A stretch of DNA of 64,000 nucleotides, from NCBI GenBank assembly GCA_934162535.1, contig CAKPJC010000007.1:3773-67772 (forward strand), in the 5' to 3' direction. This document shows positions 1 through 64,000 of this stretch, in pieces. This DNA comes from an uncultured Clostridia bacterium. GTDB taxonomy: Bacteria > Bacillota > Clostridia > TANB77 > CAG-508. Position numbers and translations under genes: made by a program. The notes below the pieces were generated by a model that ran no database searches, was not told where the DNA came from, and saw nothing but the letters and a program-made list of their open reading frames with translations. Positions within the stretch are counted from its first letter, which is position 1. Each line of letters begins with the position of its first letter.

Positions 1-493
1 ATTCAACTGTTTCCTTATTGTTCTCTCTACTTGTCATTATGTACCATGGTATTGTTACACCATATTTTTGATTTGCTTCTTTTAGGTTTTCTGTTAATAT
101 TTCAAATAAGTATTTTCCTTTTCCATATACATCTAGTTTGAATGTTCCTTTTGGTCCAGAATGACCTAATCTTGTTCCTTGCCCTCCTGCCATCGTTACT
201 ACTGCATATTCTCCACTTTTTATGATTTCTCCCCCTAATTTGTCTAATTCTTCTTTTTGCTCAGTTGTAAGTTTCGCTTTGTCTACATATTTTAATGGCT
301 CTATTTTGCTTTCTTTGAATTGTATTTCTTTTTTTGTATTTTTATATAACTCACTTATTTGTTGGAAGTCTATTCTCTCTATTTGATCTATTAGTTCTTT
401 TTGTTCCTTTTCTCCTAATTCTTCTAGTAGTTTGATAATATGATCTTGGTTGTATTTTTCTAATATATTAATTGCATTATGCATTTTATTCAT
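1..493 (-). CDS. UDP-sugar pyrophosphorylase (UDPGP family, UDP-N-acetylhexosamine pyrophosphorylase-like), N-terminal part; C-terminus lies beyond the window start
   Basis: Absent from the ORF track because the window edge truncates it. My minus-strand translation from ATG (491-493) gives MNKMHNAINILEKYNQDHIIKLLEEL...GEYAVVTMAGGQGTRLGHSGPKGTFKL...IPWYIMTSRENN. MAGGxGTRLG plus PKG is the nucleotide-binding signature of the UDPGP family. AAGGAG RBS lies 7 nt upstream. Confidence 0.75.
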   Translation of the reverse strand, partial: MNKMHNAINILEKYNQDHIIKLLEELGEKEQKELIDQIERIDFQQISELYKNTKKEIQFKESKIEPLKYVDKAKLTTEQKEELDKLGGEIIKSGEYAVVTMAGGQGTRLGHSGPKGTFKLDVYGKGKYLFEILTENLKEANQKYGVTIPWYIMTSRENNKETVE

Positions 494-612
494 ATCTTTT
501 CTCCTTCTTGCTAGTGTTCTCATTTATATATTATATGTTCATAGCCATTTTATTCTATCATATTTGTATTTTTTTATCAAGGGAATTCTTAAAAATAAAG
601 CAGTCATAACAA

Positions 613-641
613 AAAGACAAGAAATTAAATCTTGTCTTTTT
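613..641. terminator. bidirectional intrinsic terminator hairpin
   Basis: AAAGACAAG-aaattaaat-CTTGTCTTT forms a perfect 9-bp stem, with an A-run on the 5' side and a T-run on the 3' side. It lies 14 nt beyond the stop of the 655..1530 minus-strand ORF. Confidence 0.5.
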
Positions 642-654
642 GTAAGCAATTCGG

Positions 655-1530
655 TTAGCTCGCTTTCTGGGCAACGAGTAGCCCCTGCTTTTCCAGGATT
701 TCAACCCAGTTGGGGTTGTCACACAAGATTTCGACCTTTTTGTTCTGGTCAGTTGCATATTTAATACACAACTTTGCAAACATAAGTCCTTGTTCGTACT
801 CTTCTTTGCCCATCTCGGAAGTCAAGAAGTCCTGGAATGTTGGCTCAACAATGAGCACATCCTCCTCTTTGGGCTCTTCCTTTCTGATATTTCTATCAGA
901 TTCTGGAGGATTAGTAGATACTGCTAAGCCTCCTTTAGGAATGTCTCCTTGATAGTTCGGTGCAATAATATACACCTTGCTACCTTCCATCTCCTCTACT
1001 TTGTATTGGAGATTATTTACTCTCTTTTCTGCAAGAGTAAGTTCGTTCCTTACCCACAACAGCTGTTGAGAGATATTGAAGTTCTCCTTCTCTATCTGTG
1101 CTCTCTTCTTTCTGGCTTCTTCAATCATGTGATCGATTTCCACCATCTTGCCTTGGTTGTTTCCTTTTTTTTCCATGTAGTCTCCCTCCTGTTTTTGGAG
1201 TTCAACCACTTGCTTTTTTAGCTCGTTTAGCATATTGTATGCATTCGCAAGCTTTCTGCTTTGTTCATTTTCCATTGGATTTACATCCAATGTTTCAGCC
1301 TCTTTCTTCAGGGGTGCTTCTTCAAGCTTCTGCCTGTCCCGTTCAATTTTTTGGGACATTTTTTTCACCTTTCCAAATACCTGCCAGCCCATCGCTCTTG
1401 TGCACATTCTGTCAAATTGTTCTAATGACAGATTGAGCTCATTGGCTTCCTCTTGGATGGTGGTTTCTCTTTGTTCCACTATCCGTTTATAGATAGCCGT
1501 AGCGTTGAACTTACCTCTTTGCTTTTTCAA
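655..1530 (-). CDS. hypothetical protein on a compositionally foreign (~40% GC) cassette; N-terminal HTH-like segment, long E/K/Q coiled-coil region, unknown C-terminal domain
   Basis: 291-aa ORF with a TTG start (1528-1530) and an AAAGGAGGG RBS 6 nt upstream. Amino-acid composition and GC differ clearly from all neighbours: hand counts over 120 nt give about 42%, against about 25% in the flanks. I recognise no family. Confidence 0.7.
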   Translation of the reverse strand: MKKQRGKFNATAIYKRIVEQRETTIQEEANELNLSLEQFDRMCTRAMGWQVFGKVKKMSQKIERDRQKLEEAPLKKEAETLDVNPMENEQSRKLANAYNMLNELKKQVVELQKQEGDYMEKKGNNQGKMVEIDHMIEEARKKRAQIEKENFNISQQLLWVRNELTLAEKRVNNLQYKVEEMEGSKVYIIAPNYQGDIPKGGLAVSTNPPESDRNIRKEEPKEEDVLIVEPTFQDFLTSEMGKEEYEQGLMFAKLCIKYATDQNKKVEILCDNPNWVEILEKQGLLVAQKAS

Positions 1531-1561
1531 TTAAAGCCCTCCTTTGAGCGTAATATTTTTT

Positions 1562-1590
1562 ATTATACCATATTTCCCCACGAATTTCAA
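1562..1590 (-). promoter_or_regulatory. sigma-A-type promoter for the 655..1530 ORF
   Basis: Minus strand reads TTGAAA - 17 nt - TATAAT with a TGg extended -10 (TTGAAAttcgtggggaaataTGgTATAAT). It lies about 30 nt upstream of the RBS. Confidence 0.45.
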
Positions 1591-1707
1591 TACCTTTACG
1601 TTCTTCTTCCATATTTTGTTATTTGTATACAGTCATATTTTTTTATTTGAACCATATATATTAGTAAAAGTTTGTCTTAACTATGATTTTTCAAGGAGGT
1701 ATTATAG

Positions 1708-3186
1708 ATGGAAAATGTAGGCTTATACCAAGATATAGCCAAACGAACTGATGGTGATATTTATATTGGAGTTGTCGGTCCTGTTAGAACTGGTAAATCT
1801 ACCTTTATTAAAAAGTTTATGGATTTACTCGTAATTCCCAATATAGATAATGAGTATAAAAAAGAAAGAGCTAAAGATGAGCTTCCACAAAGTGCTGGAG
1901 GCCGTACCATTATGACGACAGAACCTAAGTTTGTTCCAAATGAGGCTGTAGAAATTACTGTAGATAAAAATTTAAAATTAAGGACTCGATTAGTTGACTG
2001 TGTAGGTTATTTGGTTGACAATGCAATTGGTTATCTTGAAGATGATATGCCAAGAATGGTAAAAACACCTTGGTCAGATGAGGAAATCCCTTTTGAAAAA
2101 GCTGCTGAAATTGGCACAAGAAAAGTTATTGAAGAACATTCTACAATTGGTATTCTTATTACAACTGACGGGTCAATAACTGATATTCCACGAGCTGATT
2201 ATGTCAAGGCTGAGGAACGTGTTGCGTCTGAACTACAAGCACTTAATAAACCTTTCATTATTTTATTAAATTGTGAAAATCCTTTATCTTCTGATACAAG
2301 AGATTTGGCTTCACAGCTTTCTGAAAAATATAATACAAAAGTCATGCCTATTAATTGTGAAAATCTTTCTATTGATGATATAAATGAGATGTTCTCTAAT
2401 CTTTTATTAGAATTTCCTATTGAAGAGATTAGAATAACTTTCCCTAAATGGATTGATTTTCTTGACTTTTCTCATCCTCTAAAATGTAAAATTTTCGAGC
2501 AAATGCAAAGTGCTTTTTCAAATGCTCATGCATTAAAAGATGTTTCAGCGTGTACTTCTTCTCTTGATAATACAGATATTATCTCAGGATGCTTTATTAA
2601 TAATATTATGCTTGGTTCAGGTAGGGTTAATGTTTCTATTCAACTTAAAGATGAATTGTTTTATAATATTCTTTCTGAGATTACTGGTATTGAAATTGCA
2701 AATGAAGGAGATTTGTTCTCTATAATGAGTGAATTGGCTTCTGTAAAAAAGAAGTATGATAAGATTTCATATGCTCTTGAAGAAGTTAAAACTAAAGGTT
2801 ATGGTATTGTGACTCCTTCTATTGATGAGCTTATATTAGAAGAACCTGAAATGGTAAAACAAGGCTCAAGATTTGGTGTAAAACTTCGTGCTACTGCTCC
2901 TTCTATCCATTTGATAAGAGCTAATATTGAAACAGAGGTGTCTCCTATTGTCGGCTCTGAGAAACAGTCTGAAGAGCTTGTTAATTACTTACTTTCTGGA
3001 TTTGAAAATGATCCTACAAGTATTTGGAGTTCTAATATTTTTGGTAAGAGTTTAAATGAACTAGTTAATGAAGGATTACAAACTAAATTAGCAAAAATGC
3101 CAGAAGAAGCTCAAATGAAACTTCAAGAAACCCTTGAACGTATAGTCAATGAGGGCTCTGGTGGATTGATTTGTATCATATTATAA
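1708..3186 (+). CDS. spoIVA: stage IV sporulation protein A (spore-coat morphogenetic ATPase)
   Basis: 492 aa. N-terminus MENVGLYQDIAKRTDGDIYIGVVGPVRTGKSTFIKKFMD carries the SpoIVA Walker A. C-terminus ends ...GSGGLICIIL. AAGGAGG RBS. Confidence 0.95.
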   Translation: MENVGLYQDIAKRTDGDIYIGVVGPVRTGKSTFIKKFMDLLVIPNIDNEYKKERAKDELPQSAGGRTIMTTEPKFVPNEAVEITVDKNLKLRTRLVDCVGYLVDNAIGYLEDDMPRMVKTPWSDEEIPFEKAAEIGTRKVIEEHSTIGILITTDGSITDIPRADYVKAEERVASELQALNKPFIILLNCENPLSSDTRDLASQLSEKYNTKVMPINCENLSIDDINEMFSNLLLEFPIEEIRITFPKWIDFLDFSHPLKCKIFEQMQSAFSNAHALKDVSACTSSLDNTDIISGCFINNIMLGSGRVNVSIQLKDELFYNILSEITGIEIANEGDLFSIMSELASVKKKYDKISYALEEVKTKGYGIVTPSIDELILEEPEMVKQGSRFGVKLRATAPSIHLIRANIETEVSPIVGSEKQSEELVNYLLSGFENDPTSIWSSNIFGKSLNELVNEGLQTKLAKMPEEAQMKLQETLERIVNEGSGGLICIIL

Positions 3187-3194
3187 ATTATAAT

Positions 3195-3236
3195 GAACGA
3201 ACTTTATTCATAATAAAAGTTCGTTCTTCTTTCTTT
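3195..3236 (+). terminator. intrinsic terminator after spoIVA
   Basis: GAACGAACTTT-attcataat-AAAGTTCGTTC forms an 11-bp stem followed by a T-rich tract (ttctttctttc). Confidence 0.55.
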
Positions 3237-3367
3237 CAAAAAAATACCAATATTTTTTTATTTTATATTTTATTTTTCTTTTCATTGTAGTAAAATAATA
3301 TTTAGATTTAAAATTTATCTTGTTTAAATTTTTTATAAAATACCATACTTATATAGGGGGAATAAAA

Positions 3368-5974
3368 ATGTCAAATGAAAAAAAAGAAGATGTCAATATT
3401 GAAAAAATTTATGGACATCTCTGTAAAACTTCAAAAGAGGACTTTATTAAAGAATTCAAAATCAATGAGAAAGGATTATCTAATTCTGATGTTTCAGAAA
3501 GAATTAGAACTTGTGGCTACAATGAAGTAACACAAACCAAATCAAAAAAGTGGTATCATTATTTGCTGAAAAGTCTACTTTCGCCATTTAATAGTATACT
3601 AATTGGAATAGCTTTAGTTCTGTTATATACAGATGTATATCTGCCAGAAAATCCTGATTATGCCAATATAATCGTAATAGTTGTATTAGTAGCAATTAGC
3701 ACATTTCTTGAATTTTTCTCGGAATATAGATCAAACAAAGCTGCTGATAAATTAAAACAACTAGTTTTAACAACTGCTACGGTTGTAAGAAATGGTAAAA
3801 AAGAAAAAGTTCCTTTTAGAGAATTAGTAATTGGAGATACAGTTATTCTTTCAGCAGGTGACATGATTCCAGCAGATTTAAGAATAATAGAATCTAAGGA
3901 TTTATATGTTGGTCAATCATCATTAACAGGCGAGTCTGATGCTATAAAAAAAGTTGTAAATACAGAGTTCAAAGGTGAACTTGATAGTTTATCTGATATT
4001 GATACAATTTGTTTTATGGGAACAAATGTTATAAGTGGTAGTGCTAAAGGTGTTGTTGTTCTAACTTCTGATGATACATATTTTGGTAAAGTTGCAAAAA
4101 CACTAACAACAGGCAAACCTAAAACTGCATTTCAAAAAGGTATAGAAAATATTAGTAAGTTACTTATTAAATGTATGTTAGTTTTAATACCTATTGTTTT
4201 TTTACTAACTGTGTCAAAACATGATATTGTAACATCATTTACATTTGCTGTTGCAATTGCAATTTGTATAACACCACTTCTACTTCCTGTAATATTATCA
4301 AGCACATTGTCTAAAGGTGCTTTACGAATGTCTAAAAAGAAAACTATTGTAAAAAAACTCGACTCAATTCAAAGTTTTGGAGCTATGAATATCTTATGCA
4401 CTGATAAAACAGGAACATTAACAGAAGATAAGATTGTTCTTGAAAAATATCTTGATATTATGGGAAATGAAAATATAAGAGTTTTAGAACAGGCTTTTCT
4501 AAATTCATACTTTCAGACAGGCTTACGTAGTAATATAGATGAAGCAGTAATAAATCGTGGTATTGAAAATGGAATAGATGAGCTTTCTACTAAATATAAA
4601 CTTGTAGATGAGATACCATTTGACTTTTCAAGAAGAAGATTATCTGTTATTGTAAATGATGGAACCCAAACACAATTAATAACAAAAGGAGCTGTTGAAG
4701 AAATTTTAAGTATATCTACACAAGTTAGTTATCAAGGTAAAGTTTCTCCAATAACAAATGAAATAAAAAATAATATAAAAAGTATTGCCAAAGAATTGAA
4801 TAAACAAGGGCTTCGCGTTATAGCAGTTTGTCAAAAAAATAATTTAGATAAATCAACTGGTTTTAATGTATCTGATGAAAAAAATATGATTTTAATTGGA
4901 TTCATCGGATTTCTTGATCCACCAAAAGAATCTGCAAAATCATCAATTGAAATGTTGTATAAAAATGGCATCAGAGTAGTTGTTTTAACAGGTGATAATG
5001 TAGAAGTCACAAAATGTGTATGTGATAAAGTCGGAATAAAGTCTAAAGATATTATAACTGGTATTCAGTTAGATAGACTACCAGATATAGCTGTTAAGAG
5101 AATTGTAAAAAGAAATAATATTTTTGCGAAGTTGTCTCCTATACAAAAAGCTCGTATAGTAAGATTATTAAAAGATTCTGGAAATGTTGTAGGCTACATG
5201 GGAGATGGAATAAATGATAGCCCTTCTCTTGTAAATTCGGATGTTGGAGTATCTGTTGATACTGCTGTAGATATTGCAAAGGAATCTGCTGATATAATAT
5301 TACTTGAAAAAGATTTGCATGTTTTACTTGATGGTGTAAAAGAAGGTAGACACACTTTTGCTAATTTAATGAAATACATCAAATTAGCTGCAAGTTTCAA
5401 TTTTGGAGAGGTTATGTCTGTAATAATTGCAAGTATATTACTTCCATTTTTGCCTGAAACACCTATTCAATTGCTTGTAGAAGGCTTATTATATGATTTC
5501 GGACAATTGACATTACCTTTAGATAATGTTGATGAAGAATATTTGAATAAACCTAAAAAGTTTAATATAAAAAGTTTGAAAAACTTTATGCTATTTATGG
5601 GACCACTTAGTTCTGCTTTTGACTTAATTGTATTTGCACTAGTATGGTTTGTATTTGGAGTTCGTGAAGCTGCAATATTCCAAACAATTTGGTTTACTTA
5701 TAGTGTCGTATCTAATTTGATGGGTATGCATGTTATTAGAACTGCTAAAGTACCTTTTAAACAAAGTCATGCATCAAAAGCTGTATATGCTTCTTCAATA
5801 TTACTAAGCATAGTTGCAATTATTATACCTTATACATTTATAGGTCATTCTATAGGTTTAGTAGGACTTGCACCACAATATTTCTTAATAATAATTGGTG
5901 TTCCAATTCTTTATTGTTTTGTTGCAGGTTTTGCTAAAAAGGTTTATATTAAAAAATTTGGAGAATGGATATAA
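3368..5974 (+). CDS. mgtA: magnesium-translocating P-type ATPase (MgtA/MgtB type)
   Basis: P-type ATPase motifs are present: [28 protein letters not shown]. Overall MgtA-like architecture. I place the start at ATG 3368 (MSNEKKED...) after GGGGGAAT, not at the track's TTG at 3320. Confidence 0.9.
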   Translation: MSNEKKEDVNIEKIYGHLCKTSKEDFIKEFKINEKGLSNSDVSERIRTCGYNEVTQTKSKKWYHYLLKSLLSPFNSILIGIALVLLYTDVYLPENPDYANIIVIVVLVAISTFLEFFSEYRSNKAADKLKQLVLTTATVVRNGKKEKVPFRELVIGDTVILSAGDMIPADLRIIESKDLYVGQSSLTGESDAIKKVVNTEFKGELDSLSDIDTICFMGTNVISGSAKGVVVLTSDDTYFGKVAKTLTTGKPKTAFQKGIENISKLLIKCMLVLIPIVFLLTVSKHDIVTSFTFAVAIAICITPLLLPVILSSTLSKGALRMSKKKTIVKKLDSIQSFGAMNILCTDKTGTLTEDKIVLEKYLDIMGNENIRVLEQAFLNSYFQTGLRSNIDEAVINRGIENGIDELSTKYKLVDEIPFDFSRRRLSVIVNDGTQTQLITKGAVEEILSISTQVSYQGKVSPITNEIKNNIKSIAKELNKQGLRVIAVCQKNNLDKSTGFNVSDEKNMILIGFIGFLDPPKESAKSSIEMLYKNGIRVVVLTGDNVEVTKCVCDKVGIKSKDIITGIQLDRLPDIAVKRIVKRNNIFAKLSPIQKARIVRLLKDSGNVVGYMGDGINDSPSLVNSDVGVSVDTAVDIAKESADIILLEKDLHVLLDGVKEGRHTFANLMKYIKLAASFNFGEVMSVIIASILLPFLPETPIQLLVEGLLYDFGQLTLPLDNVDEEYLNKPKKFNIKSLKNFMLFMGPLSSAFDLIVFALVWFVFGVREAAIFQTIWFTYSVVSNLMGMHVIRTAKVPFKQSHASKAVYASSILLSIVAIIIPYTFIGHSIGLVGLAPQYFLIIIGVPILYCFVAGFAKKVYIKKFGEWI

Positions 5975-5988
5975 AAAAAATTACAAAA

Positions 5989-6024
5989 AAGAGATTTGAG
6001 TTAAAATTTTATTTCAAATCTCTT
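5989..6024. terminator. bidirectional terminator between convergent mgtA and dnaE
   Basis: AAGAGATTTGA-gttaaaattttat-TCAAATCTCTT forms an 11-bp stem with A/T runs on both sides. Confidence 0.5.
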
Positions 6025-6034
6025 CCTTTAATAT

Positions 6035-9000
6035 TTATATCTTACAGTTTTCTTTTCCAATAATATTTTCAAAGACTTTTAGTATTTCCTCAGTTAAATA
6101 TATTGCACCACATGGTTTTAGTTCTTCTCCTATTTTTATTACAACCCCTATATTGTTTTGCTCTCCACCAAAGAATTTTATTGCACCTCTTAATCTGGAT
6201 TTTTGTTCCTCATTTATATTGGTAATATCTAAGGTTAGTAATTTCTTTTTGTTTTCTTCAAAATTTTTTATGTCTCTTGCAACAATTTTGGTTTCTTCAT
6301 CTTCTCGTATGCTTAATCTTCCATCAATAGCGACAATATTTTCTTCTATCAATATATCTTGTGATTTTAAGTATGTTGGTTCAAATACAATAATTTCTGC
6401 TGTTCCATATAAGTCTTCTAGTGTTACAAATGCCATTATTTTATTATTTTTTGTATATTTCTTTTTCACAGATGTTATTATTCCTGCTATTTTCACATCT
6501 TGCCCATCAGTAAATTTTTCGCTTTCTTTTACACTAATGTCCATAACATTTTCACCAATTTCCGAAACTGAGTTTATTTCATCAATTTCATGCATTTGAA
6601 GTGAATTTATAGTTGTCGTAGCAATTATTTGATCTCTTATTTTTTCAAGTGGATGTCCTGAAACATATATTCCAAGCATTTCTTTTTCCATTGATAATAA
6701 TTCTTTTTCACTTAATTCTGGTCTTTCTATGAAATTATATTTTATTTCATTTAGGTTATTTTCTTCTTCTGCCGAACTCCCTAAATCAAACATTGAAACT
6801 TGTCCATTCATTCCTTTTTTATTATAGCTTTGTATCGTGTCTATGATTATTTCAAATGAACTTAATAGTGTTGCTCTTGTTTCTGGGAATTCTGCAAATG
6901 TTCCAGCTTTTACTAAACTTTCAACACATTTTTTGTTTACCGCTTCTCCAGCCATTCTTTCACAAAAGTCTGTAAAACTCGTAAATTTCCCATTTTGCTC
7001 TCTTTCTTTTATTATATTTTCTACAGGCTGTATTCCAACATTTTTTATACTTCCCAGTCCAAAACGTATTTTTCCATTTTCTACTGTAAATTTTGTACTA
7101 CTCATATTTATATCTGGTTTTAAAATTTCTATTCCAAGTTTTTTACACTCATCAATATATGCAGGTACTTTATCAAGGTTTCCTAAAAAGCTATTAAGCA
7201 TTGATGCCATGAATTCTGCTGGATAATATGCTTTTAGATATGCTGTTCTATATGCCACAACTGCATAACATGCAGCATGTGATTTATTAAATGCATATTT
7301 TGCAAATTCTGCCATTTCATCAAATATTTTATTTGCTGACTCTGCATCTATTCCATTTCGTACACAACCTGGTACTATCACATTTCCATTTTCGTCTACT
7401 TGTCCATTTATAAATACTTCTCTTTCTTTTGCCATTACATCAAGTTTCTTTTTTCCCATCGCTCTACGCACTAAATCTGCTCTACCAAGTGAGTATCCTG
7501 CTAAATCTCTTACTATTTGCATTACTTGCTCTTGATATACCATACATCCATATGTTACATTTAGGATTGGTTCAAGACTTGGATGTGTATATTCATTATG
7601 TCCTGGGTTTTGCTTTCCTCTAATATATCTTGGTATTTGATCCATTGGGCCAGGTCTATATAATGAAACTCCAGCTATTATATCTTCTAAACAGTCTGGC
7701 TTTAGTTCTTTCATGAAGTTTGTCATTCCTTGTGATTCAAATTGGAATATCCCACATGATTTTCCTTGTTGCCATAATTTATATACTTTAGGGTCTGCCA
7801 TTTCTTTGTCAAATTCTACATCTATTCCTCTTCCTTGTTTTACTAGGTTTATTGTATCTTGTATTACTGTTAATGTCCTTAATCCTAAAAAGTCCATTTT
7901 TAGAAGTCCAAGTTCTTCAAGTGTTGTCATTATATATTGTGTTGATATTTGATTATCTCTAACATATAGTGGAACATATGAGTCAACTGGTTCTTTTGTT
8001 ATTACTACACCACATGCATGTGTTGATGCCTGTCTTGGCATTCCTTCAAGTCCCTTGGCGATTTCTAATAGTTTATGTATTTCTTCATTTTTTTCATATA
8101 GGTCTTTTAGTTCTTTGTTTTGTTCTAAGGCTTTTTTTATTGTTATGTGTAATTCATTTGGTATCATTTTAGCAAGTTTGTCTGCCTCTGCATATGGAAA
8201 GTCTAATACTCTTGCAACATCTCTTATTACCATTCTTGCCGACATTGTTCCAAATGTAATTATTTGTGATACATGTTCATGTCCATATTTTCTTGATACA
8301 TAGTCTATTACATCTTGTCTATGTTCATAACAAAAGTCAACATCAAAGTCTGGCATGCTTATTCTTTCTGGATTTAAAAATCTCTCAAATAGTAATCCAT
8401 ATTTCATTGGGTCTATGTCTGTAATTTCTATTGCATATGCTAATATTGAACCTGCCCCAGAGCCCCTCCCTGGTCCTACTGGTATATTGTTACTTTTGGC
8501 ATAATGTATAAAATCCCATACTATTAAATAATAGTCTACATATCCCATTTTTTTTATTATTCCTAATTCATATTCGGCTCTTTTTATTATTTCTTCTGAT
8601 GGGTTTTCTCCATATCTCTTTTTTATTCCATCATCACATAATTTTTTTAAGAAATCATAATGTGTTTCAAATTCAGGTGGTACATCATAATTAGGTAATA
8701 TTGTATGTCCAAATTCAAAATTCACATTACATTTGTCTGCAATTTTTACAGTATTTTCTATTGCATCAGGAAATGCTGAAAAATATTCACTCATTTCTTC
8801 TGGTGATTTTACATATAATTCATCTGTTTCAAATTTCATTCTGTCTTCATCACTCATTCTTTTTCCAGTTTGAATACATAATAGTATTTCATGATTATAT
8901 GCATCTTCTTTTTTTAGATAATGAGCATCATTTGTTGCAACTAGTGGTATATCTAGCTTTCTTGCAAGTTGTACTAATTTTTGATTTATTAGAACTTGCT

Positions 9001-9541
9001 CTTTTATTCCATTATTTTGAATTTCTATGTAATAGTCTTCTCCAAATATTTCTTTATACCATAGTGCAATTTCTTCTGCCTTTTCTTCTTGTCCATTTAT
9101 TAATGCTTGGCTTACAGCTCCTGCTAAACAACCACTTAAACAAACTATTCCTTCATGGTATTTTTCTATGACTTCTGCATCTATTCTTGGCTTATAGTAA
9201 TACCCTTCTGTAAATCCTATTGATACTAATTTACATAAGTTTTTGTATCCCTGTGTGTCTTTTGCAAGCAGTATTAGATGATTATATTTGTTATCTATAT
9301 TTGGTTCTTTATTAAATCTTGATCTTTGCGCTACATATACTTCACATCCTATAATTGGCTTTATTCCTTCTTTTTTACACGCTTTATAAAAGTCAATAGC
9401 TCCATACATTACTCCATGGTCTGTTATTGCCATCGCTTTCATTCCTAGCTCTTTTGCTCTTACAGGTAAGTCTTTTATTCTGTTTGCACCATCTAGTAAA
9501 CTAAATTCACTATGTATGTGTAAATGTACAAATTCTGACAT
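6035..9541 (-). CDS. dnaE: DNA polymerase III subunit alpha (DnaE type)
   Basis: 1168 aa. N-terminal PHP domain (MSEFVHLHIHSEFSLLDGA), polymerase core (GLLKMDFLGLRTLT) and an OB-fold region near the C-terminus. Confidence 0.95.
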   Translation of the reverse strand: MSEFVHLHIHSEFSLLDGANRIKDLPVRAKELGMKAMAITDHGVMYGAIDFYKACKKEGIKPIIGCEVYVAQRSRFNKEPNIDNKYNHLILLAKDTQGYKNLCKLVSIGFTEGYYYKPRIDAEVIEKYHEGIVCLSGCLAGAVSQALINGQEEKAEEIALWYKEIFGEDYYIEIQNNGIKEQVLINQKLVQLARKLDIPLVATNDAHYLKKEDAYNHEILLCIQTGKRMSDEDRMKFETDELYVKSPEEMSEYFSAFPDAIENTVKIADKCNVNFEFGHTILPNYDVPPEFETHYDFLKKLCDDGIKKRYGENPSEEIIKRAEYELGIIKKMGYVDYYLIVWDFIHYAKSNNIPVGPGRGSGAGSILAYAIEITDIDPMKYGLLFERFLNPERISMPDFDVDFCYEHRQDVIDYVSRKYGHEHVSQIITFGTMSARMVIRDVARVLDFPYAEADKLAKMIPNELHITIKKALEQNKELKDLYEKNEEIHKLLEIAKGLEGMPRQASTHACGVVITKEPVDSYVPLYVRDNQISTQYIMTTLEELGLLKMDFLGLRTLTVIQDTINLVKQGRGIDVEFDKEMADPKVYKLWQQGKSCGIFQFESQGMTNFMKELKPDCLEDIIAGVSLYRPGPMDQIPRYIRGKQNPGHNEYTHPSLEPILNVTYGCMVYQEQVMQIVRDLAGYSLGRADLVRRAMGKKKLDVMAKEREVFINGQVDENGNVIVPGCVRNGIDAESANKIFDEMAEFAKYAFNKSHAACYAVVAYRTAYLKAYYPAEFMASMLNSFLGNLDKVPAYIDECKKLGIEILKPDINMSSTKFTVENGKIRFGLGSIKNVGIQPVENIIKEREQNGKFTSFTDFCERMAGEAVNKKCVESLVKAGTFAEFPETRATLLSSFEIIIDTIQSYNKKGMNGQVSMFDLGSSAEEENNLNEIKYNFIERPELSEKELLSMEKEMLGIYVSGHPLEKIRDQIIATTTINSLQMHEIDEINSVSEIGENVMDISVKESEKFTDGQDVKIAGIITSVKKKYTKNNKIMAFVTLEDLYGTAEIIVFEPTYLKSQDILIEENIVAIDGRLSIREDEETKIVARDIKNFEENKKKLLTLDITNINEEQKSRLRGAIKFFGGEQNNIGVVIKIGEELKPCGAIYLTEEILKVFENIIGKENCKI

Positions 9542-9624
9542 TATTTTTCTCCTTTTTTTCTTTTGAAGCTATTTTATCACATTTTTTTTGTTTTTAAAAG
9601 GTATTTGTTTATATTATTACAAAC

Positions 9625-9844
9625 AAAAAAAACACCCCGCCTTAGCCGTAAGATGCCTGAATTTTTAAGGACCTGTCTTCGACAGGTGGGTGCCTACTTG
9701 AATACTCATGGGCTTCTTACTACTCGAAAGTGTAAGCTTGCACGCCATACCCAAAGAATTTGGCCCCTCTTTAAACTTGTAGGTTCTAAAAATTCTGTAC
9801 TATACGCACTACGCAGGATATTTTTCTCAGTTACTTAACTTATT
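9625..9844 (-). ncRNA. structured small RNA, best guess 6S RNA (SsrS-like)
   Basis: A roughly 200-nt GC-enriched island sits in AT-rich intergenic DNA. On the minus strand it has TTGCAA-17-TATTAT with a TGc extended -10 (9851-9879) and ends in GCGGGGUG followed by U8. The 5' segment (..CCUGC..CAGAAUUUUU) can pair with the 3' segment (AAAAAUUC(A)G..GCGGG), giving a long imperfect closing helix as in 6S RNA. No RNase P (GAGGAAAGUCC), SRP or tmRNA signatures are present. The track ORF 9563..9838 is the antisense reading of this RNA. Confidence 0.4.
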
Positions 9845-9953
9845 ATAAATATAATAGCACACCTATTTTTTATTTGCAACTATTTTTTTGTTCAAATTAT
9901 TTCAATTTTATATAGTAATACTATTTTATCTCACTATTTTAAATTAATTCTCT

Positions 9954-10562
9954 TTATTTTAGTTCTTTTAATAATTTGACAAATGCCTTCTCTCTGTGAT
10001 TATGTGCTTTTTCATATTCTTCTGCTGGAAGCTCTGACATTGGCACATCATAACCATTAGGAATAAATATTGGAGAATATGTTAGTCCTCCAAGTTTTTT
10101 TGCTTTTTCTGCAACCGTTCCTTGGCATTCTCCTTTTGATACAATCTTTTTTCCATCTTTTAATATGCTTGTTAATACACATACAAATTTTGCTTTTCTT
10201 TCAGTGTCTCCTGTTTTTTTTATATTTGTTAATAACTTTTCTATACATTTTTCTTGTGTTCCATGTTCTCCTGCATATCTAGCAGAATATATACCTGGTT
10301 CTCCATTTAAACAGTCTACACATAGTCCTGCATCATCTGTTGTTATTATATCATATTCTATTTTATTTTTATCGCAAAAATCCTTTACTGCTTTTGCTTT
10401 TATTTCTGAGTTTTCTTCAAATGTTTTTCCATCTTCTTTTATTTCACCATTAAATCCAATGTCTTTTAATGATATTACATCTATATCTTGTTTATGTTCA
10501 TGTATTATTGCTTTTAAGTCTTTTACCTTATTTGCATTTCCTGTACCATATATCATTTTCAT
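9954..10562 (-). CDS. rdgB: non-canonical purine NTP pyrophosphatase (RdgB/HAM1 family, XTP/dITP diphosphatase)
   Basis: 202 aa: MKMIYGTGNANKVKDLK...TTDDAGLCVDCLNGEPGIYSARYAG...HNHREKAF, typical of Ham1/RdgB. Confidence 0.9.
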   Translation of the reverse strand: MKMIYGTGNANKVKDLKAIIHEHKQDIDVISLKDIGFNGEIKEDGKTFEENSEIKAKAVKDFCDKNKIEYDIITTDDAGLCVDCLNGEPGIYSARYAGEHGTQEKCIEKLLTNIKKTGDTERKAKFVCVLTSILKDGKKIVSKGECQGTVAEKAKKLGGLTYSPIFIPNGYDVPMSELPAEEYEKAHNHREKAFVKLLKELK

Positions 10563-10610
10563 TTTTATATTTCATTCCTTCCATATTAGCAATTCTACTT
10601 AGGAAATTTT

Positions 10611-11054
10611 TTATAGTCCCATTATTTCTTTTGCTACTTCATTTATTGTTTTTCCTTCTGCTGATGCTCCCATTTTTGCTTTTGCTTCTTTCATAATTGC
10701 TCCCATGTCTTTCATTGTTGTTGCTCCTATTCCGTCGATTATTTTTTGTACTTCTATTTTTATTTCTTCTCTTGTTAGTTGTTTTGGTAAATATTCTTGT
10801 AATACTTCTATTTCTCTGTTTGTTTGGTTTATTAAATCTTCTCTTCCTGCTTTTTCAAAGTCTTTTAGTGCATCCTTTTTTATTTTCACTTCTTTTGCTA
10901 TTATTTCTAATATTTTTTCATCTTCTACTTGTATTCCTGTATCTTTTTCAATTTGTAATATTCCTGCTCTTACCATTTGAACAGTATTTTTTCTTATCTC
11001 ATCTTTGTTTTTCATAGACTCTTTTAAGTCTTCCATTAATTTTTGTTTTAACAT
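10611..11054 (-). CDS. GatB/YqeY domain-containing protein
   Basis: MLKQKLMEDLKESMKNKDEIRKNTVQMVRAGILQIEKD... matches the YqeY family pattern. I place the start at ATG 11054 after GGAGGGA, not at the longer track ORF that would overlap the upstream gene. Confidence 0.85.
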   Translation of the reverse strand: MLKQKLMEDLKESMKNKDEIRKNTVQMVRAGILQIEKDTGIQVEDEKILEIIAKEVKIKKDALKDFEKAGREDLINQTNREIEVLQEYLPKQLTREEIKIEVQKIIDGIGATTMKDMGAIMKEAKAKMGASAEGKTINEVAKEIMGL

Positions 11055-11104
11055 TTTTATCCCTCCTAATATATGTGTTATGTTATCACATTCTACTTCT
11101 GATT

Positions 11105-11812
11105 TCAAGTATCAATTTCTAAGATTCCACCATAGTCAATTACATCTTGTCCTTTAAATTCTATTATTTCTACATTTCTTTTTTTTATAAAGTTTCTTAT
11201 TTGTTCATTTTTATCTATTTTGCTTAGGTCTCCAAATATTATAATTTTGTTTCCTATTTTTGATATTGCTCCTCCAATAAATCCATTTCTAGAACTGTAT
11301 CTACCATCTTTTAACAGCTTTATGTCTAGTTGCTCTTTTATATATAGTACATCTATTCCATGTGCTATTAATATTTTGTATAATCCTTTGTCTGTTACTA
11401 TTGCCGATTTTTCATCAATTACTGCTATTGAACAGTTTGTATATCCTTGTGTTGTGTTTATTATTTCATATCCTTGTTTTTCTAATTCACTTTTTATTTT
11501 TGAGTCTGTGTATTTAAAGTTGTGTATTGCTTTTTTCCCTATTATGCATATATTGTATTTTATGTCTTTTGGATATTTTTCTTCAATTAATTCTGCCCCA
11601 TATTCAAGTTCAATTTTTTGAGGTATGTCATATGTTCGGCTTGGTTCTATTATAACTTTATTTCCGATTTTACATGCAAATATGTCTACATGTGATGATA
11701 TTTCTTCATATACTTTTGGATTCTTTTTTATTTCTATTAAATTATATCCTAGTTCTTTTATTTTGTCTTTTTCGATTTGCCTCATTCTTGTATCTATTAA
11801 TATGTTTTTCAT
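11105..11812 (-). CDS. conserved hypothetical protein
   Basis: 235-aa ORF with host-like composition. It sits in an operon-like position upstream of the yqeY-like gene. No family recognised with confidence. Confidence 0.65.
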   Translation of the reverse strand: MKNILIDTRMRQIEKDKIKELGYNLIEIKKNPKVYEEISSHVDIFACKIGNKVIIEPSRTYDIPQKIELEYGAELIEEKYPKDIKYNICIIGKKAIHNFKYTDSKIKSELEKQGYEIINTTQGYTNCSIAVIDEKSAIVTDKGLYKILIAHGIDVLYIKEQLDIKLLKDGRYSSRNGFIGGAISKIGNKIIIFGDLSKIDKNEQIRNFIKKRNVEIIEFKGQDVIDYGGILEIDT

Positions 11813-11965
11813 TTTTCATTCCTTCTTACTACTAGAATTATAGCATTTCTTTTATATCTGTGTCAATCTGAATTTTTTTGTTCAAAACCCTTGTTTTTTT
11901 TGATATTTTGTGTTAAACTAGATATTAGTCAAATTTATTAATTAAATTAGGAGGTGCATTTAATT

Positions 11966-12163
11966 ATGGCAAAATGCGAAGTATGTGAAAAAATAGCTAT
12001 TCATGGAAATAAATTGAGTATAACTCGTTCTCATATAAGTAAAAGAGCTCCAAGAACATGGAAACCAAACTTAAGAACTGTAAAAGCAGATGTAGATGGA
12101 GAAATAAAAAGAATCCATGTATGTGCAAAATGTTTAAAAAATGGAAAAATAAAAAGAGCATAA
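11966..12163 (+). CDS. rpmB: 50S ribosomal protein L28
   Basis: MAKCEVCEKIAIHGNKLSITRSHISKRAPRTWKPNLRTVKADVDGEIKRIHVCAKCLKNGKIKRA. AGGAGGTG RBS before ATG 11966. Confidence 0.9.
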   Translation: MAKCEVCEKIAIHGNKLSITRSHISKRAPRTWKPNLRTVKADVDGEIKRIHVCAKCLKNGKIKRA

Positions 12164-12168
12164 AACAA

Positions 12169-12197
12169 AAAGCGACATCGTCGCTTTGTTTTTTTTG
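12169..12197. terminator. bidirectional intrinsic terminator (rpmB / convergent RNHCP gene)
   Basis: AAAGCGAC-atc-GTCGCTTT is followed by T8 on the plus strand, and the complementary A-run gives a U-run on the minus strand. A second 14-bp AT-rich hairpin follows at 12207-12237. Confidence 0.6.
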
Positions 12198-12254
12198 CCT
12201 TTTTTATATAATAGGAAAGTTATACTTTCCTATTATACAATTTGTTCCTTGTTC

Positions 12255-12569
12255 TTAGTGTTTTGCACTTAGTTTTATTATTTCATCCATATTGTCATCT
12301 TCTGCAATCTTGTTTTTTCTTATTGCACCACATTTCTTGCATTTAAACACTATTACATATCCTTTTTTCGCACTTGTTTCTATTCCAATTGGCTCTAACA
12401 TTCCATGACATGTTTCTGCTCTATCTCCTGGGTTTATATCTAAATGTTTTGAATGTAAACAATATGGACAATGATTTCTACATGTATACCCTAGTTTTGG
12501 TACCTTTTTGCCACAATTTTCACATATAAATTCTTCATCTATTTTGGTAAATTTACTACTTTCTAGCAT
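12255..12569 (-). CDS. RNHCP domain-containing zinc-ribbon protein
   Basis: 104 aa containing the literal motif CRNHCPYCLHSKH plus further CxxC pairs (CENCGKK, CKKCG). Confidence 0.8.
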   Translation of the reverse strand: MLESSKFTKIDEEFICENCGKKVPKLGYTCRNHCPYCLHSKHLDINPGDRAETCHGMLEPIGIETSAKKGYVIVFKCKKCGAIRKNKIAEDDNMDEIIKLSAKH

Positions 12570-14206
12570 TATCCTTTAAAATCTCCTCCTCCAAGGAATT
12601 CTTTTAATAATGAGTTTGATGGGACCATATTTTCTGGTATTGTTTGGAAGTATCTTAATATTTCCATAAGCCTACGTGCTTCTGCATATTCTGGTTCTTC
12701 TTTTGTTATCTCCTCTAATAATGGCATAATCTCATTTTTTAGTACTCCTAGTTCATATATTAGTGATGTATTAAATATGCTGTCTGCTCCTTCTTGGAAT
12801 GGATATATGTTGTTTTGTTCTCCTTTGTTTACATTGTTCCATGTAGCTATTGTTTGTTTTGCAGTATACCCTCTAAATTTATTGTCTCTTACAATTCTTC
12901 TTATAAGTCTTGTATCTGTTGTTGATATTCTATTAAATGAATCCATGTTTAATACTGTTAATGCACTTATATATACTTTGTATTTTTGTTCATGTGGTAT
13001 TTTTTCTGTTAATTTATCATTTAAACAATGTATTCCTTCTATAACTAATACTTCATCTTTAGCAAGTTTTAGTTTTTTGCCATTATATCTTTTTGTTCCC
13101 TCACGGAAGTCAAATTCAGGCATTTCAATTTCTTTTCCTTCTAATAATGCTAATAGATGTTTATTTAATAGGTCTCTGTCTATTGCTTCTAGACATTCAA
13201 AGTCATATTCGCCTTTTTCATTTTTAGGATTATCTTTTCTTTCAACAAAATAATTGTCTACTGATATTGTTACAGGTTTTATTCCATTTAGTCTTAATTG
13301 TATTCCTAGTCTTTGTGCAAATGTTGTTTTTCCAGATGATGATGGTCCTGCAATTAATATCATTTTTACATCTTTTTTCTTTGCTATTTTATCAGCTATT
13401 TGAGATATTTTCTTTTCGTGTAATGCTTCTGAAAGTAATATTAAATCTTTTATTCTATTTTCCTTTACTGCTGTGTTTAGTCTATATACTGTTCCTACAT
13501 TTAGTACTCTATATATTGTTTCATATTCTTCCATAGCCCATAATAGTTTCTTTGTTTCTTTGAATTTTGGTAGTATATTAACATTTTTACTGCTTGGGTA
13601 TCTAAGTAAGAAGCCATTACCATATTTTTGTATATCAAATATTTTTGTTACTCCTGTATGTGTTGCTACAACTTCATAAAAATAGTTATAGTAGTTTCCA
13701 CAATAATACATGTTTATTTCATTGTTGTCTTCAAGGTCAAATTGAAGTCTTCCTTTTGGTGTATTTGTTTTTTTGTAAAATTCTTCTGCTTCTTTTCTAG
13801 TCATCGTTCTTTTTTCTATTTTCATGTCTTTGTCAATGATTTCTTGCATTTTTGCTTTTACTTTTTGCATCATTTCTTCTGTGACTTCCATATTTTCTAT
13901 TGTGCAATACATTGCATTTGATAATTGATAGTCTACCACTATATGTGCTTTTGGATATGCTCTCCAAAATGCCATTCCCATTATGAATGTTAATGTCCTT
14001 CTATATATTTTCATACCTTCTTTTGAGTTTATATCAATTAATTCTATTTTTCCACTTTCTTCTAATGAATAGTCAAGATTTTTATATTCATTGTTAAATT
14101 TTGCTCCTACAACAGGATATTCGCTTTGTGCTATTTGTTTTTTTAATAATTCAGATATTTTTGTATTTTCTTCTGTTTGCATAATCATTTTTTTATTTTT
14201 TTCCAA
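12569..14206 (-). CDS. nucleoside/uridine kinase family protein with N-terminal extension
   Basis: 545 aa. P-loop ILIAGPSSSGKTTFAQRLG lies in the C-terminal half, typical of the PRK/uridine kinase family. TTG start with AAGGAGG 8 nt upstream. Confidence 0.8.
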   Translation of the reverse strand: MEKNKKMIMQTEENTKISELLKKQIAQSEYPVVGAKFNNEYKNLDYSLEESGKIELIDINSKEGMKIYRRTLTFIMGMAFWRAYPKAHIVVDYQLSNAMYCTIENMEVTEEMMQKVKAKMQEIIDKDMKIEKRTMTRKEAEEFYKKTNTPKGRLQFDLEDNNEINMYYCGNYYNYFYEVVATHTGVTKIFDIQKYGNGFLLRYPSSKNVNILPKFKETKKLLWAMEEYETIYRVLNVGTVYRLNTAVKENRIKDLILLSEALHEKKISQIADKIAKKKDVKMILIAGPSSSGKTTFAQRLGIQLRLNGIKPVTISVDNYFVERKDNPKNEKGEYDFECLEAIDRDLLNKHLLALLEGKEIEMPEFDFREGTKRYNGKKLKLAKDEVLVIEGIHCLNDKLTEKIPHEQKYKVYISALTVLNMDSFNRISTTDTRLIRRIVRDNKFRGYTAKQTIATWNNVNKGEQNNIYPFQEGADSIFNTSLIYELGVLKNEIMPLLEEITKEEPEYAEARRLMEILRYFQTIPENMVPSNSLLKEFLGGGDFKG

Positions 14207-14326
14207 GTTCGTTTCCTCCTTATCTCATTTTACTCCCTTATTATACTAATATTAATTATTTTTTTCAAGTTTTATGCATGAATATTTTTATTTTTTATGT
14301 GTATACTTATTTTAGAGGTGATTTGT

Positions 14327-14509
14327 ATGAAGTTAGATAGAGTAAAAAATATTTTAGATAATAAGGAAAAGGTTGATGTTTTTTATGATGAAAGACCCAT
14401 TTGGATTCAGGGAATCAATGATAATATAGCCAAAGTAGGATTTATTGATAATTTTGAAGAACGAGATGTTTTTATTGAAGATTTATATGAGAGAAATCTT
14501 TGGAATTAA
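14327..14509 (+). CDS. H-type small acid-soluble spore protein (SspH family)
   Basis: The 60-aa sequence MKLDRVKNILDNKEKVDVFYDERPIWIQGINDNIAKVGFIDNFEERDVFIEDLYE follows the SspH pattern (..RAKEI..S....V.Y.G.PIYI..V......A.V......E..V....L.E). GAGGTG RBS before ATG 14327. Confidence 0.7.
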   Translation: MKLDRVKNILDNKEKVDVFYDERPIWIQGINDNIAKVGFIDNFEERDVFIEDLYERNLWN

Positions 14510-14512
14510 CCT

Positions 14513-14541
14513 TTGACAAATATGAATTTTCATTATATAAT
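14513..14541 (+). promoter_or_regulatory. consensus sigma-A promoter driving the 14608..15297 ORF
   Basis: Exact TTGACA (14513-14518) - 17 nt - TATAAT (14536-14541). Confidence 0.5.
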
Positions 14542-14607
14542 TGGTTTGTAGTTAAGTTGGACATTGTGCCACATCGTAAAAAGGATTCTTTTTAAGGAGG
14601 GAGCTTT

Positions 14608-15297
14608 ATGGCAACCATTTATAAGATGGAGGTACGCGTTTATGGAGTACGATCTGTTTTGTGTAAACAAATTCCAGCAAGTTCACTTACGGTCAAAGAT
14701 ACATTCCTTCGGATAAAACCGACAACAGCACGGCAAGAAAGTTTCAGGGAAGAACTTATTACCATCATTAAATCTGGTATCCAGGACTTTTATCGTCCTG
14801 TGATGGATCCTTCTGTTGTTTTCAACAGGCTTCAGTATAAAGCTGGACATCCCCCAGCAGTTGGATATTCTTACAACTGGTGGCAAAGAAAAGCAGATAT
14901 GTTCATGCCAGAACATGGTAGTCGTCTTGGAACTAGGAGCGAGTATATCGCATTTCTTGGTTGCTTGATGAAGGAACTTCTGACTAAGGGTTTCTCTCTT
15001 AGTCATGTATGGCACATCATCTGTGATGATTCAAGAAGTCTTGGTCATTATAGAAACTCTGGAGATAATCGGTCTTCATTTGAATCTACTGGTAGCCGTC
15101 AGGTTTGCGAGTTCTATGACTTGGCAAACACAGCAAAAATCCTGTCAGAAAGTTCTGACCAGAAGTCTAACACTTTCTGGTATGCAGGTGGTGCATACTA
15201 TAACTTCAGTTCCATTAACCCATTGACTGATTTTAGCAGAGGTTATTTATCGAACCATGCTAATAGTTCTGCTGTTGGTTGGATTGTACTTTCATGA
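14608..15297 (+). CDS. hypothetical protein on a compositionally foreign (~40% GC) cassette; possibly FGE/C-type-lectin-like or DUF1566-like fold
   Basis: 229-aa ORF, ATG start, AAGGAGGG RBS. Hand GC count is about 40% against about 23% in the adjacent sspH. Composition is W/R/G/S-rich, unlike the host. Weak motif resemblance: SRLGTRSEYIAF, FYDLANTAKIL, WYAGGAYYN. Confidence 0.7.
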   Translation: MATIYKMEVRVYGVRSVLCKQIPASSLTVKDTFLRIKPTTARQESFREELITIIKSGIQDFYRPVMDPSVVFNRLQYKAGHPPAVGYSYNWWQRKADMFMPEHGSRLGTRSEYIAFLGCLMKELLTKGFSLSHVWHIICDDSRSLGHYRNSGDNRSSFESTGSRQVCEFYDLANTAKILSESSDQKSNTFWYAGGAYYNFSSINPLTDFSRGYLSNHANSSAVGWIVLS

Positions 15298-15337
15298 TAC
15301 TTCATGAACACTGATTAGATTAGTTCTAATCACAAAA

Positions 15338-15375
15338 AGAGATAAAGCCTGTTCTCAGGTTTTATCTCTTTTTTA
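15338..15375. terminator. bidirectional intrinsic terminator (foreign ORF / convergent rpsR)
   Basis: AGAGATAAAGCCT-gttctc-AGGTTTTATCTCT forms a 13-bp stem including one G-U pair. T6 follows on the plus strand and an A-run precedes it. Confidence 0.7.
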
Positions 15376-15392
15376 GTCAAATTTACTATATT

Positions 15393-15677
15393 TTAGTCTT
15401 TTGCTGCATATGGTAATATTGCTATATGTCTAGCTCTTTTTACAGCAAGTGTTATGTCTCTTTGATGTTTTGCACATGCGCCAGTTGTTCTTCTTGGTAA
15501 TATTTTACCTTTATCATTTATGAATTTTCTTAATTGTTCAGGATTTTTGTAATCTAAAACAAAGTTTTTGTCATTACATAATACGCATACTTTTTTTCTT
15601 TGTTTTCTGAACTTTGGGTTGTAATCTTCATCATAATTGTTGTTTCTATTATTTCTTTTTTTGTTCTTATCAGCCAT
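15393..15677 (-). CDS. rpsR: 30S ribosomal protein S18
   Basis: ...[63 protein letters not shown]. Start placed at ATG 15677 (MADKNKK) after GGAGGGA. Confidence 0.9.
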
Positions 15678-15697
15678 TTCTAATTCCCTCCTCATTT

Positions 15698-16123
15698 TTA
15701 AAATGGTAAGTCGTCACTTGAAGAAACTTCAAAGTCTGCTCCTCCTGGCATATTTGTGCCAAATGTGTTTTCAAATGCAGTATTGCTTGCAGCTTCTCCT
15801 TCCCTTTTGCTGTCTGCAAAATATGCTTCTTCAGCTACAACTTCTGTAACATAGTGTTTTTGACCTTGGTCATCATCCCATGTTCTTGTTTGTATTCTTC
15901 CTATTATACCTACTTGTTGACCTTTTTTAAAGTATTTGCTACAAAATTCTCCTAACTTACTCCATGCAACTATGTTTATAAAGTCTGCTTGTCTTTCTTC
16001 TCCTTGTCTTACAAATCTTCTGTTTACAGCTAGTGAAAATGATGCAACTACTGTGTTATTTGTTTGTGTATATCTTACCTCTGGGTCTCTTGTTAATCTA
16101 CCCATTAAAATTACTTTGTTCAT
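15698..16123 (-). CDS. ssb: single-stranded DNA-binding protein
   Basis: [35 protein letters not shown]... OB fold with an acidic tail ...SSSDDLPF. Classic rpsF-ssb-rpsR context. Confidence 0.92.
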
Positions 16124-16170
16124 ATATTTATCCTCTACCTTTCTACTCTAATTAAGGCCCCTGTTCCTAA

Positions 16171-16455
16171 TTAATCTTCTTTTCTTATTGTGATGAATTT
16201 TAATACTTCATCTGTGATTCTGTAAACTCTTTCAAGTTCTTTTATTGCCTCTGGATTAGCTTCAAAGTCAAATTGGATATAATATGCTTCATTGAATTTT
16301 TTTATTTCATATGCTAGTTTCTTTTTACCCATTTTTTTTACGTTTTCTACTTTACCATTAGCATTTATTAATCCTGTAAATTTTTCTTCTAAAGCATTTA
16401 GTCCAGCTTCATCTAAATTGGGATTAATAATAATGATACTTTCATATTTGTTCAT
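16171..16455 (-). CDS. rpsF: 30S ribosomal protein S6
   Basis: MNKYESIIIINPNLDEAGLNALEEKFTGLI...YYIQFDFEANPEAIKELERVYRITDEVLKFITIR. Confidence 0.9.
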   Translation of the reverse strand: MNKYESIIIINPNLDEAGLNALEEKFTGLINANGKVENVKKMGKKKLAYEIKKFNEAYYIQFDFEANPEAIKELERVYRITDEVLKFITIRKED

Positions 16456-16572
16456 TATTTTTCACCTCCTTTTGGATATAAACCCATGCCTTTTGCATGA
16501 GTAAGGTATTTTATAATAGTACTTTTTTCTATTATAAAAAATAAAAACAAACGATTTCCCGTTTGTTTTATC

Positions 16573-16646
<74 letters not shown>

Positions 16647-16674
16647 ATGTACAACATGCTTGGGAAATTTAGTT

Positions 16675-16748
<74 letters not shown>

Positions 16749-16915
16749 ATTTCCCTTAACATTTATAAATTATAGTGTATTATTCGCATTTTGTCAATAG
16801 ATATTTGAAAATTTTTTTATTTTTTTGAAATTTTTTTTAAACTGTTTATATTTTATTTTTTTTGTGATACAATACGACAAAAGAATATATTTTTTGAGAA
16901 AGGATTTGATGTTTT

Positions 16916-17134
16916 ATGGAATTAAATAAATGTACTCGTTGTGGTGCCTTCCACACGAATTCTGGAGATGTTTGTCCAAATTGTAGTGCAAAAGATATGT
17001 TAGAGTTATCTACTTTTCAGTCATATATTGAACAAAATGGAGTTGATAATTCTATTGATGTAATAGCATCTGAAACAGGTATTGCACAGAAAAATATAAA
17101 TAGGTTTTTTGGATATCAAGATATAAAATCGTAG
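16916..17134 (+). CDS. small zinc-ribbon plus HTH-like protein (resembles the YvyF/TIGR03826 'flagellar region' family)
   Basis: 72 aa: MELNKCTRCGAFHTNSGDVCPNCSAKDMLELSTFQSYIEQNG...ASETGIAQKNINRFF. A CxxC...CxxC ribbon is followed by a helix-turn-helix-like tail. A hairpin at 17141-17170 follows. Confidence 0.6.
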   Translation: MELNKCTRCGAFHTNSGDVCPNCSAKDMLELSTFQSYIEQNGVDNSIDVIASETGIAQKNINRFFGYQDIKS

Positions 17135-17226
17135 CTTTTAATATACTAGGAGAGTATCACTTTCCTAGTATATTTAAAAAAGCCTTAATTATTAGATTTC
17201 GTTTCTAATAATTAGGGCCTTTATTT

Positions 17227-17970
17227 TTATTTTATATCACTATAGCTTTTGTATTTTCTATATACTATAAATCCTACACATGCAACTGCAACAACTATGA
17301 CTGCTATTGATTTCATTCCTGCATGAGGTATATCTTTTTTTGCTATTGTATTATCTTTTTTTCCACTTTCATTATCAACTTTTACAACTGTGTCATTACC
17401 TTTTGTTGTATCAGCCCCTGGTGTAGGAGTTGGTGTTGGGTCTGGGTCTGGTGTAGGAGTTGGATCTGGAGTAGGTGTTGGTGTTGGATCTGGTGTAAGA
17501 GTCCCTTCAGCAGTTATCGTTATTGATGCATCTTGTGATGTAGCAATTTGCTCTCCATCTGATGCTTCTAATTCTGAAAATACTACTCTTCCAGTTGTGT
17601 CTTTTTCAACTCCTGATTTTACTTTTAATTTTATTGTTCCAAGTTCTTGATCTCCTGTAGCTGAAAATGCAAAATTGAATTTACCGTTTTCAGGATTTAG
17701 CACTCCTGAGCAATCACTTGACGTGATTGCTTCAAAGAAGTCTGTATCATATGTTATTACACCACCAGCAGCATTTACTGCTCCACCATCTGCATTTGTT
17801 ATTCCAGATATTTTTATTGTGAATGTAATATATTCTCCTGGTTTTGCAGATGTTTTATCTGATGTTATTGTTAGGTTTGCAGTTAATTCATCTGCTGCTT
17901 TACACACATTTGGTATAAATCCTATAATCATAATTGATATTATTAAAATACTTACTAATAATTTTTTCAT
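17227..17970 (-). CDS. membrane-anchored cohesin-domain-like surface protein with Pro/Thr/Asp linker
   Basis: Signal peptide (MKKLLVSILIISIMIIGFIPNVCKA). The ~130-aa domain AKPGEYITFTIKISGITNADGGAVNAAGGVITYDTDFFE...GTIKLKVKSG...VVFSELEASDG fits the cohesin pattern. It is followed by the linker TPDPTPTPTPDPTPTPDPDPTPTPTP, a C-terminal TM helix and the tail YRKYKSY. Confidence 0.6.
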   Translation of the reverse strand: MKKLLVSILIISIMIIGFIPNVCKAADELTANLTITSDKTSAKPGEYITFTIKISGITNADGGAVNAAGGVITYDTDFFEAITSSDCSGVLNPENGKFNFAFSATGDQELGTIKLKVKSGVEKDTTGRVVFSELEASDGEQIATSQDASITITAEGTLTPDPTPTPTPDPTPTPDPDPTPTPTPGADTTKGNDTVVKVDNESGKKDNTIAKKDIPHAGMKSIAVIVVAVACVGFIVYRKYKSYSDIK

Positions 17971-17996
17971 TTTCTTTTCCTCTTTCTCTTGTTTTT

Positions 17997-26413: not shown

Positions 26414-28483
26414 TTATGCTCCTAATTGTGAGAATGCTCCTGACATACTTGATACACCTATTACAACTAGTGGTATAATTAAGTATCCTATGAATAAGCA
26501 TACAAGTGGTGCAAAACCTACGCCTTTACCTATTAGTCCTTTTCTTGATATTAGCATTTCATTTGTTGCTTTTCTTTTTTCTTGATGATAATCTCTATCT
26601 GCATCAAGTTCGTCAAATGCTTCTCTTATTGGTATTTTCTCAACTGCTGCTTGCAAACTCTCTACAATTCTTATCATGTCTTGATGTGTTACAGAGTTTT
26701 TTAGCTCCTCTAGTGCTTCCCATGCTCCTGCTTCATAGTTGTTTACACATCTCGAAACTGGTTCTTTGAATATATTTGCATATCTTTCAAGCCATTCCAA
26801 AATCATTTCTACGTTTACTCTCTCGATTTTCATCAGCATTACTATAATTGTTTGGAATTGCATTACTTCGTTTTCCATTTCCATTTGCCTCATTTTTTTC
26901 TGGAACATCATCATCCATACTGGTGCCATATATGCAATTATAGAAAATACTATTGCTAATAATTCCTCAAACCATTGCATATTTTCTGAGTTTACTATTT
27001 TTAATTTTCCTAAAACTCTTTCTGCATCAGTTTTTATTAAGTCATCTTCCCCCGTTTTGTAATATTTTGATTTTTTCATTTCTTTTTCTATTTCAGATTG
27101 TGTTATGTCTAATTTTCCCTTTAGTTTATTTATGAAGAAGTTGTCTTGCTCTGTTAGCTCTTCTGCTTTTTTCTGGTTCTTTTCCGACATCGTTCCCATT
27201 ACTGTTGCCCTTGTTGTTGGTTCAGTATATACATAGTTTATTGCTAGCCTATGTAATTGTGCAAATAGTATTATTGATAATATAAATGTTACAACTGCTA
27301 GACATATTCTATTTATGTATACCCATTCCATTTTTGACTTTGATGCCGAGTCCTTTAGCAGTTTTTGCATTTTTCTATAGTCTTTTGAACCTTTTTTTGG
27401 TATAAATGAGTTTATTATTTTTCTTAATGCAGGATTATTGTAAACTTTTTCTTGCCATGGGTGCTGATTTGTTGATAGATCAACTTGTACTCCACCATTA
27501 TCTTTTAGTTTTCTTGTCATTATGTATGATACTACTGTTAATAGTACTATTAGTATTTGAACAACCATTCCAAGTTTTCCATTATAAAAGCTACTTGTGA
27601 ATGAGAAGTTTGATGTTGCCCAATTTTTTAATGGCTCAAGTAATAATACTGGTGCAATTGAAATAAATGTTAAACTTTGAAATACATAGTTTAATTTATC
27701 TCTTTTTAATATTTCAATTTGCATTTCTTGTGTTATATTATTTATATTTTTAAGGTATAGAGAAGAGCCATCTTCTTCTCTATCACCAAATTCTTGTGTT
27801 AAATATGATATACCAGCAAATTCTTTTAGATAACTATTTGGTGCTATATCGTAATATTTTTCAAGCTCTGTTTCAGGGTCATCTGAAATTAATATTTCAT
27901 ATATTTTTTCTCCCTGTTTTGATACACTTTTTTCATCGTCAAGTGATACCTGATAAATTGCTTCTTCAACCATGTTATATTCATGATATGCATGTCTAAT
28001 TTCAGCAAAAAAGTTTATTTGCTCTTTTAATAGATTGTTGTCTATTTTGTCTACCATTCCATCTACCATTGTATCTACTATAAATAATTCAAATATTAAT
28101 AGTATTGACATTAATAATGGATTATTATGTGTTATAAATATTGTTACAAATGAAATAAGGGCCATTATTATTATTGCTTTTGTTAATATTCTAGCAGAGT
28201 CTCTTCTTGTTGTGTATTCATCATCTATGTTTAATATTTCAAGTCTTCTTCTTAGCTTATATATATATCTTTTTATAAAAGGTGTTTTAATATATGTCAA
28301 ATAAAGTCTTTGGTATAGTATTTCCATTGAAAATGAATCAGCTTTTGTACCTTCTTGCAATTTTTTCATTTGTCTATATTCTGATTTTCCCATCTTCTTT
28401 GCTAATACTAAATATACACCTATTATTAATGTGAATAATATTCCTATGCCTATTATTATATATTTTAGTATACTTGTGCTCAT
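26414..28483 (-). CDS. polytopic inner-membrane platform protein, TadB/TadC (T2SS-F)-like, apparently a fused double-length form
   Basis: 689 aa with several TM segments. The C-terminal part ...VESLQAAVEKIPIREAFDELDADRDYHQEKRKATNEMLISRKGLIGKGVGFAPLVCLFIGYLIIP resembles the end of TadC/T2SS-F domains. It sits immediately downstream of the secretion ATPase. Confidence 0.55.
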   Translation of the reverse strand: MSTSILKYIIIGIGILFTLIIGVYLVLAKKMGKSEYRQMKKLQEGTKADSFSMEILYQRLYLTYIKTPFIKRYIYKLRRRLEILNIDDEYTTRRDSARILTKAIIIMALISFVTIFITHNNPLLMSILLIFELFIVDTMVDGMVDKIDNNLLKEQINFFAEIRHAYHEYNMVEEAIYQVSLDDEKSVSKQGEKIYEILISDDPETELEKYYDIAPNSYLKEFAGISYLTQEFGDREEDGSSLYLKNINNITQEMQIEILKRDKLNYVFQSLTFISIAPVLLLEPLKNWATSNFSFTSSFYNGKLGMVVQILIVLLTVVSYIMTRKLKDNGGVQVDLSTNQHPWQEKVYNNPALRKIINSFIPKKGSKDYRKMQKLLKDSASKSKMEWVYINRICLAVVTFILSIILFAQLHRLAINYVYTEPTTRATVMGTMSEKNQKKAEELTEQDNFFINKLKGKLDITQSEIEKEMKKSKYYKTGEDDLIKTDAERVLGKLKIVNSENMQWFEELLAIVFSIIAYMAPVWMMMFQKKMRQMEMENEVMQFQTIIVMLMKIERVNVEMILEWLERYANIFKEPVSRCVNNYEAGAWEALEELKNSVTHQDMIRIVESLQAAVEKIPIREAFDELDADRDYHQEKRKATNEMLISRKGLIGKGVGFAPLVCLFIGYLIIPLVVIGVSSMSGAFSQLGA

Positions 28484-28519
28484 ATTATTTTTTAAAACAC
28501 CTCCTATGCATTATCTTTT

Positions 28520-30487
28520 TTATACATTTTTTGGCTTTCTTCCTCTTCTTTTTGTTTCTTCTCCGTCTCCAACTTTGACTCCTACTGTTTCATATTGATT
28601 TTTTTGGTTTCCCCAGTGTTTTTCAATAAATTTGTTAAAGTCATCAACATCGTTTTCATCCATATTGTCTCTCATCGCTTGTAAGTTTTTGTCTGATATT
28701 TTATTTGTTATTACATATTCTCCATCAATGAATTCAAGGACATTTCTGTATTCATATAATTTTCTGTCTGTAATTTTTTCAAAATAGTGTGTTGCATTGT
28801 CGAAAAATTTATCAAATTTTCCTTCAAGTGTTTTTTCATTTCTATGGTCATATGTATATTCATTTTTTTCTTCTACTGGTATACATTCTGTTATTCTTTC
28901 TACAAATCTCTTTCCTTTGAAGTCTTTTTGTAGATGTATGTCAAAGTTTAGTACTTGTACTACTTGCTCTTCTGCTGTTTTTTCATTTTTGAATACACCT
29001 GCCCTTAACATTGAGTTACGTAGTGCTGTTACTAAGTCTGGGAATGTTTTAGCATGGTGAGTAAACAATGTGAATTTTGATGCAACCTGTGCTGATTGTA
29101 TCATCCATGATGCTACAGGGTCTGTTGCAACCTCACCTATGATGTTTACAGAACCGTCAGTTTTTTTCTGTACGTCCAAACATTCTTGTCCTGCTATTGT
29201 ATCTGTTTCACGCATTGATAAAATGTTTCTTGTTGGATATATTTTTCTTAAGTGTAACTCGAATGCAGTTTCTGTGATACGCAAGTTCATTGTTTCATAT
29301 ATGTTTTCTATCATACCCATTAACATTGTTGTTTTACCACAACCTTGCTCACCAGTTATTGATATGATTCTGGCACCTTTTACAAGGTATTTTAATAATT
29401 CAATTGAATCATCACAACCCGGCTCTCCTTTGAACCATTGTTCTAGTGTTGAACGTTTTACGTCAAACTTTCTTACGAAAAATGCCCATGTTTCTGACAT
29501 GCTTGGTCTTACAACAACGACACGTGATCCGTCTTTCATTTCATTTATTTTATAACCATTTGTGTCTGATAACTGTCCTGGATTATTGTATTTGTATATG
29601 TTTTGACATACTCTTTTTAGTTCTGCCTCTGTTCCAAATGATAAAAATGCTAATCTTATAGATTTACCTTGGAAGAATATCCATATACTGTCACAAGCTC
29701 TAGGAACTTTATGTTCAGATACTTGTTCTAAGTAGTCTCCATCTGTTTGTGCTACCTGACTTAAGAAACTTTCTGGTAAACCAGATACACCTCCTGATAC
29801 ACCGTCTATGTTCATGTCCCTTACTTCGTCTATACTACTATATCCTTTGTAGTGCTGGTAAATTCTTTGTACTACAACCTCAAGTTTGTCCTGAAATGAT
29901 AGTACAATTTTTTCCTTTTCATATATTTCGTCTATTTCGTCATCTGTTATTACATATGATGGTTTTGTTTCTCCCTGTATATATTTTAGTGTTGCTAAAT
30001 TATATCTTTTTATTAATTGTGTTAATGCTTCATATCCAAATTCTTTTTTATATGTATATAAAAGAATTTCAAATTTATCCTGTGCAGTAAGTAATGATGG
30101 TATATCAAATGGTATTGCATTTGATATGTTTGTTTCATCTATACCATATTCTTTTGCTAATAGATCTCCTATTAGTTCTTTTACATATCTTTTGTCATTA
30201 ACATCTCCATATGTACATCCTTTTAACGCCTTTTTTAATGCATATTTTTTGTTTTTTCTTCTTTTTAATTCTTCTTCTGATAGCCCTATATCATATAAGT
30301 TGATTTTTGTTATTTCATCAAGTCTCTTTTTTACATATTCTTTCATTTTTTGTAGTGTATATGTTTTATCATCTTTTTCTATTTCTTGCTCAACTTCTGC
30401 GTTTTTATTCTTTTTTACATAATATAGTACTGATGCTACAGCAGATATAAATATAATTATTATTAATAGTGTATTAAAAATTGACAT
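28520..30487 (-). CDS. CpaF/TadA/VirB11-family secretion ATPase with N-terminal transmembrane anchor
   Basis: 655 aa. N-terminus MSIFNTLLIIIIFISAVASVLYYV is a TM helix. Walker A ISITGEQGCGKTTMLMG, then ...RITETAFELHL..., IIGEVATD and FTHHAKTFPDLVTALRN (His box). Basic tail KRRGRKPKNV. Confidence 0.8.
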   Translation of the reverse strand: MSIFNTLLIIIIFISAVASVLYYVKKNKNAEVEQEIEKDDKTYTLQKMKEYVKKRLDEITKINLYDIGLSEEELKRRKNKKYALKKALKGCTYGDVNDKRYVKELIGDLLAKEYGIDETNISNAIPFDIPSLLTAQDKFEILLYTYKKEFGYEALTQLIKRYNLATLKYIQGETKPSYVITDDEIDEIYEKEKIVLSFQDKLEVVVQRIYQHYKGYSSIDEVRDMNIDGVSGGVSGLPESFLSQVAQTDGDYLEQVSEHKVPRACDSIWIFFQGKSIRLAFLSFGTEAELKRVCQNIYKYNNPGQLSDTNGYKINEMKDGSRVVVVRPSMSETWAFFVRKFDVKRSTLEQWFKGEPGCDDSIELLKYLVKGARIISITGEQGCGKTTMLMGMIENIYETMNLRITETAFELHLRKIYPTRNILSMRETDTIAGQECLDVQKKTDGSVNIIGEVATDPVASWMIQSAQVASKFTLFTHHAKTFPDLVTALRNSMLRAGVFKNEKTAEEQVVQVLNFDIHLQKDFKGKRFVERITECIPVEEKNEYTYDHRNEKTLEGKFDKFFDNATHYFEKITDRKLYEYRNVLEFIDGEYVITNKISDKNLQAMRDNMDENDVDDFNKFIEKHWGNQKNQYETVGVKVGDGEETKRRGRKPKNV

Positions 30488-30491
30488 TTTC

Positions 30492-31361
30492 TCACCTCAT
30501 TTTCTTTTGCAATTCTTGTAATCTATTTATTATGTTGTTTGTTAATTTTAGTATTTCTTCCATAAAGAAATAGTTTACATCATTACTGTCTTTTATGTTC
30601 CTAAGTTTCATAAACATTTCTGCAACATTTGCTTCTTCTGCAGATTCAAAATATAACATGCTGTATGGTATAAGATTCAAATCTTTCTTTTCTTCTAAAA
30701 ATCTCATTATATTTTTTTTGTTATATTTTGATTGTCTATTATATTTTCCTATAACAGGTATACATTTTGGTCCCAATATTTGTGGGTTCTTTTCTTTTAG
30801 TTTCATATAGTTTCTTAAAGTTTCTAGTCTTTGGCTTAATACTAAAACATTTAGGTGAGAGGCTTCTATTATCTCTTTTTTTATGTTTGGTGATAAATTA
30901 TTATCTACATCTACTAATACCATGTCATATGCCATACTTGCAAGTCTTATTAGCTCTAAGTATGATTCTGATGTTTTTCTGTAATCATCCATGTTTTCTT
31001 CGTCTGTTTTGTCTATTGCTCCCATATATCCACTTAGAACTTCTAGTCTTCCTTTGAATACAACTTTTGTATAGTCTGTAATTATATCTGGTTGTATTTT
31101 GTTACTTGTTATTAGTTTTGATAATCCTTCTATTCCATTTTCTACTGCTATTGAATTGCTTTTTCCTGGAATTAATCCTTTCATTATATTTTCTGCTCTT
31201 GGTGCAAAAAAGCAATTTCCCATTGTAGGATCTTTATATGCTGTTGAAATTAATAATATTTTGAAGTTACGTTCTATTGCCATTCTTGTTGCAACAGCAA
31301 CAGCTGTTAATGTTTTTCCTGTTTGTTCTTTATCTTCATTCCAAAATGCTACAATTGACAT
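30492..31361 (-). CDS. ParA/MinD-fold protein (TadZ/CpaE-like) with deviant P-loop
   Basis: 289 aa: MSIVAFWNEDKEQTGKTLTAVAVATRMAIERNFKILLIS...YDMVLVDVD. Shows the beta-strand/P-loop/helix pattern of ParA-like ATPases. AAGGAG RBS. Confidence 0.6.
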   Translation of the reverse strand: MSIVAFWNEDKEQTGKTLTAVAVATRMAIERNFKILLISTAYKDPTMGNCFFAPRAENIMKGLIPGKSNSIAVENGIEGLSKLITSNKIQPDIITDYTKVVFKGRLEVLSGYMGAIDKTDEENMDDYRKTSESYLELIRLASMAYDMVLVDVDNNLSPNIKKEIIEASHLNVLVLSQRLETLRNYMKLKEKNPQILGPKCIPVIGKYNRQSKYNKKNIMRFLEEKKDLNLIPYSMLYFESAEEANVAEMFMKLRNIKDSNDVNYFFMEEILKLTNNIINRLQELQKKMR

Positions 31362-31375
31362 TCTTGTTCTCCTTA

Positions 31376-32062
31376 CTAAAGATTTTTAATCATGTTTCTT
31401 ATTTTCTTTTCTCCTATTTCATTGTCTATATCATTTACCAAAAATGCAATATTTTCTTTGTATTCATTGCTAAGGTTTCTGAATTTTATTTTTTCGAGTC
31501 TTTGATTTTCTATTATCGCAGATTGGTCTCCATTTTCTAGTAAAAAATATATTTTTTCTTCATTCCATATAACTTTTACCCCTAATGCTAAATAGTCAAA
31601 GTATTCTTCTTCCTCTTTTAACATTTCTTTTGAGTAAAATATTCTCGTCATATGTAATGGTACATCAACTTGTTTTATTATTTGAATTCCTTTTTTCAGA
31701 GAGTATATATCAAATGATGTTACATAATATAGTTTTTCTGAACTTTGCAAATTAAATTGTTCCATTCCCTCATAATTATCTGTATCTATTATCATTATGT
31801 CATATTCAAATTCTTCGTCATTTTCTAGTCCTAGATATTGCCTTATTTGTGTTATTGAGTTAAATCCAACTGCCACATCTATTCCGTCAAATTCAGTTAT
31901 ATATGATACAGTTGGATTTATAACTGGTACAACATATTTGCATTTTTGTTCTATGGTGTTATCTACTACTAGTACTTTTTTTTCTGCCTGTTCTAATACT
32001 CTTGCTACACTTAAAATTAGGTCTGTTTTATCATACGCACCTACAAATCCAATCTTTCTCAT
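31376..32062 (-). CDS. ParA/MinD-fold-like protein that has lost the P-loop lysine (probably non-catalytic)
   Basis: 228 aa: MRKIGFVGAYDKTDLILSVARVLEQAEKKVLVVDNT...YDIMIIDTD. The topology pattern matches the downstream paralog, but GAYDKTD replaces GxxGxGK[ST]. Confidence 0.5.
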   Translation of the reverse strand: MRKIGFVGAYDKTDLILSVARVLEQAEKKVLVVDNTIEQKCKYVVPVINPTVSYITEFDGIDVAVGFNSITQIRQYLGLENDEEFEYDIMIIDTDNYEGMEQFNLQSSEKLYYVTSFDIYSLKKGIQIIKQVDVPLHMTRIFYSKEMLKEEEEYFDYLALGVKVIWNEEKIYFLLENGDQSAIIENQRLEKIKFRNLSNEYKENIAFLVNDIDNEIGEKKIRNMIKNL

Positions 32063-32101
32063 ATTGTTTGTTCTCCTCTTTTCTATTAAAATTATAGTCT
32101 T

Positions 32102-33358
32102 TTATTTTGTTTTTGTTCCACCACCACTTTGTAATGTTTCAAGATATAATTTTCTTGCTTCATCTGCATTTGTTATTCCTGTATTCATTTTTGTTGTAAT
32201 GTTATCATTGTATTCTTCTTGATCAGCATTGTTTATTTCATTTTGTATATAGTTGTTTCTTATTTGTTTTGCTGAATCTGAATATCTTGCTCTTAGTCCT
32301 TCTGATGCACGGTCTAAGATATTTGGATCAGATTCTATTAATGCTGTTACAGCTGAGTTTGGTGTATATGTTGGTAATGAAGATTTTTGTGAACCTGGTT
32401 CAACATATTTGTTTGCATAAATTTTTGTTCCGTTTAGTCCATATGCCTCTACTATTGCACTTGACATTGCTAGTATTTCTTCTTCGTTTAGTTGTACTCT
32501 TATTGTGTCTGCTACATATGTTCCGTCTTCATTCTTTGGAATGTCTACTTGTCTCTTTGGTACTATTACAAAGTTCTCACCATTTGGATACATTATTCTT
32601 ATATCTATGTAATCATCTGTTGCTAAGTCTACTGGTAGTGATACCATGTTGTATTCCTCTACTCTAACGTCATCTGTTACTACTGCATCTGCTTGTACAA
32701 CTAGGTCTTTTGTTACTACTGTATTTTTCTTCATGTCTACTTTTGCTAATATTGCAACATTGTTAAGGTCTATGTATTCTCTTTCTAGTTTTCCTGCATT
32801 TATTTTATATTTATAGCAATTGCCTGTTTTTTCGTCTTCATAGATTCTCGTTGTTCCTGTTGTAGCATCTTCTTGTGTTTCAATTATATAACGTTTCTCT
32901 ATTTCATTTATTGTATCTGTATATGGATCATTTCTTAAACTTACCGTTTTTCCATCACTAAGCTTAGTGTATTGTCCATTAGCATATGTTACTTCGTCTA
33001 AGTTGTCTGCTTCTTGAATATATAGTCCGTTTTCGTCTACTTTTATTTCTTTCCCGTCTTTTGTTTGTAATGTCCACGTTGATACAACACTGTCCATTGC
33101 TGTTGCATTACTTGGTATTGTATTTTTATTTACATTTAATTTTACAAGCATATCATTTGTTATGATTTGCCCTGATTTTACGTCTTGATTTATTGTATAA
33201 ACATTTACTTTTGCAGCTTCTTCTGCTGCTTTAGCATCATTTAATTTTTTCATTTGTAAAAATAATAAAACTATTACTACACCTGTTACTAGTAATGTTA
33301 GTATCATTCCTAATAAAAATGAATTTCTTGCTTTTCTTTGCATTGGGTTTATTGCCAC
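32102..33358 (-). CDS. CpaB/RcpC-like pilus assembly protein (TM anchor plus SAF domain)
   Basis: TM segment SFLLGMILTLLVTGVVIVLLFL is followed by a SAF-like segment VNVYTINQDVKSGQIITNDMLVKLNVNKNTIPSNA. The start is uncertain. I favour GTG 33358, 8 nt after AAGGAGG. The alternatives are ATG 33394 and the track's TTG 33439. Confidence 0.65.
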   Translation of the reverse strand: MAINPMQRKARNSFLLGMILTLLVTGVVIVLLFLQMKKLNDAKAAEEAAKVNVYTINQDVKSGQIITNDMLVKLNVNKNTIPSNATAMDSVVSTWTLQTKDGKEIKVDENGLYIQEADNLDEVTYANGQYTKLSDGKTVSLRNDPYTDTINEIEKRYIIETQEDATTGTTRIYEDEKTGNCYKYKINAGKLEREYIDLNNVAILAKVDMKKNTVVTKDLVVQADAVVTDDVRVEEYNMVSLPVDLATDDYIDIRIMYPNGENFVIVPKRQVDIPKNEDGTYVADTIRVQLNEEEILAMSSAIVEAYGLNGTKIYANKYVEPGSQKSSLPTYTPNSAVTALIESDPNILDRASEGLRARYSDSAKQIRNNYIQNEINNADQEEYNDNITTKMNTGITNADEARKLYLETLQSGGGTKTK

Positions 33359-33478
33359 TTTAAATTCCTCCTTTTTTAACACGATTTTTTTCATGTTATT
33401 CTTTTTTATTTTACACCTTTTTCCGATTAAAATCAACAAACTTTCTTATTGTAACACAAACTTAATATTATTGTAATA

Positions 33479-34363
33479 TTATTGTAATATTCGTTCATTC
33501 CCTAGCATTTCCAATACTTTTGCGACGCCATCATCGTTGTTGTCAGGTGCTATATATTTAGCAATTTTTCTTACTTCTGGTGATCCATTTTGCATAGCTA
33601 TTCCTAGTCCAGCATTTTCTATCATTTTTTTGTCATTTATATTATCTCCTATTGTTACTATTTCTTCTCTTTTTATTCCTGTTTTTTCCATTAGGATTTC
33701 AAGTGCACTCCATTTATCAACATTTTGTGCTGATATTTCTGTGTAGTAATATTCTATCGCAAATTCTTCTGTTCCTTGTTTTATTGTTTTCCTTGACATG
33801 TGTGATACATCTAATACTTCTATTTCTTCTATTTCTTTTAATTTTCTCATTATTGAGTTAAATATTGCTTGATTGTTGTCACATATTGTAAATTTTATTA
33901 TTTTTTCTTCTCTGTTTCTTATATAGTCATATATATCTTCCATTAAGTTTATGTGTGTTTTGTTTTCTTCGTCTTTGTTTAGATTTTCTTTATTGTAATA
34001 TAATACATTGAAGTTTAGGCTTTTTGATATTATTTCTTTTTCTGTATATATTGTGTAAAATATGCTGTTTTCTTCACATATTTTTATTATATCTAAAACT
34101 TTTGATTTTTTTAATGTATTTTCGTATATTATTTCTTGTTTTTTTATATCATATAGTATAGCACCATTTCCTGATATGAAGTATTTCTCACTTTGAATTT
34201 CTTTTGCTATTGTTTTTATTGAGTCTATCGGTCTCCCTGATGCTATTATTACTTCTGTTCCTTTTTCTTGAATTTTTTTTATTGCCTTTTTTGTGTTCTC
34301 TGTAACAGCTCCATATTGGTTTAACATCGTTCCATCTAAGTCTATTGCTATTAGTTTATACAT
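33479..34363 (-). CDS. Cof-type HAD-IIB family hydrolase (sugar-phosphatase-like)
   Basis: MYKLIAIDLDGTMLN (DxDGT motif I) ...IASGRP... GDNINDKKMIENAGLGIAM. Confidence 0.85.
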   Translation of the reverse strand: MYKLIAIDLDGTMLNQYGAVTENTKKAIKKIQEKGTEVIIASGRPIDSIKTIAKEIQSEKYFISGNGAILYDIKKQEIIYENTLKKSKVLDIIKICEENSIFYTIYTEKEIISKSLNFNVLYYNKENLNKDEENKTHINLMEDIYDYIRNREEKIIKFTICDNNQAIFNSIMRKLKEIEEIEVLDVSHMSRKTIKQGTEEFAIEYYYTEISAQNVDKWSALEILMEKTGIKREEIVTIGDNINDKKMIENAGLGIAMQNGSPEVRKIAKYIAPDNNDDGVAKVLEMLGNERILQ

Positions 34364-34501
34364 TTTTTACCTCTTTCTTTTTGTTTTTATTTTTTCAAAA
34401 TTTTTCCTGTTTATTTTCATTAAAAATTGTACATCATATATTTAGAAAAAGCAATAGTTTTTTTCTAAAGAAATGTTATATATAGCAGGAGGTGAAGAAA
34501 C

Positions 34502-34708
34502 ATGGCAAATTCTAATAATAACAAAAAATTAGTTCCAGAAGCTATGAGTGCATTAGATAAATTCAAATATGAAGTAGCTAGCGAAGTAGGTGTTACTTTA
34601 AAAGATGGATATAATGGTGATATATCAGCTAAAGATGCTGGTAAAATAGGTGGAAATATGGTTAGAAAAATGATACAACAAGCTGAAAATAATATGGCTA
34701 ACAAGTAG
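34502..34708 (+). CDS. alpha/beta-type small acid-soluble spore protein
   Basis: MANSNNNKKLVPEAMSALDKFKYEVASEVGV...GGNMVRKMIQQAE is the canonical alpha/beta SASP sequence. GGAGGTG RBS. Confidence 0.92.
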   Translation: MANSNNNKKLVPEAMSALDKFKYEVASEVGVTLKDGYNGDISAKDAGKIGGNMVRKMIQQAENNMANK

Positions 34709-34798
34709 TTTTACTAATTGTGTTTTTATAACTTAGTTTTGGCAGAAGTATTTTTCTTGGTTTTATATTATGTTAAATGTTTTTATATTTGCATACAT

Positions 34799-34825
34799 AA
34801 AGGCAGGAGATGTGCTCCTGCCTTT
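34799..34825. terminator. hairpin between convergent SASP gene and the capsule-regulator operon
   Basis: AAAGGCAGGAG-atgtg-CTCCTGCCTTT forms an 11-bp GC-rich stem. The U-runs are weak on both strands. Confidence 0.4.
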
Positions 34826-35531
34826 ATATTATATCTTCATTGTTTAAGACTTTTTGTGGATTGAGTGTTGTTAATTCTTCAAGTTTATCTTCTGGAATTA
34901 TTTTTTTCAATTTCTTTATTATTTTAGGCATCTTTTCGTAAACCTGTCCAGGTCTATGTACATCCGAGCCTAAGAACTGTATTGAATTATTTTTTAATAA
35001 CTTTTTAACAGTTTTTTCTGCTTTACTACCATACATGCCAATTATACTTCCATAGTTTGCTTGTAGTAATGCCCCCATTTGTGTTAATTCCTCAATATAG
35101 TTTATATCTTGTTGTACATAACTATATCGTTCTGGATGTGCAATGATTGGTATGTAGTCATTTTCTATAAGCCTATATACTACTTCTTTTGCACCTATTT
35201 CTTTCACATTTAATGGAAGTTCAAATAATACATATCTTGAATTATTTATTGGTGACGCTTTTTTTTCTTTTAATACTTCAACTAGCTCATCTGTTATATA
35301 TATTTCACTGCCAGGGAATATTTCTACTCCCTGGTCTTTTTGCTGTATTTTTTTTATTAGTTCTAGTCTATTTTTTTCTGTTGTCTCATAATATTGTTCC
35401 ATATAATGTGATGTTGAAATTATTTTTGTGAATCCAGCTTTTTGTGCTTCTTCTAATAATTCTATTGTCTCTTTCATATTTTTAGAGCCATCATCAATGT
35501 TTGGTAATATATGTGAATGAAAGTCTATCAT
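34824..35531 (-). CDS. PHP-family protein-tyrosine phosphatase (CpsB/YwqE type)
   Basis: MIDFHSHILPNIDDGSKNMKETIELLEEAQKAGFTKIISTSHY...IAHPERY...GSDVH. Confidence 0.85.
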   Translation of the reverse strand: MIDFHSHILPNIDDGSKNMKETIELLEEAQKAGFTKIISTSHYMEQYYETTEKNRLELIKKIQQKDQGVEIFPGSEIYITDELVEVLKEKKASPINNSRYVLFELPLNVKEIGAKEVVYRLIENDYIPIIAHPERYSYVQQDINYIEELTQMGALLQANYGSIIGMYGSKAEKTVKKLLKNNSIQFLGSDVHRPGQVYEKMPKIIKKLKKIIPEDKLEELTTLNPQKVLNNEDII

Positions 35532-35537
35532 TTTCTT

Positions 35538-36758
35538 CTATCTCCTGAATTTTCTTTTCTTCTCTTTTTTTAGATATTCATTAAATTCTCTTAGAACATC
35601 TTCTGTTTTTTCTTGTTGTGTTTTTGGTTTTTCTTCTTTTTCTGACGCTTGTTTTGGCTCTTGTTTTTTTTCTTGTGATATTGATTTGTTGTATTCTTCT
35701 GCAACTGTTGGCATTGCTTTTCTTTCATTTTGGTGTTGTTCAATTCTATTGTTGTTTCCTTTATTGAAGTCTTTTCTAAGTCCCCTGGGCAACTCCATTT
35801 CTTCAAATTTGCCAACTTCTTCTGCTACAGTTTGTTTATTGTTTTCTTCTGCAATTCTCTCATTTTCTCTTTGTGAAATTTCTTCTTTTTTAATGTCTTC
35901 TCTTACTTGTTCTTCTACAATTTTTTCTTCTACCTTTTGGATTTCTTGTTCCATCTTTTTTGATTGCATTTCTGCTTTTTCTATATTTCTTGAAAGTCTA
36001 TTCATTTCTTGCTTCATTGCTTTTTCCATTTCAAGTTCTCTTTTAGGGTTTATTTGTGTACTTTGTGATCTTGAAGAATAATAGTATGTTTCATTATATT
36101 TTTTTGCTGATACAGGTATTTTGTTATATACAACTCCTACTATGTTCCCTCCAACATTTTTTATGTCTTTTACAACTTTTTCTAAATCATCTTTTTTAGT
36201 TTGATTATGTGCTGTTACTATTATTGTTGAGTCAACTATTCTTGATAAAATTACTGCATCTGTTACTAGTTTGCATGGTGTAGCATCAATTATTACAAGG
36301 TCACATTCCCTTTTTAAATCTTCTAGTAAGTTTGCCATTTGTGGTGTTATTAATAGTTCTGATGGATTTGGTGGTATATTTCCTGCAGGCATAACATATA
36401 GATTTGGTACTTCTGTTTCTCTTATAAAGTTTACTATGTTTGTTTCTTCTTGATTATTTTCGTTTACGCCTGAAAGGTAATTTGATAATCCTGGTCTAGG
36501 CAGTACACCAAATATGTTATATACTCTTCCTTTTCTCATATCTGCATCTATTAGTACAACCCTTTTTCCTGCCTGTGCAAATGCAACTGCAAGGTTAGAT
36601 GATATCCAACTTTTTCCTTCCCCTGGTACTGTTGATGTTACAAGTAGTGTTTTTAGCTTTTTGTTTGAGTTCATGAATTGTATATTTGTTCTTAGTGTTC
36701 TAAATGTTTCTGAAACAGGAGATTTAGGGTCTTTATGTGCAATTAATTCTTTTTTCAT
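35538..36758 (-). CDS. CpsD/CapB-family BY tyrosine kinase with a long E/K-rich C-terminal extension
   Basis: LLVTSTVPGEGKSWISSNLAVAFAQAGKRVVLIDADMRKGR (Walker A/A'), a tyrosine cluster NETYYYSS, then about 175 aa of low-complexity E/K/Q sequence. Confidence 0.85.
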   Translation of the reverse strand: MKKELIAHKDPKSPVSETFRTLRTNIQFMNSNKKLKTLLVTSTVPGEGKSWISSNLAVAFAQAGKRVVLIDADMRKGRVYNIFGVLPRPGLSNYLSGVNENNQEETNIVNFIRETEVPNLYVMPAGNIPPNPSELLITPQMANLLEDLKRECDLVIIDATPCKLVTDAVILSRIVDSTIIVTAHNQTKKDDLEKVVKDIKNVGGNIVGVVYNKIPVSAKKYNETYYYSSRSQSTQINPKRELEMEKAMKQEMNRLSRNIEKAEMQSKKMEQEIQKVEEKIVEEQVREDIKKEEISQRENERIAEENNKQTVAEEVGKFEEMELPRGLRKDFNKGNNNRIEQHQNERKAMPTVAEEYNKSISQEKKQEPKQASEKEEKPKTQQEKTEDVLREFNEYLKKEKKRKFRR

Positions 36759-37475
36759 TTATCTTGTCCTCCTTTTTCTTTTGTTATTTGATTTATCATC
36801 TATTGCCCCATATACTGGTATTGATGCAAGTACTGTTAGTCCTTGAATTTTTTCTATGTCTTCTGATGATTTTATTGTTGTGTCTAACATATTTACTAAT
36901 AGTACATACATTGCTGATATTACTAATCCTATAAATGCAAATATTGCAACATCTTTTGGATGGTTTATGTTACATGGTGCTTGTGCTACTTCTGCTACAT
37001 CAACTACACGAACATTATCTATTCCATAATATTCTTTTACATTTTCTATAAATACTTTTGCTATTTCGTTTGTTATTTTTGATGCTAATACAGGATCTTC
37101 ATTTTTTACCTTTATTTCTATTACCTCCGCATCTGATACTGCACTAACTGTTACATTTTTTCTTATTACTTCTTCATCTACGTTTATATCTAGGTTTGAT
37201 ATTACCTCTCTTATTACTTTTTGGCTTTTTACAAGTACACTGTATGTTGATACCAGTTTAGAGTTTAATGTAACATCTGTTGCTGTTATTGATGATTCAG
37301 TGTTTGTTGCAGAGTTTGTTGTTAATAAAAGCCTTGTTGATGATTGATACTTTGGTTTTATAAAGCCCATACTATAAATTACCCCTGCAATTGCAAATAT
37401 TGCTACTATAAGTATTATTTGCATTTTCTTTTCCCAAAATATCTGTAATAATTCTTTTAAATCTAGTTCTTCCAT
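36759..37475 (-). CDS. Wzz/CpsC-type chain-length determinant (BY-kinase transmembrane modulator)
   Basis: 238 aa: MEELDLKELLQIFWEKKMQIILIVAIFAIAGVIYS..., with a second TM near the C-terminus. Directly abuts the kinase gene. Confidence 0.8.
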   Translation of the reverse strand: MEELDLKELLQIFWEKKMQIILIVAIFAIAGVIYSMGFIKPKYQSSTRLLLTTNSATNTESSITATDVTLNSKLVSTYSVLVKSQKVIREVISNLDINVDEEVIRKNVTVSAVSDAEVIEIKVKNEDPVLASKITNEIAKVFIENVKEYYGIDNVRVVDVAEVAQAPCNINHPKDVAIFAFIGLVISAMYVLLVNMLDTTIKSSEDIEKIQGLTVLASIPVYGAIDDKSNNKRKRRTR

Positions 37476-37484
37476 TTTTTCCCC

Positions 37485-38327
37485 CTATTTATCTGTTGTT
37501 TCTTCTTCTTTTTTCTTATTTACACTTATTATAGCATATATAATTATTAGTATTATTGCGATTAGTAGTGCTCCAATTCCTAATGATATTATTTTTGTTA
37601 ATACATCTGTTATTATTGTTACTAGCGTTTTTGAGAATATGTCATTTAGAATTTTTATACCTTCAATATTTACTTTTGACATTATTATAGAACATACTGA
37701 AAGTTTAAATATTGATGATGAAAATAATGCTATTCCTAAGTCTTGTATTATTTTTGATGCTGTTTTTATGTTCATTATTATTAGAAGTATTGCATCTATT
37801 ATTAGTATTATCATAATTACATTATGTATTTTTGTTAATAAGCTTATTACCTTTTGGTATTGTGCATTAATTTGGCTTTCATATTTAGTATGTATTATTG
37901 TTTCTGTGTATTCATCACATATATGCTTTACAAATTGTTCTATTGCTTTTTGGTTTTTACTGTTTTTTATTCCAAGCTTGTCTATGTTTGCATTTAGGTT
38001 TGTTTCTATTTCTGTTGTGTCAATTTTTTCATCTGTTCCATCATATATGTTTGATATTATTGTGTTTATGTCTTTTTGTAGTTTTTCTTCTGTGCATATG
38101 TTTTCTAATACTTCTTCATCAAGTCCTGATTGATATATGTATTTTTCAAAATTTGATTTTACTAGTTCATATGTTTCTTTGTAAAAGTTGGTTTCTTCCA
38201 TTTTTTCTGTAATATATGTTTTGTCTAAAATTGTAGAAGAAACTATTGATATTATTCCTATTGATATTAAGCATATTGTAAGTATTGTGACTAGTATAAA
38301 TTTTATTGTTTTTGTTAATACTTTCAT
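37485..38327 (-). CDS. hypothetical multi-pass membrane protein
   Basis: 280 aa with an N-terminal TM, a ~140-aa extracytoplasmic region and several C-terminal TM helices. No family recognised. Confidence 0.55.
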   Translation of the reverse strand: MKVLTKTIKFILVTILTICLISIGIISIVSSTILDKTYITEKMEETNFYKETYELVKSNFEKYIYQSGLDEEVLENICTEEKLQKDINTIISNIYDGTDEKIDTTEIETNLNANIDKLGIKNSKNQKAIEQFVKHICDEYTETIIHTKYESQINAQYQKVISLLTKIHNVIMIILIIDAILLIIMNIKTASKIIQDLGIALFSSSIFKLSVCSIIMSKVNIEGIKILNDIFSKTLVTIITDVLTKIISLGIGALLIAIILIIIYAIISVNKKKEEETTDK

Positions 38328-38354
38328 TTCTTTTTCCTTTCGTTTTTTATTTTT

Positions 38355-38996
38355 CTACTTTTCTAGTTCTGCATATACTACATATCTTTGTGTTGCATAT
38401 CCTATGTTGTTAAATGGATAACATGTGTATACCATTAATATTTCCTTGTCTTTTTGTATTGGTAACTTGTCTACTTCTGTTTCTTTTATTAGTTTCATAT
38501 CATATATTTTGTATTTGTATTCTCCATATGTTGTTGTTACTTTTATTTCGTTCCCTACTTGTAGCTCCGAAAATCTTCTAAACATTTTTTTTGAGTTGTG
38601 ACCCATATATATTATTGAGCCACCTTCTCCTGGAAAGTAACTTCCACTTGAGTGCCCTACGCCTTTTTTTAATATTTCTAGTGTGTCACCATAATACACT
38701 GGTAGGTTTACTCCTATTTTGTCTATTTCTAGTGTTGCATATTTTGTTCCATATGTTGGGTAGTTTTCTAGTTTTTTGTTTTCTTCAATTATTTTTGTTT
38801 CTTCCTGCTCTTGATTTTCATTGATTGTTAGTGATACTTTGTTTACTAATGAGAATATTTCGCCTATTTCTTGCCCCTTAAATAGGTATATCAATAGTAA
38901 TAGCACACCTGTAATTAATAAAGCAACTATTATGCTATTAATAGTTGCTTTTAATGCTTGTATAAATTTATTTTGCATTTGTTCTCTTTGTTGCAA
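38355..38996 (-). CDS. sortase family transpeptidase
   Basis: N-terminal TM, TLEIDKIGVNLPVYYG, catalytic His region GHSSGSYFPGEGGSIIYMGHN, and catalytic Cys in LMVYTCYPF. Confidence 0.85.
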   Translation of the reverse strand: MQQREQMQNKFIQALKATINSIIVALLITGVLLLLIYLFKGQEIGEIFSLVNKVSLTINENQEQEETKIIEENKKLENYPTYGTKYATLEIDKIGVNLPVYYGDTLEILKKGVGHSSGSYFPGEGGSIIYMGHNSKKMFRRFSELQVGNEIKVTTTYGEYKYKIYDMKLIKETEVDKLPIQKDKEILMVYTCYPFNNIGYATQRYVVYAELEK

Positions 38997-39492
38997 CAGT
39001 TATTGCTAGGGCAATCATTGCTATTGTAGAAACAACTAAAACAACATTTAGATTATTTCCTGTATATGCTAATTTTCCATTATTTTCTGTAACTGTTTCT
39101 ATTAGTTTACCATCTTTGTATATTTCTACAGAAGATGTTTTGAATACTAATGTTACATCTGCTATTTCAGCTGCTGATTTTGCTATTGCTTTTAGCTCAT
39201 CTTTTTGTGCTGTTGTTAGTTTAGAGTAATCTGTTGTTCCAGCTTTTTCCATTACGGCTATTGCTTCATCTGCTTTTGCAACTATTTTGTCTGCATCTGC
39301 GTCTGTAACTGGGTTTTCAGATAAGTATCTTTCGATTTTTACTTTGTCTGCTGCTGTCATTCCATATTTTTCTCCTTTTGCATATAGTTGATTAGCTAAG
39401 TCAGCTGATGTTGTTGCATACACTACTGTTGCGAATGCCATTACTAGCATTACGAATATTAGTGCTATTGCTAATGTTTTGTTTCTTCTCAT
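38968..39492 (-). CDS. cell-wall-sorted surface protein with LAYTG (LAxTG-type) sorting signal
   Basis: Signal peptide MRRNKTLAIALIFVMLVMAFATVVYA. C-terminus ...NNGKLAYTGNNLNVVLVVSTIAMIALAITVATKRTNAK has the motif, a hydrophobic stretch and a basic tail. It overlaps the sortase start by 29 nt. Confidence 0.75.
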   Translation of the reverse strand: MRRNKTLAIALIFVMLVMAFATVVYATTSADLANQLYAKGEKYGMTAADKVKIERYLSENPVTDADADKIVAKADEAIAVMEKAGTTDYSKLTTAQKDELKAIAKSAAEIADVTLVFKTSSVEIYKDGKLIETVTENNGKLAYTGNNLNVVLVVSTIAMIALAITVATKRTNAK

Positions 39493-39612
39493 TTTTCACT
39501 CTTCCTTTCATTTGTTTAATCTTTTTTGATTATACCATTATGTTTTTTTTTATGCAATAGTTTTTTTAGATTTTTTTTTGAAAATTTTTGTTAAAAAATT
39601 ATTTTTTCTCTT

Positions 39613-40767
39613 TCAACTATTTATTTTTTTATAAAGTCCATAAAGAAATGTTTTTTTTATTTTATATTTTAATTTTTCCTTTGTAGTTAGCATATCATTC
39701 ATTGTTTTTTTAAATCCATATTTAGGGTATTCTTCCAAATATATTTCATATTTTTTATTTTTTTTCACAGGTTTATTTAATTGTGCATTCATTTTACATG
39801 CTTCGTCTATGTTTCTCTCTTCATATCGACAATCTTTAAGTATTCGTTTAATAATTTTTAGCCCTTTTTCTGTATTAGCTAATACCACTGATATTCCTTT
39901 CTTTTCGTCATCATAAATTAATGAATTTTTATCTAACCCCCAGAAATCACCCAATGTTATGTCTGCTATTCTGCTTTTGTTTGCAAATCTACATGAATAG
40001 CAATTTTCTCTATAGATGTTTCCCTCTAGAAAATTTTTATAATATGGTATCATATAAGAAGGAGCATCAAATATATTATTATTATTGCCAATTATTTTAA
40101 AATTAAATATATTTTCATTATCAGTTCTAAATACAATTTGTTTAATTTCATCTACTGGAATTTTCAATTCATTTATTTGTTCAAATAAAAGTCTTTGACT
40201 TGGAACACCATGACATATTATATCTGCCGTGAACAAATTATCATATTCTTTCATAAGAAAGCCTTTTAATCCAGCCACTTGGCATGGAGTACCTATAAAC
40301 AGTACCTTTTTATTATTTAGCAAATCTTTTTTTACATTTACATATATACCATTTATATGACAATGAACATATTTTGATCCTTTTACTTTATATAAGTCCT
40401 CTTTATTGTCTATTCTTATAAAATGTAAATTTTTGGTACTGCCAAAAATATTTGAGGCTCCATAAACAATACCATTGTCTTCTAATATTTTTTCATATAA
40501 AATAGATGCAATACCACCAGATGTACTTTGCGCTCTTTTTTTAGTATTTTTTACATACATTGCATAAGCTGTCATTGGCATATTAAAATCAAGTTTTTCC
40601 TTCAACTGTGGACAAACCTTTTTGCATATACCACAATGAATACATTTATTATTATCTATCACTGGATAAATATTTCCATACTCATCTTCATCCATTGTTA
40701 TTGCATTTTTAGGGCAAACACAGTAACAAGCTTCGCATCCAGTACATTTTTCTTTGGTACAAATCAT
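39613..40767 (-). CDS. FrhB/FdhB-like (coenzyme F420 hydrogenase beta-subunit family) protein with N-terminal 2x[4Fe-4S] ferredoxin motif
   Basis: MICTKEKCTGCEACYCVCPKNAI...CIHCGICKKVCPQ. The rest resembles the FrhB-like proteins commonly paired with polysaccharide pyruvyl transferases. Confidence 0.75.
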   Translation of the reverse strand: MICTKEKCTGCEACYCVCPKNAITMDEDEYGNIYPVIDNNKCIHCGICKKVCPQLKEKLDFNMPMTAYAMYVKNTKKRAQSTSGGIASILYEKILEDNGIVYGASNIFGSTKNLHFIRIDNKEDLYKVKGSKYVHCHINGIYVNVKKDLLNNKKVLFIGTPCQVAGLKGFLMKEYDNLFTADIICHGVPSQRLLFEQINELKIPVDEIKQIVFRTDNENIFNFKIIGNNNNIFDAPSYMIPYYKNFLEGNIYRENCYSCRFANKSRIADITLGDFWGLDKNSLIYDDEKKGISVVLANTEKGLKIIKRILKDCRYEERNIDEACKMNAQLNKPVKKNKKYEIYLEEYPKYGFKKTMNDMLTTKEKLKYKIKKTFLYGLYKKINS

Positions 40768-40780
40768 AATTTTGCACTCC

Positions 40781-42187
40781 TTATCTTCTACTTCTTATTT
40801 TTTGAGATATACCTTTTATAAAATCACTCCAAAAATTTCTATTTACGATTAATATAGCTATAAATAATACAATCTCAATAATTATACTATATTTATTTAA
40901 GTAAACACTTGCTGAGCAAATAAGTACTAACACCCAACTCAATATTAAATTTACATCTTTGCAATTGATTTTTACATATTTTCTTGTATCACTAACTCTG
41001 TATAAAAATACAACAATATAACTAATACAGGTTGCTACAGCTGCACCTAAAACTCCTATTCTTGGTATTAATGCAATATTTAAAATCAAATTTATTACTG
41101 CTCCTGTTAATGATGAAAATAAAAATCCCTTACTATCTTTATGAACCGTATATTCGTTTGCTAAGAAAGAGCCTAATGTTAGAATTGCTGATCCAACTAA
41201 CAATGGTGGAACATATTTCCATGCATCATAAAATTTATTTCCTACATATATCTTTAACAAAGGTTTTAAAATTACCAAAATAAGTATTAATACTGTAGTT
41301 ATAAAAATCGAAAGTGCTTTAAATACCTTTGTTGTATATTCATCCTTATCTTTACTATTTTTTTCTTTAACTGCAGAGTACATCCAGGCTTGATTAAAAA
41401 TATTCGTAAATGTTGTTAATATTGATGGTATCTTATAACTAACTGCATATATTCCATTTGCTTCAACATTTATAATAGAAGTGACCATTACTCTATCCAT
41501 TGAATTCATAACCCACCACATTAGAGAATTAGGAATTAGTAATACAGAATATTTAAGCATCTCTTTTAATAATTTTTTATCCAATTTAAAACTTAAACGT
41601 TTTATTATATTGCCTCTAATAAAACATAAAATAATTGTTATAGTATATGACACTATGTATGCTATTATATAGCCTCTTATACCCATCTTAAATTTAGTTA
41701 AAAATATTATATTCAATGTTGCTATTAAAATAGTTTGAATTATATTTATTACTGAATAATCCAATATTTTTTCTATTCCACGCATATAACATAGTAATAT
41801 AGATGAAATGGAAAAAGTAAGTATATATATGGCAAGCAGTAATGAATATGGTGATATGATTTTAAATATATTTAATACTGGAATCATTGCTATTGATATC
41901 AAAGCAGTCATTATTGAAACTAATGTAACAATATTTAATATTTTTTCTCTATCTGCACCCTTATCTAATGAAAATCTTAGAACTGCTTCAGATAAGTTCA
42001 GTGTTATTATTGGTACTAACACTGTAGTTAAAATAGTCATTAAATCAATAGTACCATATTCTGTAGCTGACAAAATATTGGTATACAATGGCACTAAAAA
42101 GAAGTTAATAATTTTAGAGCCAAAATTTCCAATTGAAAAAAATATTGTATTCTTAAGCAAATATTTTTTTCTTGATTCTTTTTTCAC
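40781..42187 (-). CDS. Wzx-type oligosaccharide flippase (MOP superfamily)
   Basis: 468 aa with about 12 or more TM helices. N-terminus KYLLKNTIFFSIGNFGSKIINFFLVPLYTNILSATEYG is typical of polysaccharide-biosynthesis flippases. Confidence 0.8.
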   Translation of the reverse strand: MKKESRKKYLLKNTIFFSIGNFGSKIINFFLVPLYTNILSATEYGTIDLMTILTTVLVPIITLNLSEAVLRFSLDKGADREKILNIVTLVSIMTALISIAMIPVLNIFKIISPYSLLLAIYILTFSISSILLCYMRGIEKILDYSVINIIQTILIATLNIIFLTKFKMGIRGYIIAYIVSYTITIILCFIRGNIIKRLSFKLDKKLLKEMLKYSVLLIPNSLMWWVMNSMDRVMVTSIINVEANGIYAVSYKIPSILTTFTNIFNQAWMYSAVKEKNSKDKDEYTTKVFKALSIFITTVLILILVILKPLLKIYVGNKFYDAWKYVPPLLVGSAILTLGSFLANEYTVHKDSKGFLFSSLTGAVINLILNIALIPRIGVLGAAVATCISYIVVFLYRVSDTRKYVKINCKDVNLILSWVLVLICSASVYLNKYSIIIEIVLFIAILIVNRNFWSDFIKGISQKIRSRR

Positions 42188-42198
42188 TTAAAATCACC

Positions 42199-43269
42199 TC
42201 AAATGTTTTCTTGCAAATAATGTATAGATTTTTCCGTTTCATTTTTTATAATCAAATTTGTTTTTTCATAATTCATTTCTCTACCATATAATGTTTCAAT
42301 ATCCTCCAGTTTAAGTACCATCCTGCCTTCTTGCTCTAAAGTCTTTAATAAATATGATAATTTATTTAAATTGCTCTCTCTAACAATAGTACAAAATTTT
42401 GTATTAACTTTAATTGAAAAAATTGTACCATGGAATGTATCTGTAATTACATAATCAGCATATTTAAAATATGTAAAAACATCAAAAGGTGTTATTGGTA
42501 AATTATAATCTGCTATTTCTTGGTAAAAACCTAAACTTATAATTTTTTTATTATGCTTTCTTGCAAATAATTTTATATATTTTTGTTCTTCTTTAGTAAA
42601 CCTTTTTGGATAAGCGTAAATAATTATATAATTTTCTTTAATTGGTCTTTCGTTCTTTATAAATTTAGAATAATCGGCTATTAGAACTGGGTCAAAATTA
42701 ATATATGACTTTCTATTACACAAATTTTCAACTATTTTGTAACTATTCTCATCTCTAACAGATATTGCATTAAATTTATTTAATAAGTTTCCTATTTCTG
42801 TTTCCTTATTATATTTCTTTAACATTTCAGCAGTTGTATACCCAAAAGAAGCTGCATAAGAAATTATGTTTTTGTTTTCAAATCCCTTTCCAAATAATTC
42901 TAATGAATATCCAACAGGAAAACCTTGCATACAATTGAATACTTCATCACTTCCTATTACAAGAGAATCGATATTTTTATCATAATTATAATCATCATTT
43001 ACTCCAATCTCTTTAAGTGCATTTGTGATTTGTTCTTTAAATTTCTTATTATGCTGTCTTTTTTTTAAAAAATCTATCATATTTAAATTTCTAAGTATTT
43101 TCTTTAGAAATGGCGTCTTCTTTATATCCACTAATGTACCATCATAATGATAATCTATAAAATTAACATCATATCCTATTTTTTTTATAGTACTATATAA
43201 ACCATATGCTTGTAAAAAAGAGCCATAATTAATTATCCTCTGCATACTGATTATTCCCACTTTTTTCAT
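42199..43269 (-). CDS. polysaccharide pyruvyl transferase family protein (copy 1)
   Basis: MKKVGIISMQRIINYGSFLQAYGLYSTIKKIGYDVNFIDY.... Start placed at ATG 43269 after GGAGAAAAAG. Confidence 0.8.
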   Translation of the reverse strand: MKKVGIISMQRIINYGSFLQAYGLYSTIKKIGYDVNFIDYHYDGTLVDIKKTPFLKKILRNLNMIDFLKKRQHNKKFKEQITNALKEIGVNDDYNYDKNIDSLVIGSDEVFNCMQGFPVGYSLELFGKGFENKNIISYAASFGYTTAEMLKKYNKETEIGNLLNKFNAISVRDENSYKIVENLCNRKSYINFDPVLIADYSKFIKNERPIKENYIIIYAYPKRFTKEEQKYIKLFARKHNKKIISLGFYQEIADYNLPITPFDVFTYFKYADYVITDTFHGTIFSIKVNTKFCTIVRESNLNKLSYLLKTLEQEGRMVLKLEDIETLYGREMNYEKTNLIIKNETEKSIHYLQENI

Positions 43270-44464
43270 TATCTTTTTCTCCTTCCATTTCTCCGCAAGC
43301 AATAAATGATAAATATAAATAAAATAATGGATTAATAGTTACTTCTATTATTCCTAAAAATACTAATAAATAAAAGCCCAATATAAAAACTCTTTTTCTA
43401 TCTATTTCATTTATTGATAAACTTTCTAATCTTTTAAATGAATTTTTAACAAATATAATAAAGCTTAATGTGCCCAAAAAGCCAAAATAAAGAATATATT
43501 CTAGCAAGGCATTTTGTGCATTAAATGCAAATAAATCACTTCTAATTTTCATTGTATCTTTAAATAGTTCATAAACATTATTGTAGCCATATCCAAATAT
43601 GATGTGATCTTTTAAATATGCAGGATAATTCTTATAAACAATCAATCTTCCTGATAAGTCAGAACTCTTTCCTAGCATATTTGTTATTAAATTCTCTATT
43701 ATTGGAATAGAAATTATTTTCTCTAATACTAAAACACTAATTGCACTTATAATAAAAATCAATATTGCTGTATTTGATTTTAACAATACAGATGTTTTTT
43801 TGCTTTTTATTTTTTTTAGTTTTGCTAAAATTATAAATATAAAACATATAATTGCTCCAATAACTCCTGTCATACATTTTACATAATCACATGTATATAC
43901 TACAAGTCCAAATAAAATAATTAAAATTATATTAGATATATTTTTATGTTTTCCGTTTCCAAACGCATATTGATAAAATATCATTGAACTTATAGCATTA
44001 TATGACACGGAAAATTTCGTTCCTATAAAATAATTTAATCCATTTTTCCAAGCAAAAAGTGGATGTGTCATTTGATAACTTATTGTTACAAATGTCATAA
44101 TTATAGATAGAAAAAATAATATTTTAGAACTATTTACATCCTTTTTTATTTCTGTGACATACTGTACCAATAATGTAATATCAATTATTTTCAAAATGTA
44201 TAATAGAGTACCATCAACGTTTTTCATATTTACAATTGAAGATACTACTGAAAATATACCAAAAATAAATAATGAAAAGTTAATTTTTCTATACTTATAA
44301 TTTTTTGTTACTGCCCCTTTTAGGAATAAAAATATAAACAGCAGAATATCAATAATTAATGCATATTTGTTTATATTTGGTACATAGCTTAATCTAATTA
44401 TACAAAAAAAGTAAGCTAATATAACTGCAATAGGATAGAAACTTATTTTTAAATTTTTTTTCAT
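43229..44464 (-). CDS. O-antigen/capsule repeat-unit polymerase (Wzy-like, O-antigen ligase family membrane protein)
   Basis: 411 aa with about 10 TM helices and a large loop. It sits between a glycosyltransferase and a flippase. Confidence 0.65.
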   Translation of the reverse strand: MKKNLKISFYPIAVILAYFFCIIRLSYVPNINKYALIIDILLFIFLFLKGAVTKNYKYRKINFSLFIFGIFSVVSSIVNMKNVDGTLLYILKIIDITLLVQYVTEIKKDVNSSKILFFLSIIMTFVTISYQMTHPLFAWKNGLNYFIGTKFSVSYNAISSMIFYQYAFGNGKHKNISNIILIILFGLVVYTCDYVKCMTGVIGAIICFIFIILAKLKKIKSKKTSVLLKSNTAILIFIISAISVLVLEKIISIPIIENLITNMLGKSSDLSGRLIVYKNYPAYLKDHIIFGYGYNNVYELFKDTMKIRSDLFAFNAQNALLEYILYFGFLGTLSFIIFVKNSFKRLESLSINEIDRKRVFILGFYLLVFLGIIEVTINPLFYLYLSFIACGEMEGEKDNEKSGNNQYAEDN

Positions 44465-45429
44465 TTGTTCTTTCTCACCTTTCTAAACTTTATCCTTAGC
44501 CATAAATCATACACATTATTAAAATATGTAAAAATTATATACTGAATCTTTCTAGCAGTTGGTAAATATTTATTATTTAAAACAGACTTTTTATACTTTT
44601 TCATATGTTTTAATAATTCTTTTTTTTCGGTTTTTATATTTCTTATATATTTCATATGATATAACGTAATATTAGCAAAAACATATCCAGTAATTCCTGC
44701 AAATTCGATATCTTTATAATATTTACTCAAGTATTTCATTTCTTCTTCAGCCGCATATAAATAATCCATGTTAAGATTTGAATTTCTTACAATACTATTA
44801 GGTCTTTGATAATAATGATAAAATGCTTCTGGAATAAGAATTATCTGTTTTGTGTTTTCGAATAATTTATACATTATATAATAATCTTCACATAATTTAC
44901 CTACAGGAAATTCTATATTATTAAAAATTTCTCTGCAAAACATTTTATTGCATGCACTTACATCTATACCTCTAAATGAATTTAGATATATAATTGCTAA
45001 TTTAGATGAAATTATTCTTTTCTCAGATGGCACTCTTATTTTTGGTTTTTCGCCTTCTTGATCTATGGAAATTCCATATACAGCAATTTGTGCATTATTT
45101 TCAATTATTTCTTTATATGAATAACTTATTGTATTCTCCTCAATCCAGTCATCACTATCAACGAAAATCAAATATTTTCCACTTGATTTTTTTATTCCAT
45201 AATTTCTGGCATCAGAAAGACCTCCATTTTTTTTATGAATAACTTTTACTTTATTTGGATATTTATTAGAATACTCATCACATATGTTTCCAGAATTATC
45301 TGTTGAACCATCATCAACTAGTATAATTTCAATATTAGTATAGTCCTGCTTTAAAACACTATCTACACATTTCTTTAGATATCTTTCAACATTATAAACG
45401 GGTATAATAACACTTATAAGATCATTCAT
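44461..45429 (-). CDS. family-2 glycosyltransferase
   Basis: LISVIIPVYNVERYLKKCVDSVLKQDYTNIEIILVDDGSTDNSGNICDEY...IFVDSDDW. Confidence 0.9.
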   Translation of the reverse strand: MNDLISVIIPVYNVERYLKKCVDSVLKQDYTNIEIILVDDGSTDNSGNICDEYSNKYPNKVKVIHKKNGGLSDARNYGIKKSSGKYLIFVDSDDWIEENTISYSYKEIIENNAQIAVYGISIDQEGEKPKIRVPSEKRIISSKLAIIYLNSFRGIDVSACNKMFCREIFNNIEFPVGKLCEDYYIMYKLFENTKQIILIPEAFYHYYQRPNSIVRNSNLNMDYLYAAEEEMKYLSKYYKDIEFAGITGYVFANITLYHMKYIRNIKTEKKELLKHMKKYKKSVLNNKYLPTARKIQYIIFTYFNNVYDLWLRIKFRKVRKNK

Positions 45430-45459
45430 TTTTATAATACATTCCTTCCTGCATAGTAT

Positions 45460-46536
45460 TTATTCTTCTACAATCTTTGAAAGTAAATCTTCAAATTTTT
45501 TTGCTTGAATATCTATATTAAAATCATCATTTAATTTCAAATTATTATTTCTTGCCATTTTATCTATGTTTTCAAGCCAATCATCAACATTATTTCTATC
45601 TAGAAATACTACATTTTCTGATATCTTACACTCATTTGAAATAGTATCAGAAAATAAGCAGGGTAATCCATTTGCTTGTGCTTCAACACCAACAACAGGT
45701 AATCCTTCAAATAATGATGGTAAAAGAAAATAGTCAAACATAGAATAATATTCATTTACATTTGATATTTCATCAATAAATATAAATTTATTTTCTATGT
45801 CGTATTCTTTAATTTTCTTTATAAAATCATTCTTTAATATTCCCGTTCCAATCATCATTATTTTATATTCACTATCTAATCTCTTAGCCAATTCTATAAA
45901 GAAAAATATATTTTTTTGCACTACAAATCTACCTACAAATCCAATGATTTTTTTTTCATCATCTATATGAAAATTTTTTCTTAATTTTTTTCTATAATCA
46001 TTATTAAATTTAAAATTATTATAGTCTATTGCATTGTTTATTACTTTGAAATCATTTGATTTAAATAAACCTTCTCCTGCAAGTTTTGAACATGCCAATT
46101 TATAATTACAAAACTTATTGATTTTTGCTTGTAAAAAACCACCCAATATGTTTTTCAATGCATTATCTGATGATTGCGTTCCATGTGCATGTATAGCAAA
46201 CTTTTTTAAATTATATTTCTTAGCCTCATTGTAAAAGAAATAAGTTTGATATCCTACATTACTGTAAATCAACTCATAATCATGGTGCTCTTTAAAAAAA
46301 CTTTTAATTTTCTCTTTATATTTCTTTAGTCCAACATCTCTAACATAAGGCAATGTATAAGCTCTTATTCCTTTATTTTTCAAAAAATCAATGTATTTTT
46401 GTGCTGGTCTTAAATTATTATAAATAACTTCAACTTCAAAATTATTTAATTTAAATCTGCTTAAATAATTCACTATAAATGCAGCGACTCCATTTGTTTG
46501 TGTTAATGTGGGAATTATAAACAATACTTTTTTCAC
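45460..46536 (-). CDS. family-4 (GT-B, RfaB-like) glycosyltransferase
   Basis: KKVLFIIPTLTQTNGVAAF...FVGRFVVQKN...PSLFEGLPVVGVEAQANGLPCLFSD (EX7E). GTG start at 46536 after AGGTG is preferred over the track's TTG at 46560. Confidence 0.85.
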   Translation of the reverse strand: MKKVLFIIPTLTQTNGVAAFIVNYLSRFKLNNFEVEVIYNNLRPAQKYIDFLKNKGIRAYTLPYVRDVGLKKYKEKIKSFFKEHHDYELIYSNVGYQTYFFYNEAKKYNLKKFAIHAHGTQSSDNALKNILGGFLQAKINKFCNYKLACSKLAGEGLFKSNDFKVINNAIDYNNFKFNNDYRKKLRKNFHIDDEKKIIGFVGRFVVQKNIFFFIELAKRLDSEYKIMMIGTGILKNDFIKKIKEYDIENKFIFIDEISNVNEYYSMFDYFLLPSLFEGLPVVGVEAQANGLPCLFSDTISNECKISENVVFLDRNNVDDWLENIDKMARNNNLKLNDDFNIDIQAKKFEDLLSKIVEE

Positions 46537-46549
46537 TTTTACACCTACT

Positions 46550-48310
46550 TTATTTATCAAATAAATTCAATATTTTTTTTGCCTTTTCTTGTCCAATATT
46601 TTTTTTAACAAAGTCTTTTGATTTTCTTATTACTTCAGTTTTTAGATCTTTTGGCTTTACACTATTATAAAATTTATGGATTTCTTCTGCATCTGTTTTC
46701 ATCTCTGTAAAAACCTCAAAAATAATTGGTCTTTCATTTTCTTTCATAAATTTTTTTATATTATCATCAAATTCTTTTTTATTATGTGCAGATAAATAAA
46801 TAAAATTATTGTCTTTAACCCAACCCTCAGCTATATTATTATGTCTTGCAGTTGTATGTCTGTCATCATTTTGTTGAATTTTATTATAATAAAACTCAGC
46901 TCCTCCATGATTATTTATTAATAATATGTGTACATTATTCTTTATTGCATTTATTCTAATTGAGTTCATGTCATAGAAAAATGACAAATCCCCAATAATA
47001 AGAAAACATGGTTTATTGCTTGCAACAGATTGTCCAAAGAAAGATGACATGCATCCATCAATTCCATGAGTTCCAATATTAGCATAAACTCTGGTATTCT
47101 TTGGTATATCAAAAAAATTAGTTAATCTAATACTATCATTTATACTTAAATGTAATATGGAATTATCAGGTATGCTTTCTACAATATTTTTTATTGCATA
47201 AACATTTGAATATTCAAATTTATATTTTTTTGAAGAAACTTCGTCGTTATACTTTTTAAAATCATTGTAATATTCCATTGAATTTTTATTTGCTGCTTTT
47301 TCATTGAAATATTTAAAAGCTTCCTCTGGTCTACACTCAAATATTTTATTTAGTGATTTAAATGCATCAATGACTTTGCCATCCTCTTGAATTATCCAGT
47401 GCTTAAATTTTCCATGATTACTTTTTAGTTGTCCTTTTATACCTGAAAAAATCTGACCACCAAAAGATATAACTAAATCTGGCATTAATTCATTAAACAT
47501 TTTTCCTGATATAACATTTGAATCAGTAGATATTGTTGTATTTATAAAACAATCTAAGTTTACATTTGACATATAGTCACCTACTATAGCACAATTATAA
47601 TTTTCAAAAAATTTTTCAAGTTCCTTCTTTAATTCAATACTTACATCTGCCTTTTGTCCACAAATAACTAATATTTTTTTATATTCATTTAACTCTTTTA
47701 TTGAATCATTCCAATTTTCTTTGCTATTTAAAAATAACCTATCAATTTTTTTAGTATAAGGTAATTCTTTTGCTAAAAATGAGCGATTATATGTATTAGT
47801 TGGTATATTAATTTGAACAGGTCCTTTTGCTCCATTATGATTCAATTCTAATAAAGCTTCATTTATTAATCTTTGGCAATATATTTCATCATCTTTATCA
47901 TTTATTATTGGTAAATTAACAGATTTTCTTACATGTCTATCATACATGCCTACTTGATCTATTAATTGATCTTCCCATTGACCTATCATTCTTTGATCTC
48001 TGTCACTTGTTAAAATAACCAATGGAACATTTTGATAATATGCTTCCGCAACTGCAGGCCAATAGTTACATGTTGCAGTTGATGAAGTACATGAAATAAC
48101 CACAGGTTCATTTAACTCTTGTGATAGTCCTAAAGCAAAATATCCTGCACTTCTTTCATCAACAATAGAATAACATTTAAAATATGAATCTTTTTCAACA
48201 CTATGAACAAAAGGTACATTTCTCGATCCTGATGACAAAACACATTTACTTATCCCATATTCTTTTAACAGTGAAATTATATATTGATAACTTTTTACCT
48301 CTGTGTACAT
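46550..48310 (-). CDS. thiamine-diphosphate-dependent enzyme, MenD (SEPHCHC synthase)-like
   Basis: 586 aa. The N-terminal region YIISLLKEYGISKCVLSSGSRNVPFVHS...IVDERSAGYFALGLS...VISCTSSTATCNYWPAVAEAYYQNVPLVILTSDR parallels the MenD Pyr-domain motifs (GSR..P, DER.AG..ALG, T.DR). The ThDP-binding region is IIGDLSFFYDMNS...NNHGG. Confidence 0.7.
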   Translation of the reverse strand: MYTEVKSYQYIISLLKEYGISKCVLSSGSRNVPFVHSVEKDSYFKCYSIVDERSAGYFALGLSQELNEPVVISCTSSTATCNYWPAVAEAYYQNVPLVILTSDRDQRMIGQWEDQLIDQVGMYDRHVRKSVNLPIINDKDDEIYCQRLINEALLELNHNGAKGPVQINIPTNTYNRSFLAKELPYTKKIDRLFLNSKENWNDSIKELNEYKKILVICGQKADVSIELKKELEKFFENYNCAIVGDYMSNVNLDCFINTTISTDSNVISGKMFNELMPDLVISFGGQIFSGIKGQLKSNHGKFKHWIIQEDGKVIDAFKSLNKIFECRPEEAFKYFNEKAANKNSMEYYNDFKKYNDEVSSKKYKFEYSNVYAIKNIVESIPDNSILHLSINDSIRLTNFFDIPKNTRVYANIGTHGIDGCMSSFFGQSVASNKPCFLIIGDLSFFYDMNSIRINAIKNNVHILLINNHGGAEFYYNKIQQNDDRHTTARHNNIAEGWVKDNNFIYLSAHNKKEFDDNIKKFMKENERPIIFEVFTEMKTDAEEIHKFYNSVKPKDLKTEVIRKSKDFVKKNIGQEKAKKILNLFDK

Positions 48311-48322
48311 ATATATTCCTCC

Positions 48323-49180
48323 TTAATCCCAATCATCAAACGTTAGATTTCCACAACCACCAGTAGCAAAAATTGTATCTCCATCTATCATTCTTGATAA
48401 ATCACTAACAAGTATAGTAGATAATGAAGCAATTTCATCTGTTGTTGCATATCTTCCAATAGGCGAATTAGGTCTATTTATATTATTATCTCCATTAAGT
48501 AACATATCTGTTGCCGTAGGTCCAGGCGCAATACTATTTACGACAATACCTTTAGGACTTAATTCTTTTGCTAATCCTTTTGTAAATGCTCTTATTCCCC
48601 ATTTTGTCAACTGATACGAAGTTAGAGCTGGTCTTATTGATGATGAAGAAGATATGTTTAAAATATTTCCCTTTATTTTATTTTCTAACATATATTTAGC
48701 AACTATTTTAGTAATAAAATATGTTCCTTTAAGATTTGTATTAATTACATTGTCAAAATCTTCTTCTGTACTATCCCAAAATTGAGTTTTATTTATGACC
48801 CCTGCATTATTCACTAAAATATCTATTCTTCTATTGTTTATTTCTTTTAAAATATAATTAAATTTTTCACTCATCTCTTTTATTTTTTTATTATCAAGCT
48901 CAAATCCATAAATCAATGCATTATCATTTTGAGATTTTAATTTTTTTACTGCCATATCAATTTTTATTTTATTTCTTCCAGTTATAATCACACAAGCTCC
49001 ATTTTTCACAAATGAATCTGCAATTGAAAATCCTATACCACTTGTTCCCCCAGTTATTAATGCTGTTCTATTTTTCAATAAATCTCCATATAGTACACTA
49101 GTCGGAACCGATTCTTTTATTGGCATATATCTAAGTATCTCTCTTGTGCCTTTTCTTAAAATTTCTGTAACTTTGTTCAA
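48323..49180 (-). CDS. SDR family NAD(P)-dependent oxidoreductase
   Basis: ALITGGTSGIGFSIADSFVKNGACVIITGRN (TGxxxGxG), NNAG, and S...YxxxK (SYQLTK). Confidence 0.85.
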   Translation of the reverse strand: MNKVTEILRKGTREILRYMPIKESVPTSVLYGDLLKNRTALITGGTSGIGFSIADSFVKNGACVIITGRNKIKIDMAVKKLKSQNDNALIYGFELDNKKIKEMSEKFNYILKEINNRRIDILVNNAGVINKTQFWDSTEEDFDNVINTNLKGTYFITKIVAKYMLENKIKGNILNISSSSSIRPALTSYQLTKWGIRAFTKGLAKELSPKGIVVNSIAPGPTATDMLLNGDNNINRPNSPIGRYATTDEIASLSTILVSDLSRMIDGDTIFATGGCGNLTFDDWD

Positions 49181-49181
49181 C

Positions 49182-50303
49182 TTATTTATCCCCCTTTAAT
49201 GCATTGTTTAACCATTCTAATGACTTCATTCTCATAGATTCTATTTTTTTATTAATTTCTTCAAAATTTATATTTTTTTCAACAGCACCTATATCATTTT
49301 CATCTTTTGCTACTCTATTTTCTAATCCTAGTAATTCCAATATACTCTGTAATCTAGTGCTATATTTTTCTGGATAGACTATTACAAATTGAGTGTTCAA
49401 ATTTAATGAAAATGCTGTTGCATGAAATGAATCAGTAATAACATATTGTGCATTATCAATAAGTGATATAAAATCTTCTACATTAGGATTACAAAACATT
49501 TTTCCTTTTTTATAAAATTCATGCAATTGATAACTTAAATAATATATTTTTAATCCCGTTTTTTTTGACAATTTTTTAGCATAATTATCTATTTTTTTAT
49601 TTCTATTTAAATTATATACCAAAATATACTTTTCATTTCTATGTTTATTGGATGTTATCTTTCTCCAATCATATCCGTTTAGGAGTAATGTAGGATCCAC
49701 AACATTTGTAACATTTTCTATGCCTAATTTTTTTATTATGTCTACTCCAGATCTTTCTCTTACAGAAATATAATCATATTTTTTAAGCATCTCTCTTGTT
49801 TTATCTAATTCAAAATCTTCCAATTCTGATTTTCCAAAACTTGCTGCATATGCTATACGTTTTTTGTTTTCTGGAAGGAAATCTAAAAATAAACTGTAAT
49901 CTATTCCCTCATTCCATTTAGAATTCCATACTTGGTCACTTCCTGTACAATAAATATCAGCCTCTGGAATATCTTCCTTTAGATCTTCAAAAGTTATATA
50001 TTGTTTATTCGTCATCTTTATGTTTTCTCTAGTGAATTTATTGAATACTCTAAATCTTTTTATATATGATGGTATTATAACCAATCTTGCAATAGTTCTT
50101 AAAATCAAAGATTTCCTTAGTTTATCATTTTTGTATTTTAATCTTTTAAGCATTGCAAGCATATGCATTCTTTGTGGATAATAATTAATTAATTCAACTT
50201 CATAGCCCAATTTTTCTATTACCTTTTGTGTTGCATACCCTTGTAATACAGAACCATAGTTAGGAACTCTTTGCAATGTTATTACCTCAACCTTAGCTTT
50301 CAT
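49182..50303 (-). CDS. polysaccharide pyruvyl transferase family protein (copy 2)
   Basis: MKAKVEVITLQRVPNYGSVLQGYATQKVIEKLGYEVELINYY..., paralogous to 42199..43269. Confidence 0.8.
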   Translation of the reverse strand: MKAKVEVITLQRVPNYGSVLQGYATQKVIEKLGYEVELINYYPQRMHMLAMLKRLKYKNDKLRKSLILRTIARLVIIPSYIKRFRVFNKFTRENIKMTNKQYITFEDLKEDIPEADIYCTGSDQVWNSKWNEGIDYSLFLDFLPENKKRIAYAASFGKSELEDFELDKTREMLKKYDYISVRERSGVDIIKKLGIENVTNVVDPTLLLNGYDWRKITSNKHRNEKYILVYNLNRNKKIDNYAKKLSKKTGLKIYYLSYQLHEFYKKGKMFCNPNVEDFISLIDNAQYVITDSFHATAFSLNLNTQFVIVYPEKYSTRLQSILELLGLENRVAKDENDIGAVEKNINFEEINKKIESMRMKSLEWLNNALKGDK

Positions 50304-51135
50304 AGTCTTGTTTCCTTTTCCTTAACATTTTTTCATAAAAAAACTTTCTCATAAAATTAGGCATCAAACATACAATTATATGACTCCCTGCACTTATAAT
50401 ATAGTCATTTAATGTATAAAAGCCTTTTTTGTACATTTCTTTTTTAAATTTCATGATTGTCTTTAAATATTTTATTCCGCCTCTTCTTTTGTACAAATCC
50501 TCACTAATTCTAACATAGTTTAATGTTTCATTTATATTTTTGCATACTGCATTATTTTCTATCATTCTAGCCCATAAATCATAGTCTTCACACAAATAGT
50601 ATTTTCTATAGTTTCCAGCCTGTAGTACTTTACTCTTCTTAAACATGACTACAGAATGTGAAAACGGATTCCTTCTTCTTGCATATTTCTTTATTTCATC
50701 ATCTTCATTTGGAAAATTTTTATATGAAATCACATTATTAATATTTTCTATAAATTCTGCTTGATTAGAACCGATAATGTCCAGAGTTTCATCTTCTTCA
50801 AACTCTTTTAGTTGTTTTTCACATCTATCAGGAACTGAATAGTCATCTGAATCCATCCTTGCTACTAATTCATTCTTACATTTTAATACTCCTGTTGCCA
50901 AAGCTAGTCCAAGCCCCATATTTTTTTCCAGTTCTACTATATTAAATATATCTGGATATTTTTTACAATATTCAGATATAACTTCATCTAACTCATTTGT
51001 TAATTTTCCATCCTTTACAATTACAAAGTCATTAGTACGAACGGTTTGGTTCATCATGCTTTCGATACTTTCTCTAAACCATTCTGGATTTTCTTTATAG
51101 TACACACTCATTAGTACGCTATAACCTTTATCCAT
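50293..51135 (-). CDS. family-2 glycosyltransferase
   Basis: YSVLMSVYYKENPEWFRESIESMMNQT...VARMDSDDYS... Confidence 0.85.
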   Translation of the reverse strand: MDKGYSVLMSVYYKENPEWFRESIESMMNQTVRTNDFVIVKDGKLTNELDEVISEYCKKYPDIFNIVELEKNMGLGLALATGVLKCKNELVARMDSDDYSVPDRCEKQLKEFEEDETLDIIGSNQAEFIENINNVISYKNFPNEDDEIKKYARRRNPFSHSVVMFKKSKVLQAGNYRKYYLCEDYDLWARMIENNAVCKNINETLNYVRISEDLYKRRGGIKYLKTIMKFKKEMYKKGFYTLNDYIISAGSHIIVCLMPNFMRKFFYEKMLRKRKQDYES

Positions 51136-51834
51136 CTATATTGCCCCTTTTCTTTTAGCCACTGCTCCAATTGTTTCAAAAAAAACTTTTGCATCCATCT
51201 TTAGTGATATATTATCTATGTAAAACAACTCCATTTGCATACGTTGTTCATAACTTGTACAACTTCTTCCATTAGCTGCCCAATATCCTGTAAGTCCTGG
51301 TGTGACACTTAAAAACTTTTCTATGTTTACTCCATATTTTTTTAATTCATCTGCAACTACTGGTCTAGGTCCTATAATTGATAAATCACCTTTCATTATA
51401 TTTATTAGTTGTGGTAATTCATCCAAACTTGTCCTTCTTAAAAACTTACCAACTTTTGTTATTCTTGGGTCATTTTTTAGTTTATAGTTCTCTTTGTATT
51501 CTTTCATTTGCTCTGGTGTAAATTTTTTTATCAAATCTTCTGCATTATCAACCATTGATCTGAATTTATATATTTGTATGGTTTTTCCATCTTTTCCTAC
51601 ACGAGTATGTTTGAAAAATACAGGCCCATTTGATTCTAATTTTATTGCTAATGATATTATTAAGAATAATGGCATTAATGCAATCATTGCAATTGTTGAT
51701 AATGCTACATCTGTCGTTCTTTTTACTATTTTATATGGTATGTTTTTCCCTAATAGTTCCCTATATCCCTTTGCTGGTAATTTTAAAATAGAAATATCTT
51801 CAATAACATTGTTATGTGTCATATCAATATTCAC
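51136..51834 (-). CDS. initiating sugar-phosphate transferase (bacterial sugar transferase / small PGT, EpsL/WbaP-C-terminal type)
   Basis: TM helix, then PVFFKHTRVGKDGKTIQIYKFRSMVDNAE...SLDELPQLINIMKGDLSIIGPRP. GTG start after AAGGGGGA. Confidence 0.9.
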   Translation of the reverse strand: MNIDMTHNNVIEDISILKLPAKGYRELLGKNIPYKIVKRTTDVALSTIAMIALMPLFLIISLAIKLESNGPVFFKHTRVGKDGKTIQIYKFRSMVDNAEDLIKKFTPEQMKEYKENYKLKNDPRITKVGKFLRRTSLDELPQLINIMKGDLSIIGPRPVVADELKKYGVNIEKFLSVTPGLTGYWAANGRSCTSYEQRMQMELFYIDNISLKMDAKVFFETIGAVAKRKGAI

Positions 51835-51855
51835 TTTTGTTTCCCCCTTGTGTTT

Positions 51856-52344
51856 TTACTCTTGTGCTTTTTCCTTAATGTTCTTAACGTGTTTTTTTAT
51901 TACCGAATATATTAATATCCCTGTAATTATTCCTAAAGTATCTATACTTACATCAAATATTCTTGCACTTCTATTTGAAATGAAATATTGATGTATCTCG
52001 TCTGTAATCGCATAAGTTAGTCCAAACATTATACTATATAATATTTGTTTTTTCCTTGCTTTCTCTGTCGTATTTGCAAAATTTATGATTAGCATTCCAC
52101 CTACCGTATATATCGTATAATGTGCTAGTTTTCTTATTACTTTTTCTGTGTCTTTTATTATAGTTTCATTCTTCTTTTCATCTTTTCCTAATATTGGCTG
52201 TACTATCATCTCTGTAACTGTTCTGCTTGTCCCTGATGATTTTGTTCCATTCTGATTTGAAAAGCAAAATACTGTTGCCATCCACATTAAGATAAGTACT
52301 ATATCAATTATTTGTATTATTGTTTTCTTTTTATTTTTACTCAT
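51856..52344 (-). CDS. VanZ family membrane protein
   Basis: 162 aa with 4 TM helices. ...KLAHYTIYTVGG...AITDEIHQYFISNRSARIFDVSIDTLGI is typical of VanZ-like proteins. Confidence 0.8.
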   Translation of the reverse strand: MSKNKKKTIIQIIDIVLILMWMATVFCFSNQNGTKSSGTSRTVTEMIVQPILGKDEKKNETIIKDTEKVIRKLAHYTIYTVGGMLIINFANTTEKARKKQILYSIMFGLTYAITDEIHQYFISNRSARIFDVSIDTLGIITGILIYSVIKKHVKNIKEKAQE

Positions 52345-52550
52345 ATCAAGTTTATTATATATTTACTTATAAAAATATGCAATAGTTTTTGGCGTTTTTT
52401 TTGTTTTTTTGTCATAGGAATTTTTTCATTTTTTTCTTAAAAATCCCTCTTTACTTCATTTATGTTTATTCTATGTTTTCTGCTAGAAAGAGAAATTTTT
52501 TAAAAAAAGGTCTAGTGATTGTAGCATTTTATATACTGGGAAAGTATATA

Positions 52551-52577
52551 AAAAAACCTGCATTTCTGCAGGAAAAA
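52551..52577 (-). terminator. intrinsic terminator after the small membrane-protein gene
   Basis: CCTGCA-tttc-TGCAGG hairpin. On the minus strand it is followed by T6. Confidence 0.5.
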
Positions 52578-52603
52578 GAATATCTATTCTTTTTTAATAT
52601 TCT

Positions 52604-52795
52604 TTATAAATTATGTATCATTCTAGGTCCAATAATTATCAGACATAGCCCCGAGATAGTTGTAACAGCCACCCCTTTGTCACTTAATACTTTCAAACTT
52701 GTCATGTTAAATTCGGCGACATATACTTGGAATAGTGAAATTGCTAATAATACTATTCCCACTAATGTAAGTGTGATACCAATTTTCTTTTTCAT
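52604..52795 (-). CDS. small two-TM membrane protein
   Basis: 63 aa: MKKKIGITLTLVGIVLLAISLF...GLCLIIIGPRMI. AAGGAGG RBS 8 nt upstream. Preferred over the overlapping low-complexity plus-strand ORF 52389..52877. Confidence 0.5.
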   Translation of the reverse strand: MKKKIGITLTLVGIVLLAISLFQVYVAEFNMTSLKVLSDKGVAVTTISGLCLIIIGPRMIHNL

Positions 52796-52889
52796 TTGTT
52801 CATACCTCCTTGAATTTTCTCAGAGTATTCTTTTCTTTAGGCTTTTGCCAATGTATTATTATTATAGCATATTTTAGGATAATTTCAAA

Positions 52890-53426
52890 TCATTTTAGCT
52901 TATTTGTTATATTTTTTAAATCATATACAAACCCAACTTGACTATACTCTTTTCCACCTCTACTTATTATGCCATCATAGCAATACTTCCCTCCCATCTT
53001 TTCGTAAAATGCTCTTGCTGGATGGTTGTCTTTTAAGCACCATAATATCATATGAGCATAACCTCTTTTATAAAAATCATCTTTCACATATGTCATTAGT
53101 GCTTTTCCTATACCTTTTCTTTTGTTCTCTGGTTTTACATATAGTGCATAGATTTCACAGTCAATATTTCCATATTTCTCTTTGTATTCAATATCGGTAC
53201 CATATCTACAGAATCCAACAACCTCTTTATCTTGAATAGCCACTATAAATTCATTTTCATTATAATCATTTAATCTTTTTTTATAATTTTTTTCAACACT
53301 TAAGCTGTCTAAATATTCATCATCTATTATTCCTCTATATGCTGTTTGCCAACTTTTAGTTACAATTTTTGCAACTTGCATTAAATCCTCAATTTTTACT
53401 TTTCTTATGGTTATTAAATCACTCAT
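52890..53426 (-). CDS. GNAT family N-acetyltransferase
   Basis: 178 aa: ...ALYVKPENKRKGIGKALMTYV... (acetyl-CoA-binding R/Q-x-x-G-x-G/A). Confidence 0.85.
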   Translation of the reverse strand: MSDLITIRKVKIEDLMQVAKIVTKSWQTAYRGIIDDEYLDSLSVEKNYKKRLNDYNENEFIVAIQDKEVVGFCRYGTDIEYKEKYGNIDCEIYALYVKPENKRKGIGKALMTYVKDDFYKRGYAHMILWCLKDNHPARAFYEKMGGKYCYDGIISRGGKEYSQVGFVYDLKNITNKLK

Positions 53427-53519
53427 ATTTTTTACTCCTATTATAATTTGTTTGCTTGTATATTATACACCTAAGTAGTAACTATCGTTCAATAGTTTTA
53501 TGCTAAACTCAATAAATTT

Positions 53520-54152
53520 TTAAAACTCTTTATTTATGTATATCTTACTTGATATTAAATATGAAATTCCTAATAATATAATAGAAATTACAGGAACTGC
53601 TATAAACATATAATTATCTAACTCATTTATCATATTTATAAGAAATGTCATATCTATAAATTTTTCAAGCATTACTCCAATTCCAGCTATACCAAATATC
53701 ATAACAAACATTATTATTCTTCCATTTGTGGCTCCATATTTGAACATTATTGGATAAAGTAAAGAAATTATAATCACACTTGATAGTATTGTTCCCATTA
53801 ATAATGATAGTGTATCATCAAAATTAATATTGTTCGTCCTCACATAACTAATGGCCATCGATATAGCCAAACATAATGTTCCTAAAGCAACTGCTAAAAT
53901 TATTGATGCAACATATTTTGCTCTAACTACATTTTTTCTTCCATCTGGTAAAGTTACTGCATAAGAATTCCAATTGTTAAAATCATCATAGCTAAATGTT
54001 GATATAAATAACATTATTCCTATTATTGGAACTATAAATGCAATATCAAATGTTCCTTGAAATGCAAATATAAAAAAGACTATAAAGATAATTATCATTG
54101 ATTTTATGTTTGCTTTTATAAGTAAAAAATCCTTTTTCATTAAACCTACCAT
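53520..54152 (-). CDS. ABC-2 type transporter permease
   Basis: 210 aa with 6 TM helices. It overlaps the upstream ABC ATPase gene by 7 nt. Confidence 0.7.
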   Translation of the reverse strand: MVGLMKKDFLLIKANIKSMIIIFIVFFIFAFQGTFDIAFIVPIIGIMLFISTFSYDDFNNWNSYAVTLPDGRKNVVRAKYVASIILAVALGTLCLAISMAISYVRTNNINFDDTLSLLMGTILSSVIIISLLYPIMFKYGATNGRIIMFVMIFGIAGIGVMLEKFIDMTFLINMINELDNYMFIAVPVISIILLGISYLISSKIYINKEF

Positions 54153-55012
54153 ATTTTTTCCCCCTTAATTATTAATAACATCAAATCTTCAAGTGTAATT
54201 TTGTCTATTATGCATTTATTATATTTTTTTGTTAATTGTTCTTTGTTTTCAATTAATATTTCATAAGAATATTTCGTTTTTCTATATGTAACAATATCTT
54301 GTTTATCAATATTAGGAAAATAATCAATATCGCATTTTAGAATACCATAGTTATCAATTATTTCATCTCTTGATTTTTGTAACACCTTTTTCCCTTTATC
54401 AATAAATATAATTTCATCTGCTATGTGTTCTAAATCACTTGTTATATGTGTTGATAATAGTATAGAATGTTCCTCATCTTCTATGAATTTTTGAAATATT
54501 TCTAAAACCTCACTTCTTACAACTGGGTCTAATCCACTTGTTGGTTCATCTAATATTAATAATTTGGGTTTATGAGATATAGCTGTTACAATTTCCAGTT
54601 TCTTTCTCATTCCTTTTGACATTGCTTTTAGTGGCTTGTTTTCTGGCAAATTAAATTCTTTTAAATAAGAAAAGTATAATTCACTATCCCAGTTTTCATA
54701 TATATCTTTCATGACACTGTTTATATCTTTGGCATTTAACAGCTCTGGAAAAAACATATTATCTAATACTACACCTATATCTTCTTTTATTGCTTTTTCC
54801 TCTTTTTTATAATCTTTTCCAAATATTTTTATTTTTCCTTCATTAATTTTCATGATGCTTAACATCGATTTTATTAATGTCGTCTTTCCTGCCCCATTTT
54901 CTCCAATAAGACCCACAATAATTCCTTTTGGTATTGATATGTCTATTTTACCAAGTTCAAATTTATCATCATACTTCTTTTTTAATCCATTTATTTCAAT
55001 AATATTTTCCAA
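54146..55012 (-). CDS. ABC transporter ATP-binding protein
   Basis: GLIGENGAGKTTLIK (Walker A), MSKGMRKKL (signature-like), LLILDEPTSGLD (Walker B). Confidence 0.9.
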   Translation of the reverse strand: MENIIEINGLKKKYDDKFELGKIDISIPKGIIVGLIGENGAGKTTLIKSMLSIMKINEGKIKIFGKDYKKEEKAIKEDIGVVLDNMFFPELLNAKDINSVMKDIYENWDSELYFSYLKEFNLPENKPLKAMSKGMRKKLEIVTAISHKPKLLILDEPTSGLDPVVRSEVLEIFQKFIEDEEHSILLSTHITSDLEHIADEIIFIDKGKKVLQKSRDEIIDNYGILKCDIDYFPNIDKQDIVTYRKTKYSYEILIENKEQLTKKYNKCIIDKITLEDLMLLIIKGEKIW

Positions 55013-55014
55013 TT

Positions 55015-55392
55015 TTACTTATCCTCCTTATAAATCATTTTAAATATTTCGATTATATCATTTTCATCTATTTCAAATTTGTTTGAAATGGATACTATTT
55101 TTTCTATATATTTCTCTATTTCCTTTTGTGCTTGTTCTTTTGCAAGTTCTGTATTTTTAGGTGCCACAAATGTTCCTTTTCCTTGTATTGATTTTAAATA
55201 TCCCTCTTTTTCTAATTCATCATAGGCCTTTTTTATAGTCATGACACTTATTTTTATTTCTTGTGCTAGCACTCTTATAGATGGTAATAGTTCATCTTCG
55301 TTTAATTCCCCGTCTAGTATTTGATTTATAATGGATTGTTTTATTTGTTCATATATTGGTACAGAACTGCTATTACTAATAATCATTTTCAT
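55015..55392 (-). CDS. GntR family transcriptional regulator (YtrA subfamily)
   Basis: 125 aa: PIYEQIKQSIINQILDGELNEDELLPSIRVLAQEIKISVMTIKKAYDELEKEGYL. Short effector domain. Located upstream of an ABC pair as in ytrA operons. Confidence 0.9.
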   Translation of the reverse strand: MKMIISNSSSVPIYEQIKQSIINQILDGELNEDELLPSIRVLAQEIKISVMTIKKAYDELEKEGYLKSIQGKGTFVAPKNTELAKEQAQKEIEKYIEKIVSISNKFEIDENDIIEIFKMIYKEDK

Positions 55393-55406
55393 TTTTTTGT
55401 CTCCTC

Positions 55407-55442
55407 GTTATACACTATATAACACCATATAACATTTGTCAA
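55407..55442 (-). promoter_or_regulatory. sigma-A promoter with overlapping palindromic operator (probable YtrA-type autoregulation)
   Basis: Minus strand reads TTGACA - 17 nt - TATAGT. The -10 lies inside the perfect inverted repeat GTTATA-tagtg-TATAAC (55407-55423). Confidence 0.4.
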
Positions 55443-55551
55443 TACTTTTATTATTTTTATATTGTGTTTTTTTGTGTAATAGATTTTTCTTTGGCTTTTC
55501 CACTTAATCTAGTAGAAGATAATTCTTAATGAATTTCTTCTCTCTCACCAC

Positions 55552-55580
55552 AAAAAAAGCAGATATTCTCTGCTTTTTTC
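55552..55580 (-). terminator. intrinsic terminator after the second mgtA paralog
   Basis: AGCAGA-tattc-TCTGCT hairpin flanked by an A-run and a T-run, 4 nt beyond the stop codon. Confidence 0.55.

Positions 55581-64000: not shown

Follow-up and report, generated by a model that had tools for sequence, protein, structure and literature searches.

The locus examined here raises the question of why a single gene with a markedly elevated G+C content and a promoter of its own lies between sspH and rpsR in an AT-rich genome of an uncultured clostridial bacterium. The G+C fraction is 0.407 for the 229-aa ORF, 0.257 for the adjacent sspH and 0.282 for the whole 64-kb stretch of DNA that was analysed (hereafter the window), and the edges of the high-GC segment are sharp. 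An earlier sequence-only reading had given the ORF correctly as about 40% G+C and had placed sspH too low, at about 23%. The results described below indicate that the ORF is quite probably a solo, fixed former variable protein of a diversity-generating retroelement (DGR), kept as a conserved gene without its machinery in the 64 kb.

The genetic organization of the locus is summarized in Table 1. The exact consensus promoter, the leader, the ribosome-binding site and the ORF described in the sequence-only reading were all present, and the three protein motifs that it had quoted were found in the translation. Its terminator was present as well, with a stem of 18 bp and not the 13 bp initially counted, and with a second hairpin before it; jointly, the two 3′ hairpins have a folding energy of -31.5 kcal/mol (z = -7.2).

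Table 1. Features of the gene located between sspH and rpsR (window coordinates).
Feature	Position	Strand	Basis
Promoter, sigma-70/sigma-A type: TTGACA (14513-14518), 17-nt spacer, TATAAT (14536-14541)	14513..14541	+	12/12 score
Leader, 66 nt from -10 hexamer to ATG (14608)	14542..14607	+	sequence
Ribosome-binding site AAGGAGGG	14594-14601	+	sequence
ORF, 229 aa, solo variable-protein homologue, predicted FGE/C-type-lectin fold, without signal peptide	14608..15297	+	ORF call, AlphaFold, Foldseek, homology
Probable fossil variable region, last 44 codons	15163..15294	+	gapless codon alignment to L001 repeats
Former position of 16-nt element, partial relic ACACTGA reaching 15314	15298..15311	+	sequence comparison
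8-bp hairpin TGATTAGA / TCTAATCA in 3′ UTR	15312..15332	+	folding; also present in sister lineage
Intrinsic terminator, 18-bp stem (15334-15373), A-run and T-run flanks	15334..15379	.	folding

The -35 hexamer starts 3 nt past the stop codon of sspH, and the gap between them contains no terminator. Within positions 14200-15700 the promoter is the sole perfect consensus match, and an Rfam search of the same interval, leader included, gave no credible match; the leader itself has no significant structure (fold z = 0.45). Both the promoter and the 18-bp terminator are kept in the sister lineage (L005), the latter with its pairing preserved. With an A-run before the stem and a T-run after it, the terminator can function for the convergent rpsF-ssb-rpsR operon as well. 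It is probably bidirectional and common to both transcription units, and need not belong to the cassette. Near-consensus promoters located 60-90 nt 5′ of the start codon are typical of the relatives of this gene and align with its promoter, and a T-rich tract and the motif AAGGAGG in the leader are likewise common to the family. As judged from these alignments, the promoter is homologous to those that precede the variable-protein genes of DGR loci.

The structure of the 229-aa protein was predicted with AlphaFold (pLDDT 90.6, pTM 0.90), and the model was compared with the PDB using Foldseek. The top matches were CarF, TaqVP (E = 2e-4, probability 1.0), PvdO, TvpA (E = 5e-3), PorK, EgtB and Mtd (E = 0.1), with further matches to OvoA, SenA and CalU17, and structural matches in BFVD comprised phage FGE-like and tail-fibre proteins. 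According to the model, the protein has an FGE-sulfatase/C-type-lectin fold, which confirms the guess of the sequence-only reading; in structural alignments with known DGR variable proteins the identity is 8-15%. Protein and family-profile searches (Pfam, PHROGs, PADLOC and PDB sequences) returned nothing usable. None of the 83 homologues has a Pfam domain, Pfam analysis of 49 aligned members (the window protein and 48 relatives) gave nothing but one chance match to DUF3319, and neither the window protein nor any of the 49 members reached the gathering threshold of FGE-sulfatase or DUF1566.

The family comprises 786 clusters at 50% identity and is unannotated at present. The closest match among the GTDB representatives is 48% identical to the 229-aa protein, and the relative P0003 shares 48% identity with it over 100% of the length (E = 2e-62). 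The N-terminal extension of most relatives is missing from the window protein; in the longer relatives, these extensions carry neither Pfam domains nor signal peptides.

Analysis of the genomic neighbourhoods of the homologues revealed their association with DGRs. In locus L001, the gene for P0003 is immediately followed by bAvd and RVT_1, and the template repeat differs from the 3′ end of that gene at 21 positions, of which 20 are template adenines. The same arrangement was identified in L009, L028, L032 and L033, where 17/17, 19/26, 20/21 and 15/19 mismatches, respectively, fall at template adenines, which makes five intact loci of this kind. The gene order in the DGR loci is (i) variable protein, (ii) bAvd, (iii) reverse transcriptase and (iv) template repeat, after which a large serine recombinase often comes next. 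The reverse transcriptase and Avd of the clade are 75-86% identical between loci. In the decayed loci L012, L023 (two copies), L024, L029 and L030, the variable-protein gene is intact and the Avd/reverse-transcriptase fragments carry deletions. Avd, reverse transcriptase, serine recombinase and AAA_14/DUF4143 ATPases are the recurrent neighbours of family members, and no other conserved partner gene recurs near them. An rpsF-ssb-rpsR cluster was considered as a partner of the copy in L017, and was rejected as a coincidence, being about 5 kb away and non-adjacent. On the strength of the repeat comparisons, the homologues in these loci are bona fide DGR targets, in agreement with the earlier suggestion that the protein resembles such targets.

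The former variable region of the window gene is fixed, invariant in the population and under purifying selection. It aligns codon for codon, without gaps, with both the template and the variable repeats of the L001 DGR, and the scaffold FW.AGG ... VGW.VL is intact. At sites templated by AAY in related template repeats the window sequence carries non-Asn residues, which would be a trace of earlier diversification. Opposite AAY codons of the L001 template repeat, the window gene has GCA and TTA, with A/G in the third position; such codons cannot be reached by adenine mutagenesis of AAY, and the drift is not of the DGR type. Among 8 strains, 0/128 nt are variable in positions 15170-15297, compared to 19/562 nt elsewhere in the gene, these counts being drawn from assemblies, i.e. 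consensus sequences from which low-frequency within-sample variants of the region would escape. The 15 protein alleles listed differ in the variable region by T207A only (one allele is found on 99 contigs), and the variable region of L004 is identical to that of the window copy. Relative to the sister lineage, dN/dS is 0.18 for the variable region, 0.165 for the rest and 0.167 for the whole gene, and dS of the variable region is 0.83, many of the differences being third-base synonymous. Within the species, pN/pS of the gene is approximately 0.31. With dN/dS about 5-10 times higher than that of the neighbouring housekeeping genes (0.01-0.03), the constraint is moderate.

No DGR machinery was detected in the window. 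Searches with the reverse transcriptase and Avd of the clade (tblastn) produced only noise, and a comparison of the cassette with the 64 kb by blastn at low stringency gave the self match alone, with neither a template repeat nor flanking direct repeats. A degenerate pattern allowing each base or A matched the variable region itself and nothing else in the window. (When the same pattern was run over public metagenome contigs, 120 matches were obtained, all of them poly-A, which satisfies every code.) The caution expressed in the sequence-only reading, that a functional DGR is not supported here, was thus well placed, also in view of the invariance of the variable region in the population.

Comparison of the sequences just past the stop codon identified a 16-nt element, GTAGCACTGNNCACTG, in 7/7 intact and 6/6 decayed DGR-linked copies, and in 11/23 solo copies. 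It is absent after the window gene, where the partial relic listed in Table 1 was found, and also in L005. Its distribution suggests that GTAGCACTGNNCACTG may act in target recognition.

These observations are consistent with the following scenario. In the related uncultured gut Clostridia, adenine-specific mutagenic retrohoming rewrites the last ~44 codons, the variable part of a protein with the FGE/C-type-lectin fold. In the window lineage, the surviving target module would consist of its own strong promoter, ribosome-binding site and ORF. After the loss of the machinery, the variable region would have become fixed and subject to ordinary drift by point mutation under purifying selection, and the gene would have been retained because one particular variant proved useful. 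We infer that the product is most likely a constitutively expressed, cytoplasmic ligand-binding protein of fixed specificity.

Several other explanations were weighed against this one. The gene could still be an active remote target, diversified now and then by a DGR that lies beyond the window. Remote targets lying more than 100 kb away have been documented for chromosomal DGRs (Wu et al. 2018, NAR, PMC5758913), the 11 solo family members that retain the 3′ element could themselves be of this kind, and the intact scaffold of the window copy would suit such a role. Among the strains, however, the variable region varies less than any other part of the gene, and it is nearly invariant over the protein alleles; its divergence from the sister lineage is ordinary in both dS and dN/dS, and the cis element is lost, which makes continued diversification very improbable. 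Much the same low probability is given to the possibility that, following loss of the DGR, the gene has been left without function and is decaying towards a pseudogene. Its elevated dN/dS relative to the neighbours, the within-species pN/pS, the missing N-terminal extension and the decayed cis element would all fit decay, but the 229-aa ORF is intact in 17/17 alleles, sister lineage included, at approximately one substitution per synonymous site. Moreover, the variable region and the remainder of the gene each have a dN/dS well under 1, the perfect-consensus promoter and the strong ribosome-binding site are found in both lineages, and all 10 invariant residues of the family are retained.

A recently acquired foreign cassette (genomic islet), derived from a higher-GC donor or a phage, is another reading of the locus; it accommodates the sharp-edged GC contrast, the presence of a dedicated promoter, the large serine recombinases adjoining relatives and the widely varying genomic contexts of family members. 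It is nevertheless improbable, if slightly less so than the two preceding alternatives. In L004-L007 the gene is found at this sspH-rpsR site, as it is in 24/24 long contigs encoding an identical RpsR protein, and no empty site was seen among these 24 contigs. The sister lineage also holds it at this site, with a dS of about 0.95, within the range of the flanking genes (0.2-1.0), so the insertion is not recent. The GC excess, in turn, is a property of the whole family (median 0.407 vs 0.272 in the flanks) and is seen even beside host-like genes for reverse transcriptase (24-26% GC), Avd and recombinase (20-28% GC); in such AT-rich genomes, a GC content of 40% is no evidence of a foreign donor. 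No recombinase is present in the 64-kb window, no member of the family was found in IMG/VR (2.9 million viral contigs), and an exact 22-mer from the scaffold gave no match in viral contigs. The recent acquisition proposed in the sequence-only reading was accordingly abandoned, given the shared site in all contigs of the species examined and in the sister lineage. As for the mobile-element origin that it had also proposed, a link exists only in the relatives, 7 loci of which have a large serine recombinase downstream of the family member, and a phage origin is unsupported. The least probable of all the explanations, and one given hardly any weight, is that the protein acts as an FGE/EgtB/OvoA-type enzyme and not as a binding protein. 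The structural matches to CarF, PvdO, EgtB, OvoA, SenA and CalU17 are in its favour; against it, the 49 members show no FGE-sulfatase or other Pfam sequence match, the profile search against PDB sequences was empty, and the hypervariable C-terminal segment of the family marks a binding site diversified by DGRs.

A former DGR target, kept as a solo gene, can be compared with several described systems. The variable proteins TaqVP of Thermus aquaticus (5vf4), TvpA of Treponema denticola (2y3c) and Mtd of Bordetella phage BPP-1 (1yu0) have the same fold as that predicted for the window protein, with a C-terminal variable segment framed by a conserved scaffold, and the homologues of the window protein are likewise diversified by Avd, reverse transcriptase and a template repeat in an adenine-specific manner. 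The window protein differs in its far smaller size, comprising one domain and a short N-terminal β-hairpin, and in showing neither detectable sequence similarity to these proteins nor an HMM match; in addition, its gene lacks the machinery in 64 kb and has a variable region that is invariant in the population. Remote and short, FGE-only DGR targets resemble the window gene in their distance from a reverse transcriptase and in consisting essentially of the FGE/C-type-lectin domain alone. These targets are, however, defined by a template-repeat match with A-to-N differences only (Wu et al. 2018, PMC5758913), whereas the window gene has no template repeat in 64 kb, drift not of the DGR type, no variation and no cis element. 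Inactive DGRs identified in metagenome surveys share with it a variable-region locus without non-synonymous enrichment, but in these the target still has a reverse transcriptase and a template repeat next to it (Roux et al. 2021, Nat Commun, PMC8144416), while the window target stands alone, conserved across species, with the machinery absent in 64 kb. The likeness to FGE-sulfatase (PF03781) and DUF1566 is one of fold, without a Pfam match.

To our knowledge, DGRs have mostly been studied as working machines, and the fate of their targets after loss of the machine has rarely been documented. The family described here shows the intact, decayed and bare-target stages together, and the window gene would represent a clean end state, with one variant fixed and kept by purifying selection, conserved synteny between species and a consensus promoter. 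For this reason, it is a candidate in which to look for the ligand that a DGR had been tuned to recognize. The analysis also defines an unannotated target family of C-type-lectin fold, with some 800 clusters from uncultured gut Clostridia. No new mechanism is involved: by itself, the feature in the window amounts to a gene for a hypothetical protein, the ancestry of which can now be accounted for. The locus further serves as a warning that a single-gene GC island in an AT-rich genome need not mean recent horizontal transfer.

That the gene is a former DGR target does not account for its persistently high GC3. A speculative proposal, which we consider rather doubtful, is that the variable-protein genes of the clade have been held at ~40% GC in genomes of 26-30% GC, with synonymous sense-strand adenines markedly avoided, by a gene-specific, DGR-linked process and not through foreign origin; the window gene would then be a dated fossil of slow decay of this signature, as well as a DGR-selected binder domesticated as a cytoplasmic receptor of fixed specificity. 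Candidate causes of the high GC3 are (i) low-level adenine mutagenesis beyond the variable region, (ii) selection against adenines in the transcript and (iii) biased gene conversion among copies. A model of leaky reverse transcription would predict a 3′-to-5′ gradient of adenine depletion, and no such gradient was seen outside the variable region. A purely adenine-specific shift was also discarded: although overall T3 looked unchanged, T-to-C was shifted too within synonymous families (0.65 vs 0.84). The shift in composition is thus an overall increase in GC3, in which adenine is the base most affected.

The interval between sspH (Pfam SspH, 9e-16) and rpsR (Ribosomal_S18, 1e-24) is organized as the sequence-only reading had described it, with the promoter, ribosome binding site (RBS), ORF and neighbouring genes all found in their places (see table). 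The GC content rises from 0.22–0.28 upstream to 0.41–0.42 over the ORF (0.407 for the ORF as a whole, compared with 0.257 for sspH and 0.282 for the window). Folding of the leader revealed no structure (z = 0.45), and no Rfam family matched it. The stop codon is separated from rpsR by 95 nt, most of which is taken up by two hairpins of the 3′ UTR, one of 8 bp and one forming an 18-bp terminator stem (−31.5 kcal/mol, z = −7.2); there is no space for remnants of the machinery of a diversity-generating retroelement (DGR). Since the terminator stem is flanked by an A-run on its 5′ side and a T-run on its 3′ side, this structure can also serve the convergent rpsF-ssb-rpsR operon. Upstream of this operon lie two tRNA-Gly(TCC) genes in tandem.

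Positions of features in the window and in loci (L numbers) carrying related genes
Feature	Locus	Position	Strand	Remarks
Promoter	window	TTGACA from 14513, TATAAT to 14541	+	17-nt spacer; sole 12/12 match in 14200-15700
sspH stop codon to −35 hexamer	window	14507-14518		3 nt between them
RBS AAGGAGGG	window			6 nt 5′ of the ATG at 14608
ORF	window	14608-15297		229 aa
Position equivalent to GTAGCACTGNNCACTG	window	15298-15314		
tRNA-Gly(TCC) genes	window	16573-16748	−	
Leucine-rich-repeat protein	window	17227-21695	−	1232 aa
Coiled-coil-like ORF	window	655-1530	−	291 aa
Variable-protein gene	L002	8001-8774		
Variable-protein gene	L028	9644-10576		
GTAGCACTGNNCACTG	L001	8781-8800		
GTAGCACTGNNCACTG	L028	10577-10595		
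Identical variable regions	L001	8646-8779, 11315-11448		
Identical variable regions	L009	6379-6518, 7508-7647		
Large serine recombinase	L002	9461-11017		
Large serine recombinase	L012	11468-12424		
Large serine recombinase	L024	2823-4373		
Large serine recombinase	L028	13078-14452		
Large serine recombinase	L029	13850-15532		
Large serine recombinase	L031	12585-13079		
Large serine recombinase	L032	3184-4128		

The window protein had no match in Pfam, PHROGs, PADLOC or the PDB sequences. Its 83 relatives among 5.8 billion proteins are all unnamed and without a Pfam domain, and a profile search of 1.84 billion cluster representatives identified 786 clusters at E ≤ 1e-3 (637 at E ≤ 1e-10). The family alignment (A1) contains a conserved body, with motifs including DFYRPV.DPS, SRLGT..EY.AFLG and F.DLANT.K, followed by a C-terminal hypervariable stretch of ~30 residues framed by FW.AGG and VGW.VL. 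The AlphaFold model built from this alignment is confident (pLDDT 90.6, pTM 0.90), and its top Foldseek matches in the PDB are exclusively FGE/C-type-lectin-fold proteins (CarF, TaqVP, PvdO, TvpA, PorK, CalU17, EgtB/OvoA and Mtd), the DGR variable protein TaqVP being matched with E = 2e-4 and probability 1.0; the viral library yielded FGE-like and tail-fibre proteins. The fold previously guessed from motifs is therefore correct as a fold, but not as Pfam membership. C-type-lectin-fold variable proteins of DGRs are a well-known kind of object.

Analysis of related loci revealed family members within DGRs. In L001 (a 263-kb contig), the gene for a homologue with 48% identity (P0003) is placed directly 5′ of bAvd and an RVT_1 reverse transcriptase, with a second target copy downstream. 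A 134-nt template repeat just past the reverse-transcriptase gene is 84% identical to the 3′-terminal 134 nt of each copy, and 20 of the 21 differences from the target 3′ end fall at template adenines. Mismatches concentrated in this way are the hallmark of mutagenic retrohoming. Scanning the GTDB representative genomes identified 31 loci, all in MAGs of uncultured gut or rumen Clostridia, which sort into three states. Intact loci (L001, L009, L028, L032 and L033) contain full Avd, reverse transcriptase and template repeat, with 15/19 to 20/21 mismatches at template adenines (L035 runs into a contig end). Decayed loci (L012, L023 with two copies, L024, L029 and L030) combine an intact target gene with internally deleted Avd/reverse-transcriptase fragments, e.g. 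Avd residues 5–55 fused to reverse-transcriptase residues 209–324 in L024. Around 20 solo loci have nothing of this machinery within 10 kb. In seven loci, the target gene or DGR cassette is followed after 0.7–3 kb by a same-strand gene for a large serine recombinase, which suggests that the DGR is possibly carried by a small integrative element. Since no family members are present in the 2.9 million contigs of IMG/VR, this is a cellular DGR clade, and every stage of decay is represented in it.

The tandem target genes of two intact loci, L001 and L009, have 100% identical variable regions, both members of each pair differing from the template repeat at 17–21 adenine positions. This identity is not expected from independent diversification; recent gene conversion, duplication or assembly collapse are possible causes.

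In the 64-kb window, tblastn with the clade proteins detected no reverse transcriptase, Avd or recombinase, and in low-stringency blastn with the cassette the gene itself was the sole match, which upholds the earlier caution that the window shows neither reverse transcriptase nor template repeat. The last 44 codons of the gene nevertheless align without gaps to the template and variable repeats of L001. The scaffold codons are retained (FW.AGG, Y, S, PL.D.S and VGW.VL), and AAY-templated positions read A, Y, N, F, S, I, N, G, Y, L etc., variation that would be expected of a once-diversified region. Two of these codons now end in A (GCA and TTA), which adenine mutagenesis of AAY cannot produce; therefore, ordinary mutation acted afterwards. 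The 16-nt sequence GTAGCACTGNNCACTG directly follows the stop codon of all DGR-linked copies (7/7 intact, 6/6 decayed; 13/13 together) and of 11/23 solo copies; it was not seen beside the L001 template repeat, and is absent from the window copy and the sister lineage. It begins with bases complementary to the GTGCT that ends the variable region, and is a candidate target-recognition element, lost in the window.

Most probably, the gene encodes a C-type-lectin-fold binding protein of fixed specificity, monocistronically expressed and cytoplasmic. A DGR that the lineage later lost would have shaped its binding surface. A cytoplasmic location is predicted because inspection of the window protein and its longer relatives revealed no signal peptide or hydrophobic segment. 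Given the fold, the product might instead be an FGE-type enzyme, a reading to which we give hardly any credence.

Remote DGR targets and inactive DGRs have already been documented (PMC5758913, PMC8144416), and the gene might be diversified by a live DGR elsewhere in the genome. This is very unlikely: among eight strains, 0 of 128 nt vary in the variable region, compared with 19 of 562 nt in the rest of the gene, and across 15 protein alleles T207A is the only substitution in the region, all others lying outside it. Relative to the sister lineage, dN/dS is 0.18 in this region and 0.165 elsewhere in the gene. Thus, the former variable region evolves like the remaining protein, diversification having ended before the lineages split. 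For the whole gene dS is 0.95, dN 0.158 and dN/dS 0.167, while neighbouring genes show dS of 0.2–1.0 and dN/dS of 0.00–0.03. These values indicate purifying selection, weaker than on housekeeping genes; that the gene is a decaying remnant, as the relaxed constraint might suggest, is equally improbable. Recent arrival as a foreign islet is slightly less improbable, but still unlikely; the sequence-only reading had taken the 40% GC content to indicate a foreign origin. In L004, whose flanks are 98–100% identical, sspH and rpsR enclose an identical or near-identical gene, and in the sister lineage (L005–L007) the same site is occupied (flanks 90–97%, gene 77–80% identical). The gene is present in each of the 24 long contigs that were read and encode identical RpsR, with no empty site among them (of six distinct places shown, two are represented by Hadza gut metagenomes). 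It is therefore older than the split of the two lineages and diverged together with its neighbourhood.

High GC content is, moreover, common to the family. For 43 family genes the median GC is 0.407 and GC3 0.38 (flank median 0.272), while adjacent cognate reverse-transcriptase genes have GC of 0.24–0.26 and GC3 of 0.13–0.18, and adjacent Avd and recombinase genes are host-like. The variable-protein genes of the window and of L001–L038 thus form sharp islands, with edges at the ORF edges, in genomes of 26–30% GC: 54–56% compared with 20–28% in neighbours including the recombinase (L002), and 40–43% compared with 21–27% in Avd and reverse transcriptase (L028). In variable-protein and host genes, respectively, A3 is 0.26 and 0.47, C3 0.167 and 0.060, G3 0.211 and 0.101, and T3 0.361 and 0.365. 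A purely adenine-specific shift, suggested by overall T3, is partly an artefact of amino-acid composition according to within-family codon figures: A/(A+G) in Lys/Glu/Gln codons is 0.55 and 0.85, T/(T+C) in two-fold NNY codons 0.65 and 0.84, and at four-fold sites A is 0.36 and 0.54 and T 0.37 and 0.34. GC3 is raised in general, and adenine is affected most strongly; outside the variable region there is no 3′-to-5′ gradient. The composition is a property of the gene family and gives no evidence for recent transfer into the window genome. GC3 is 0.34 in the window copy and 0.42 in the sister copy, and averages 0.32 in solo copies without GTAGCACTGNNCACTG and 0.40 in copies with it, these copies being phylogenetically non-independent; the lower values fit a slow relaxation after DGR loss.

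The promoter, leader and RBS can be aligned across the family; therefore, the expression signals arrived together with the target gene. The family pattern comprises a −35 hexamer TTTGCA or TTGACA, often an extended −10 TGGTATAAT, a leader of 60–90 nt and a T-rich tract followed by AAGGAGG, and in the window and sister lineage both hexamers are perfect consensus. Since the −35 hexamer begins almost immediately past the sspH stop codon, with no intervening terminator, read-through is possible, and forespore-specific sspH transcription could extend into the variable-protein gene. Between promoter and RBS, a hairpin with a GAAA loop (GTATTCGAAAGAATGC; leader alignment A3, columns ~135–165) is conserved in many family leaders (L017, L028, L024, L021, L018, L013 and L023); the window and L005 leaders are without it. 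Possibly, this hairpin is an RNA element that regulates the target transcript of the DGR.

What is new here is a family without annotation, a clear example of a target gene that survived the loss of its retroelement and is now conserved and fixed, its relatives forming a decay series, and a family-wide GC3 signature. The odd look of the window cassette is now accounted for, and it offers a useful lead for DGR biology rather than a new mechanism.

The other ~40% GC cassette noted earlier, a coiled-coil-like ORF (GC3 about 0.48) transcribed divergently from spoIVA, had no match in Pfam or PADLOC. Its homologues occur only in the same species and in one other lineage (75% identity). The gene is an orphan with a lineage-restricted distribution and has no relation to the variable-protein family. 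Elsewhere in the window, the leucine-rich-repeat protein has a dockerin-like C-terminal segment. Directly after it comes a cohesin-domain protein of 247 aa, which has a linker rich in Pro and Thr and, at its C-terminus, a membrane anchor; the two resemble a pair for surface display through cohesin-dockerin binding.
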